Shown in pieces: positions 1 to 64,000 of a stretch of 64,000 nt of DNA. The notes beneath the pieces were generated by a model. It was not told where the DNA came from. It was given only the letters and a program-made list of their open reading frames with translations, and ran no database searches. This stretch comes from Lytechinus pictus (lineage: Eukaryota). A program made the translations under genes and the position numbers. The first letter of the stretch is position 1. Each line of letters starts with the position of its first letter. The stretch lies in the NCBI RefSeq assembly GCF_037042905.1, contig NC_087252.1, positions 1,304,001 through 1,368,000 on the forward strand, written 5' to 3'.

Positions 1-760
1 GCAACCTCCAGCTGCTCGTTTGGTAAGTTGTCTTTATATTTAATCCAAAACCAGGCTGAGGACCTTGTAGCAATCTCCATTAATTCCAAAGCCAGCTTCC
101 TTCTGTTGGTTATTCCCATCCTTGAGAGGAAGAAATGGAGAGACTTGGTCGCATATCCTCTGCAGCCGATCTCCACTGGGTAGTAGTCTACCTTCCATCC
201 CCTCTTCTTACATTCTAAGATAAGTCCGGCATATTTTGACGTCTTGTACTCATGGGCCGTCTCAATTTTCTCCTCCCATGGTACAGTCAGTTTACAGAGG
301 ATGACCGACTTGGATTGCTTCGACCAGACTACCATATCTGGTCGCATGTTGGTAGTCACAATCTCACTGGGAAAGGTCATCTGCTCATCCAAGTCTGAGA
401 CCAACTGCCAATCTCTTGCTAGACAAAGGAGCCTACTTGTGTGTAGTCTAGCTTTTCTGTTGGCTCCAGTACTTGTTCCAGCCTTCACAAATGAGATCAT
501 CGCTGGAGCATTTAGTGGTTTTGTCTGGTTTGCTTTTTCAATAGTGATCTTTAGGGCATTGCTCAGTTCTTTCAAGATCACATTGTGCCTCCATATATAC
601 AAGTCTTCTACCAGAGACACCTAACAATTTGATAGAATGTGTCTGAGTGAACCTTTCTTTCCACATCTATGGCAATTCTCGTTCTCGGTCTTGGTCCACT
701 TCTTCAGGTTATACGGAGAAGGAGGAACGTCGTAGGTTGCTCGTAGCAAGAATTGGACTT
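1..760 (-). mobile_element. Non-LTR retrotransposon remnant with CCHC knuckle and restriction-like endonuclease (HERO/NeSL/R2-group type), degenerate
   Basis: Minus-strand translation gives LRATYDVPPSPYNLKKW...CHRCGKKGSLRHILSNC*...YIWRHNVILKEL, then RPDMVVWSKQSKSVILCKLTVPWEEKIETAHEYKTSKY...YPVEIGCRG. This is the CCHC plus PD-(D/E)xK-type layout of RLE elements. It contains an in-frame stop. Confidence 0.85.
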
Positions 761-1247
761 ATATAAGTCTAATCATCTTATTAATGTGTATGTCAGTTTA
801 GTCAATAGAACTGAAAATCGATTAATCAACGATTAAGACATTCTATATCAATCAATATATTGACCGGTTAATCGTTTTAATAAATAAAATAATTTCAGTA
901 ATGTGTCGGTCAATAGTTTTGTTTGTTTTATAGCGTGTTTTTATTGTCTTCTCTCAAATCAAATATACAATTACAATATAACTCCCATAAGCAAATTATA
1001 CAATCATTGAAACAGGTTTTATCACAGAATTACACAATTGTACAGCGATCATTGAGAACGAAAAATATATAATGATAAGTACATGTAACTTGTCTCTAGT
1101 ATAGACCGAAATTCATTGGAATCAGCAATGAAAAGAGAGAAAAATAAAGATAAAAAAATATTTACATTAACAATCGATCAATCAATAATGCGATGACATT
1201 ATGTTTTTTTTTTTTTTAGATTTTTACTCCTCCACATACATAACGCT

Positions 1248-1763
1248 GAATCCACGAAGTGGCACAACGTCCCAAAATCACGTGAAAAGTCCATTTTAAG
1301 TATCATTCTGTTTTAGAAGTCAATTCTTAGTATCTTTCAGATTTAGTATTCCTTGACTGTGGTTTATCATTTCACTGAAATTTAGAACCCAATTCTCTGT
1401 AATTAATGAGATAATTAAAGTGAAAAAAATGACACTAGTCTCTAAATCCTTTGTAAAATAATCCACGAAATGGCACGCACGTGCGCGCCGTTTCTACGTA
1501 CGCTGAAGTAATATTTTCCACAAAACGACACTTGTCATGCTTGTGTTTGAATCACTGCTATGTCAAGATTTGATGTTTATTCGATGAAATTTTAACATGG
1601 GAGGCAGGAGTAGATACCTGGCTCGTGGTATGTGCATTTGTCATTCTGTTAAATTTCACAATCATATAGCAACGGGCAATTGAAAATATAACAATCTTTA
1701 ACTGCGTTTATCTCGTTAAGTGAATTCGCCCATCAACGGTTGCGTGTGCCACTTCGTGGATTC
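1248..1763. mobile_element. MITE-like element with 19-bp terminal inverted repeats
   Basis: gaatccacgaagtggcaca (1248-1266) is the exact reverse complement of 1745-1763. There is an internal partial copy near 1462. No TSD resolved. Confidence 0.6.
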
Positions 1764-1861
1764 GGGGACGATATATACACTATCGCACACACACACGTAC
1801 ACATCCATACATATAGGCCAGTATGAAATTACAGTATTGAATTTCATCTGGGACAAATTTC

Positions 1862-1895
<34 letters not shown>

Positions 1896-2439
1896 CGCTG
1901 ACTGTTAAAAGCTACTGAAATCCGCCAATCTGATTGGCTTAAAGTGAATTTTGGTAGTTTCTTCATATCACAACTCTTTATAAAACGGGACCCTACCTTG
2001 TCCCTGGACTATATTTGCTGCTTCTCATGTCTTCATGCTACATGGGTGCGTTCGTCGGGGGGGGGTAATAAAGCATCAATACTATGGATCAATGCATTAA
2101 GATTGAATTAAGAACTTAACTCATTAAAAAACATACAACCCTTTACCATGTTTACCATGCACGCAGCCATCAGCATCGTCATCAAACTAAAGCTTGTGTC
2201 TACATACTTCCTTTTGGATAAAATGGTCAGACACAATTAGATCTTGGATCCAGTCGTGTTAATTTACTCTTAGAAAAGAAAAAAAGATAGCTGCGAACTG
2301 GAACCCTTTTGTCCGGTATATGGAACCCTCGACAAAAGGTTCCCAAAAAGTTATCGTTTTCAAAAACTTAAGAAGAATTCAGAGTGGCTGTTTAAGGTTA
2401 TTAGAACCGTTAGGGAACCTTTAAAGGTCCATTTAAGGG

Positions 2440-3110
2440 ATCTCAGATCCAATCATCATCTTGTCATATATTTATCTCTTCTAAGAGACATTGTCGACTG
2501 ATCAAGCTCTTGGATGTCGTAGTTTTTACATCTTGCCATTAATTTATCATCTCTTCTAATAGAAATGACGAGATCTCAGATCTAGTCATCTCACTACTTC
2601 TCTCATGTTTATCATGTCTATACTACAGAAGCTTAATCGAGCTATTATTATGTCCAAATATCAAGATCTGGGATTTCGTCGTGTCTATATTCTGAAGAAC
2701 AGAATGATGATCGTTATGCCAACGTTATGTGAAAGAGATGATCAAATTACAAGATATGGTACATCATTTTGTTATCTATTCTTTTCTAAATGGATGTTGA
2801 CATGAGATCCAAGAACTCATCATGTCTACATTCTGAAGAACTTAGAGAAGATCACCACACAAGTTCTTGGATGTCGTAATGTCTACATTTTTCCATTGAT
2901 TTCTATCATATTTTCTAGATAATGGATGTTGACATGAGATCGCGTCATGTGATTATACATTCTTATGGAAGCATAAAGTGCCCCCAGAATCTCAAAATTT
3001 CGATCTCACCATTGCTACAGAGATAGACTTGGATCTCATTATATCGATCGTTTTGGAAATGTTGGCTCGGTGACAATAACCTAGATGATCAAATTACAAG
3101 TTCTTGGATC
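2440..3110. repeat. Degenerate local repeat region
   Basis: Recurrent motifs: tcttggatgtcgta (~2508, ~2864), tggatgttgacatgagatc (~2791, ~2923), gatgatcaaattacaag (~2737, ~3085). Confidence 0.5.
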
Positions 3111-3277
3111 TTAGTGCTCTCTTTGTTGATTCTTAATACATGACCTTCGTCATGTTCGTTTAGTGGCCATCATGCTGATGAGCTAGCCGAGGCGTTATTC
3201 TCGTATATCAGGATAAAAGTTATTCCCAATGCCATACCATCTGCCGCCCTGTCTACAAACCTCGTAGGTTTCTGAAT

Positions 3278-4268
3278 TTAAGCAAATGTAGATTTGGTAG
3301 AACAAAGTTTTCTCCAAACAGTTTTGTTCTTAAAATACTTCAGGGCATTTTCACGGAATGTGCGATTGTGGTAGCAGTATATAATTGGATTTACAGCTGA
3401 TCCGCAAAAAACATGAACATTGCGACGTCATCAAATGGACGCGAGAGTACAGATGAGCTTCAGTATCGAAAACCATAATGATGTGAACAATACTCATTGG
3501 GATGCATGAAATAAAAAAAAAAGCAAGAGTGATGAAGATAACTTTCTGTGATGCCTTAACGCGAGAAGCGGTAATATCGTCTTGTGCTCTGCCGATAGCC
3601 AGCTCCATATCGGCTATTCGACGCGCATGTCGCATTGCCGTTCGCAGAATCAGCATGTTGAGGACAAGTAAGGTTGATACCGATGCGGTGATCGCTGTCG
3701 TCACAAGGAAAAACAGCATTCTACTACCAAGACCATACTGGAAAGTAGTCCCAGAGCAGAATATTGTAACGGTAGTTGGACTTTCTTCTAAATTGCTGAC
3801 TAGGTGAAGCATAAACCTAACGATACTCATCAACCAACTTATAAGTATCCCGATCGCGATTCGCTTCGTGGTGACGAGAGTTTGGTATTGGAGAGGTCGA
3901 TGAACGGCGATATATCGATCACATGTTACCATGACAATATGAAATAGATTATTGGCGGCTAAAAGATAGCTTAATGCCGAAAAATACCTTGAGTACATTT
4001 CAAGACATGTTATGTCGGAAAATACGACTCTCCGATAGACTTCCAACGGGATTCCGACCAAACCGTTTAATAAGTCTATAGCGGCTAAACTGGAGAGAAG
4101 ATAATATGTAGGTGTCCTAAGACGTTCAGTTTTGAGAAAGGTTGCGATTACCAAGAAGTTCCCTATAATTGAACCAGACATGATGAGAACAGCACATGTG
4201 ACGCAAACCCCTATATATACTGGGGGATTAGGAAGAAAAATCACAGTTGTATTGACAGGAGTCAACAT
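3278..4268 (-). CDS. Intronless rhodopsin-family (class A) GPCR with a frameshift in TM7 (pseudogene or sequence error)
   Basis: ORF 4268-3351 has TM1 GN (IIGNFLVI), TM2 LAAID, TM3 CDRYIAV, TM4 W and TM6 FISCIP. The TM7 end GSAVNPIIYCYHNRTFR...STFA* lies in another frame and stops at 3278-3280. The shift is at or near the A6 run at 3406-3411. Confidence 0.85.
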
Positions 4269-4877
4269 TTTTAAGTTGAAGTTCAGTCCATCCGCTGGAT
4301 AATCTTTCAGGATTCCCCAATATAAGATTCAAAGGCCCATTTAGCTCACATCAGTTTAAATCCTAATGAAAAAAATTACAGGCTATAAAACAATAATTTC
4401 CATGTTTTTTTTTTTCTTTTTGCACGTAGGCCGGTTTATACGTCGTTTTTCTTTCCTTTTTAAAGAACTAGGTATGTTGTCAGATATATCCGTGTTTCCC
4501 GAAACGTCACCAAATCAACCATTAGGCCTGCACCTTTTTTACAGTAAAAAAAATATATTTAAGTTCTCTGCTTATTTACCTGTAGTCATAGGAATTTTGC
4601 GGTAATGGAAGCTGCGACGCGTGACAGCCAATTACATTATTGTGAAAGTAGACGGGAAAATGATTTAAAAAGCAAGGTATGTAATCATTCGTGATCAATT
4701 TCCGCTGACTACCTGGTGTGATCGAGGTAGCTCTTGCGATCAGCGACAGCAGTTGTCTCTATACAGCCACAAAACGGCACTTTCAAAAGATGAAATTTAA
4801 GAAAAATATGCTGAATATGATTCCTGGTTGATATAACGTGATTAATAAAGGGTTCCATTCTCCTATTATTCTATTCA

Positions 4878-6385
4878 TTCCACGTCGCAGTTCATGTTCG
4901 ATTAAATCTCGTAAAATTGAATATTACAAAGATCAGTTTGACTGTGCCAAAGGCAATATGAAGAAAACATGAAAATGTGATCAATACATAGAGAATTAAA
5001 GGTGTTTATATACGCAAAAATATTGTTGACGGAGATAAAGTACAGATTCAAACTTGTTCCCTGATATTGCGAAAAAACTATTTTGTAAATATTGCATTCA
5101 ACTTAAATAGCAGTTTTACAAGCTCGCCTTGTCAAGATGTCACCACTCATATTAAGAGTAATAACAAGTCAATGTATTGTAATCCAATAACCGTGGGTCA
5201 AGTTATTGAAATAGTAAAAAAAATAAACATAAGTCAAATGTGGGCCATGGTGGAATTGATATAAGAGTAATAAAAAAAAGTATTTATTTCTTGTGTCAAA
5301 CTTTATGTGCAATATATAATGCTTGTCTCGAGTCGGGGATTTTTCCGACGCAACTCAAAATTGGTCGGGTTATTCCCATTTTTAAAGGTGGTTGTCCTGA
5401 AATACTTACAAACTATCGCCCAATTTCCATTTTAACTGTTTTTTCAAAGATTTTTGAGAAATTTATATACTGTATGTTAGATTACTGAATTTTATCAATG
5501 AGTGCAATATTATTAGCCCGAACCAACATGCATTTCGGGTGGGGTATTCCACATCATCAGCATTACTTGATTTTATTCAAAGTATTACTAGTGTTATCGA
5601 AATGAAAGGTTTATCAATTGGCTTATTTCTAGATTTACAGAAAGGGTTTGACACACTTGACCATATTATACTCCTAAAAAAATTATTCAACTATGGAATA
5701 AGGGGGAAAATTTGGGATCTTTTAAACAATTATTTAAGTCATAGACAACAGTTTGTAACTTTAAATAGTCAATAATCTAATTACAAGGACTTAAGGTGTG
5801 GAGTACCCCAAGGTTCTAACTTCGGGCCCCTTTTATTTACTTTGTATATAAATGATCTGTGCGATGTATCTTCGAAATTGAAATATATTTAATTTGCCGA
5901 TGATACAAATATTTTTATGTTCTGCAAGTGAAATTGGTGAAGTAAAAAAGGTAACTTCTTGGTTGACCATTAATAAATTATCTGTAAATATTTTTAAAAC
6001 ACAGTATATGGTTTTTACAAATAAGAAAATATGCATTGACAATCTGCAGGTGCAATTAGCAAATTTGAGTAAAGCAAAGGCATCGCAAGTAAAATTTCTG
6101 GTATTATAATTGATAGTAAATTGCTATGGGTTCCTAATATTGATTTGATTTGTAATAGAATTTCCAAAATCATAGGCATTTTGTACGGATTACGCAATTT
6201 TCCAATTACTGTTTTACGAAATATTTATTCCGCACTTGTTGCACCTTTTTTTGAGTTACGGTATTCTTGCCTGCGCAGTGCTTCTTATTCACACCTGGAT
6301 AGAATTTAAACTTCAAAAAAACTTCAAAAACGTGCAATAAGAATTGATAACCATTCATCTTTTTATAATCATGAAGAGTGCATAT
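4878..6385 (+). mobile_element. CR1/L2-like LINE reverse transcriptase fragment, degenerate (copy 1)
   Basis: Broken frames contain NYRPISIL..FSKIFEK, FLDLQKGFDTLDH, GVPQGSNFGPLLFTLYINDL and FADDT, with several stops and frameshifts. Confidence 0.9.
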
Positions 6386-6651
6386 ATATAAACCCGTCGT
6401 GACTGCGTGCCATGTCGGGACGGGAATTTTGAAATGTTCAACATTTTGGTCATGACAAAATTTAGCGACCGAGTCGTGGACTATGCGCAAAATGTTCTTG
6501 AACTCGTTGTGAACTCGTCTGGACGATGCGGGAGGATGCGTGGCAGTACGCGCAATGCTACGAATTTTTTGAACTGCCACGAATAGTACACGTCGTGTTC
6601 ACGAATATTTTGGCACGACACCGTCCGCATTGCGGAAACTCGTCGTGCCAA

Positions 6652-6858
6652 TGCCATTTTTTTCCTCTGCCATTATTACCGCTGCTATTTATTCCTCTGC
6701 CATTTTTACCTCTACCATTTTTACCTCTGCCATTTTTACCTTTGCCATTTTTACCTCTGCCATTTTTACCTCTGCCATTTTTACCTTTGCCATTTTTACC
6801 TCTGCCATTTTTACCTTTGTCATTTTTACCTTTGCAATTTTTACCACTGCCATTTTTA
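6652..6858. repeat. 15-bp minisatellite (tgccatttttacctc)n, copy 1
   Basis: About 13 tandem units. This repeat produces the spurious FLPLP/GKNGR ORFs. Confidence 0.9.
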
Positions 6859-6874
6859 CACCGAGCCGTTGAAG

Positions 6875-7169
6875 TGTAGATTGATTGCATCATTGAGTGG
6901 TTGTTGAATTGTAGATTGATTGCATCATTTGAGTGGTTGTTGAATTGTGTATTGATTGCATCATTGAGTGGTTGTTGAATTGTAGATTGATAGCATCATT
7001 GAGTGGTTGTTTAATTGTAGATTGATTGCATTATTGAGTGGTTGTTGAATCGGAGATTGATTGCATTATTGAGTGGTTGTTGAATCGGAGATTGATTGCA
7101 TCATTGAGTGGTTGTTGAATTGTAGATTGATTGCATCAATGAGTGGTTGTTGAATTGCAGATTGTTTAC
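6875..7169. repeat. 35-bp minisatellite, short array
   Basis: Unit tgtagattgattgcatcattgagtggttgttgaat, about 8 copies. Confidence 0.95.
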
Positions 7170-7183
7170 TCCCATTATACTCC

Positions 7184-8203
7184 CGGGTTATTCCCATTTT
7201 TAAAGGTGGTTGTCCTGAAATACTTACAAACTATCGCCCAATTTCCATTTTAACTGTTTTTTCAAAGATTTTTGAGAAATTTATATACTGTATGTTAGAT
7301 TACTGAATTTTATCAATGAGTGCAATATTATTAGCCCGAACCAACATGCATTTCGGGTGGGGTATTCCACATCATCAGCATTACTTGATTTTATTCAAAG
7401 TATTACTAGTGTTATCGAAATGAAAGGTTTATCAATTGGCTTATTTCTAGATTTACAGAAAGGGTTTGACACACTTGACCATATTATACTCCTAAAAAAA
7501 TTATTCAACTATGGAATAAGGGGGAAAATTTGGGATCTTTTAAACAATTATTTAAGTCATAGACAACAGTTTGTAACTTTAAATAGTCAATAATCTAATT
7601 ACAAGGACTTAAGGTGTGGAGTACCCCAAGGTTCTAACTTCGGGCCCCTTTTATTTACTTTGTATATAAATGATCTGTGCGATGTATCTTCGAAATTGAA
7701 ATATATTTAATTTGCCGATGATACAAATATTTTTATGTTCTGCAAGTGAAATTGGTGAAGTAAAAAAGGTAACTTCTTGGTTGACCATTAATAAATTATC
7801 TGTAAATATTTTTAAAACACAGTATATGGTTTTTACAAATAAGAAAATATGCATTGACAATCTGCAGGTGCAATTAGCAAATTTGAGTAAAGCAAAGGCA
7901 TCGCAAGTAAAATTTCTGGTATTATAATTGATAGTAAATTGCTATGGGTTCCTAATATTGATTTGATTTGTAATAGAATTTCCAAAATCATAGGCATTTT
8001 GTACGGATTACGCAATTTTCCAATTACTGTTTTACGAAATATTTATTCCGCACTTGTTGCACCTTTTTTTGAGTTACGGTATTCTTGCCTGCGCAGTGCT
8101 TCTTATTCACACCTGGATAGAATTTAAACTTCAAAAAAACTTCAAAAACGTGCAATAAGAATTGATAACCATTCATCTTTTTATAATCATGAAGAGTGCA
8201 TAT
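7184..8203 (+). mobile_element. CR1/L2-like LINE RT fragment (duplicated copy 2)
   Basis: Identical to 5366-6385. Confidence 0.9.
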
Positions 8204-8469
8204 ATATAAACCCGTCGTGACTGCGTGCCATGTCGGGACGGGAATTTTGAAATGTTCAACATTTTGGTCATGACAAAATTTAGCGACCGAGTCGTGGACT
8301 ATGCGCAAAATGTTCTTGAACTCGTTGTGAACTCGTCTGGACGATGCGGGAGGATGCGTGGCAGTACGCGCAATGCTACGAATTTTTTGAACTGCCACGA
8401 ATAGTACACGTCGTGTTCACGAATATTTTGGCACGACACCGTCCGCATTGCGGAAACTCGTCGTGCCAA

Positions 8470-8676
8470 TGCCATTTTTTTCCTCTGCCATTATTACCGC
8501 TGCTATTTATTCCTCTGCCATTTTTACCTCTACCATTTTTACCTCTGCCATTTTTACCTTTGCCATTTTTACCTCTGCCATTTTTACCTCTGCCATTTTT
8601 ACCTTTGCCATTTTTACCTCTGCCATTTTTACCTTTGTCATTTTTACCTTTGCAATTTTTACCACTGCCATTTTTA
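8470..8676. repeat. 15-bp minisatellite, copy 2
   Basis: Duplicate of 6652-6858. Confidence 0.9.
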
Positions 8677-8692
8677 CACCGAGCCGTTGAAG

Positions 8693-10350
8693 TGTAGATT
8701 GATTGCATCATTGAGTGGTTGTTGAATTGTAGATTGATTGCATCATTTGAGTGGTTGTTGAATTGTGTATTGATTGCATCATTGAGTGGTTGTTGAATTG
8801 TAGATTGATAGCATCATTGAGTGGTTGTTTAATTGTAGATTGATTGCATTATTGAGTGGTTGTTGAATCGGAGATTGATTGCATTATTGAGTGGTTGTTG
8901 AATCGGAGATTGATTGCATCATTGAGTGGTTGTTGAATTGTAGATTGATTGCATCATTGAGTGGTTGTTGAATTGCAGATTGTTTACATCATCGAGTGGT
9001 TGTTGAATTGTAGATTGATTGCATCAATGACTGGTTGTTGAATTGTAGATTGATTGCATCATTGAGTGGTTGTTGAATTGTAGATTGATTGCATCATTGA
9101 GTGGTTGTTGAATTGTAGATTGATTGCATCATTGAGTGGTTGTTGAATTGTAGATTAATTGCATTATTGAGTGGTTGTTGAATTGTAGATTGATTGCATC
9201 ATTGAGTGGTTGTTGAATTGTAGATTGATTGCATCATTGAGTGGTTAATTGTTGAATCGGAGATTGATTGCATTATTGAGTGGTAAATTGTTGAATCGGA
9301 GATCGATTGCATCATTGAGTGGTTGTTGAATGGTAGATTGATTGCATCATTGAGTGGTTGTTGAATTGTAGATTGATTGCATCATTGAGTGTTTGTTGAA
9401 TTGTAGATTGATTTCACCAGTGAGTGGTTGTTGAATTGCAGATTGATTGCATTATTGAGTGGTTGTTGAATTGTAGATTGATTGCATCATTGAGTGGTTG
9501 TTGAATTGTAGATTGATTGCATCATTGAGTGTTTGTTGAATTGTAGATTGATTTCACCAGTGAGTGGTTGTTGAATTGCAGATTGATTGCATCATTGAGT
9601 GGTTGTTGAATTGCAGATTGATTGCATCATTGAGTGGTTGTTGAATTGCAGATTGATTGCATCATTGAGTGGTTGTTGAATTGTAGATTGATTGCATCAT
9701 TGAGTGGTTGTTTAATTGTAGATTGATTGCATTATTGAGTGGTTGTTGAATTGCAGATTGATTGCATTATTGAGTGGTTGTTGAATTGTAGATTGATTGC
9801 ATCATTGAGTGGTTGTTGAATTGTAGATTGATTGCATCATTGAGTGTTTGTTGAATTGTAGATTGATTTCACCAGTGAGTGGTTGTTGAATTGCAGATTG
9901 ATTGCATTATTGAGTGGTTGTTGAATTGTAGATTGATTGCATCATTGAGTGGTTGTTGAATTGTAGATTGATTGCATCATTGAGTGTTTGTTGAATTGTA
10001 GATTGATTTCACCAGTGAGTGGTTGTTGAATTGCAGATTGATTGCATCATTGAGTGGTTGTTGAATTGCAGATTGATTGCATCATTGAGTGGTTGTTGAA
10101 TTGCAGATTGATTGCATCATTGAGTGGTTGTTGAATTGTAGATTGATTGCATTATTAAGTGGCTGTTGAATTGTAGATTGATTGCATTATTGAGTGGTTG
10201 TTGAATTGTAGATTGATTGCATCATTGAGTGGTTGTTGAATCGTAGATTGATTGCATCAATGAGTGGTTGTCAAATTGAAGATAAATTGCATCATTAGTG
10301 GTTGTTGAATTGTAGATTGATCTCATCATTGAGTGGTTTTCGAATTGAAG
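8693..10350. repeat. 35-bp minisatellite, long array (about 47 units) with higher-order structure
   Basis: Head-to-tail 35-bp units with no unique spacers. Confidence 0.95.
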
Positions 10351-10353
10351 AGT

Positions 10354-10936
10354 TTCTGCGAAAGGGGTTAGATCCACTTTAGACCATTCTAAAAAAATCA
10401 TGTTTTTTTAATTCTCCATATTGCAATATTCTTATGCAAAATTAAATTGTCATGTTATACATGTACTACCCTACCATGTGAACATAAAACTGTGTGGGGG
10501 GTATTACCATTTTTTATCTAGCTATGTTTGCAAACAAACTTAAACGGATCCAACAACTTTTTGAATTAAAGAAAAAATGTATATTTCTTTGCCATTTTTA
10601 TGCACGATTTAACTGGAATTTTAACTTGTCTTTACTATCATCAGAGCGACAAAAAATCTATACATCGAGACAAAAAAATTATGAAAAGTGCTGATCTAAC
10701 TCCTTTTGCAAATGAGCTCTTCTTGTTTGCAAAATGGGTTAGATCCACTTTAGATCATTCCAAGAATTTTTTTTTTATTCTCCCATATTGCAATATTCTT
10801 ATGCGAAACTAATTATCATGATATACCCTACCATGAGAACATAAAATTGGGTATGAAAGAAATCTGCCTGTCTTCACATTTTTTAAAATAATTTTTTCCC
10901 CAAAAGTTACCTGTGGATCTAGCCCCTTTTGCAAAC
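10354..10936. repeat. Repeat with duplicated and inverted modules (MITE-like)
   Basis: gggttagatccactttaga.cattc occurs at ~10365 and ~10736. Inverted forms gatctaactccttttgcaaa (~10693) and gtggatctagccccttttgcaaa (~10913). Confidence 0.5.
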
Positions 10937-11357
10937 TAACTGAAATGGATCAAACTACTTTTGAAAAAACTAATTTTTCTTTGCCATTTTTGTTCACTGT
11001 TTAGTGAGAAAATTAACTTTTCTTTGGTATCATCTTAGCATAGAGCTACTAAATTTCATACACTAAGACAAATCAGATTGGACAACAAGAGAGGTGACAT
11101 AACTTCTGAAGGTTTCCATGGCAAAGAAGAATAGTGTAGTAGGTTTCACGGTACACCGTGTATCTTTCTTGGGCAAGTGTTGGTCCTGAAAAGGACCACC
11201 CAATCTCAGAGAGATGACCTTCAGAGCCAACAGAGATACGATTTGAAATGCGCTCATAGGGATCTAATAAAGAAAACAAGAGTGATTATGGTAACCACCT
11301 TTGTTGCTTTGATTTGGGTGATAGTTTACAGCATCCCCTTCCTCTCTCCACTGTTAA

Positions 11358-11954
11358 AGGTCAAGTTCACCTCAGAAAAATGTTGATTTGAATAAATAGA
11401 GAAAATCAAACTAGCATAGTGCTGATAATTTCATCAAAATTGGGTGTAAAATAAGAAAGTTACGACATTTTAAAGTTTCGCTTATTTTTCACAAAACAGT
11501 GATATGCACAAACTCAGTGACATGCAAATGAGACAGTTGATGATGTCCCTCACTCACTATTTCTGTTGTTTTTTATTGTTAGAATTATACAATATTTCAT
11601 TTTTTACAGATTTGATAATAAGGACCAATTTGATTGAACCATATAGTATTAAACAATGCTAATTGCACGTTCAGGGAGAAATTAATCGTCGTTTCACACG
11701 ACAACAGGGAGAAAAATGGAATATTTCATATTTTACATAATAAAATGCAAAAGAAATAGTGAGTGATGTCACCAGTCTCCCCATTTGCATACCGACAAGG
11801 ACGTGAATATAACTGTTTTGTGAAATTAAGTGAAATTTTAAAATGTCATAACTTTCTTATTTTACATCCGATTTTGATGAAATTTTCAGTGTTATGCTTG
11901 TTGGATTTTTCTCTTTTTATTTGAATCAACTTTTTGTTGGGGTGGACTTGTCCT
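11358..11954. mobile_element. Non-autonomous DNA transposon, TTAA TSD with AGG termini (Kolobok-like), family A
   Basis: ttaa|aggtcaagttcacc ... ggtggacttgtcct|ttaa with long imperfect TIRs. A closely similar copy is at 58065-58662. Confidence 0.85.
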
Positions 11955-11974
11955 TTAAATTAGATTTTAGTGTC

Positions 11975-12200
11975 ACCCCCTCTTTCTAGTTCTCTGTCTT
12001 ATTCGCCCCTCTCTCTCCTCACCCAACCCCTCTCTCTTTCAATGCCCCTATCTCTAAATATTCTTTGACCCTCCCTCTCTCGCCCCACCCCTTTCTCTTT
12101 GCTCCCACCTCTCCATCTTCTTTGCCCCTCTCTCTTTCTTACCCCACCACCCTCTCTCTCTCTCTATTTCTCTCCCATTCTCTGTCCGTGCCTCTCTTTA
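11975..12200. repeat. CT-rich low-complexity tract
   Basis: Pyrimidine-rich (ct)n-like sequence. Confidence 0.7.
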
Positions 12201-14174
12201 GAGTCTGTACTTTACATACATTATATACTAACATCCTTTACAGTACTTTGACAAACCACTGACTAAAACAAAATCATGAACAGAAAACATTTAATATTAT
12301 AATAGAATTTATAAACTTCAAACACTCTGTTTAATGCAAGAAAATGCTTTCAATTGCAAGTTCTGAACTGTATTTTACAGTATTTTAACGTTTTCAATTT
12401 GATATATTGGAACACTTAAAATCTATCGGTGATATGCCACACTCTTTCAACTAAACTTAAGTCTTTGTGAACAAGGCACATGATCTTGTAAAAAAAAATA
12501 CAAGATGACCTTATACAGGGTGACCATCTCAACTAAATATCCATGCTTCCTGTAACAGGGTGAAAATTACTTTTTTTAAAACCTTAAGTTTGTGAGTTGC
12601 ACAGAAAATTTTAATGAAAACTGACCTCAAATTGATATTCAATTACCCAAGAACACACACATTTGCTCGATTTTCCTGATTAATTATACATTCTAGTCAA
12701 TATCATCAATCATAAAAAAAAGTTCTCCATTGTTGCTAAGTTTTGTGTTACAGGCCCCTGGTATATGCATACACTGTACCTATACATGTAATAACTAACT
12801 TTGTGTCTTTTTTTTTTATTCCGAAATAAAATATCATGCAACTTCATTTTCATCAGAAGCATGCATTTATTGGGATATGCGCTGAGTTATGAGTTGCTCA
12901 AACAAACACTTGCTGCTATGGCCCCTGATGGACAAATACTCTTCAATTTATATTAAAATTAAGGAATTTTGAGAAACCCAAAGATACATCTCTTACTTAT
13001 CACTTAATTATCGATTTCTCCATGAAGACCTATACAAAATCCTGTGAAGAAATGTCACGTTGAACTTATTGATGAAAAACAATCCAAACTGAGTTGTTAT
13101 ATTTACTCGTATAAAAGAAATACCGGTAGAGAGTGTAAATGAGCCAAGGCATTGAACTAATGAAACCATTTAAACTCTGTCAACTGCTAAATAAACCTCA
13201 GATAAACAAAATTACAAACATCTGTTCAAATTTGAATCACAAATATATTCTGTTATAATTCTTATGTACCCAATCATGTTATAATTAGGCGTATGGTTCG
13301 TTCCAGTTATTGATTGATATAAGAATACCAAAAAAAAGTGTTTGAAATATCAAACAAATGTTAAGAAAATTCATCATGAAATAGAAAATTCAATGCGATT
13401 AAAATAATGATTATAACAAATAGAGGAAGAATAAACAAAATAAATCAAAAATCAATATTGTGGCTGTAATAGATTAGTTAAAACAGGAGCAAGCCCACAT
13501 GCATATGGCTTGACCCAAAGATATTAGAATCAATCCAAGAGATAGAAAAGACGGATTTGAGATTAAATGTACTTCTCTTTGAACTCTGCACTTACGAAAA
13601 CTCTTACCCTTTTACCTTTGAAATCCCCCTCCAGTTTATAAGGATGTTCGGGGAAGGGGGTGGTGTTCCATCAACATTTGTCCAGCGACAATTCAAGTCG
13701 ATGCTAAATTACAAAGCCCTCAGATGACCTCTAACACTTGTCAGAAGACATTATTCTCAAATTGAGTTGAGTGAGGTTCTCTGACTAATTAGGTCACAAC
13801 CACTCCCCAACTCCCCAAAATCGCAAGAAAGATGCCAAAGAATTTAATAATGTTGTGCCAGGACTATGAAACCAAACGGGAAGTAGATGAGCATAGACAA
13901 AATTGCAGTTTACTGCTTCTCAAGTTACTCCTCCCAAGCCTGCTGAGTTTTGAGTTAGTGGTCTGATCGGGAAGGAGTTGTTGGTTGACCTAAGATCTGT
14001 GTGGGACAGCCGAATATCTCTCTGATCTCGTCATGGAATTGATCCCCGTCGCTATAAAGAGAGTGGAAATCAAAGTAAAATTGAGTATTGCATACTGGGT
14101 TCTGTATCTTTAACGTCATCACACACTTACAATTGGTCTGCGACCCGATCGGGAATAAAACATAGTAAAATTTG

Positions 14175-14583
14175 GTGGATTCACAATATGGTGCGCCATC
14201 TATCGGTTGCCGCGAACAGGCCAAATTTCTATCTTCGGGGTCGACATCGAGCGCAGGCAGCGCCATAGAGATTAGTATACATCTCTATGGGCAGCGCACA
14301 GTGCACTGTGATGTGACTATGATGCTTCAAAAATGAAAACAATTTGGCAAAAGCAGCGGAAAAATTCACCGAAAACGGTCAAAATTTTGCAAAGAAATAT
14401 GCGGCAAATTTCTCTCCCACCTCCTGGACCCAAGTAAACAGCATATGTAAGCCGGTAGAGCCCTGTTGGCCAGCGCAGCATAATCGCATGCATGCAAGAG
14501 ATGTCAACTTTTTCCCAAGAGGCATTGCAAATTTCGTCCTGTCCGCTGCAACCAATAGATGGCGCACCGTATTGTGAATCCAC
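14175..14583. mobile_element. Inverted-repeat element (about 50-bp imperfect TIRs) flanked by 23-bp direct repeats
   Basis: gtggattcacaatatggtgcgccatctatcggttgc pairs with gcaaccaatagatggcgcaccgtattgtgaatccac. The flanks are ggaataaaacat(a/t)gtaaaatttg at 14152-14174 and 14584-14606. Confidence 0.7.
14256..14297. mobile_element. Putative P-element-type excision footprint (26 bp between 8-bp direct repeats)
   Basis: ggcagcgc|catagagattagtatacatctctatg|ggcagcgc. Confidence 0.7.
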
Positions 14584-17241
14584 GGAATAAAACATTGTAA
14601 AATTTGATGCAAATATTAGGACATGGAACATCTTACTGTAATAAGTTCTATAAATACTTTAATTTAAATCTGTGGCTATGCCACCATCCTTATTAGAATA
14701 AATGCAAATTGAATATCTAGTCGTAATGACTTCATAGCAATCCTCCTACAATTGACTACAAAACCAATTTGGTCTTTACTCCAAAACAATGTCTTGCAAT
14801 CATCAAAAATTGTTATATTAGTATTCTTACAGTTAATTTGAATCTCAAATAAAAAGATAAAGAATCATTATTACTTCTTTTGGGGGAATGTTTCATAAAC
14901 ATACCTTTAGACTCAAATCTCAATGTGTTATGAGCTCATTTAGTTCTTTGGAATGTCAACTCTATGATAGTCTACTTTAATAAAGGGAATCCAGTCACTT
15001 CAGTTCTTTGGCACCACCAAATAATGTAATCAGCCTCCGTCTTGTCTGGCTCTTGTAATTGCTCCAAGGTATGCTTTTGAAGTTCTGGGTGAAAAACAGA
15101 AGTAAACTGAAGTGTGATTACAATAGTGTATTGATATACATGTATTACTGATTTATAAGATATACCGCAATAAATATTTCTTATGTTATCATTGTATATA
15201 TTGTAAAACAAATGTTCATGTCAAGTGAATGAAGTTTGTTAATAAGTTAAATTCAATTCAATAATATTAACTATACTTTCTTATATTTGCCTTACAATTT
15301 CTTGATCAGGACACTGTTGCAAAAAAGAGTTGTATTTGAACACAAAAAATCAAGACTGAAATTATGAAACTATATGATCTTTCGGGGAGTTTTGTTAGGA
15401 AATTAAAAATAAATATTTAGATAAACTCACCATACTTGGCTATGTTTTATTCTATCCATGATCCGGCTGGAATGACCTGCTAACAAATGGAGGATTTACA
15501 AGGTGTGGCAGTACAAAGAAGCAGAATGAGTCTCTGAACAGTTCTTGCTTGCTGGGAAAAAAAAGAGAAAAATCAAAATGACTTTCCAACAGATTAGAGT
15601 TAGATTCATATGGCACTTTAAAAATCCTTGTGTTTTTGGTGATTGAAACATAATAAATATATCCCTGGGCATTGGATCTATCACTGTTCCACAAATAGAA
15701 TGCACCATCTCCACTCCTTGGGGAGCAACCTGGCCAGGCAACAGTGGTTTTTTTACCAATGCTTACATTGCAAGTTTCTTCTCCTACACTGCTAATAGTC
15801 ATGACTAAATATACGAAATTCCTGAAATTAGAGGGGGAATGGTATCTAATTCCTCATCAATGGAGTATGTTATTAATATTAGGGTAAACAAAGACTAGAT
15901 TATCAATATTCATTAATGGAATACAGCAAAAGTTCTTAATTCATTGTTTCAAACTCTAAACATTTCATGCAAAAAACGTTTTTTCAAAAACTTCCAACAC
16001 AAATAGAAAATTTTAGCAATAATGTATTAATTCAATATTTCTTTTTCTTCAAAATGTTAGTGTTAGGAAACAAGGAAAACTTTGCCAACAATTTGTTTAT
16101 ATTAAAAAAAAAATTAAAACTCAATATTTTGAACTCTGTACAATACTGATGTGAATAAACATGGAAAGCTTCTCTGCAAAGTTCGAATTAGAGAAATGAA
16201 CACAATTTAATTTTTTTTTCAGTTTTGAACATCATATCCTTAACCTTCATCACAATGATAAACTAACAATTCCTTGCAAAGTACATTCAGCAACAGTAAG
16301 AAACTGTCATAGACTAAAAAAGGTCCACACAATTTTGATGGCAGTCAGTTTTCTGTCAAAATTGTTGACTGTATATTCATCCTCTTATCAAATTATGCAA
16401 CACAGGTGAAGTTTCAAACATCCGCAGATAACAGCATTGTTTATACCCTATGTTTTTGTTTTGCTTCGAAGCATGTTTGAGATCAAATGGCTCCTCAGGA
16501 ATATTTTATCAACGATTGTCATTTGACATGTTGTGAGATCAGACAAATTTCCTAAAATTTTGATTGGCTGAGAAGCACAGTTCCTATGGTAACCATTGGA
16601 TTAAAGAGACCTTTCATGAAACCATAGTGTAATCCATTTGTTTCAATGAAATATAAAAGTGCCACATTATATCTCACCCAAAGTTAAGAAAAGGAAAAGC
16701 CTTGTAGGGCAATCAAAGTTGAAAAAGATAACCGAATTGTATGAACAATCCTGTAATATTATCAAGTCTACACACATAATATCTATTCTCTTTTAGAAAA
16801 TGTTTTGTCCTAAAATGCAATCATTCATATAACCCACCCCCTTTATATTCTTGAGTGTTCTGTGTCCTTCTTTATGGGAGGATCCAGTCAGGCTAGACAA
16901 CATTTCACATACTGATTATGAACAGAACAATGGTGATGTTGTAGGCCAGAGTTGGACGTGTGTTCCACCAGTGATGGTCGAGGTTTTGACATAGAATAAA
17001 GTTCATTGACCTTATATGTGCTGTGTTGTTCATTGAACTCTGGTTCCATATACGTCCAACCCTGACCCACGACAGTGAGCCCATCTCGAGTGTTGCCTGA
17101 TCCGACTAGATCCGTCACTGCTTCTGGGCCCAATAATAAAATCTTCCATGGCAATTCATCATAGATAGACTGAAAGCACATATTTTCATTGCAATTATTC
17201 TTGTTAAAATCCCCCTTAATCAAACCAAGTAGTTCTAGACT

Positions 17242-17428
17242 AGGTTCCATAATATTTGCTTCGGCAACCTATAAATTCAACATAATGATCAAATGATTAA
17301 CTTCAACCCTGGATTTGAAACTATACCCTAACCTAAACCTAACATAAACCCTATTGCAACCCTAACCCTATATATCTTAGACCAAATAAGACCAGAGCAA
17401 TAACCGCAGGAGCAAATGTTGTGTCAAG
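17242..17428. mobile_element. Degenerate MITE of the family at 56944-57147
   Basis: ggttccataatatttgct ... ggagcaaatgttgtgtc with internal cctaaccct-like repeats. Confidence 0.55.
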
Positions 17429-17538
17429 TGAAAATTTTACCCTTCAAAACAATCCAAGCTGGCCCGACGTGTGCAGGGTACCATGTGTATGCCCCATTCC
17501 ATTCACATGATAAACCACTATGATGGTTTTGTACGACA

Positions 17539-18848
17539 TTACTTGCTGTGAGAATGTGACATGTGACTGGCCAAACACCCACTCTGTAAGAAACTTCTCT
17601 TACAGATAGGACAGCAATACGGTCTCTCGTTGGTGTGGACCCTCATGTGCTTCTTGAGGTCGCTGCGATGGTTACTCCTGTGGCCGCATTCCTGGCAGAG
17701 GTACGGCTGCGAGTTGGTGTGCGTCCGCTTGTGGACGCGGAGGAGCTGCGCGGTGACAAACCGTTTGTCGCATTCACAGCAAATGTGGTTGAGTTCCCCG
17801 GTGTGAACAGCTTTCTCGTGCTTCGCCAGGTCGTAGCGCCGGCTGTACGATTTGCCACAGGTGCTGCATGTGTGAATTTTCAACCCTGCGTGCGTTCTCA
17901 TGTGGCAGTGCAGTCCGAAGTTCCGGGTGAAACGCATGTCGCAGAGTTCACAGGCAAAAGGTTTCTCACCGGAGTGAACACGGAAGTGGCGTTCAAGGTC
18001 TGGTTTCCTCTTGAAGCCACGGCCACACTGCGGACACTGTAATCGAGATTTGTCTTTCATTGGCCGTCCCATCCGAACTTGACATGTTCTTTTGTTCACT
18101 TTGGGGTTATTGGTAATGGCTCCTGAAGAACCATTGCCATCACAAATATCAATATGATCATTTTCTTTCAGAACAAGCTGTTTTCTCTCGACTGCATCAT
18201 CTTCATTATCAGCACTAGTTTCCGCCCCATTCTGGAATCTGGCAGGCACCCTTCCTCTAAGCCTCAACCCTGATTGCTTCCGGACTTCTAAACCATCGTC
18301 TTCAATCACGGATCTCTCTTCATGTTCTTCCTGCATAATATCCTTTGTGTCTCTTTGTCCTCTCTCCTTTTCTACATCTCCTGATCCTGCATGAGCCCTT
18401 AAATGCCTGGCATAGCATTTGCAATCAGTCGGGAACCTACTGCATTCATCACAATAGTACAGAGAAGGGTCCCCAGAGTCACCCTCGCTGCAATGGACAA
18501 ACCCATTCTGAAAAACTCTAAATGGACTTGATATTCCGGTGGTACCAATCGACATTCTTGCTCCAGCAACCTTCTGCTCAGAGTGCAGGTCACTGTCACT
18601 TCCTCTTTGACCGGATGTTGAGCTTCCACCATTAGTCAAAGAATCATGTCTTTCCAAACTTCTTCCCTGCCTACTTGCTGCTTCCACTGCAAGAACAGTT
18701 TCAGCAGTCAGTGAAGTGTGGCTGAGACCTCTTTTTTTTTCTTGACCTTGACTTTGACCTTGACCTTCTTCCAGAGGTTGTCTGTCGGCCGTGTATTCTC
18801 CATCACTATCATCCTCTTCAATCCATCCCAAATCGTTGTCATCACCAC
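17539..18848 (-). CDS. C2H2 zinc-finger protein, last coding exon (6 tandem fingers plus 1 isolated finger)
   Basis: Six CxxC...HxxxH fingers with SGEKPF/TGELNH/TNERPY-type linkers, plus an isolated YYCDEC...RHLRAH. Acceptor ttttatcaaag|GT at 18848, phase 1. Stop at 17539. Confidence 0.92.
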
Positions 18849-19667
18849 CTTTGATAAAATTGCAACATCAGAGCATGATTTAATATTCACTACATCACAA
18901 CAGGGATAACTTTACTTCTCAAGTTTGATTAGCATTTCCGATTATAGGAGAAAAAATTGCTGCAAAGTAGCTGTCATTAAAGTTATAGGAGAAAAGCTTT
19001 AAACAATCTTCTGTCTGGTCCTATGTGAACATTAAAAAAATTGCTACAAAAGAAGATATTTTGTGTAGTTTTTGGGGGAAGCTGTCATAAGAAACGAGGA
19101 GCAAATTGTGAAGCAATACCAGGAAAATTATTCCCTTATATCTAATCATGTAACTTTATGGAATTCATTCTTCTTGCCATCTGTACTCACTTATTTAATT
19201 TTCAGTGAGTAACGATCAAGAGCTATTATGTACAGCAAGTATTCACAAAGTTTCTTATCCCAAATTATTCAGATTTATATCAAGGTTAATATCAACTATA
19301 ATAATTTACGCATATAAGTAGATTCAGCTAGATATTTTTACATAAATCTTCTAAAAATGCTAATAACAGGTATAGACACTCTTTATTCAGATTCTTATCC
19401 AAATTACAGATAAGTATTCCATATTATAAATGCATTCTTAAGTTTTCATTTTATATTTCTGTTGAATTATCGGTGACAGCAGTCTCATTTTCATGAAGAA
19501 AATGAGACGTGGCTAACAAAATATCTCAAACAAGCAATGAAAAAAAGAAATAGTCGTGGGGTTCTGGCACTCCACGTACCAGTCTATAAGTTAGTCATGT
19601 TGAACTTGGAGGAGATAGAGCTTTATGAAGCATCCCACCAAAAGAAAAATTCAGAAAAAATACCAAC

Positions 19668-19779
19668 CTTCGTCATATTCTGACAGATCTTCTTCTTCTT
19701 TAATGAGAATAGCAGTGTTTGATGGAGAGGCAGAAGAGTGGCTGGCTTCTGTCATATTCATATTAGGGAAGACTTTCAT
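19668..19779 (-). CDS. C2H2 zinc-finger protein, first coding exon (MKVFPNMNMTEASHSSASPSNTAILIKEEEDLSEYDE-G)
   Basis: Acceptor ctgcag| before 19792, ATG at 19779, donor GAAG|gttggt at 19668. Phase 1 matches the next exon. Joined CDS is 1422 nt, 473 aa. Confidence 0.75.
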
Positions 19780-20804
19780 GTTCACATCTCATCTGCAGGT
19801 CAAACAAGCAAAAAAGGTGTCACATAACATCACATCACATCAGGTATGAAGGACTTCTCCTGTAGATTTTCCGGTCTTTACTTTGGGTATTTGACATTTT
19901 ATCTAAAGTTAGACAGTCTGAATTTATAATAATAATAATTAATAATAAAAATGATAATTGTACATTCATATTGCGCAATTTCTATGAGTATATACTCAAC
20001 TGCGCATTACAATAATAAAACTTAAAATAGCTAACAAGATAAATACATGAAAGTATGATTTAGTTCTAATTCCTGGAAAAGGGAAGCCTATCTCTGCAAA
20101 TTATATAACAAAAAGTGACTTATTTATTGATACTCTCATGAAAAAGGTGGGTTTTTAGTTTAGTTTTGAAGAAGGTAATAGATATGCATTTCTTATTACC
20201 TTTTCTCATTTCTTAGTATTTATGAAACTTTACATATGTTGAGAACTTTGGATATATATAGGCCTATTTGTTAAATCATTAAACATGTTGAAGATCATGA
20301 TTGTAAATGATTGAAAAATGGTTTACAAACAAAGATCATTTAATAAATGTCAATACTTACTTGAACTCATTCACTTGAATCCAGGCTATCCCCCCCCCCC
20401 CGGAAAATTATCCCTTACTACACATCAATGGAAACTTTTGCAAGGACTGGCCACTGGAACTCATGCCCCATTCCCCCCCCCCCCCCCAAGCGATAATACT
20501 GGGTTTTACTTTTAGGGAACTAAATCATCTGCACACAAAAGTGGTCGCTAACTTCACCCAACTCATCCAAGCATATCACACTGTAAAATAATTGATAAAT
20601 AGCCATCCCCCATTCCGTTGGTGCTGCCTGGCGGCAGGCTCACCCCTTAATTTATTGAATATTGTTTTTAATTAGGGACCTGATAAATCCAACAAATGAT
20701 GAATCGGCCTGCCTACCCTTTTCAATATGCGAAATAAACAAATACATGAGTTCTATAATAGTAGCAAGTAACAAGATTTCATTAACTTCACAGCAGGTTG
20801 AACT

Positions 20805-21333
20805 CCCGGGGGGGGGGGGGGGGACATATAATGTTAGGTGGGTATATGCCGCGGAGGGGACCCCCATTTTTACACTCAAATTTCCGTTCCAAGGCATGAC
20901 ATTTTTATCTTATTGAGAAAAAGAACAAGGATAGCCGCTCCAAAGCATATCATATTCTTATTGAGAAAAAAAGAAAAAAGACATCCATTCCAAAGCTTTG
21001 GAAATATTTTTGGTTACGCCATTCCAGCCTCATTGATCTGCTAGAATGAGCTGCAATTTCAGTGAAAAGCGAGCGCAGAGCGCTGTCAGACCATCGCCTC
21101 TGCAGTCTGCTCGAGCGCACCTGGCGCCCGTGCCGCTGGGCTAGCTGCATGCACGTATGCCCGTTCCAGCATGCACGCTCACACACAGGCGACCCGTTCC
21201 AAGGACCCCCGTTTTCACAAACATTTGCAGTTCCGAAGCCCGTTCCGAGGACCCTCCTTTTTAAAAAGCCCATTTTTTGTCTTGCCCGCGGCACATACCT
21301 ACCACTTTTTGGGTAGAGTACCCCTCCCGAGGG
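20805..21333. mobile_element. Non-autonomous DNA transposon with CCC(G)n ends and 6-bp TSD
   Basis: tgaact|cccggggg...gtacccctcccgaggg|tgaact. Subterminal inverted motifs (gtatatgccgcgg / ccgcggcacatac). Confidence 0.75.
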
Positions 21334-21612
21334 TGAACTTCCTAATGAACAAGGTTATGATATAACCTTGCTTTCTGTTACTACTCCATGTGTGGTAAAA
21401 TACGGTTGGCAATGTTTGGCTTATTTTCTCTTTTTCTTTGGGTCAAATGCTTGATTTTTTACCACTGTCATTTTAAACATCTGCTGGATAAATTTTGGTG
21501 GGGGGGGGGGAGATTTAAAACCTCAATTTCTCAAGTTTAAACTGTCTAGATAATTGTCAATTACAGAAGTAAAGACCGGAAAACCTACAGGAGAAGTCCT
21601 TCATTTCCGTAC

Positions 21613-21695
21613 CTGATGTGATGTGATGATTCCAATACAGCTAATCATCATATTCCTCGGCTCTTTAGTATATTTGATTCTTTTAATTATTTTAT
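21613..21695 (-). other. Putative 5'-UTR exon of the zinc-finger gene
   Basis: Minus strand reads tttatttttaatttag|ATAAAA...CACATCAG|gtacgg. Supported by splice signals only. Confidence 0.4.
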
Positions 21696-23172
21696 CTAAA
21701 TTAAAAATAAAGATTGATAAATGACAATTTTCTTGCCATATTACTTTCCACCAATAGAGGGCGTACACAAAAAAATGCCAAATTTCAAGTTTTTTTGTGC
21801 TTTGGAGAATACAAAACTTATTCCCAAGTTACGAGTTAGATCTAGGTCTACTATAATGAAAGATAAATTGCATCTGTATTGGAAATTAGTATTTTTGGTC
21901 ACAAAAGTGATATTTTGTGGGCTGTGTACAGCATATAGTATTGGCATACCATACTCCATAGTCCTACCTGTAGATTCCCCACAGGCAGGATGGTTGCAAG
22001 TTCCATGAGCCTAATTACAACAGGAAGGCTAAAGATATTCGTTCGACCCAACCCATTTGATTTTTCTATAATTTGATATTGCTGATTGACAAAAGTGTAT
22101 GAATATAAATTGAAAGTCTAACACTGATTCTAGAAATGGTAACTACTGAACTTCCTTTCCCCAAATTGGGAAGATAATATCAATGACTTAGGAACTATTT
22201 TTTGACTGGTGGAAGAATTAGGGCTATTTTACTGTTTCAGTAGATAAATTTGATCCCATCAGTTATCTTCATAAATCGCCATTTATTTTTTAAAAAGTGC
22301 CATTTTAACACACAAGGCTACGACTATGAGGAATGTTTTACGCGCGTGACACCTGCAGTGGGCAACATTTTAATTTATTTTAATTTCTCCTCGTACACAA
22401 ACGGCTCGCTATCGTGTAGACAGCTGATAGCCATCTGTTTCGAGGAGTTTTTTAACATTTTTTTTTTTAATTTCTCCTCGTACACAGACGGCTCACTATC
22501 GTGCAGCCACCATTAAAACTAGAACTTTTTTAGAAGGTTAACAATGCAAAATCCCCCCAATGGGGCTCATCGATTTTTGTCTTTTTTTCATAAAAATATA
22601 TAAAAAGAACTGTACCAAAATAAAGATTATTATTCCATTTTGGCCTGAAATGCACCAACACAGGGAATGATAAACTTTAAAGGGGAAAAAACAGTGACTT
22701 ATTACTTCGGCTGTCGCGCAACTTCACTTCCCTGTTTTATCGAACTTAATACATAAACATATGGCCATTGAGTACCCTGTACAGATCGAGCTAGAACTTG
22801 CGCCTCTGTATTTTGGTGAGTGAAGCCAACGGAGTTCAGCGGAACAACCAACATAACAGAGACCGAAGCTTTTGGTCTACTGTAGTGACTCAGTCACTCT
22901 CACTTCCCAACTGCGACTGGTAACACGAATATGAAGACGTGGGACTAAAATAAAAAAAATAAAATTATTATTATTATGAATATGAGACTCATTGAGGGAA
23001 ATCGTGACACTTATATTGACATCACAGACTTACCATGTACTATGACCATCATACATAAAACAAGAGTCGATCTTCAAATCTGGAATTCTACGTATTATAG
23101 GCAAATGGATAATTTTCTACACTGAGATGAGATATAAATTATAAATCAGCATTCTCGTATTTTTTTTTACAA

Positions 23173-23191
23173 CGCTGCCATCTCGTGGCAG
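23173..23191 (-). promoter_or_regulatory. CTCF-like motif near the presumed zinc-finger gene start
   Basis: Minus strand ctgccacgagatggcagcg matches the CCACNAGATGGCAG core. A strong minus-strand donor (CATG|gtaagt) at 23034 suggests a nearby first exon. Confidence 0.45.
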
Positions 23192-23311
23192 CTTTGATCA
23201 CTGCAGTGCATGCAGTGCGCGGCCGGCCCAAGATGAAATATCTTGAGCACTAGATATATATTTTTTTTTGGGGGGGGGGGTGTTCATGGACTAGGTTTCT
23301 CTTCCTTTAAG

Positions 23312-23930
23312 ATCATCCCCACCACTACCATCACCATCATCTTCGTCACCATCATCACCATCATCATCACCATCATTCATCATTATCACCATCATCATCA
23401 TCATCACCATCATTATCTTCATCACAATCATCGTTAATCATGATCATCATCATCACCATCATCATTATTACAATCATCACCATCATCCTCCTCCTCATCA
23501 TCATCATCAACACCACCATCATCATCATCCCTCCTCATCATTCATCATCATCATCATCAACATCACCATCATCATCATCCCTCCTCATCATTCATCATCA
23601 TCATCATCAACACCACCATCATCATCATCCCTCATCATCATTCATCATCATCATCACCATTATCACCATCATCATCATCATCACCATGACCATCATCATC
23701 ATCACCATCATCATCATTACCATCCTCATCATCATCATCACAATCATCATTCATCATCACCACCATCATCATCACCATCATCATCATCACCATCCTCATC
23801 ATCATCATCACAATCATCATTCATCATCATCACCACAGACACCACCATCCTCATCATCATCATCATCACCACAACCACCACCACCATCATCACCATTATC
23901 ATAATCCCAGCATCATCATCATCATTATCG
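23312..23930. repeat. Imperfect (CAT)n microsatellite
   Basis: Long cat/cac triplet tract that explains the poly-H/I/S and poly-D/M ORFs. Confidence 0.95.
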
Positions 23931-24882
23931 TTAAATCGCCATCGAACAATAAATTCCAAACTAGGTATTCAACTGTTGTCCCCTTTATAATTGAAAAACC
24001 TTGAACCGAATACTACAACAGATCCTTTTGCTATCAAGGCTCTGTCATTTGGAATGCACTATCCCCTTCTATCCGATTAGTAAACTCACTTGATTCATTA
24101 GAAACACACTGGAAATTCATCTCCCTCAAACCGATATGTTTTCAAGATTTCCAAGAATACTTTATTTTGTTATTAGTTTATTAGTGATCTTGATTTCCCT
24201 TTTTTTGTTATTTCTGTTTTTCCCCTCCCTCATTCATTATTATGTTCATTTTGTTGACTATTGTATGTATGTATTATTGTTTTGTTATGTTTTTTTTTTT
24301 ATTTCTGTTGATACAGGGCCCCTTTGTGGAACAGTTTTTATAACTGAAAAACGGCTACATTCTTAAAATAAAACGGCAAATAAATAAAATCAATCAATGA
24401 ATACTGATATGAAGGTTTCAAAGTGGGAACTTTGGGAACTGCGCTTTTACAAGGCCACTTGGCTTTATTTATGCAGTTCCACATTTCATTTTCATTTTTT
24501 ACTCTTGCTTGTAAATATATTGTTTCTCATACCTTGCTTTATAATTGTTTTTATCGAGAATGAAATAAATGCAAATTTAATTGAATTGAAAGGTCTCCTC
24601 GTCTTCCTTTAAAATTATTTCTTTTCTGTCTTAAGCTGTATAATGTATTTAAAAACAATGTTTTCTGCATACTCTGTTTTATATATACCTTTTTATCATG
24701 TACTCTGCTCATTGTTTCATACACACTTATATGTTTTTCATGTATTCAAACTCAAAGTTGGAAGACAAATAAAATGAACTTATGAACTAATGAACTTATA
24801 AAGTGTGTCGACTTTACTCATTGTATCTATCCAGAAAAAGCCATTCGAAGTTTTAGTTTTTTTATTCAGTGACCAGTATTAA

Positions 24883-26896
24883 AGGGATGGTCCAGGCTGG
24901 AAATCTTTATAACTCAATTCACAGAGCAAAATGCTAAAAATATGATCAAAATTTGATAACAAATAACATAGTTATTGAATCTTAAAAATTTGCATTATTC
25001 CGGTGAAACAGTTCTAGGCATGTCTGTATGAATATTCATTAGGTGGGCTGATGATGTCATATCCCCACTTGTTCTTTTCTATTTTATTATATGAAATTAG
25101 GTTTATTCAAAAATTTTCTACCAAGAACTAAAACATTTGGATTAACAACTGATCATAATGGAAACATATCATTTACACACAGGCGCGTAGCTAGGGGGGG
25201 GCGGTGGGGGCGGTCGCCCCCCCCCCCAAAACGTCCCCAAAAAGAAAAAAAAGAGAAGGGAAAAAAGAGAGGAGAAAGGGAAAAGGGAAGGGAGGAAAGG
25301 GAAGAAAGGTCGCTTTGTGTTTTTTTTTCTTTTTATTCTTTATTTTTTTCTCAAAAGAGAAATTCCTTCACTCTTGCTCTAAATTTATATGTGAATTTTG
25401 CTTCCGCGCTGCGCGCGGTTAAATGACAATATTGAAGTTTTCCATTGTTTCCCCCACCCTTTCTCTAGCCCTGTTCTTCCACCTCAGATATATGTGTTTC
25501 TTGCCAGTTAAAGTTCAAATGTATAGATTAGGGCATGGAATTAGAGTAAGGTTAGGCCGAAGTATATGAAGTTATCTTTTTTTTATTGATCGCGCAACTT
25601 CTGGTCGGGTCGGCTCCGGGCGGGTAAAATCTTTATATCAATTTCTGCCGTCACCTCCATAAAGTCAACTTCTCCCGCTTTTCAGCTCATTACTAAACAA
25701 CCATAAATAAACCAAACAGGTTCCTAATTTTAAAAAAGGAAGGTATAAAATTCGTGTCGTATTAAATAAAAAAGTACAAATTTTTTTAAATCAAATTCTA
25801 TTAAACGTCATGTCATTTTCCTGCACATTCATCTCCTGTCCTGTTTTGCGCCCTCAGTTTGAAATTTTGAATGACACTTAAGTTTCTTTATAATTCAAAA
25901 TGAAGCGCTTCAGGATAAGTCAAAGAAATTAGGCATCATTTTTTTATAATTTTTATAAATTACAGAAGTTTTAACTTTTTGCGCACTATTTTCCTTGTAA
26001 TGAAGTTCAATAATCTTAGAAAATCAATTGAATTAGAGCCGATGGGGTATTAGAGATATCTGCATTTGATGAAACGCCCGCCCTTTGAAATGTCAGAGTT
26101 TCATTGCTCTGCGCGGGGAGGAATATCTTCCTCCCGGCATATAGACTTCTTCTCCTCTGTTTTGCGAGTTAAAGATATGCACTGTCGCTAAATTGTTTGT
26201 AATCAAATCTGATTTTTCCAAGGGAAGTATTCAATATATCTTTGAGAATACCCTTTTCTCGGCGGGACCCTTTTCATGGCAAAAAAAATGATTAAACGCT
26301 TTAGCTTCCGCGCTTCGCGCGGGGTTATTATTATTTTAATTTCCTCCATTGTATTCCTTTTTTGTGCGTTCACAATCACTTTTGAAAACAAGGTTCAAAA
26401 TCACAATATAGTCAACTGAATTGGAGCTGAAATGGGTACTAGAGACAAGAGAGACGGCTCCTTTTCATTTTAATTTATGAAACACCAAAAGCTTCGCGCT
26501 TCGCAAGGAAGGGGGAAACTCCCCCTCCCTGCACCCACCCCCTAGGGAGCGCGCTTCGCGCGCTCTGTAAGTGTTGGCACGCTTCGCGTGCATTTACCGC
26601 CCCCTCCAAAATGAAATCCTGGCTACGCGGTTGTTTACACATGCATGAAAAAATAAAACATTTATGATTTAATGTAATAACATAAGAAAAAGGAAAGTGG
26701 AAATGTGACATCATCAGCCCACCTAATAAATATTCATGATGACGTGCATATAACTGTTTTCACAAAATATTGATAAATTTTAGAATTCATCAATTTTGTT
26801 ATTTGTTATCCGATTTTGATGAAATTTTCAGCATTTTGCTTTGTGAATTTTACTCTATTTATTTGGATATTAATATTTTCAGCCCGAGCCATCCTT
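24883..26896. mobile_element. Kolobok-like TTAA MITE (family B) split by an hAT-like insertion
   Basis: ttaa|agggatggtccaggctgg ... cagcccgagccatcctt|ttaa. Other fragments of this family occur at ~39000, ~47120, ~49545 and ~51165. Confidence 0.75.
25180..26633. mobile_element. hAT-like non-autonomous element with 8-bp TSD
   Basis: tttacaca|caggcgcgtagctagg ... cctggctacgcggttg|tttacaca. Internal gcgcttcgcgc motifs. A related left end is at 49081. Confidence 0.8.
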
Positions 26897-27142
26897 TTAA
26901 ACTTTTTTTTATACCAGTTGACGTACCACTTTGGTGTCATGGCTTAGGGGGACTGCCACAGGGGCGACGCCATAGGGCGGTGGGGGGCAAAAGTAATTTA
27001 AGTCCCCTGTGATAGTGAGCCTGAAGAGGAAGGGAGAAAAAGATGTTAAGAAAAAAAAGTGTGTATACAACGAGGTTTTGGTCGTGTAGCTCCATATTCC
27101 ATGTAATTAAATTTATGAACAAATAATTTGTCTTACGCCTGC

Positions 27143-27372
27143 CAATTGCCAATTCGTCTACTGCCAACTCGTCCACTCACCACATGGTCCACTCTCATTT
27201 AGTCAAATGCCATTCCGTCCATCAACATTTCGTCTTACAACCATTTGGTCCAATCATCACTTCGTCTATGACAAATTCGTCTCGTAACCAGTTGGTCTAA
27301 TTTCCATTCATTCTCATTTATTTTGCACAATTTAAGACTTTGTCCAATTAGACCAAATGGTATATGGACTAA
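27143..27372 (+). mobile_element. Truncated copy of the MITE at 45068-45386
   Basis: aattgccaattcgtctactgccaactcgtccactcacc... is colinear with 45068 onward. Confidence 0.75.
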
Positions 27373-28138
27373 CACCTGGTAGTTCAGTTCAATTCTGTAT
27401 TTCATTTCCATGATACAAAGAAATAAGTTAAAATGAAATGATTAGAACATGAAGAGAAAAAGCAAAATTAAAATTTCGTCTAAATCGGACGAGGGATGTG
27501 CACACAATGCCCTTTTCTCTTGTTAAAATTAGATTTTTCAATACACCAACTTATGAAAATATGAAATAATTATGATTTCATGTAAGAATGAAATATGATG
27601 AGAAAGAAAAGTAGACATAGCATCATCAGCCAAACTTGTTTAATTTCGCATCGATGTACATTTTCTTTCACAAAATATTGCTTAAATTCAACAAATTTAT
27701 TTTCTTTCAAAATTTGGATTACATTTTCTGCATTTTGCTATGTGAATTTTATTGGATATTTCTATTTTCTGCCTTTTTAAGTACATCTTTAAAATTGGAA
27801 TAAAACTGCGTAGTAAGAAAATTATTACCAAAAATTATGTAAGGCTATTTAATACGGATTTATTGGTCATAAGTATAATACAATCTACCTGACTGTAATA
27901 GCTGACTGACTTATATTATTCACTTTCGTAGCCTCGCAAGCATTATTTTGGGTGGTCTTTACATCGAACTAAACCACTGGTCCAAGGCCATGGCTTTCTG
28001 ATTATTGCTAGATTATGGTGGTAATAAAACAACAAACCGATATGAAATTAAATTGTTAGCACGCCATGAAACACAATCCAACTTTCCATGATCTTTGTTA
28101 AAAAGAAAGATTTTACTTGGAGCCATGCCTCGAAAAAA

Positions 28139-28905
28139 GGGAGAGTCCCTTATCATGCCAAGAAAGGGAAAGAGGGTTTTCCCCCTGCCCGACTGCGCAC
28201 TGCACGCTAGTGACGTCACGATAATTCGCCGCCACGTCAACAGACGACCTGGCGCTGAACTTTTCGGGAGATTTATGATAGTCTAAATATTCAAACATCT
28301 AAGATAACAATAAAATATTGCATAAACTGTCCAGTCAATTTAATAAATGTTCATATTAGAAATTAATTCTAGGTGGGTTTGATCTGATTTTTTTGTATTT
28401 TTATTCGATACAATGTATGTTATCCAGAGATCTGATTACTGATTCAGGCAATAAATCGATACAAAAAGATTTACAAGAAAGACTAGGCCATAGGGCATAG
28501 CGTTGGTATCTGCGATCTCGTTCGTACACACAATACACATAACAATACCTTGCTGCATTTCGTGTGTTCTCGTGTGTGTCCTGTCGATTGCCATGAAGCT
28601 AGCAAGGCATACTTGTATAACGTATTGTGTATACATGTGTGTGTGTGCTTGTGCGTATGTATAATCAATGGAGCAGGGCCGTGTACAACGATCATACACA
28701 ACATGTCGGATGGTCCATCCAATCTAACGTTGTACATTGCGGGGGTTCCCCTAACACGCTCCGCGTACACGAACGACCCAATCCAGCAATTCGGCATTTT
28801 CCCTCTTACATGATTCCTTGTTCGACGTTTTTGATCAACTGAAATTCTGTGAATTATTTTCGTTTTGGAATTCCGACGTCATTTCGAAAGGCAGGGGAAT
28901 TACAA
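28139..28905 (+). promoter_or_regulatory. Putative NF-kB/CRE-containing promoter or enhancer upstream of the BCL3-like gene
   Basis: GGGAGAGTCCC 28139-28149, GGGTTTTCCC 28174-28183, CRE TGACGTCA 28211-28218, GGGGGTTCCCC 28741-28751. Locally CpG-rich. Confidence 0.55.
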
Positions 28906-29664
28906 GAAAATCACCCGATGTCCATGATATTAGTCTAAGGTTAATAAAGGTAGGAAAATGTATCATTTTCTTTGAGTGAATGAAGCTGAGCTGAGTGAAG
29001 ACTGTGAAGAGCTATTACGAGACCTGGCTGTACCGTGTGTCTACCAATTTCTTTTTTTATTTCCATGGGCATGGCATTGCTTCGACAATGTCGGTATAAA
29101 GAAATTACCCCCACAGCCACGCAGCCATTATTTCTCTAACTTCCAGCAGGCATAGGACTGGTACTCAGCTCAGGGACATTGTAATAGTTTTTGTAACGTT
29201 AAGTTTAGGGTAGATAACACTACAGTTAGTTAAATCATGGATTTGTCTTTAATTTCAAAAAATTAAATTGGAGTCTGATATAGTACTGAGTGTGATTGAG
29301 TTGATTCTGATTGGCCTGTCGCATGCTCAGGAGCTGGAGGGCGGGAGTGGTCATGTGTTTGTGAAACTTGGGGGGAAAAGACCTGGCCCTGCCTCTGATC
29401 TGGATAATAGTGAACTGAAGTTATTCTTTTGGAAACCATCACTGAAGCTGAATGGCTATGATGTTTATAGATGTTACTGTTACAAGATCTATAATATAGA
29501 TCTACATGTACTGTATATTTTCATGCACTACGTGTTTGGCTAGATCTAGTCTAAACACTTTTTTTTAATCATTTGTAACAATGATCAACAGCCAATCAAA
29601 ATTGAAGATTCCATCCATTACCATTGCAATAAATGCATGACAAAGTTACTAAGTGGTAACTTTT

Positions 29665-29828
29665 ATGAAGCGGGACCCAGGTACCCATTCTCCTCACCTG
29701 CGGGTTGAGTGCAACATAATGTGGGTAAATTTCTTGCTTAAGGAAAACACGCCATGGCTTGGAATCGAACCCATGTCCCTCAGATTGAAAGACGGGAGTC
29801 ATAACCACGAGAAGACTAGACCACGATT
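29665..29828 (-). mobile_element. tRNA-derived SINE fragment
   Basis: Minus strand has B-box ggttcgattcc followed by agccatggcgtgttttccttaagcaagaaatttaccc, as in the copy at 50383. Confidence 0.75.
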
Positions 29829-31000
29829 ATATAATCATATGTTCTGAGTTTTATGGCACTGTTTCTATAAAAAAAAAACTTATTATTTTACTGAAATGCC
29901 ATTTTCCTCCAGCAATCGGGATGGTTTTTTTTTCTTCATGTGTACATGATTTACTTGTTTAGATAGAGTAGGACCTAGAAAAAAATACATATTATGAAAG
30001 AATAATTCATAGAGCAAAAGGAAGGAAAAGTTGAACATTTGTTCTCAACACAAAGAAAAAATCTGAAGAATTACCTCCAAATTTTCGGCTTCTCAGCTTT
30101 CCACAGATGAACATTCATGATCGAATTCATATAGCAGTTTGTGATTTTGTTCTCCAATTTTGTTTTGACACGATAACAGAGCATGCATCTACATGTAGCA
30201 ACGCACCTGGCCAGAATTATAGTTTAGATATGATTTAAGTCCTCGAAACCAATCAGATGTTATGACATCATGACTATTCTGATTTTACAGTTGGCTACTC
30301 CGAATGCTACACATGTGGATGTAATTGTGGAGTCTCTGTGACTTTCACATACATCGCGGGTATCAAGAAAAGGAGGTCATAATGACTATTGTTACATTCA
30401 ATTGTTCATACATGTAATGTCCGTGTATCGTGAGTGAATTGTAAACAATACCAGTAGATCGTGATGTGAAGTATATTCCCCTTCCCCATACAACTCTCTC
30501 ATCAAATCAACGGGCGCCCCCATTTAGATAGAAATTCATCTGATTTGTTACCCATGAACGTATTCACAACAGGCTTTGAATGTGGACATATTGGGGGGAG
30601 GGGTAATGATATATTTATATCACATAGCACACCCGGGTGGTTAACATGTAGAAATGTCTAAGGGCATTTTTTTCTTATCTCTCAAAAAGACAATGAGCCT
30701 GTATTCTTACTTGTAGCTTTGGATTTTGGGGCCTTTTACCTACAATATACGATGTTTCTTGGACCCTATTAAACTTCGTCCTACATGCACGTTTAAATGA
30801 AACCCTCTATCAGTTATACTGTAGAAAGTATCGAGAAAACAAAGTGATCTGGTTAAGGGCAGGGGTGTCGTCAGGGGGGGGGGGGGGGGCAGGGAGACAT
30901 ATAGGTGATGCCATTTTCTCAATTGAATCATACGTGTATTATCGAGTTAAACGACCCAAGTTCTCCTTTTAATTTTTTTTCTCTCCTTTTTCCTCTCTCC

Positions 31001-31035
<35 letters not shown>

Positions 31036-32708
31036 GGGGGGGGGGGAGTTTACTGCTTGAAAAATCGTAGGGAGCGCTTGTTCACTGTGGGGCCGACCCT
31101 GCTAAGGGGTGCAGTTCGCAACCTCGTATCACTAACCTTTTTCTCCAGAACATCTCTTCATCTTTATCCTTTACCAAAATATGCCAGTAATGCCACCCCT
31201 CTCCAGTTCCCTAAATTCCAACTGCTCCGTTCACACCCAGTTTTCCCGTAGAAGTACACAATGTTATATAAAATGATGAGGTGTCGGTTTGGCCACGCCA
31301 CTTGTTATTAGAGAGACATTGTGAAATCGTCCATGTGTTTGCTTTTATAATGGTACTATTTATTTTGTGTGTACCTGGGGAAAGGAAATGGGAGGAAACC
31401 AAACATAAAATCAAACCATCACGTGTATAGCTATCATAGGTAGAGTAAACAATACTCCGGGAAAATCATAAAGAACTCGACCAAAAATAATTATAATAGA
31501 CCTCGAGATTTGTTGACATTGACTCTTTTGGTGTAAAGTTCGAGGATACTTTTTAGGGATGTGGTGCATGTTAACACCAATGGCGGATCCAGTTGGGGTA
31601 ATAAAACAAGGGATACCCCAACCATCCATTATAACATTTTGAGAATCACTCATTAAACATAGAAACTTACCATCCGCGCCCCTCTATGTTAAAATTTGCT
31701 CTTTGCGCCCCTTATACAGTATATATTTGGAAACCGGATACGTTATTGGGTAAAATGGTTGCAAATGAAATCAACGCAATGCCTAAATGTATTTTTCTTC
31801 TTCTCTTTTTTTCTTTAAAGATGTGTTTTTATTTCTGTGTTGAATTAAATACATCATGCCATTGCCTGCAAGACTGCTGCCTTGTATAAAACCTGCGAAA
31901 AGTGTAATGTTGTTAAAGTAGACATGAGATCGAATGAAAATTGTAAGTGCGGTTTTAGTATGATTGTATGTAAAAGTTGCTCGATGAGGTAAAACGTTGG
32001 GCGGAGGGGGCGGGGCGCTTATTTTACTATGCTCAAGGAGCAACGTTCAGGCTTTATTTTTTACCAAACATACCACACGATAGCAAATGATTATACATGT
32101 ACATGTATAATAATATAACTTTTAATATAGTATACATCACAAATTCTTTTCAATATTATGACCGATTCATTGTTGTGCAGAGCTTCTGCATGTGTCGTAC
32201 ATTAAAATGCAATGAAAATGTGGGCGTGGATTCGTCTCCTAGGTTACACAGCCGATACAATGGTTTGACCTTTTCTTCTCCAACCCGGGGGAAGAAAATT
32301 CTGATTATCAGGAGATTATTAACGACTGGAATAAACTCAGATAACTTAAATTTTCCATACAACCGATGCAATGTAAACTTAAAAGAAAACGCTTGAAAAT
32401 GGTTGCTTTTGCTGGGAGAGGCAAGTTACGCGGTTTATGGTGTAAAAAGTAAAAACTGCAATACAATATCAGGTAGGGGCCTACCAAGGCGACCATGCAT
32501 ATTTCTAGAATAAAACGCTCACATTTTTTCAGCGGGGAAGGTCTACTCCAGTATTCCTTTCCTTACATGCACACCCGACGTAAGCTTCTTGGTCTTAATT
32601 TCCGCGCGATTATTTGGTCCTAATTTTATTGCCACTTTTTTTTTTATACATATGTTATTTTTGAGGAGCAAAGTAAAAAAAAGTATGTAGAGGTAGGTGA
32701 ATATGTTA

Positions 32709-35486
32709 TAGTCCAGGATAGGCCCCATAGGAACTTGACCAAACCTTGTTTTTTTATATATACAATATTTTTTGATGGTTTCTTGTCAATTCGAGGGTGC
32801 TGATTACGAATCTGGATGATGCCACTCGTGTAACCTTGAGCATTTTCCGCAAATTGGCAAAATCCAATATGGCCGCCAAAATATGCAAATTACCCATGAA
32901 AATCATAAAATTGTCCGCACATTGGCTATGAAATGCATGAAATCGTGTGGCTGGAGTGAAATACTCTGTCAAAAAATGATTTTTGACAAAATCTTTATTT
33001 TCCTGATATTCAAAATGGCCGCCATAGGCCATTGTATACTCTACTATGTACAATATGAATAGGAAAACCAATTTTCACAAAAATTAGCACTAAACTGCAA
33101 TAAATCGCGATGTATGAACGAAGTAATATATGCAAATCATCATTACTAACGAGATATATCATTTATTATGTCATATATGGGAACATTGCTGTATTTTGAT
33201 GTAAAAAATAGCCCACTGGCCCAAACAGTATTATATACTGTACAATGGCAATGGCCGGGGCCAAAAAATTGACAATTAAGAGTGAGCACTAAAATGCATA
33301 TTATTAAGATTAAAAAAAACCATAATTGTTAATATGCCATTTAGGTGATAAATGCTGCATTTTGAAATTCAAAATGGCCGCCATAGGCCCTATATTTATC
33401 ATGTACAATGCGAATGGAGAAACTAATTTTCACACGAGTAAGAAACATAAAATGCATGAAATTGTGATCTACGAGTAAATATTGTCTGACAACATGTTTT
33501 ATAGCAAGACATATCATTTCTTTTGTCATGCATGAGATGCTGTATTATGAAATTCAAAATGGCCCCTGTAGCCTAGGCACTAACAGTATTATCTACAATG
33601 TGAATGGGGACATATAATTTTGTAAAAACTTGGATTTGCTTGACTATGACATCCATATAATCCTGTTGTATGAGTAAAATGTTATTTGAAAACATATTTT
33701 TTTTTATAAATTATAGCATTTCATCTGCCATATAGGTGATAAATACTGTATTTTGACATTCAAAATAACCTCTACAAGCCCTAATTATATTATGTAACAT
33801 GCGAATAGGGAAACTAATTTTCACAAGAGTGAGAATCATAAAATGCATATAACTGTGATGTACGAGTAAAAATATTGTCTTAAACATGGTTTCTAACTAA
33901 ATACATCACATATTGGTCGTGGAGGTAATAAATGCTGTACTTTGAAATCCAAAATGGCTGCCATAGGTCCTCAAAGTATTGTGTACATTGTAACATGGGA
34001 CATAGAATTTTGACAGAATTTGGCTTTGCTTGACTCTAAATATTGCATATAATTGTGAATTGTGATCTGAGGGTGAAATATTGTCTAAAACCATGGTTTC
34101 TAACGAGATATAATTATCATAATGTTGTGTAATTAAGGTGATATATGCTGCATTTTTAAATTGAAAATGGTCACCATAGGCCCTTATCGTATAATATGCA
34201 ATTTGAATGGAGACAAATAATGTTCACAAAAAGGGCATATGGCAGCCATTTTGAATGTTGAAATACAGTATTTATCACCTAAATTACATAAGATATGATA
34301 CATTTTGTTATAAATCATGTTTTCAGACAATATTTCACTCATACATCACCATTTGGCCAAGCAAAGCCAAAATCTGTTGAAATGATTTGTTCCCATTCAC
34401 ATTGTGCATAATACCGTAAGGGCCTGTAGCGGCCATTTTGACATTCCAATAACAGTATTTATCACCTAACTGGCAGAATAAACGATATATCTTAATAGAA
34501 ATTATGCTTTCAGACAATTTTTTACTCATAGATCACTATTACGTGCATTTATGGTGCTCACTCCTGTGAATATTGGTTTCCCACTTTGCATTGTACATAA
34601 TACAGTTAATGTCTATGGCGGCCATTTTGAAAGTCAAAATACAGTATTTAACACAAACTTGAAACCTGAATGATATATTTTGTTAGAAAATACGTTTTTA
34701 GACAGTATCCCATTAATTTATCACATATGCATTTTAGAGCTCACTCTTGTGATTTCTTTGCTCCTCTTTCTCATTGTGCATAATACTTTTAGGGCCTTTG
34801 GCAGCCATTTTGAATATCAAAATACAACATTCATCCCATACATGGCATATTAATAATATATTTCGTTAACAATTATGTTTTTAGTCAGTATTCCACTCAT
34901 TTAATCTTAATAATATGCATTTTAGTGATCACTCTTGTGAATTGGTTGGCCCCCAATTGCCATTATACGCAATACTGTTTGGGCCAGTGGCGGCTATTTT
35001 AGATATAAAAATACAGCAATGTTCCCATATATGACATAATAAATGATATATCTCGTTAGTAATGATGATTTGCATATATTACTTCGTTCATACATCGCGA
35101 TTTTTTGCAGTTTAGTGCTCATTTTTGTGAAAATTGGTTTTCCCTATTCATATTGTACATAATAGAGTATACAATGGCCTATGGCGGCCATTTTGAATAT
35201 CAGGAAAATAAAGATTTTGTCAAAAATCATTTTTTGACAGAGTATTTCACTCCTGCCACACAATTTCATGAATTTCATAGCCAATGTGCGGACTATTTTA
35301 TGATTTTCATGGGTAATTTGCATATTTTGGCGGCCATATTGGATTTTGCCAATTTGCGGAAAATGCTCAAGGTTTCACGGGTGGCATCATTCAGATTCGT
35401 AATCAGCACCCTCGAATTGACAAGAAACCATCAAAAAATATTGTATATATAAAAAAACAAGGTTATGCCTCTTCTATCCTGGACTA
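32709..35486. mobile_element. 2.8-kb foldback element with TAG termini and 3-bp TSD (Academ-like, non-autonomous)
   Basis: tta|tagtccaggatag ... ctatcctggacta|tta. The outer arms of several hundred bp are near-perfect inverted copies (ORFs 32754-33071 minus and 35105-35452 plus mirror each other). Internal modules are about 190-200 bp. Confidence 0.85.
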
Positions 35487-36207
35487 TTATGGTTAGGGCA
35501 TTACTTTGATTAATTTATATAAGGGAAAAACGCATGGATCAATTGATGGTTTAAGATTTTGTCGCTGATGTGTACAGAAATAAAGGTTTAGTTGACCCAC
35601 GTCCTCCCAACTCCCTGGTTGACCCTTCCCCCATTCTTGTGTCAGTGTAGCCTACAGACACCCCCCCCCCCCCTCCTTCTCGCCGCTTAAACCTACATGT
35701 ACAATGAAGACATCTCCGTGTCTTTAAGGCACAGTCACATTTCTCCTAGGTGGTTTGAATGAAAATTAATAAATTTGTTGTTTTCGACTCGCCGTGGGGG
35801 AAATGTGACTGCAGCGTATATCTCAGTGACTCCATTTTTTATGCTTCAGTTGTGATTATTGGTCTTATTATCACAGGCTCACAGATCAGGGTGACATTTT
35901 GTGAAAGTTGTCAGCACTGACGATTTCAGTGAAATACTTTGTTTTTATTGGCTCAGAAGCTCTGGCCGCTGACTGTTACAATTTAACTGCCGAAGAATTT
36001 CAACTTGTCAGTACTGGCAAATTGCATGAAATGGTCCCCAGTAATATTTTTGCACCCCTCCCCAATCTGCTTGATGTTACTTAGGGGAATACCCCTGTAC
36101 TGCTGTTGCGCGCGTTCGGCACACTACTGTATTCGCCGTGATGTCACTACAGGCACTGTGTCGCTTGCATAGCATGGATGTATTTGAAAAGAAATGACAT
36201 ATTCTAC

Positions 36208-36253
36208 ATGTACATCATAGAGATGTATACTAATACATCTCTATGATGTACAT
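36208..36253. mobile_element. Putative P-element-type excision footprint (30 bp between 8-bp direct repeats)
   Basis: atgtacat|catagagatgtatactaatacatctctatg|atgtacat. Same end sequence as 14264-14289. Confidence 0.7.
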
Positions 36254-37534
36254 GCATCGACGCAATATGAACAACGCCATAACCCATAAGACTAGACTAC
36301 TTGCGCAGGAGTAGTCCAAGCAGACTAAATCGTTTTGTGACTGTTTACCATGGACCTAGTAGATCCATGCTGTAACATTGAGTGTACAAACACTGATTCT
36401 TAATTTTCCCTTGTTTTCTGTTTGTAATATAGACATGGACTGCAGCAATTTGAATGATAATTATGGGTTTATTTACTAATTTTTCAGAAGAAGAGTGCAA
36501 ACTCAAGAGTCTGTTTTTGCAGACTATACTTGTGACGCAAACAAGGGACTTGCCCGTTTGAGACTGTGGTGTTTTTCATTTTGTCGTGTCGCATCGCTGC
36601 ACGCTCGTCTATGCCATGGTACGCTAACAATGCAACTCAAAGTAATCAATGAACACAAATACTTAGCTGCTACATCGATGAAGACATAACCTTGATCTAG
36701 CTAAAGGTTAAATGAACGAATTCAGTAAACTATGATATACTGTTTCAAATTATTTCGAGGGATTTGCATGGAAAACATGCATGTACGTCGTGATTCCATT
36801 TTCAACATGGAAAGAATCTCACGGAAAACCCAGTACTACACAAAGCCTGCCACAACATGGAAACTACAGAACAATCTCTCACCACAGATTGGAAGAATGC
36901 CACATAATGTGGCATGTTGACATTCAAATGATTATGCCATGATTTTCCCATAAGAGTTAAGACTCAAACGCAAGATTTAAAGGGAAACGCACCCTGTCGT
37001 TGGTTTAAAATGAAAAAAAAAAATAGATAATGATAATAATAATAATGTTAATAATAATAATGAACTTTAAATAGTATTTTCTCACAAAATTGCCAATGAT
37101 TTATTTTGATACTATAAAGGCCTTATCAGACATGCTGTTTCATTCTTATTTCAATGCAAGTATGAAAGTATTCCATCATCATCAAATACTTGTAGAAAAA
37201 TACGATTTTGTGTTTCTAAAAAGATGTGATGAGTCGAAGAATGGTGTTTATGAGATTCTGATTCGAGACATAACAAAACAAATATATCGAACCTACGTAC
37301 AGTAGTACATGAATGGCTTTTGAAGTGTGGCCCATTCGGATATGTACATGTCCATGGAGCTCTCTTTTTACATCCATGGTAGGGTCTAGTTTGATACAAT
37401 GCACATACATGTACACCCCCCCCCCCCCACCGAGAAGAATGGCCATTTAAGGGCGATTCCATGCTAGTAAACTCAGCCATTTTCACAACATGTTTCAACC
37501 TACTGTCCAAACAAACAATGAACTTCAATGTATT

Positions 37535-37763
37535 TTGTGGTAATAATAAAGTACTACTGGGTAGTCATGTAAAAAAAAAGACAACCAACAGAAATATGTT
37601 GTCCATGGGTGAATTAGAGGTGAAAATGGAGCGTGTCGTACGTGACATTTCTGAGTCCCGTACGACACATCATTTTCACCTGTAATTCACCCATAATCAA
37701 ACATTTTTTTTTTTGGTAATCAGTTTTTCACATGACTACCCACTATAGCTTTATTATTGCACA
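37535..37763. repeat. About 230-bp imperfect palindrome (MITE-like)
   Basis: taataaagtactactgggtagtcatgt pairs with acatgactacccactatagctttatta. Inner atgggtgaattagaggtgaaaatg pairs with cattttcacctgtaattcacccat. Confidence 0.7.
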
Positions 37764-39867
37764 TGACTACCCAGACTTGATATTGTTGTCGAAATGTCCC
37801 GTACAACACGTATGGAATCGCCCCAAAGGGAATACGAACATATTTGTACATGCAGTGGTAGAATACGAATTTAGAATATCCACCGAACAGGGACCGAACA
37901 TCAATGCATTTCACTTGCGATGTTGACATGATCTTCCGCCCCTGGATAGTTTATCTCTTTTCCTATTTAAAGCTAGTTTCCCGCTTTTGATAAAGTTTTA
38001 TTGTCCAAAATGGGGTCGAGTCTCGCCATTGTAAGGTGTAGAAAGCTGTGAAGCAACGCAGATTGCAATGTAGAAAAATTGTATGAGAATTGTAATGATT
38101 GTGCATTCATGTTTGTGCAATATGATCCCAGTATGATCCCAGTATGATCCCAGTATGATCCCAGTACATCTATTCTGCATGACCGACATTATTTTCACCT
38201 CGGCCTATTGTCCATGAATAACGGCAACAGCAACAACAATAAAAAATAAAGTAATTCGTTTCGATGAGAAACAAATTAAGGATAGAATATAATTATTGTG
38301 TTCTGTCAAATTCAGAATAAGACTAGAGTTGTACGTAGGCCTACAGAACAAGGTTTTGAGGTTGAAGAGAAAGAAAAGTGGATGGACACTATCATATCCC
38401 GACAGAAGGTGATGGAACAAGGTTTATTGAAGAAAAGCCACTAAGATGGGGAGAGAGTATCAGAGTAACGAGGGGAGGGGGGGGGGGTCAAAGTAGATTA
38501 GTTAAAGAAGAAATAAAATGAGATGTGGGAGGGGGAGGTATATGGGATTGCAATTAGAACACAACGGATGTTTGTGTCTTTTGAATTGTAGAGTATTATA
38601 TAAGATCAATTTGTATATGTTTTTATGATTAGCTAAGAATGCTTTTCACTCGAAGCATATTCATCATTTGCGATAAGTCTACCGTATGTGTCACTTTCTC
38701 GACGCAATCGCTGTGCGGAAGAAAAATTTCGAAATATGATTTATGAATATTGCGCAATGCACGTGTTTGCGAAACCATGGATAGGTCCATGGCGAAACAA
38801 AGCATACATGTATAGTGGTCTCTGTTGCTATTTCCATTGAGCTACTAACGGAGTAATATAGCTCCACGCTATTTCATTGCACATACATCTTTTTTTTTTA
38901 ATTACACGTCTTTACTCGAGTATGCGGCTAGCGCGCGCTAATCGATGTTCCCTGCGCCCTGTTGCAAAAAAAAAATCCAGTCATGTCATCTCTGTATGAG
39001 AGGGTATAGTGCAGGCTGAAAATAATAATTTTTATACTAAATAAGGTAAATTCAACAGAGCAAAAAGCTGATTATGACATTTGAGTCTGATAAAAACAAA
39101 TCTGTATTAGACTATTAGGGTACCATGCATGTATGTGCCCCCACCCCCAGGATGGGAGAGAAGGCTCCTTTCTTTTTTAAAATAATAATCAAACTTTTGA
39201 ATGATGACAGCCCCCACCCTTTTTTTGTTCTCTTCAAAAAAAATTAATTCAGCGCCTCTTCTTACATTTATTTGTAATTTATGGAACCACTCCCATGACA
39301 CTTGAACCCTGAACGAAGATCTGATTCGACAGAAACGAGCACAGTGCAACAACCCGCGTCTGCGCATGTCCCATTTCCAACGGTGCTTACCCGATCGTAG
39401 TCTATAAACCCAGACTCATTTGAAGAAAAAAAAAACACCCGAACATCACACACACACGCACGCGCACAAATGTGTCCCACAGGCCAAGACCCTGTTTCAT
39501 AAAGCTTAGTGATTGTTCTTTGGGTTGATTTCTACTCTTTGATGAACGATCCATCGTAAAAATCATTCGCTAAGTTTTATGTTACGGGGGTGGGGGCGAT
39601 TCATACAACAATGTCTCTGCCTACTTGATCACCCCAATAAAAATGCAATCGATAATCTGTATTAATGTATCAGCCAGCATCATTCGTGCATGGAGATTCT
39701 GTGTGTTTACACATGATTCTGTGTGAGCTTACCAAATGCGACCGTCTGTACGTTTGCTCTTAGTTTACAAGAAAAAATAATGACGTCAATAAAATCCCCG
39801 ACCCCGAGATGGCATTTGTATTTAGGAAACGCTGAATCATTCAAGTGACATTAGTCTTTTGTATCAG

Positions 39868-39993
39868 GGGCCTGTTGCAGAAAGAGTTGCATTTAAACGC
39901 AAGTCCCAAATGCGCGCTGTTGATTGGTTGAAAATCAAGTTGCGCATGATTTTTAGAGTTGCGATTGATTGCAACTCTTTCTGCAACGAGCCC
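39868..39993. mobile_element. Harbinger/PIF-like short MITE with 3-bp TSD
   Basis: cag|gggcctgttgcagaaagagttgc ... gcaactctttctgcaacgagccc|cag. Confidence 0.75.
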
Positions 39994-40353
39994 CAGATGA
40001 TATCATGTGATTGTTGATGATGTGTCATTATTTGTGAAACGTGTAGACTTCTGAAGATAACATTTCATTTTTCTGGTATTATATCATACAGTTGCTTTCA
40101 ATGAAAAACCTTGTCAGGTGGGGCAAAAACAATTGAAAGAAAAAGAGGTCATCAATATTCTGTCAGGGAGAGTCTGAGAGAGATGAAGGAGAAAGAAAGA
40201 AAGAGGAGGGTGAGAGAGAGGGAACAAGTTTAGGACTGATTTACCTTCGAGGGAGGGGGGGGGGGTAAGGCAAAATAACAAAAGGTGCCCAGTGTGTATG
40301 TCGGGCAGTCCATTTGCTGTGATTTTCTCTGAATAGCCTTTATACCTCAGACA

Positions 40354-40500
40354 CACTTGCTCTACGGTGAGTCGAAAACAGCCGTTTTAACATTTTTTGA
40401 ACCAGCTACATACATATGTATCGGTGGTTTGAATAAAAATGAATAAAACGGCTGTTTTCGACTCACCGTACGACCGCCGTAGGGAAATGTGACTGCAGCA
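40354..40500. mobile_element. Partial copy of the MITE family at 52957-53109
   Basis: gagtcgaaaacagccgtttt ... aaaacggctgttttcgactc...aaatgtgactgc. Another degraded copy is at ~35725-35817. Confidence 0.65.
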
Positions 40501-40873
40501 TAACTCTTCATTATCATTCCGAGGACGACCAATGCCTTGATTGTAACGTTGATTTGCTAGCCTAACATGTTTTATTTGTTCTTGTTTATTCAACAGATTC
40601 CTGTCCATTTTGACGAGACCATCTGAACGTGAGACGCTGGGATTAAAGAATGGAATCACCTGGCCTGAAAATCAAATATGCTTGATTGTTGATATCAGTG
40701 GGGGAATTCCCACATCGTGAACTTGGGACATTGAAGCGTCTGCTGCTCTTACGTTCTGTGTTTGCATAATTGACATGATTTTTGCATGGAAGCTCGTGAA
40801 TGCGGATATTGAATGCAATGCTGTGTGATAGATTCATGTACATTTATAAGGAAGTTGCTGAGTCAAACTTACA

Positions 40874-42251
40874 ATGAGTGAAGGAAAGGGGGAGATTTCA
40901 GAGATAGATGGCTCCGCCCCTCTTGATTTAAGAGTAAAAAAGGAAGTGAAGTCAGAGCCGACAACAACACCTGTGACGGAGAATGTTCCACTCAATCTAT
41001 CCAGGCCGGTGCATCCGAAAACTGCCTCTTCAGCACCACCGGAACAACCAACTCCCGCAGCCCCGCCGCTGCAGATGCTTCTACAGAGGGGGACTGGGGA
41101 TGTTGGGATCCAGGGCAAGCCAAGGAGTCCAGAAGTACAAGCAGCGGTTGTTCCCCCTCCACTTGTTAAGCACAGTACAACCGATAGTGGAAGTGTCAGC
41201 AAGACAATGCTTGTTAAAGCACCACCCAAATCTGCGGCACCAATGCATCACCAGATCAGCGTGGTGCCTCCGCCGGATACGATGGCTTCTGGACACGTTG
41301 GTGGTGCCCCCTACAAGAGATCAGCTCCTGCTCTTCTTCAGCATGGCTACCTGGTTCCTCCACATCTAACTCCTCATGCAATCGCACTGGAGACTGTTGT
41401 AGGGAGCCCGAAGATACCGCTGGGTACCTCTGAGAGTAATCACGCTTCAGGGAACGTCAAGACAACATCTCCAGTCATTCCCTCGGGACCAACTAAGTTG
41501 GCCAAAACAACGTATTTAACGCCACCGGCACTGTCACCCACTAAAAGCCCCAAAACGATAACTGCTTCGTCGGTTTCAGCAGGTGCACCTTCCCCAGCGT
41601 CAGCAAGAGCACCTTCTCCAGCAAACTCCCCAGCGCATGAGCACTATGTTAAAGCACCCAGTCCTCGTCCTCATCCGAAGAAAAAGACTTCACCAGTACC
41701 GCGGGAAAGTCCCAGTCATGTGGTTCAGGTGACATCAGAGTCTGGTCCTGCCAAAGCCTCTCCAACCTCGAGTGGAAGACCTGACAAGCATGGTCCAACT
41801 CTTCATGGAGTACACCAAGCGTTGCCAATAAGCATGGACAGATTAGTAGCACACGGGGCGCCACCGCGGCCCCATGGCACGACTGGACCCCATCCTGGAA
41901 ATTCGCAGAAACACCCTTCAGGTCACCCGTCACCGAGCGGTCTGCACTCCCAGGAGGTTCCATCACACCCTCGACCAAGGTTACTGCAGCATCGCAAGAA
42001 ATCCCCAACCACGTCAACGCCAGCGACGAAAAGTGCGCTATCGCAAGGCCCGGAGTTAACGGCAGGACCGCGTCTTGTTTCTGGTTTACCGCAGCATCTA
42101 CCGCGGCAAGGACCACCTCTGCATGTCTCTCCGCAGCAACTACCGCAGCGGTTACCGATTGGGACTCCTCATCACGCTGTGCATGCCCCACCAGTGGAAG
42201 CATTGTTAACCCTTCGCCATCCCATCACGGCTGGCTCCTCTATTCCAGAAG
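40874..42251 (+). CDS. BCL3: BCL3-like coding exon 1 (Pro/Ser-rich, PLDLR and PLNLS motifs)
   Basis: Long ORF, donor GAAG|gtatgt. Confidence 0.85.
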
Positions 42252-45200
42252 GTATGTCTATACAATGTAAAACAAAAATGTCGTTTGTATAACCTCATCT
42301 ACATGTAGCCTCAACACCAACAAAACTGTCAGTCCTAGTTTTAATTTATATGTCACATGTTAAATGTGGAATTGCCCAAAAGTCAATTGCCGATCGAGAA
42401 AAAGAAAAGACTTGTAAAATCATGCTGACTCAGAAGGCTATATTTGGTATTCATATCAACGATTTTTAAAATCAAACTTGATTGTTCTCCACTTATAGGG
42501 TGAAACACGATTAAAGCTAAAGTGCAAAGATACAATTCATATGACAATTTTTTTTGCATTCATAATGTGAAGAAAATTAAATTTAACATCAATGTGAATT
42601 GAAAACAGTCTGTTACATGTACATTTATTTATAATTTCACTTACAACGTAGATCTAGTCTATTCTAAATCATATGATTCGATGTTTTTGACTAAAGGTGT
42701 ATCGCTTTACCCTCCACGTGTCACCCGCCCGCCCGGTATCAACCCAGGACCGCATGGACCCTCTCATGTAGTCTCTCCAGCTACCAACCACCCAACCCAG
42801 CCACGCCCCTCTCCGCCCCGCCCTTCCCCACCCCGCCCATCTCCACCCCGTACCGCAACCACTCCCCACACCTCGGCGCAGGTGTCCCCATCCTCCTCTT
42901 CCTCCCCGCCGACCTCCTCCACCTCCCAGCCACACTCATCCACCCCTTCCTTTCGTGAGCTGCCACACCGGGAGACGATACGGCATCCTGGAGCAGCCGG
43001 ACAGGGGTACATCCCACCACCCCCTCCTAGCAGCGAATACTACCCAATGAGACCAAGGGGGCCTCAGCCACCCTCCACCACTGGCCCCGCCCATCCCTCC
43101 GGTGTACCACCTCGGATACAGACACCTGGCCCCATGCAGCCTCCTGGCCAAAGTAAGTTTGTATAACTCAATATTTCATCATTGCCTTTTGTCTGTCACG
43201 TACACAGTCAGACCAACAATAGTCCTAGCCGTATGATGGTACTGTATGTCACTGAAAATAATGTAAAAGCTTTTGTTGGTCAGGGGCGGGTTTCACTGGT
43301 GTAACTGTAGCATTGCATTTTTAGGGTCCATTTACATAAACAGTTGGAATCAAACACAACTTCATTTTGAGCCAATCAGACTTCATATTTAGGACTTTCG
43401 TTTGATTTTTGTTTTTAACTCTGATTCCGTTGAAACGCAACTCTCTCTGCAACGCGTCCTTGATCTGAAGCTATCATAGTCACAACACAGAAATAGAATA
43501 GAGTATATACATAGGAGGGATAAATTTCGGAGTATCGGCCAGACAGACACTAGTCCCGATCTTACACGATATTGATTATTAGTAATTCTAAAACGAGCAT
43601 AACGTCGATTATTACCTTTAACTACCATCCGAGTTCATTTTATATCTAGATCAATGCCAAATACTGATAAAATGAATGTGATACCTTCAGGATATTCATT
43701 GTTCATTTTATTGCAGACCGGACCTCTTTTACCATGTTGGGCAACCCCCACGTCATTAGCCATATATTTGTTTGTGAAAGAAAAAAATTATATTGCTTGC
43801 GTCAGTAGTGGTTGTGGTATTGTTCAAAGCGTCATGACATCATCGAGATCGTGTTTCAAAATCAAAGCGATACCGGAACATCACGTACCAGTGATAAGTT
43901 CATACTCTCATAAACCTGAAGTAGACTTTGTAACCCCCCCCCCCACACACACACACACGCACACACCCGTCCTCGTATACACACCATAAAACCAAACATT
44001 GAGCCCCGTGTTCACTCAGATTTATGTGAATTTACATTCGCGTTAAATGATATCGAATTGCCCTTTTCGGGTACACTTTAAATAATATTGGGTAAAATTT
44101 TAACCAGCACGAGGTTAATTATGTTTCCAACCATTTTGGGGAAGTATTTTACCAAATGCGGGAAGCATATTGTCCAGTAAGGTTACAAAATAAGCAGCAA
44201 TCTTTAGAATGGGCAAAATTTTCATCACACTGGATAAATAAATATGCTGGTTGGACACATGATAACCCTCATGGAGCATTTACCCTAATTACCTAATTTT
44301 TTTTTTTTGAGTTTTTTAATTTTCCATTTCATGAAGATGATTCAAAGTTGTTCAAGACGAGTCGAATACACTTGGAAGAGAAGTAGAAGTGCAAAAAGAA
44401 AAGAAAAATTCAATAAAAAAGGGAAAGGTTATCAGAAGGGAGAAATCCGTGAAAGTTGAATACACGCGACAGCGGGAATAGGAGCTCGGCTACCATTTAG
44501 TCTACTAGTCTTTCAAACATAATTATATTGTGTCCCAAGTCTTTGAATTTCCTCTCAAAATGAACACAAACTTCGCATGAAAAGCGATTTTTTTTTTGCC
44601 CTCTTTTTAATCTATTTTATTTTTCCATTAAAATCATTTGATGTACCACTTTCAATATTATTTGACATATTTTTTTACACATTTTCGAATAGATAAGCTA
44701 CAATTCATGATCAAATTGCGTCTGAATTTAATTTCAATGATTAATGGATTAGGAAACGATTTGTTGAAATTTTGTAATAGATAAAGTGAGTCGGGATCAT
44801 TTACCTTTAATCGTACGCACCTCTCTTCGCTCGAATCGCAAACAGCAGAACTTGAAAAATATGATTACCTTATTTGCACATTGCTCTTGTAAAATACGCT
44901 GTAATGATTACAAAGAACATTATTATATATGTTATAACTCCACTTAGTATGAGGTAAAGTCCCGGATTTGCTTGCCAAAACAAGCATTATTAATTTCGTA
45001 TGTGGTTATGACTTCCGTTTCTCGAGTGTCAATTTCTTAATTCTAGGTTTCTAACATTTATGTGGTAAATTGCCAATTCATCTATTGCCAACTCGTCCAC
45101 TCACCTCATGGTCTGCCTCGATTTAGTCTAATGCTATTCCGTTCATCAACATTTCGTCTAACAACCATTTGGTCCAATCATCACTTCGTCTAATAAATAG

Positions 45201-48200
45201 TTGGTCTAATGTCCATTTTCTTTTCATTCATTTCGCCCAGTTAACACCTAGTTCAATTAGACAAGGTTATATGGACTAAATGGCTATTGGACCAACTGGT
45301 TATTTTAGGAAATGACAATTAGACCATGTGGATAGTGGACGAACTGATGGTAGACCAAATGCCAATAGTAGACGAGTTGGTAATTCTTCTTTTGTTGTTG
45401 TTCTTCCCCTTCCCCTTCTCCTCCTCCCCCTTTTTAACTTCAAGCTGAGTGAATTTTGTAAAAATTATTTTTTTAATTAGAAAGTTAATGATAAGGCTTA
45501 TATACTTTCTAGTTGTTAGGTGAACACCGATGTGATATAATACGTCCATCCTTCCTAAATCACTCATTGTCCAAACTATCTTTTCGAACAATCAACGACG
45601 GTTATTCCCCTCTGCTTCAATTCTTGTTTTTCTTTAAAATAACACAAATGAAATTGAAACTTCTTGAAGCTGGCTCCCAGCCAATACATCCTCCCCTTTC
45701 TTGATTAATGGGGATTCCCCCAATGTATCACGTGATCTCTCATTTGGCGCCAACTCGCGTGAGTTGGCTGCTATATATTAATGCACACAATACCCTCGCG
45801 GATTTAGATGAAAATGGGTGCTGAGAAGTGAACCCATTCGACACAAGGAAGGCTCCATCAAAAACTGTTTGCAAAGTCAGAGAGTTGGGGAAAAGATTGA
45901 AATAGTCTCAATTTTGTTTCCTTTTCGACCCTCAAATCGAGTTTATCCTTCAGAAAGGCAGCTTTTCTCGAAAATGCTCTTTTTGAATATTACCATACAA
46001 TCCAAATCTGAAGATTGAGAGTTGACGATCCCCGACTCTAAAAAGTCACTTATTATATTTTTTGTTGTGGACATTGCTGTAATAGTTTTGGGTGTGTGTG
46101 TGTGGGGGGGGGGGTCTGCATCAGTCACTTGAAATCCTGTCTGAGTCTAAGTTTCGAAGGTTGGGTGACCTTGGCTTTGACACATTTCATCTATCATCGG
46201 CCTGTATATTTTTGTCTGGCGTGCTTGAAGTTGAGGTCTGAACTTTAGAATCAAGTTCGGAGCGAGGGCGGACATTGCTTGAGACGCGACTGGGGAGCGG
46301 GCGACAGAAGTGGACGGACACCCCCCCCCCCCCCCCTTGAAAAAAAACAAAAATTGCTGCCATAATTTGGAGAAACAATAGATTTTTACTAGAATTAGTA
46401 GTTCGTTATGCACAGAAAACCCAGTTCAGTTCAACTTCTGGTATAACAACGGCAGGAAAAAATATTTCTTTCAAGGCACGTCATTCCAGACATGCCGGAT
46501 CTCGGGTCCATTACTCGTTGGAAAGTATTCGTATCCGAACGGAAACCGGATCGCTTTGTTTTTAGTGTAAGGAGGGATCCCTGGTGTAAGAGATACATGC
46601 ATACCAACAATGTAAAGGACCGTGGAGGAAAAAACCATAGTGAATAGTATTCTGATAATTAAAGTTTAACCATGGACCTACTGGTTTAACCCTAGTCTAA
46701 ACATGGACGTACTAGGTCTAAACTAGAATTTTAAACCCCACTTCTAGTTCTATGGAACGCTGGCCTTCTTAATATTTATTCTATATTCGTGAAAATTATA
46801 ATGTACATGTATCAATCAATTCATTAAAATTCATAATATATTTTTGTATGTTTCAATTCTTCCCATTCCACGTCTCATTTGTTTTTTTACAACGTTTTGC
46901 AGCAGGATAAGAAATAATATTTAATTGATGAATGGGTTGACAACTGGCACTCCATAAAAGTGGTTCAAGTTACCCAGGTTTAATCATAGCTATCATAATA
47001 CCACCCAGTGTAACTATACTCCATAGTGTTATTACGCCATAGCAGAGCCAAGAATACATGTCTTGCGTCATTTTACAATTATTGCATTATGGATCAATAG
47101 CTTGGAACCTCGACCTTATAGGGGTACTCCAGGCTGAAAAGATTTATATACAAAAATAGAGTTAAAATTCACCAAGTAAAATGCTGAAAATGCCATCAAA
47201 ATCTGATAACAAATAACAAAGTTATTGAAGTAGTTAAGCAATATTTTGGAGTACGTGTCATCAACATTGTCTGACGAGTTTTCCGATCCTTTAAAAGCTT
47301 TCCTTGTCTGTGATTGGCTGAGAATCACAGACGTCTGTTTGTTACTATGGTAACTGCCACAAAATAACAACTTCATGACACGGTTGCCTTGTCGATTCAT
47401 CAATAAATCCAAAATTCAATGCAATTTTTCAATTGATTTATTCAATACTTTCATTACAAATGAATGTATCAATGCGTTTGCCGTAATTAAAAAGAAACAA
47501 ACGTGAGGAAAGAAAACAATATAAAACCTATATACCGCATGTTCGAAATGAAAGTATGTGGAGAGGTAGAACGACTGCGCCTTGTAAAAAATAAGCGCCA
47601 ATCTCCAAAAAGGTTCGTACATTATGAATGTTGCAATTATTTAATTGATGAAAACATAGCCAAAAAAAATCATAGGAATTATTATTTTTTTTTAATTATC
47701 AGAATTTTACCAAACACGTTATTTGAATAAAGGTAAATGTCTCTGAAGTTTAAACAAAGGAATTGAACTTCGGCTATCAGATACGCCTTATTTAGACATG
47801 ACTGCTCATTATTGCTCAACGTGCTTTTCCGAGTATTATGGTTGACATTTTATCATTTTCAAGAGTAAGCAAATATAGGCCTATCCGCGGCCTATGTATC
47901 GGTTAGTTAACTCTTTGTGCGCTGATTTTTTTTTTTGGGGGGGGGGTGATAATGATATTGTTCCGATATTATTTTCTGTCCATATTGCACCACTGATGTT
48001 ATCCAAGAACTATTGCCTTTTATTAGCTTATCTAATTTGAAGGTAGGGGAGAAAACTAATTATTACGATTGTTGAATTTTATTGTACAATTGTGCAAGAA
48101 ATTGCAACATCAGCGCGCAAAGGGTTAATGTTGTTTTGCGTTTTGGGGTATAACATGTTTTGATATCATATGCCTAAATATATATTTTTTTCGTAGAACA

Positions 48201-51200
48201 AAGTGATCTACCGGGATGTTGCAATGCTTCCCAAACTAAATAAATGAGCTTCTAAGTGTGCAATATTAAGTTTCAGAATTACATGTAGCCATGGGAAGTT
48301 AAACAGACATTTACGTCACAATACTGTTGTTGTTGTTGTTGTTGTTGTTGCTATCTTTCAATGTTTTCTGAAATAAGTTGGATATTTCTACTCTTGCGTT
48401 ATTACCAACTTTCGGATTCTTTTCAAGTAAATATCTATGAGGTGCTTTGAAATAACATATCCCCGCAAGTTAGAACATTTTAAAAATATATGAATATTTG
48501 TAAACATTAACACATGCTGTACTAGTATATTCGTCTACGGAGTTATGGGCCGGTACATAGACCCAACTAGAGTTCATTTGGATTTTATTCTGTGGCATAT
48601 CGAATAACAATAATTGTAGTCCCGTGTGTATCAAGCTTGCTATATTTTATCTTCTTCTCGACTGTTCTAAATCATGATTTGTTTGTTTTCTTATCAATAG
48701 TAAATTTGCTTGGGTATTAATGTTTAGTTTGCGAATTGAAAACTGCACAATAGACTTCCTTTTGTTGACCCCTTTAACCCTTGTTCAAACCGTGCTGTAA
48801 ACAATTACAGTGCTCTGTGCAAATAGGGGTACTAGCATAGAGCTATGGTACTAGTAAACGTACACCCATGTCTACGTCTGCGTACATAATTAAATGGGCA
48901 TTGACTGTGTGTGCATGTACTGTACAGTGGGAGCGTTTTTGTGCATGTATGGATGGGGAATCCCCGGTTACGCAGTAATATCGATGCCGCCCATTGAGTT
49001 TTCGTATTTATCCCTTGCAAAATACTTCAGACGCTTTCTGCGTTGCAATGGCAATGGTATCATGGAGTTTGTCTTGAAATCAGTGGCGTAGCTAGGATTT
49101 TTTTCCCGGGGGGGGGGGGGGCACTGGGGGGTCCTTGCTTTTTCAGGGGGGGCACCGGCCATTTTCCGGCGGATCCGACTTTCGCCAATAGGGGACGGGG
49201 CCCGAAATTACCTTCACCTATATCAGTCACTTCTTAGTTTTATTCTTATAAAACAACATAAACATAAAATAATCTCATAAGCCTTATAAAAAAAAGTGCG
49301 AGCGTGAAGCGCGAGCGATTTTTTATTTTTTTTTACTTCAATGTATTTTTTCCTGAAAATCTAATTTTCTGGGCAATGTTATGTGTGATCCTGAACAAGA
49401 TTCGTATGTAACTAGATGGTTACTTCGAACGCCAAGCGCGAACTGAAATTTTTATCAACTGTTCTAGCATTATCGAAAAGGGACCTGTTAAGGACTGCAT
49501 TTTGCTCAGTAAATTATACTCTATTTATTAAGCTATAAATACTTCCAGCCCGGACCATCCCTTTAAGTGATGACCATAAATTATAATCTATCACGGCCGG
49601 ATAATGACGTTCACGCATACGGTCAAAATGGTATCTAAATTAGCAAAGTCAAGGGGTGTAACCGTGTAAGCCCGCTTTTTAACAGCCTAATACGTGATGA
49701 TTGTGTGTATGTGTGTGGGGGGGGGGGGGTCACACTCTTGAAAATGTTTTAAGCATTATTGAGGAAGAGGAAATCATAACAAAATACTGGAATGACTCCA
49801 CTTGGATTCTTGGGAAGATCAAGGAGTTGTGCTGGTAACTCCTTGGGAAGATCAATGTATAAGCACGGTGCCTCACTAGACTGCAGGCACAGACCCTGAT
49901 CGAAACTTTGATCAGCAAGTGCGTCTCCGCGCAAAGACTAGCACATACAAAACTTGCTGTTTCAAGAGGGCCTTCAGTACACAAGGCATGAGTAGACTGC
50001 ACATTCAGACTGTTAACTCGGGTGAAGGGTTTGCACAGCAGACTAGTGCCTTACCTTGAAATGACAGTGGGTCCTACATCTATGCCATGGAGGGGGGGGG
50101 GGGGGGTCCCACACCACTCCGGTGTGGCAAGGTGGGCCCTAACCGGGAAACATGTGATCGTAAGGTCCAAAGTTCGACCAAACATCACAATTAAATGCAA
50201 ACATAATGGTGTTTGACAACCAGCCAAGATGTTCGAATCTATTTCATGAGAAACGTGGCTTAGACGGTGTTTTTCCCCATCGTTCAAATCGCAGTTCTTA
50301 TCTACTGCGCAGTTCTAAATGTCCACAATGGTCAGTTACATTTTATTATCTTTAAACACATACATGATGTATTCGGATTATAGGGGCGTCGTGGTCTCTT
50401 TGTTACGACTCTCGTCTTTCAAACAGAGGGTCGTGGGTTCGAATCCCAGCCATGGCGTGTTTTCCTTCAGCAAGAAATTTACCCACATTGTGTTGCACTC
50501 AACCCAGGTGAGGTGAGTGGGTACCCGGCATTATTGATTCCTTGAATGCTCTGAGCGCTGAAAGGCGGCTCGAGCTAAAGCCGGGGTAATCATGATAACA
50601 ATGCGCATCGGAATATATTATTTCTAGATAGATGGCGCTATATAAATGCCTATTATAATTTTTGTTATAATTGTGTTGAGATTTTTCTTCTCCCCCCATA
50701 ATTTTTTTGATTTCCCTTCAATTTACTATAGTCCTGTGAAAACGAATTATAGGAGTATTAGAGATGTAAAGCCCTTTCGAGTGGTTCATCTGCTTGGCGC
50801 ATTGGCATGAAATTAGGAAATCGGTACATGATTCATATTTGTAATCATTATTCAATTTGTTAGATGTTTGTAATATGTATTGTTTAGTCAGTAAGCTGTT
50901 CATTCTTGGTCCTAGTACCCCCCCCCCCCTCCGTCTCAGTCTATCTTCCTTATTATCCCCTTTTCGATGATAGTAATGGCGCAATCTTGCGTGTGAAATC
51001 GTTTTAGAGGTGATAGAATCTTAATGGAATGAGGAAATAGTTGGGAAACCCGCAACACACAGGCATTGTTAGTCCAGACAAGTTACGAAGAAAGATGTAC
51101 ATGACTGTACACGTCAAGCTGACCACATTCCCCTATCATGGGATTGTGGGGTGTTAAACGGTTATTAAAGGGTTATTGGGGCTGAAAATAATTTATATCT

Positions 51201-54200
51201 AAATAAAAGAAAGTAACATTCACAGAGAAATATGCAGAAATGTCATAAAGATCTTATAACAACTAACGAAATTAATTGATTTTAAAGTTTAACAATATTT
51301 TGTGTCCGAAATTTTCTTGTTCGTATTAAAGTTATGCTATAATATATGAAAACATAGAAATTTCATATTTTCATACATGTTTTTATGATGTCTCCCTTAT
51401 GATAAAATTAGTTGGAGCAATAAATCTTTATAAATTCATGAGTTGTCAATCAATGTTTTAATTCTTGAGGACAACATTTTAATGAACATGATTTGTTTTC
51501 ACCAGTTGACTTGGCAAGATAACGTATCCCGTCATGTCAACATAATAAGGCTATTAAATCGACTTGGTAAGATAATAGTATTTCGCCATCTCGTCAATTC
51601 TATTGCACTTTATAAAGACTCTGTTATTACAAAATAAGTTGGCAAACTACGAACATGGTCACATGTTTAATAGATTTCTCTGTATTTGTCTCTAAAATAG
51701 AAACACAAACTTTTAGTATTTTTCATTTCCCTTTATTTGGTTAACCATATCACACCTACAAACTACACCTCGTGACAGTCGTATATGCCTACCGCTTGTA
51801 TACAGGTTTTAATCATTTCCTTTAATACACTCAGCGCAATTTGAATTTACAGACTCCCAGGCGCTCCCAGGTATGAGTGGTAATAGGGGAAATCCCTTTT
51901 CCGTAATTGAAGGTCTGATAAACTATTATTGTTTTTGTAGTGTATGCTACGCCGAGGCTCAAGCTAAATATCTGATACTTACATGTAGAAGGAAATAGTG
52001 TAAGAATAAGCCGTCATAATTATTGTTCAAGGTTTTATGTGAATTCTGCAGTTTATATATTTATTTTTTCATGAATAATGTAATAAAACTGCTTGTTTTC
52101 CTTTTCCGCTGTTTCGAAAATACTATATTGATATTTCGCTAGATATTGAATGTGTATTGTTATGCTTATTAGAATAATGATTTTACAAATTATAATCATC
52201 TGTTAATCTATTTAAAATGTAACTGTAATTTTGTGATAGATTTTGACATAATAATCCCAAGATAATTTAATATTCTCTCTTTTCATTTCCTTTTTTTATA
52301 TTCCTTTATCTTTTTTTTATGGTCATGGAACGGTCGGGGTGTAGTGCCTAAGCCCCCCCCCCCCCCCCCCCCGTCAATCTACACGCCAGTGTTTCAGTGT
52401 TATATCGCCATGTACGATTTTTTTTACTCTTACATATTAAAACAATATCCCCCCATAATCATTGATTTAATTCATCTCGGTTTTTTTCTCTCTTCTGTCT
52501 ATCATTATTCTCCACTAGGATATCCTCCATCATCGGCTCCGTTCGCTGTCAATCCATTCGTCAGTCTATCAATCGCCATCGATTGCCAGAGAGCTACCGA
52601 GCAAGATTCTGATGGAGACACGTAAGATATTCATTTCGTGATATCCATTGTTGATCAACATTAGCCGACATTCTCTGCTATCATGATGGTCCTTTGTTTG
52701 TATTTAGTTTCCACTGTCAAGAGTTGTGACACGATTGAAACAGTTATCTTAATCGTGGAGTAATCGTCGTGTGAAATCGTATCAGATCTGAAGGTCATTC
52801 GTGGCAATCATTTTGATTCTTTAAAAAAAAGTGGAGGGCGAAAAAAAAATTCGCGATTAGCTACGGAATATCAATCGTAACTGATCGTACGACAACGGGA
52901 ACGAGGTATTAGTATTACGATTGGCCTACGACCCAAGGGCTGCCAACTATCACTTATACCTCGGTCACGTTTGCTCTACGGCGGCCGTACGGCGAGTCGA
53001 AACAGTCGTTTTATTAAATTTAATTCAAGCCACCTTCATGTATATATAGCTGGGAAAAAAATGTTTCGACTCGCCGTACGGCCGCCGTAGAGCAAATGTG
53101 ACCGAGGTATTATTGAGAGTGAGACTCACACATTTTTTGTCTTTTCTCACTCTAAAATTATGTTTCATTCGCATGCATTTCTAAATGATTTCACTCATTT
53201 TGACCCCTAAAGTAATTGGCCTGTGGGAGTCACTCTCAACTAAAGTTATCAAATGTTGGCACTGCTGCGACCCGAATTATCAATAAAAAGTTATTACAGT
53301 TATTGATGAGGAGATTTAGTCATGAATCCAGCTGGAGGCAAAAGTTCTGAATTGTCACTTGAATAAAAATCAATTGCTATTTCATTCTTTAAAGCGAATT
53401 CAATTCATAATCGTTATGACATCACAGCAATCGTACGATTAGCTACGATTGTAAGCCAATTATCTTCATGTTCTTATGTCCTTGATTAATTTTGTCGTAG
53501 CATTTAAAGCAAACAATTGTCCCCGTGTACCAAATTATATGTAATTATGTGAAATTGTCTCCTGAAATCTTTGCGCATGGCAGGCAACCTTTTTTTTTTA
53601 TTATTATTATGATTATGCACCAGCAACAGGTGCATCATATGTGAAATACACCTTCACGAGGGCGACACTTTCACCAGCAACTCTACCAGCCTGTCTCACC
53701 AAATCAAGGGCAACATCACATGCACTACCACTAATGTTGTATATCTCATCACTTGCAGAGTTTGTAGGGTACAATACATAGGGGAAACCAAGACCACACT
53801 CAAGAAACGATTCTACGGGCACAGATCCACTGTCAACACAGCAAAGCTGGACACTCCAGTTGGCCGCCATTTTAACCTCCCCAACCACTCCATCACTGAC
53901 ATGATGCTACAGGGCATCGAATCTTTAGGTACCCGTCCTGACTCAGTCCGTACTAGTAGAGAGAAGTTCTGGATGAGACGACTTCGCACCACCCAACCTC
54001 ATGGCCTGAACATCCAAGAGGGGAACGACTGATTATTCTTTCCTATCCACTTTCAATTTATATATACATATAATTTTTCCCCTCAGCTCTTTTGAATAGT
54101 TACATTATAGTTTCTTACTCTACTTTCCTCCCATATCTCATACAAGCTCAGCTCCAATTTTTCCTTCCTTATTCAGGCGATATAATAATTATTATATATA

Positions 54201-56340
54201 TATTTTTTTTCTCCACTCACCTCTTTTAGATTAACCACATTTGCTTATTTACATGTATACTATGGTTTCTTCATAATACACCCCCTCTCTTCTATATTTG
54301 CTTTTACCTTTTTAGGCAATTTGCTTCCTTTTTTCACATATACAGGTTTTTTTTCCTACTATATAGTCCTATGTTTTTTTCCCGTCACACCTAGCGGATA
54401 ACAATATCAGTTACACCATATGTGTATTTATATTCTTTCATATACATTTCTTTTTTGGATATATTTATAAACATATCACTTATAGATACATATTTACACT
54501 AACCTTCTTCTCTTAGTTTGTTTAATGCTTTATCATATATACTTATATGTCTTTTACACATTATCAGTTGTTCCCCCATTCTTTTCCTTCCCCCCCCCCC
54601 ACTCTTATGCACCAGTTTGTTATGCCTTTCTTTGTAACCTGTTTGACCCACCTCTCACTAATTCTCTTCCTCATACCCTCTATCACTGTTTTGTTCCAGA
54701 TCCTGTTTGATGTTGCCTGCCTCATTATCTTAATCCCTCTTAGCTTGAGGTCTTTTACTGGCCTTACTTACACTAACTTCCCTTTGTGTCTGCCTACTCC
54801 TTTTCTTTCATCCCCTTCACTAACCTGATTGGTCTTCTCTACTCACTAATGCCCCTTTTGTCTCCTTGTTTCTAGTGTTGCTGTAGCTTGTCTGTGGTCT
54901 ATATTATGGTTGTTCCACTTTATATGTTTGTCATTTTGCCTCCGACGAAGATTCTGATAGGATCGAAAGCTTAGGCCCCTTTTGACTTTCTAATTATTAT
55001 GATTAGTTTGTTAGAGGAAGAAACCAGTATTAAACTGTTTTCTTAGCATTAAACTGTTTTCTTAGCCCCTGTCTATCCTAGCGCTATTCAAACAAAAGAA
55101 GAAAAGGTTTCTTTCCTTGAATGCAAATAAGGAAGTTCATATCCTTGTCGAAGGTCAAGTATTTTACCAAGATGCGAATGTGCGAATATCATTTACAAAG
55201 TAATTTCGAACTATCGTTAAAAGGAATTGAAAATAAAGGGAGTAAATGCATTTTGGCGGGGGGGGGGGGTAGAATAATGAGGTCGATCAAAATGAGAGAT
55301 TTCGAGTAGTGGATAGAGGGCGTATTACGGTAATTTCTGTCCTATTTTTTACCCCTTCCCTTTATTATTTATTATCCATATTGCTATTTTCCCCCTAAAT
55401 TTTAATCGTATACTCTTATTTCCCCTGCATCTGTCCGTTGCATTTCTACTGTCTGTTTGTCTGCTGTCAGTTTTGTCTTTTTTGGTCTGCATCTTTCAGC
55501 CTTACACATTTCGAACAAATATTTTTAGAAGATTGTGGTAATTTGTCATAAAATACCTCAACCCCCCCCCCCCCCCCCGGACCGCCATCCATTCAATCTC
55601 CCAATGACGGTACTCTCCCCAGTGCCTCCTTTCCTTCGCTAGTATGTATTTCGTTGACTCCCGGAAACTCGGAGATATCTAGGTTTAAGATGTGCCGAGC
55701 GACAGATAAACACCGCTTTATCATATCCTTCATCTACCTTTAGTTTCCTGTACCCTCGATATTAGGGGAAACCCCTAGCTAACTTGACTCTTTGAAATCT
55801 ATCACGCCAACCCGCAAGTATGATGTTTACAGTCGGTCGCTGTTATGGCTCGTTGATTCGTGTACAGAATTAAACAAAGTTCATGTTGCTTCTTTTGTCC
55901 TTTATTCTTTAGTCGATCCTATTCGGAGATGTGAGTTAGATGTTAATTAGAATAAAAGATGGAATATATTCAATTTATGTGGGTAAAGTCTTGGAATGAA
56001 ATATCCGGGAGCTACTTCCTGTAATTGGATCCGGGATAATATGCTCTTTTTTTTCTTAGTGGTTCAAACCACTCTTAGAACATAGGATGCGACGAAAGAT
56101 TTATGATAATTTTCATTTATGTAGCCTTTTAATGTACAATTACTATTTAACGCTTTTCATGGCGTGAGTTGAACTTCCTACTTTATTGTTGAATTCATTC
56201 AACAAATAAAACATTCATTATTGAATTGCTGCTACTATTCTACTACTACTACTACTACTACTATTCTACTTCAATTACTACTACTTCTACTACTACTATT
56301 ACTACTACTACTACTATTACTACTACTACTACTACTACTA

Positions 56341-56392
<52 letters not shown>

Positions 56393-56403
56393 CACTACCA
56401 CTT

Positions 56404-56434
<31 letters not shown>

Positions 56435-59400
56435 TAGTGCTACTACTACTTCTACTACTACTACTACTACTACTCCCGTTACTACTACTACTTCTATTAC
56501 TACTACTTCTACTGCCCCTACTATAACTACTACCGCTACTTCTTCTGCTATGTAGATATATCTTAAACACCCATTTATCACATTTTACCTTCTATGCTCA
56601 GATAGTATATCGTAAAATTAATATATTTCTCTGATGATGTTTAATTTTCACAGTGCTCTTCACATTGCCATCGTTCAAGACAAGGCAGATATGGGTCTGA
56701 TCCGGAGATTGATTGAACTTGTTCAGTTAGCTGGAAAGTCTGTCGACATCTTCAATTTCATGCAACAGGTTAGAAGAACACAATTTTTTTTTCACAATAT
56801 TTTTTTTGATGGGGGGAGGGTGTTTTTTTTTTTTTTCAGAAACTGAAGGTATGTAAGGTTTCTTGAATTTCCACCAGTTTTCTACTATTCTTGTCCCTAA
56901 ATGCTATGTTTTGACTTGTGAGTTATATTAGATGATCCAGAATGGGTGCCACGACATTTGCTCCTGCGACAATTGCTCCGGACTTAATTTTGTCTAAGAT
57001 ATAGGGTTAGTGTTAGGACTGCAGTAGGATTTTATGTTAGGATTAGGGTAGGGTATAGTGTTAAACCCAGGGTTGAAGTTCGTCATTTGATTAGTGCGTG
57101 GAGTTTTGAGCGGAGCAATTGTCGCCAGAGCAAATGTCATGGAACCCCATAATGAGATACCTGCAATATTCCACAAGTTAGCCCTGGTCAATATTGCATG
57201 AATGATGAAGTGATATATTTCTGGTATTCATGCAGAAAGGGCATCCAAAATGGTTGTAAATATTAATACACTTAATTATTTCATCAGACCGTGCAATACT
57301 GTATGATAATGCACAGTAAGTTTTGTACATGAGCGTATGGAGAATTTGTGAGATTTTGGTGCTTCATGCAATATGCTCTTATATTGCCTCTGTATGCAAA
57401 GCATACAGACCAAAAGATGTACTTGCAATACTCTGCTAAAACCCCCTTCATTTAAAATCATTTGTTTTTATTTCATCACTTTTAATTAATATTCTAATGA
57501 ATGATATCTAAAAATAATCTATTCCGAGGCGCACTATTATTACCCCGCTTTAGCTTGAATTGATACCCTTTTATGATAAACTACTCCCCCCCATCTAGCA
57601 TGCATCATGAAACATATATTTTTTTACTTGATAATTTTTTATATATTTTTTCTTATGTATTTCATCCTTTTGATGATACCTTAACCTTAGACTCCCCCAT
57701 CTAGCATTCATCATGAAAGATAGAATTTTTTATATTAGCGCTTTTTATTTCACTTTTTTCACATGTATTTTTCCTTTTGATTACACCTTAGACTCCCCTC
57801 CATCTTGCATGCATCATGAAAGATTGTGACATCATCAAGTTGCTGATGGAAGCTAGTGCTAATCCGAACGAAGCGGATCGTAATGGTCAAACGGCCGCAC
57901 ATCACGCATGTAAGAACAACACAGAGAGATGCCTGGGTACTCTACTTAAATACACAGAGGTGGACGTCAATTTAAACATCAGAAATTATGAAGGTATGCT
58001 TTCAATTTTGAAGACCAGGAGGCAGGACCCCATCCCGTACATCTTTTTTCCCCCATTTTTTTAAAGGTCAAGTCCACCCCCGAAAAATGTTGATTTGAAT
58101 AGAGAAAAATCAAACAAGCATTGTGCTGAAAATTTCATCAAAATCAGATGTAAAATAAGAAAGCTATGACATTTTAAAGTTTCGCTTATTTTTCACAAAA
58201 CAGTGATATGCACAACTCAGTGACATGCAAATGAGACAGTCGATGATGTCCCTCACTCACTATTTCTTTTGTTTTTTATTGTTTGAATTATACAATATTT
58301 CACTTTTACAGATTTGACAATAAAGATAAACTGGATTGAACCATAAAGTATTAAACAATGCTAATTGCACGTGTTCAGGGAGGAATTAATCGTTGTTTCA
58401 TACAAGAACTGGGAGAAAATTGGAATATTTCATATTTCATATAATAAAATACAAAAGAAATAGAGAGTGAGTGATGTTATCAGTCTCCTCATTTGCATAC
58501 CGACCAGGATGTGAATATAACTATTTTGTGAAATTAAGCGAAAATTTAAACTGTCATAACTTTCTTATTTTACATCCGATTTTGATGAAATTTTCAGTGT
58601 TATGCTTGTTGGATTTTTCTCTTTTTATTCAAATCAACTTTTTGTTGGGGTGGACTTGTCCTTTAATCAATAATAAAATGCCTATTATTACAATTTTATA
58701 TTCATTAAAAAACGAAATAAAAAAACATTTATTGTTCTTTGTTCTTTCTTCACTTTACGAACTACCTAAAGCATAAAAATTGAGAGCAATTTTATTAATA
58801 GGATACAGAGACATTTAATTATTTTTTTAATTCACTGATTCCATGTCACCCCATCTGTTTTCTTTAATTACTTATTATAATGTTTTGCAAAGTAATTGTA
58901 ATGTAATTTAATGTAATATTATGTAACGTAATGCAATATAATTTATTATGCTCTTCATAATCCGTATACATGTATTACGTTAAGTTATAAATGTTAAGCG
59001 CTTAGAAACTACTGTAATAAGCGCTATATAAATGTACATTATTATTATTATTATTATTATTATTAAAGGTACCACAATTTTAGGATTAATCAACTCATCC
59101 ATTCAGATTTCAGGCTGACACTCATTTCATCTTTCTTTGCTAACAGGTTACACCCCTCTCCATCTAGCTGCTATGGTAGGCAACCCAACGCTGGTAACCA
59201 TGTTACTTGAGAAAGGAGCTGATATCAACTCAAAGGTTAGATAGACATGGATCATTTTATAACTTGTTAATTCTATGTGGTCAACCCCTTTTTATCACCA
59301 CTTTGTATTCACAATCACATTCCTTGGAAGACCATTAACTCTCTCATGTTAATGATAATAACGGCATATTTACCCAGGGTAGCCACTTCAGTTCTGAAAA

Positions 59401-62400
59401 ACTGTTTTCCCAGCGGGCCCTGCTATTATTATTACCCCGGCTTGAGCACGGCTACCTTGATCAGGTGCTTGAGCATTCGAGCAATTATTTCCTACCGGGT
59501 ACCTATTCACCTCGCCTTGGTCAAGTGCAGCACAATGTGGATAAATTTCCTGCCGAAGGAAATTATGCCATGGCTGGGATTTTAAACCCACGACCCTCTG
59601 TTTCAAAGTCCGGAGACTAATCCACTGGGCCACAACGCTCCACATTTGTTCCTAGAGGTAGAAGGGAGATTAGAAGAAGGGAGATTAAAGGAGGACAGAA
59701 GAAGAAGAGGAGAATGAGAGGAAGGAGAAGAAGAGAAAGAGGAAGAAAAACTCGGGGGAAAAAGTGAATGAGGATGTGATGACACAGAGAAAAAGGAGAA
59801 GAATGAGAAAAAGAAATGGCAAGACTACTACTTCTCAAATATTTCTCATACCCATGTTATCTAAGTGGTAAGCACTATGGTTACTATACAAGAGAGAAGA
59901 GTTCCAGCCTCTCTCTAATTGATATGTAACATCTTTCATTTTATCTGGATATAATGAATGACTGTCCACCTCTATTGTTAAAGGAGAATGAAACTCTTGG
60001 AGCAAGTTAGCATTTGTGAAAGCAGAAAAATCAAAGAATAAGACCAACAAAATTTTGAGTAAAATAGGACAAGCAATAGAAGAGTTATGAGCATTTGAAT
60101 GTCAAGATCACTAATGCTATGGAGATCCTCCCATTGGCAATGCGACCAAGATCTATGATGTCACTGATGAACAACTCTCCCCTTTTGGACGCTGAAAATA
60201 TACCCCAAAACATCTCTTTTTGCTCATTCTAATCATATGACAAACGATTCATCAATGATATAATGTTGTGAAACCTCTGTACTTGTCCTCTCATGAAGAG
60301 AACACCTCACCTTGTGATAGACTCTATAAAAGTGAGAATATAAGTGAAATAAGTACTAAAGTAATGAGGGAGTTTTACGTGTGTGACATCACAGATCTTG
60401 GTCGCATTGCCAATAGGAGGATCTACATGGCATTAGTGATCTCAATATTCAAATGCTCATAACTTTCTTATTGTTCATTCAATCTTCCTCAAACTTTCAA
60501 CAATATGTTTCTTTGATTTTTCTCTTTGATATGGATTCAGCTGGTTTCAAGGGTTTCATTCTCCTTTAATACTCCAGTTGTAGCATGACTACAACTGGAA
60601 GCGCCGTGGTGTAGCAGTTCTGACTCTCGCCTTGTAATCAGAGGGTCGTGTGTTCGAATCCCACCATGGCCTAGCGCCCTTTGGCAAGGCGTCAATCCAC
60701 AATTTGCCACTCTCCACCCAGGTGTTAAATGGGTACCCGGTAGGATGCGAAAGCCTATGTAGTATGCCTAGCTATTGAGTCTTGGAACTCTTGTTGGAAT
60801 GCTCCCCAGGGGGTGGATATATTGTATGCGGGCATGCAAGGATCCGATGACCGGGGTAATAATATATCTGTAAAGCGCTTAGAGACGTCGTTCCGATGTG
60901 TTAAGCGCTATATAAATGCAGATTATTATTATTATTATTACTACTGTGGTACGGTGCACAAGCACTCAAGATAGGACTTTCAGCCTCTCTCTGATCAGTA
61001 TTTTTTTTCTCATTTTGTCAGGATTCAAAGAATGGGTGGACCCCTTTGTTCCATGCTGTCACCAACCAAGATACCAAACTGGTCCATAATCTACTGAGCT
61101 CTGGAGCCGAGGTCAACATCCAATCTTACTCCGGTAACACCGTCCTTCACGTCGCTACCGGGCGTGGCTATACTGACATCGTCAAGATCCTTGTTCATTA
61201 CGGAGCTGACATGAGCCTCAAGAATACCCAGTGGGATACGCCGGCTACGATCACGACGGATAAAAATGTAAGTAGGACAATATGGGGGACCCTTTAAAAA
61301 AAAGAATGACACTTCACACATAATAGTTATAATTCATTGGTTTCATGATCCTTCCCCAGTGTCCTCCAAAGGTGTATTGGCTTTATTTGTTTGAGATCCT
61401 AAATTGATAGATAATCAGGTTATTACCAAATAAAAATGATTTCTCTGAAATCTGACAGATAAAGTCAAAGTGTTAGAGCCCCAGCATTCATTTTACATGT
61501 AGAAATGTTAAAAGAATAAAATTTTTAAATGATAAGTGTCTTGTTTTTCTTTTCAGATGTCAAGTCTGCTCCGTGGTCTGGGAGCGGGCAGTCCGCAGCC
61601 AAGCGAAGCTTCATCTCCGACCACCGCACCACCAACTCTCCCCATGCCTCTCAATGATGCCTACCTCATACACCCTCCACAACCTGGCTCCGCCTCGGCG
61701 TTAGCTGCTGCTGCCGCCGTTGCAGCTGCTGCTTTGGGACAATCTAAGAAGCCTTCAACGGTCACCACACTGACCACTGAAAGACTGAAGGGACCCGCGA
61801 ACGAGGTCTACGAAGTCACACGATCAGTGACACGTGGAGATGGAAAGATTTCTGATGAGCACCGGGCGATTCACAAACAGTTACAGGAGAAGCTGCGCCA
61901 ATCAATCCAAATCCGTCAGGTCAACGAACGCAGAGTTGGCGAATCTCACCAGAGGAAGTCTACTGAAGACATGTCTCCTGAACCGCACCTAGGTACCAAG
62001 AAAATAGTTATTGTTCCAGTGTCTGCAGGGGAGAGGGAGAAATTAGATCAAATAAGCTCATTACATTCAGGAAATAAAGCACTTTCAGACTCTCTTGGGC
62101 TAAGGGTTTCACTGCCGTCACAGATAAGCAAGAGATCACCAAAAGAAGGAGATGAGCAGAAATCCCAACATGTTGTATTAACACGGACAAAAGACACAAC
62201 TGAACAAGCTGATGGATCAGTGAAAGCAAATTCAACTCCTGATGTTGTACCCAAAATTGAAATCACATCCCCTGAGCCTGTTGACAAAACCGAAGCAAAA
62301 TCTGTAAGCGACAGCAGTCAGAGAGATATCCAGAAAGCTTCAGATAAGGATTGCAAACATGTCGTGTCAAGCAGTCCGTCAGATAGGTGTAACCATCAAA

Positions 62401-63359
62401 TGGTTTGTTTTATGAATGGACATCGAGGTACGATCCCCAAAACCGTGGACGATCTGAAATGGGTTAGCAAGAAGATCACCCAGAGTGGTGAAACTGACCA
62501 AGAAGAGACAGCACCTACTGAATCCACGCCACAGCATACCCCGATGGAAGCTGCGCTCATATCGTCTGCTTTGATTGCACCCGACATTGCTGCACTAACG
62601 AAGAAAACGAGAACTGTCGAAAGAGTAAGTCCTCCGCCCGCCAAGGTGACGACAGCGCCAGCGGAAAGTGAGAATGAGGTACGTGCGAGAATGCTTTCAT
62701 TGCAGTACAAGAACAGTGACGCAATCCTGGGAAACCGTTACGAACGGAAGCTGGACTCTGTCGGCAGCGAGCAGGAGCACGAGGTCGCCAATACCATTTT
62801 GACGATTCACTCGCGTCTTCAGCAACAGGAGCAGGAACGCCAGCAGAAACAGGCGCAAACCTGCGACGCCGACTCAACCGTCAAAACCGAGCCCGTTAGT
62901 CCCAATCCTGTATTAAGCAGTACTACAAGTGACAATCCTTCGGCCCAGTCGCAGTCGGGAAGCCCGCTTTCACCACCCGTCCTCGAGAGAGAAGGAGACA
63001 GACCGCTTGCGAAGAACAGCAGTGACAACGATGATATGGAACCCAATCTAATCATCGATGAAACACTGAAATCTAAATCTCGCAAACGAACGAGAACGCC
63101 TACAAAGTCCATCCCAAACCTTTCACCTACAAAGACCTCTTCGACATCATCGAGCCCTCAGTTGAGTACATCGTCGAGTACCTCTTCGACGTCAGACTTT
63201 GTTGGAATGCCCAGCAACGCGGGAAAGTCTGAGAAGGTGAAGATTACTGGTGACCCCAAAAAACTTTGGACAAAGAAAGCAATGGCCATGATGGGAAGTC
63301 TAGAACCAAAGAGAAAGAGGAAAAAGAGCGAGAAATCAGTCCCCAAAGAAAATTACTAG
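40874..63359 (+). CDS. BCL3: BCL3-like nuclear IkB ankyrin-repeat protein; join(40874-42251,42697-43152,52519-52621,56654-56768,57792-57993,59147-59235,61022-61267,61557-63359), 1463 aa
   Basis: All eight exons have GT-AG boundaries with matching phases (1,1,2,0,1,0,0), 4392 nt in total. The ankyrin block ATEQDSDGDTALHIAIVQ...DIFNFMQQTPLHLA...DRNGQTAAHHAC...RNYEGYTPLHLA...DSKNGWTPLFHAV...QSYSGNTVLHVATGRG...SLKN parallels vertebrate BCL3. N-terminal PLDLR resembles the BCL3 PVDLR motif. An in-frame stop precedes the ATG. Confidence 0.85.
42697..43152 (+). CDS. BCL3: BCL3-like coding exon 2 (Pro-rich)
   Basis: aaag|GTGTATCG ... GGCCAAA|gtaagt, open frame. Confidence 0.85.
45068..45386. mobile_element. 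MITE with internal short repeats
   Basis: aattgccaattcatctatt ... agtagacgagttggtaatt inverted termini. Recurrent ttggtc/cgtcta modules. Confidence 0.75.
46664..46722. mobile_element. Two adjacent putative excision footprints (CATGGAC family, 7-bp direct repeats)
   Basis: gtttaac|catggacctactg|gtttaac and gtctaaa|catggacgtactag|gtctaaa. Confidence 0.6.
47911..48124. mobile_element. piggyBac-like MITE
   Basis: ttaa|ctctttgtgcgctgat ... atcagcgcgcaaaggg|ttaa. Confidence 0.7.
50383..50658 (+). mobile_element. tRNA-derived SINE
   Basis: tRNA-like head with B-box ggttcgaatccc, conserved core ccttcagcaagaaatttaccc...ctcaacccaggtg, tail gcgctatataaatgcctattat. Confidence 0.85.
52519..52621 (+). 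CDS. BCL3: BCL3-like coding exon 3 (start of ankyrin repeat 1)
   Basis: ctag|GATATCCT...ATEQDSDGD-T|gtaaga. Confidence 0.85.
52957..53109. mobile_element. Harbinger/PIF-like MITE with near-perfect 47-bp TIRs and TTA TSD
   Basis: tta|tacctcggtcacgtttgctctacggcggccgtacggcgagtcgaaa ... tttcgactcgccgtacggccgccgtagagcaaatgtgaccgaggta|tta. Confidence 0.85.
53616..54992 (+). mobile_element. 5'-truncated Penelope-like retroelement (GIY-YIG endonuclease, Neptune-type Cys linker) with 13-bp TSD
   Basis: 53616-54032 reads without stops: CTSNRCIICE...ITCTTTNVVYLITCRVCRVQYIGETKTTLKKRFYGH...PVGRHFN...REKFWMRRLRTTQPHGLN. Flanked by attattatgatta at 53603-53615 and 54993-55005. Confidence 0.9.
54938..54976 (+). 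ncRNA. Minimal type-I hammerhead ribozyme motif at the Penelope 3' end (core variant)
   Basis: GCCU-CCGACGA-A-GAUUC-UGAUA-GGAUC-GAAA-GCUU-AGGC. Stem I is GCCU/AGGC, stem II is GAUUC/GGAUC, and stem III is the palindrome AAGCUU. The core has CCGANGA instead of CUGANGA. Confidence 0.65.
56232..56550. repeat. (ACT)n microsatellite
   Basis: Long tac/cta tract, the source of the poly-L/T/V/S ORFs. Confidence 0.95.
56654..56768 (+). CDS. BCL3: BCL3-like coding exon 4 (ankyrin)
   Basis: cacag|T GCT CTT CAC (ALHIAIVQ...DIFNFMQQ)|gttaga. Confidence 0.9.
56944..57147. mobile_element. MITE with about 35-bp TIRs and internal tagggtta-like repeats
   Basis: gggtgccacgacatttgctcctgcgacaattgctccg pairs with cggagcaattgtcgccagagcaaatgtcatggaaccc. 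Confidence 0.8.
57792..57993 (+). CDS. BCL3: BCL3-like coding exon 5 (ankyrin)
   Basis: cttag|TPLHLACIMKD...NIRNYE-G|gtatgc. Confidence 0.9.
58065..58662. mobile_element. Kolobok-like TTAA MITE, family A (second copy)
   Basis: ttaa|aggtcaagtccaccc ... ggtggacttgtcct|ttaa, colinear with 11358-11954. Confidence 0.85.
59147..59235 (+). CDS. BCL3: BCL3-like coding exon 6 (ankyrin)
   Basis: aacag|G-YTPLHLAAMVGNPTLVTMLLEKGADINSK|gttaga. Confidence 0.9.
59352..59642 (-). mobile_element. tRNA-derived SINE
   Basis: Minus strand ggagcgttgtggcccagtggattagtctccggactttgaaacagagggtcgtgggttt...ccatggc, with the same core as 50383. Confidence 0.8.
59982..60565. mobile_element. Kolobok-like TTAA MITE, family C
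   Basis: ttaa|aggagaatgaaac ... gtttcattctcct|ttaa. Long internal inverted segments (ccattggcaatgcgaccaagatct / agatcttggtcgcattgccaatagg). Confidence 0.85.
60597..60940 (+). mobile_element. tRNA-derived SINE (second family)
   Basis: ggaagcgccgtggtgtagcag...gttcgaatccc head, ccctttggcaaggc core, aagcgctatataaatgcag(att)n tail. Confidence 0.85.
61022..61267 (+). CDS. BCL3: BCL3-like coding exon 7 (ankyrin)
   Basis: gtcag|DSKNGWTPLFHAV...GADMSLKNTQWDTPATITTDKN|gtaagt. Confidence 0.9.
61557..63359 (+). CDS. BCL3: BCL3-like coding exon 8 (600-aa Ser/Thr-rich C-terminus with basic NLS-like motifs)
   Basis: ttttcag|ATGTCAAGT... open to TAG at 63359. Contains KSRKRTR and PKRKRKK. Confidence 0.85.
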   Translation: MSSLLRGLGAGSPQPSEASSPTTAPPTLPMPLNDAYLIHPPQPGSASALAAAAAVAAAALGQSKKPSTVTTLTTERLKGPANEVYEVTRSVTRGDGKISDEHRAIHKQLQEKLRQSIQIRQVNERRVGESHQRKSTEDMSPEPHLGTKKIVIVPVSAGEREKLDQISSLHSGNKALSDSLGLRVSLPSQISKRSPKEGDEQKSQHVVLTRTKDTTEQADGSVKANSTPDVVPKIEITSPEPVDKTEAKSVSDSSQRDIQKASDKDCKHVVSSSPSDRCNHQMVCFMNGHRGTIPKTVDDLKWVSKKITQSGETDQEETAPTESTPQHTPMEAALISSALIAPDIAALTKKTRTVERVSPPPAKVTTAPAESENEVRARMLSLQYKNSDAILGNRYERKLDSVGSEQEHEVANTILTIHSRLQQQEQERQQKQAQTCDADSTVKTEPVSPNPVLSSTTSDNPSAQSQSGSPLSPPVLEREGDRPLAKNSSDNDDMEPNLIIDETLKSKSRKRTRTPTKSIPNLSPTKTSSTSSSPQLSTSSSTSSTSDFVGMPSNAGKSEKVKITGDPKKLWTKKAMAMMGSLEPKRKRKKSEKSVPKENY

Positions 63360-63916
63360 AATTTTTTTGTGTTTTATGTAAATCACCTGTAATTTCCCTA
63401 CTGAAGGCAAGATACATAAGATTCACATATTGACACATGCCTGTACTTAATTGGAAGGATTTCTTCAAAACCCTTTTCCTGTGTCAAAAATAAAAAGGAT
63501 AATTGCATAGCATACTCAACCTTAACATCAGTCCAGCCCTGTGTTTTTTTTTCATTTCCACCCCAATTCATGAACTCCCTGAACCCTGATGATCTAAGAA
63601 TCTTTCCTTATGAGTTAGAAATTACTAGAGAAGTACATCAGTTTGGATTAATTCAGTAAGGAGGGAAGGGGCAAGTGGGTTAGATGTTCATATTTCATTC
63701 ATTTACCCCAAAATTTATATGCGCAAGGTTTTTCCTTGTTTAATCCCCATAGGATAATTTTGACAAGACATAAAATTGAAAGATAAGCAAAGATCTAGGA
63801 CCAGTATTCTGAACTCAGGATTAATTTAAAACTCTGGTCTTAAGACAAAATTGTGAATTAAACTATGGATAGCCAATTGTAACATCAGTCTTCAAGAGTA
63901 GTAGTTGAATTTATCA

Positions 63917-64000
63917 CCCGGGGGGGGGGGGGGGGGGGCACTTACATTGACGAGTGGATACCATGCGCGACCAAAAAAACATGTAAAAATTATGTCTTTT
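63917..64000 (+). mobile_element. Left end of a CCC(G)n-type DNA element, cut off by the window
   Basis: cccgg(g)ncacttacattgacgagtggataccatgcgcg resembles the end at 20805. Confidence 0.55.

Follow-up and report, generated by a model that had tools for sequence, protein, structure and literature searches.

Positions 14256–14297 of the window, by which we mean the whole 64-kb stretch of DNA that was analyzed, hold a short hairpin set between two copies of an 8-bp word. The question raised by this locus is whether the arrangement is the healed donor site of a P-superfamily transposon and, if so, whether it records how deeply the transposase cut into its own terminal repeat. We refer to it below as the focal scar, and to the multi-copy element in which it lies as the host.

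Structure of the insertion and its surroundings

The original prediction described an 8-bp repeat around a hairpin, and on re-reading the sequence its letters proved exact. A 26-nt hairpin core, CATAGAGATTAGTATACATCTCTATG, is bordered on either side by the target copies GGCAGCGC; subtracting the 9-nt mirrored arm from the core length leaves 17. GGCAGCGC is non-palindromic, and the focal duplication is therefore a true direct repeat. The features of the locus are as follows.

14052–14904, minus strand: 853-nt GT...AG intron holding the host element and the scar, defined by contig joints and GT/AG ends
14169–14588, no strand: multi-copy non-coding host element of the focal scar, with ~55-bp terminal inverted repeats at 14175–14228 and 14529–14583
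14256–14263, no strand: target-site duplication, left copy, 8 bp, GGCAGCGC; present as a single copy in paralogous empty sites
14264–14289, minus strand: core of the focal scar, 26 nt, read as a long remnant of one end (17–19 nt) fused to 9 nt retained from the opposite end
14290–14297, no strand: target-site duplication, right copy, 8 bp, GGCAGCGC; from direct sequence inspection

The repetitive nature of the host is evident from a summed contig depth of ~800–3900, versus 15–26 in unique flank, and from loose contig ends at 14169, 14583 and 14588. Contigs from all four of the public runs examined (one study) connect 14051 to 14905, and this joint, together with the GT...AG ends on the minus strand, places the focal scar in an intron. 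As the intron is spliced out, no contig spans the focal scar in its native position. We regard the scar as most likely inert intron DNA, and assume it to be germline since it forms part of an assembly.

Empty sites were sought among contigs of the same study (runs X1–X4) placed at 80% likeness, which represent paralogues of the host and not alleles. In contigs from X1 and X4, position 14263 is followed at once by ACAGTGC, the sequence found behind the right-hand GGCAGCGC in the window, and a contig from X3 carries a variant empty site, likewise with a single GGCAGCGC; for X2 there was no empty site among the matches listed. Since these host paralogues have one GGCAGCGC and lack the core, the window copy carries a 34-bp insertion, consisting of the core and one target copy. 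The view that 14256–14297 includes inserted DNA is thus borne out by the empty paralogous sites.

Several further features of this neighborhood were observed. A perfect 14-bp palindrome, CACAGTGCACTGTG, adjoins the focal scar (14297–14322); in paralogous contigs, 3 letters stand in place of the ~18 found in the window, which makes the palindrome region a second small insertion beside the scar. The host itself is bounded by a 23-bp direct repeat with one mismatch (14152–14174 and 14584–14606), and its host-free flank is seen in contigs (joint 14149–14586). Other host copies continue with CAAATT after 14583 or with TG after 14588, letters that the window copy lacks. The 23-bp repeat may reflect either an unusually long target duplication or homology-guided insertion, or alternatively a 9-bp duplication with altered tips. 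Both host terminal repeats contain a CTCF-like motif (14194–14206 and 14552–14564, two of the five such matches in the window). One CTCF-like match is separated from the focal duplication by 48 bp, and the other four scars described below have no such motif nearby.

Similar micro-hairpins in the window

A search for CATAGAG...CTCTATG flanked by 8-bp repeats had been proposed as a check on the original prediction. When run on the window, the pattern CATAGAG-N0-30-CTCTATG gave two matches (shuffle mean 0.01, largest 1), and both carry an exact 8-bp duplication. The second match, at 36208–36253, was absent from the original prediction and came to light through this pattern search. Its 30-nt core lies between two exact copies of ATGTACAT, a palindromic word that differs from GGCAGCGC. 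As the shared core stands between unrelated flanks, its source must be an element, not the flanking DNA. One of the 21 window copies of another word, TACATGTA, overlaps the target of this second scar.

A general scan of the window for short inverted repeats bordered by direct repeats returned 14 rows, to which we applied a filter for CA...TG ends, an arm of at least 5 nt, a length of no more than 40 nt and an exact duplication of 7 or 8 bp. Five sites pass (14264, 36216, 38776, 48836 and 49820), all with CA...TG ends, two with 8-bp and three with 7-bp duplications. The four sites other than the focal scar are listed here.

36208–36253, plus strand: second scar of the focal family, 30-nt core at 36216–36245 (17–19 + 13 nt) between two ATGTACAT copies
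38769–38798, no strand: probable scar of a further family (CATGG end), 16-nt core at 38776–38791, 7-bp duplication GCGAAAC
48829–48854, no strand: probable scar (CATAG end), 12-nt core at 48836–48847, 7-bp duplication GTACTAG
49813–49852, no strand: scar of another family (CAAGG end), 26-nt core at 49820–49845, mirrored arm of 9, 7-bp duplication GGAAGAT

Against these five, 300 Markov simulations (orders 2, 4 and 6) yielded means of 0.01–0.05 such micro-hairpins and a maximum of 1. As a control, hairpins with the same 9-bp arms were retrieved from a viral collection, and 0 of 27 loci were flanked by a duplication. The same micro-hairpin scan over 43 other loci (563 kb, drawn from collection matches) gave one low-complexity match. 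One further candidate, at 31658–31688, has no duplication and was dropped. A chance arrangement, for which the shortness of the sequence might speak, is refuted by the shuffles, the simulations, the control hairpins and the empty sites, and we regard it as negligible.

The remainder of the window has an animal character, with Pfam matches to GPCR, C2H2 zinc-finger, ankyrin, reverse-transcriptase and GIY-YIG frames; in a protein cluster search the GPCR frame matched eukaryotic GPCRs, the nearest clusters coming from several animal phyla. Other repeats in the window include a 2.7-kb fold-back element at 32742–35464 (arms of ~470 bp that are 96% complementary, with internal repeats), and a 1818-bp tandem duplication at ~5445–6995 and 7263–8813 that carries a reverse-transcriptase fragment and a 15-bp repeat array, with identical frames 1818 apart. 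At 52984–53082, a 79-bp element whose inverted ends measure 11 bp, with a direct repeat of 10 bp, sits within a longer hairpin, and the GIY-YIG endonuclease frame at 53613–54032 is likely a fragment of a Penelope-like retroelement.

Origin of the insertion

We consider that the 34-bp insertion is probably an end-joining scar, formed when the donor site of a cut-and-paste transposon of the P superfamily was repaired. In this scheme, a P-superfamily transposon would have inserted with an 8-bp target duplication and would later have been excised. By analogy with the biochemistry of the fly P element, the transposase would sever one strand at the tip of the element and its partner deep within the terminal repeat, so that both flanks would carry the same long 3' single-stranded tail. 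End joining would then keep one tail whole, trim the other to 9 or 13 nt and ligate the two, with both target copies staying in place.

Several properties of the window sites are those of a P footprint. Exact 8-bp duplications stand on both sides of the two same-family cores, and 7-bp duplications on both sides of the other three. The focal-family cores can be parsed entirely as remnants of the two terminal inverted repeats with CA...TG tips, the same end being found at two unrelated sites. The junctions vary between copies (cores of 26 and 30 nt, short arms of 9 and 13; n = 2). It should be considered that CA...TG ends with an 8-bp duplication suit hAT elements likewise, that ATGTACAT is compatible with hAT-type target patterns, and that just two copies of the focal end family are present in the window. 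From the anatomy of the scar we infer that the enzyme would belong to the P family.

The fly system provides the closest comparison. Drosophila P transposase cuts at the 3' end of the element and, on the other strand, 17 bp inside a 31-bp terminal repeat (PMC7776569), so that donor ends carry 17-nt non-complementary 3' tails whose repair gives the order target, part-end, part-end, target (PMC2895639, PMC7776569). Junctions recovered from Drosophila melanogaster resemble the scars described here in having the 8-bp duplication on both sides, CAT...ATG ends, and two terminal-repeat remnants head to head, of which one can be retained at full length (PMC2895639). They differ in being laboratory events at one site in Rad51 mutants (PMC2895639), whereas the scars in the window are natural, lie at several sites and belong to more than one family.

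Within the superfamily, 8-bp duplications are described for P and 7-bp duplications for 1360 and Galileo (PMC3698922). The latter size, with CA...TG ends, is a feature that 1360/Hoppel and Galileo share with three of the five micro-hairpins (PMC3698922, PMC4168063). GTACTAG (48829–48854) fits the Galileo target GTANTAC at 6 of 7 positions, whereas the other two 7-bp targets, GGAAGAT and GCGAAAC, fall outside the Galileo consensus as given in that source (PMC4168063). THAP9/P transposase homologues are stated to span sea urchins to humans (PMC10983969). Zebrafish Pdre2/THAP9 is, like the source of the focal family, a deuterostome system, with an end that begins CATA and an 8-bp duplication; unlike the focal family, it has a 13-bp terminal repeat of other sequence (PMC10983969). 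In fly cells, zebrafish THAP9 gave larger flanking deletions than the fly transposase (PMC10983969), and neat scars are therefore not guaranteed for every P-like enzyme.

The original prediction called for full-length parent elements bearing the focal end, and none was found in the window or in the viral, metagenome and prokaryote collections. The 64-kb window has no longer element with this end. A Pfam scan of the 150 longest of its 329 open frames, covering frames of at least 74 aa (179 shorter and 18 low-complexity frames were left out), found no THAP domain and no P transposase. Searches of the collections with the focal 17-mer gave two viral loci lacking a second end and duplication, which we take as chance matches; 40 metagenome loci, none with the second end and duplication in the DNA retrieved (24 of the 40 have one identical flank and so represent one locus seen repeatedly); and a single match in prokaryote genomes, without duplication. 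The 17-mer of the CAAGG family matched one viral locus, again by chance. Two of the metagenome contigs, L006 (2425–2441) and L009 (191–207), come from a single assembly that looks fish-like by eye. In these, the 17-mer is followed by G or T and neither contig has a partner end. They are a lead towards a 17-nt unit, not evidence for one, and possibly point to a related P-like family in fish.

Of the alternatives, extreme internal deletion survives best, although we think it unlikely. Here, excision of any terminal-inverted-repeat element that duplicates 8 bp (P, hAT or other) would be followed by gap repair from the sister chromatid, in which a few bases of each end are copied before end joining, and the arm lengths would carry no information on cut depth. 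Wild-type flies most often show aborted gap repair followed by end joining (PMC2895639), a route that could lengthen a 17-nt tail to 19, and the searches above returned no parent element for the focal family. However, aborted synthesis should scatter the arm lengths, whereas the same long arm occurs in both family copies and the value 17 in three of five micro-hairpins; nor does the window contain a longer deletion derivative with the focal end.

Perfect ends and perfect duplications at all five sites would also suit a mobile micro-MITE of 26–30 bp, moved as a unit by a transposase. This we hold to be very improbable, as P transposase requires internal binding sites beyond the terminal repeats that are missing in the 26-mer (PMC7776569), and as the two copies are unlike in length and short arm, so that the window offers no set of many identical copies. 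The single fixed tiny MITE that the original prediction had named as its own alternative is disfavored by the same pair, which differ in length (26 and 30 nt) and stand in other flanks.

A fold-back derived from the flank, either as a hairpin-opening footprint of hAT/Transib type or as a templated repair insertion from local DNA, is likewise very improbable. A hAT-type footprint consists of flanking letters copied in inverted orientation and keeps no terminal-repeat DNA. All 46 nt of 36208–36253 do fold as one hairpin (z −9.8), and the 14-bp palindrome adjoins the focal scar. Against this stand the identical 19 letters between unrelated flanks 22 kb apart, the empty sites without the core, and the non-palindromic focal duplication. 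A hAT-type flank hairpin was accordingly rejected, as one core lies between different flanks and the duplication copies are intact.

For the reading as a P-type excision scar, the insertion, its form (as in fly P junctions) and its variable length speak in favor; the further claim of the original prediction, a 17-nt cut conserved in this lineage, was not established.

Depth of the proposed cut and its meaning

The original prediction also held that exactly 17 nt of one end had been retained. As the first 19 letters of the two focal-family cores (26 and 30 nt) are identical, the long arm may be 17, 18 or 19 nt; 17 stands as a minimum, and the exactness does not. Length minus mirrored arm is 17 in three of the five window cases (14264, 36216 and 49820), representing two end families, and this value agrees with the cut of the fly P transposase. 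Both short arms (9 and 13) end directly after a self-complementary AT. When the two joins are parsed with a 17-nt tail they show no microhomology, with 18 nt one letter and with 19 nt two letters. If a 19-nt tail were kept whole and annealed through its two final letters, the expected products would be 20, 26, 30 and 36 bp long, and 26 and 30 are the observed lengths. The lengths expected of an intact 17-nt tail that anneals by microhomology are 19, 25, 27, 29 and 32 bp, which include neither. Were the joins blunt and their depth random, agreement of the two junctions over two more letters would arise in 6 of 78 arm pairs.

Fly junctions offer a measure of how such ends are joined. By our own count of Table 1 of PMC2895639 (n = 66, Rad51-mutant flies), one junction is blunt, 27 use 1–3 nt of microhomology (2 nt in 21 of them), 20 have long microhomology and 18 carry insertions. 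A 17-nt tail would make both of the present junctions blunt, a class that accounts for 1 of 66 in fly P (PMC2895639), and this suggests that the tail here may be 18–19 nt. Such a tail, with 1–2 nt of microhomology, would fit the junctions at least as well as 17 nt. Against the deeper cut, the second end family (CAAGG) gives 17 as well, repair in this animal may be unlike that in the fly, and an A slipped or added on a 17-nt tail would give identical products. We see an even chance that the tail is 18–19 nt, its final A or AT having paired with a T or AT inside the opposite tail; a 17-nt tail with a blunt or slipped join is a serious contender at somewhat below an even chance, and a tail of other length is improbable. 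These gradings are a matter of judgement and were not computed. Fold-back of a single tail was also considered and found unsupported, as isolated 17- and 19-nt tails do not fold by themselves.

The kind of object described here is known already from the P-excision junctions of laboratory flies. In the literature considered here, a long staggered cleavage is attributed to the fly P transposase alone. A literature search that covered little of the subscription literature turned up no natural P-like scars from non-fly genomes, which is weak evidence of their absence. Natural scars in another animal group would make long-tail cleavage a shared trait of the superfamily. We tentatively entertain the possibility that P-superfamily transposases are not uniformly 17 nt deep, and that the 18–19-nt tail of the focal family would be the first indication of a different stagger in the superfamily; if the 18–19-nt reading is true, family cut depths could become readable from natural scars without the enzyme. 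Combined with the end sequence of a parent, such scars would give each family's cut depth and its germline end-joining habits from sequence alone. Five such scars per 64 kb would mean that excision often writes small palindromic insertions into introns.

What the first reader, a model, noticed from the sequence alone, without database searches (positions are those of the whole stretch)
36208..36253. Second footprint of the same CATAGAGATGTATACTA family, again capped at 17 nt
Seen: atgtacat|catagagatgtatacta+atacatctctatg|atgtacat, that is 17 nt plus 13 nt of the same end, with a different TSD and junction than at 14264. Two independent loci with different retained lengths but the same 17-nt maximum fit repair of P-type overhangs better than a fixed micro-element. 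The TSD overlaps a TACATGTA (36205), suggesting a scar laid on an older scar. Caveat: this TSD is itself palindromic.
Basis: partly seen in the sequence, partly recalled or inferred. Interest (0 to 1): 0.7.

Follow-up and report, generated by a model that had tools for sequence, protein, structure and literature searches.

The report
P-like transposon excision scar
This 30-letter palindrome between two copies of an 8-letter target is most likely the scar left when a cut-and-paste jumping gene related to the fruit-fly P element jumped out, a known kind of scar, though the claimed exact 17-letter limit is not proven by these copies.

Summary
An 8-bp duplication (36208-15, 36246-53) flanks a 30-nt insert that shares its ends with the 26-nt insert at 14264; 0 of 60 simulated windows hold such a structure. 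The anatomy matches published Drosophila P-element end-joining junctions (PMC2895639, Table 1). The window holds three more CA…TG micro-inserts with 7-bp duplications. Best reading: a P-superfamily excision footprint (0.75).

The "17-nt cap" is not shown. Read from the long arm, the two copies agree for 19 nt, and the 26-mer is the 30-mer minus 4 nt. They therefore also fit 19-nt tails joined at AT microhomologies, or one fixed element plus a deletion. For 17: a contig at 11.8 times the single-copy depth carries a 34-nt (17+17-sized) relative, and an unrelated scar at 49820 also gives 17.

No parent element, transposase, empty allele or filled allele was found; no genome was held. "Scar on an older scar" is possible but unproven. 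The scan already reported this class on other DNA of the same genome (e1-7810740), so this is one more instance.

The parts
36208..36215 (.). Left copy of the 8-bp target-site duplication (palindromic, ATGTACAT)
36216..36245 (+). 30-nt insert, CATAG...CTATG, with 13-bp perfect arms and a 4-nt centre (36229-36232); inferred remains of the two transposon ends
36216..36232 (+). Long arm, at least 17 nt; identical to the 14264 copy through 19 nt (to 36234)
36233..36245 (-). Short arm, 13 nt on the identical-ends parse; up to 16 nt if the two ends differ and joined at a CTA microhomology
36246..36253 (.). Right copy of the 8-bp target-site duplication
36207..36254 (.). Resulting perfect 22-bp hairpin with 4-nt loop, a by-product of the palindromic target
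   Evidence: -22.7 kcal/mol as DNA, z -10
36205..36212 (.). TACATGTA octamer overlapping the left duplication; one of 21 in the window
   Evidence: 21 seen, 3.0 expected
14256..14297 (-). Sister scar: 8-bp duplication GGCAGCGC around a 26-nt insert (14264-14289), long arm on the minus strand, inside a small inverted-repeat element
49813..49852 (.). Scar-like micro-insert of another family: 7-bp duplication, 26 nt, CAAGG ends, 9-bp arms, length minus arm = 17
   Evidence: caveat: the direct repeat extends to 14 nt
48829..48854 (.). Scar-like micro-insert: 7-bp duplication, 12 nt, CATAG...CTATG ends
38769..38798 (.). Scar-like micro-insert: 7-bp duplication, 16 nt, CATGG...CCATG ends

Best explanation
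A DNA transposon with CATAG ends, most likely of the P superfamily, inserted at an 8-bp palindromic target and duplicated it (the duplication is shown; the insertion is inferred). It later excised by a staggered cut that left a long 3' single-stranded tail of its own terminal sequence on each chromosome end (inferred from Drosophila P, where the tail is 17 nt). End joining fused the two tails with a few bases lost, leaving duplication + 30 nt + duplication. The 14264 copy is the same process at another site. Tail length is at least 17 nt if both loci kept one whole tail. My odds within this model: 17 nt about 0.5, 18-19 nt about 0.3, undetermined or other about 0.2. The scar is non-coding and most likely has no function.
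For: Exact 8-bp duplications with different sequences at two loci sharing the same ends; 0 in 60 of 60 simulations; 0 of 115 same-ended hairpins elsewhere carry a duplication. Drosophila P junctions have the same anatomy, target + up to 17 nt + up to 17 nt + target, and a 30-nt insert is the commonest short-microhomology product, 14 of 66 tabulated isolates (PMC2895639 Table 1). P makes 8-bp and 1360/Galileo 7-bp duplications (PMC3698922; PMC3276498), and the window holds both kinds of micro-insert. In public run X1 a second contig of depth 74.6 (against 6.33 for the locus contig) aligns from the insert's first base over 36216-36247 with 4 extra letters in the centre, i.e. a 34-nt relative, the size of two whole 17-nt tails. 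Length minus perfect arm is 17 for 3 of the 5 micro-inserts, one from an unrelated family, and exceeds 17 in none. hAT and MULE excision forms hairpins on the flanking DNA (PMC5499845), so it is not expected to leave long element-derived tails (my inference).
Against: No parent element, transposase, empty allele or filled allele was seen, so 'P' rests on anatomy alone. With identical 17-nt tails both junctions would be blunt, whereas only 1 of 66 Drosophila junctions in Table 1 was blunt (those flies lacked Rad51). Whole 17-nt tails plus microhomology of 2 nt or more predict products of 19, 27, 29 and 32 nt, none seen; 19-nt tails predict 26, 30 and 36, and 26 and 30 are the two seen. The 26-mer is the 30-mer minus 4 nt. 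The centre of the 34-nt relative, read literally from the tool, does not continue the shared 17-mer beyond 14 nt, and its flanks were not returned.
Confidence: 0.75

Rival explanations
1. A fixed 30-nt micro-element that is itself mobilised and makes 8-bp duplications; the 14264 copy lost 4 nt by slippage between two AT dinucleotides.
For: The 26-mer equals the 30-mer minus 4 nt between direct AT repeats: shared prefix 19, shared suffix 9. The multi-copy depth of the 34-nt relative could reflect a replicating short unit.
Against: Three lengths (26, 30, 34) among three observations of these ends. Drosophila P needs transposase-binding sites internal to its 31-bp repeats (PMC7776569 section 6), which 30 nt cannot hold. 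Other end families in the window give 12, 16 and 26 nt.
Confidence: 0.1
2. Remnant of a longer inverted-repeat element (P, hAT or unclassified, 8-bp duplication) reduced by internal deletion or aborted gap repair, with no fixed cut depth; the 17 is coincidence.
For: Internally deleted P and P-like copies are common. hobo, a hAT element, also makes 8-bp duplications. No parent was found to fix the superfamily.
Against: All 5 micro-inserts are 30 nt or shorter and none has length minus arm above 17. The window scan for 8-bp-duplicated inverted-end inserts up to 8 kb returned no longer CATAG-ended copy. Published internally deleted P elements are 0.5-2.8 kb.
Confidence: 0.12
3. A local inverted duplication (template switch or hairpin expansion) at a palindromic site, or a small-RNA hairpin, with no transposon involved.
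For: The locus is a perfect 22-bp hairpin; its 'duplication' is self-complementary; the empty site would be a tandem of a 6-bp unit.
Against: The same 19-nt sequence occurs at 14264 between non-palindromic 8-bp repeats, and a third contig shares the insert from its first base. Rfam matches are all miRNA models at 20-27 bits against gathering scores of 76-144.
Confidence: 0.03

Closest known systems
Drosophila P-element excision junctions (17-nt 3' tails repaired by end joining; PMC2895639 Table 1, section read; PMC7776569 sections 6 and 8 read)
   Same: 8-bp duplication on both sides; insert made only of the two element ends; CAT...ATG termini; total length 26-34 nt; unequal arm lengths.
   Different: Natural, fixed scars in a marine-invertebrate-type genome rather than laboratory products. 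Different end sequence. Parent and enzyme unknown. Junctions are blunt on a 17-nt parse, which was rare in the fly table. Tail length here is bracketed at 17-19 nt.
Zebrafish Pdre2 / THAP9 P-like elements (PMC7776569 and PMC10983969, passages read)
   Same: 8-bp duplications; 13-bp terminal repeats, the same length as the perfect arms at 36216.
   Different: Those are long elements. The passages I saw give no mapped cut position or natural footprints; the preprint's supplementary figures of excision products were not seen.
1360/Hoppel and Galileo (P superfamily, 7-bp duplications; PMC3698922 and PMC3276498, passages read)
   Same: The three neighbouring micro-inserts have 7-bp duplications and CA...TG ends.
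   Different: The passages give no footprints for these families, and the finding itself has an 8-bp duplication.
hAT and MULE excision footprints (PMC5499845, passages read)
   Same: hAT (hobo) also makes 8-bp duplications and prefers palindromic targets (PMC3276498).
   Different: They cut through hairpins on the flanking DNA, so their footprints should alter the flanks rather than keep 13-17 nt of each element end between intact duplications.

Membership tests
P-superfamily excision footprint | Exact 7- or 8-bp target duplication on both sides | tested here: met
   8 bp at 36208/36246 and 14256/14290
P-superfamily excision footprint | Insert made of two inverted element ends, each no longer than the cut stagger | tested here: inconclusive
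   Inverted arms are present; the long arm is 17-19 nt and the element's true end sequence is unknown
P-superfamily excision footprint | Retained length varies between independent sites | tested here: inconclusive
   26, 30 and 34 nt seen, but the 26-mer can derive from the 30-mer by one 4-nt deletion
P-superfamily excision footprint | Ceiling at exactly 17 nt per end | tested here: inconclusive
   For: 34-nt relative and the 49820 insert. Against: 19-nt identity, and the 19-nt model predicts 26 and 30 nt
P-superfamily excision footprint | A longer element with the same ends exists and is linked to a THAP/P-type transposase | not testable with these tools
   No genome held. None in the window or among 40 metagenome loci (14 of the 40 examined further)
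P-superfamily excision footprint | Empty or filled allele at the same site | tested here: inconclusive
   Only one run, as contigs, identical to the window over 35500-37004; no 38-nt deletion or joint listed; 62 loose ends not shown
P-superfamily excision footprint | Termini of the P type (CA...TG) | tested here: met
   CAT...ATG as in the Drosophila ends printed in PMC2895639. A recalled terminal consensus for the superfamily could not be confirmed in the library
hAT footprint | Element removed, flanks altered through hairpin opening, no long element ends kept | tested here: not met
   Both duplications are intact and the insert is shared between unrelated sites
MITE / fixed micro-element | Uniform length and sequence across copies | tested here: not met
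   3 of 3 observed relatives differ in length; the sample is very small
Known RNA family (miRNA precursor) | Rfam match at gathering score | tested here: not met
   Best 27.2 bits against a gathering score of 90

The most novel reading that the evidence does not exclude
The parent family has two unlike ends sharing only a 13-bp inverted repeat, yet is cut 17 nt in, beyond the repeat. The 34-nt relative would be the full 17+17 join, the 30-mer a 17+16 join through a 3-nt CTA microhomology, and the 26-mer a 17+9 join. The 17-nt stagger of Drosophila P would then be a ruler conserved in a deuterostome transposase, independent of repeat length. Natural scar spectra would read out each family's cut depth and the germline repair pathway without biochemistry. 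Scars at palindromic targets would also create perfect 22-bp hairpins of pre-miRNA size in one step.
Probability: 0.25. Interest if true: 0.6.

Novelty: new member of a known kind. Interest (0 to 1): 0.33.

Why it matters
The long staggered cut is described for Drosophila P; in the passages I read on zebrafish THAP9 it was not mapped. If such scars are P-type footprints, a genome-wide arm-length census would test whether 17 nt is conserved outside insects or is family-specific, and would count past excisions directly. This single locus adds little beyond being one more copy of a class the scan has already reported in this genome. Its useful lesson is that arm lengths must be counted with microhomology and unlike ends allowed for, or a false '17' can appear.

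Tried and rejected
Whole-genome census: no genome is held.

Allele test: the run search returned one run with all sampled words. Its contig matches 35500-37004 with 0 differences and 0 gaps, so it may be the source sample and is not independent. No 38-nt deletion or joint was listed, but contigs drop rare variants and 62 loose ends were not shown. This says nothing for or against empty or filled alleles.

Parent search: the 17-mer gave 40 metagenome loci. 24 of 40 share one upstream context, and 0 of 40 have a matching far end with a duplication. 14 of the 40 were checked for fuzzy ends and long frames without finding an element. L004 and L007 look like non-coding animal DNA with the 17-mer but no second end; they may be chance.

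Gapped footprint patterns in viral (27 loci) and prokaryotic (88 loci) collections: 0 of 115 with a duplication; used only as a control.

Transposase in the window: 120 of 130 stop-to-stop frames of 78 aa or more were scanned against Pfam (10 duplicated or low-complexity frames left out); no THAP or P-transposase family.

Rfam: only sub-threshold miRNA hairpin matches.

Literature: searches listed no paper whose title or abstract start describes natural P-type footprints in echinoderms or this end sequence. Subscription papers and Repbase are not covered.

Scan look-ups by sequence, near and relatives returned nothing.

Other candidates dropped from the scar count: 9025 and 56393 (inside tandem arrays), 52993 (inside a larger inverted repeat), and the shifted parses at 14263, 36213 and 36215 (shorter or imperfect duplications).

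Full report
Context. The window is animal DNA, about 37% GC, with a rhodopsin-type receptor, a C2H2 zinc-finger gene, ankyrin exons and many repeats. Earlier scan notes call this genome sea urchin; I did not test that. No whole genome is held. The finding lies in non-coding sequence whose immediate flanks have single-copy depth in the one public run (6.33 at 36103-36169 and 36304-36973).

Observation. ATGTACAT lies at 36208-36215 and 36246-36253 around a 30-nt insert; GGCAGCGC flanks a 26-nt insert at 14264-14289. Two such structures occur in the window and none in 60 of 60 order-4 Markov simulations (these lack repeats, so they understate chance inside tandem arrays). Among 115 hairpins with the same 9-10-nt ends in viral and prokaryotic collections, none has a flanking direct repeat of 4 bp or more. 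The palindromic duplication turns the locus into a perfect 22-bp hairpin, so the 36208 copy alone is ambiguous. The 14264 copy, with a non-palindromic duplication, fixes the boundaries at CATAG...CTATG.

What it resembles. Drosophila P transposase cuts with a 17-nt stagger, makes 8-bp duplications, and the donor break is repaired by recombination or end joining (PMC7776569, passages and sections 6 and 8). The tails left on the chromosome are 17-nt 3' overhangs (10.1101/2022.05.24.493293, passages). Table 1 of PMC2895639 (section 7 read) lists 66 junctions from Rad51-deficient flies: by my count 20 long-microhomology, 27 short-microhomology, 1 blunt and 18 with insertions. They have the form target + part of one end + part of the other end + target, and a 30-nt insert joined at AT is the commonest short-microhomology product (14 isolates). 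P makes 8-bp and 1360/Galileo 7-bp duplications (PMC3698922 and PMC3276498, passages). A relaxed scan found three more CA...TG micro-inserts with exact 7-bp duplications at 38776, 48836 and 49820; simulations gave 0 to 0.08 per window, and two further hits inside tandem arrays were dropped. hAT and MULE elements cut through hairpins on the flanking DNA (PMC5499845, passages), which should not leave long element ends between intact duplications (inference).

The 17-nt cap is not established. Read from the long arm, the two inserts agree for 19 nt, and both short arms (9 and 13 nt) end on AT. Under blunt joining of identical 17-nt tails, two different short-arm lengths would share the next two letters in 4 of 55 length pairs (arms of 7 or more). 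Identical 17-nt tails with one kept whole and 2 or more nt of microhomology predict products of 19, 27, 29 and 32 nt; 19-nt tails predict 26, 30 and 36 nt (short tails of 4 nt or more), and 26 and 30 are what is seen. The 26-mer is also the 30-mer minus 4 nt between two ATs, so one fixed unit plus one deletion fits both loci.

Evidence that still points to 17. In run X1, a second contig of depth 74.6, 11.8 times the locus contig, lies on the insert with four extra letters (TAGC) listed behind 36229. The binned depths place it on 36216-36247, starting at the insert's first base. It is thus a 34-nt relative with the same outer arms, the size of two whole 17-nt tails. Its centre is uncertain. Read literally, it follows the shared arm for only 14 nt and would be a sibling family. 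If the tool's place is off by one, it is the shared 17-mer joined to a different 17-nt right end; then the true inverted repeat is 13 bp, the 30-mer is a 17+16 join through CTA, and three copies share exactly 17 nt. I could not retrieve the contig, its flanks or the tool's convention, so this is a lead. Separately, length minus perfect arm is 17 for 36216, 14264 and the unrelated 49820 insert, and 10 and 7 for the other two. That quantity is tail length minus microhomology, so it does not separate 17 from 19 either, and 49820 can also be read as a 14-nt direct repeat.

Scar on a scar. TACATGTA occurs 21 times against 3.0 expected, as earlier notes report elsewhere in this genome. It overlaps the left duplication. 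0.5% of all 8-mers and 26 of 372 palindromic 8-mers in the window overlap one, and 1 of the 5 micro-inserts does. P and hobo prefer palindromic 14-bp target motifs, and the empty site here pairs at 6 of 8 positions, so target preference is a sufficient alternative. By inspection, removing the six letters would leave a left repeat matching the right one at only 6 of 8 positions; so if the octamer is a scar, it came first. That it is a scar was not tested.

What failed. No parent element or transposase was found in the window or in 40 metagenome loci. The only run is identical to the window and kept as contigs, so no allele test was possible. Rfam gave only sub-threshold hairpin matches.

Mechanism. 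Shown: exact duplications, shared ends at two unrelated sites, three lengths of the same ends, excess over chance. Inferred: insertion of a longer element, staggered excision, end joining, P-superfamily identity, tail length. It works like a P footprint (0.75); membership is untested for the two strongest features, the parent transposase and the alleles.

Novelty. Footprints of this form are known from Drosophila experiments. Nine library searches (listings only unless named above) showed no description of natural ones in echinoderms, but most subscription papers and Repbase are outside the library, and the supplementary excision figures of PMC10983969 (passages only) were not seen. PMC1562414 (passages) added only that Anopheles P elements and their MITEs have 8-bp duplications. 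The scan itself already reported this class on another piece of the same genome (e1-7810740); I could not check its claims of thousands of copies and family-specific cut depths. Verdict: a new member of a known kind, interest 0.33.

Noticed in passing
window 14152-14606: The small inverted-repeat element hosting the 14264 scar (14175-14583, arms about 50 bp with 6 mismatches) is flanked by a 23-bp direct repeat with 1 mismatch, unusually long for a target duplication of an inverted-repeat element.
   Followed up: partly
window 38769-38798, 48829-48854, 49813-49852: Three more CA...TG micro-inserts (16, 12 and 26 nt) with exact 7-bp duplications, probably scars of other P-like families.
   Followed up: partly
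whole window: TACATGTA occurs 21 times against 3.0 expected, sometimes as tandem 6-bp units (32094/32100).
   Followed up: partly
window 32742-35464: A 2.7-kb foldback-like element with about 480 bp of 96% complementary arms and internal repeats of about 190 bp; no Pfam match in its frames.
   Followed up: no
window 5366-8700: A 1818-bp tandem duplication holding a reverse-transcriptase fragment and 15-bp and 35-bp satellites; could be real or an assembly artefact.
   Followed up: no
window 52946-53120: A small hairpin element with 66-nt arms.
   Followed up: no
window 53613-54029: A GIY-YIG endonuclease fragment, probably from a Penelope-like element (the attribution is recalled).
   Followed up: no
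L004:2425-2441 and L007:191-207: Non-coding, animal-looking contigs in the metagenome collection carry the same 17-mer without a second end; chance or a related transposon end.
   Followed up: partly
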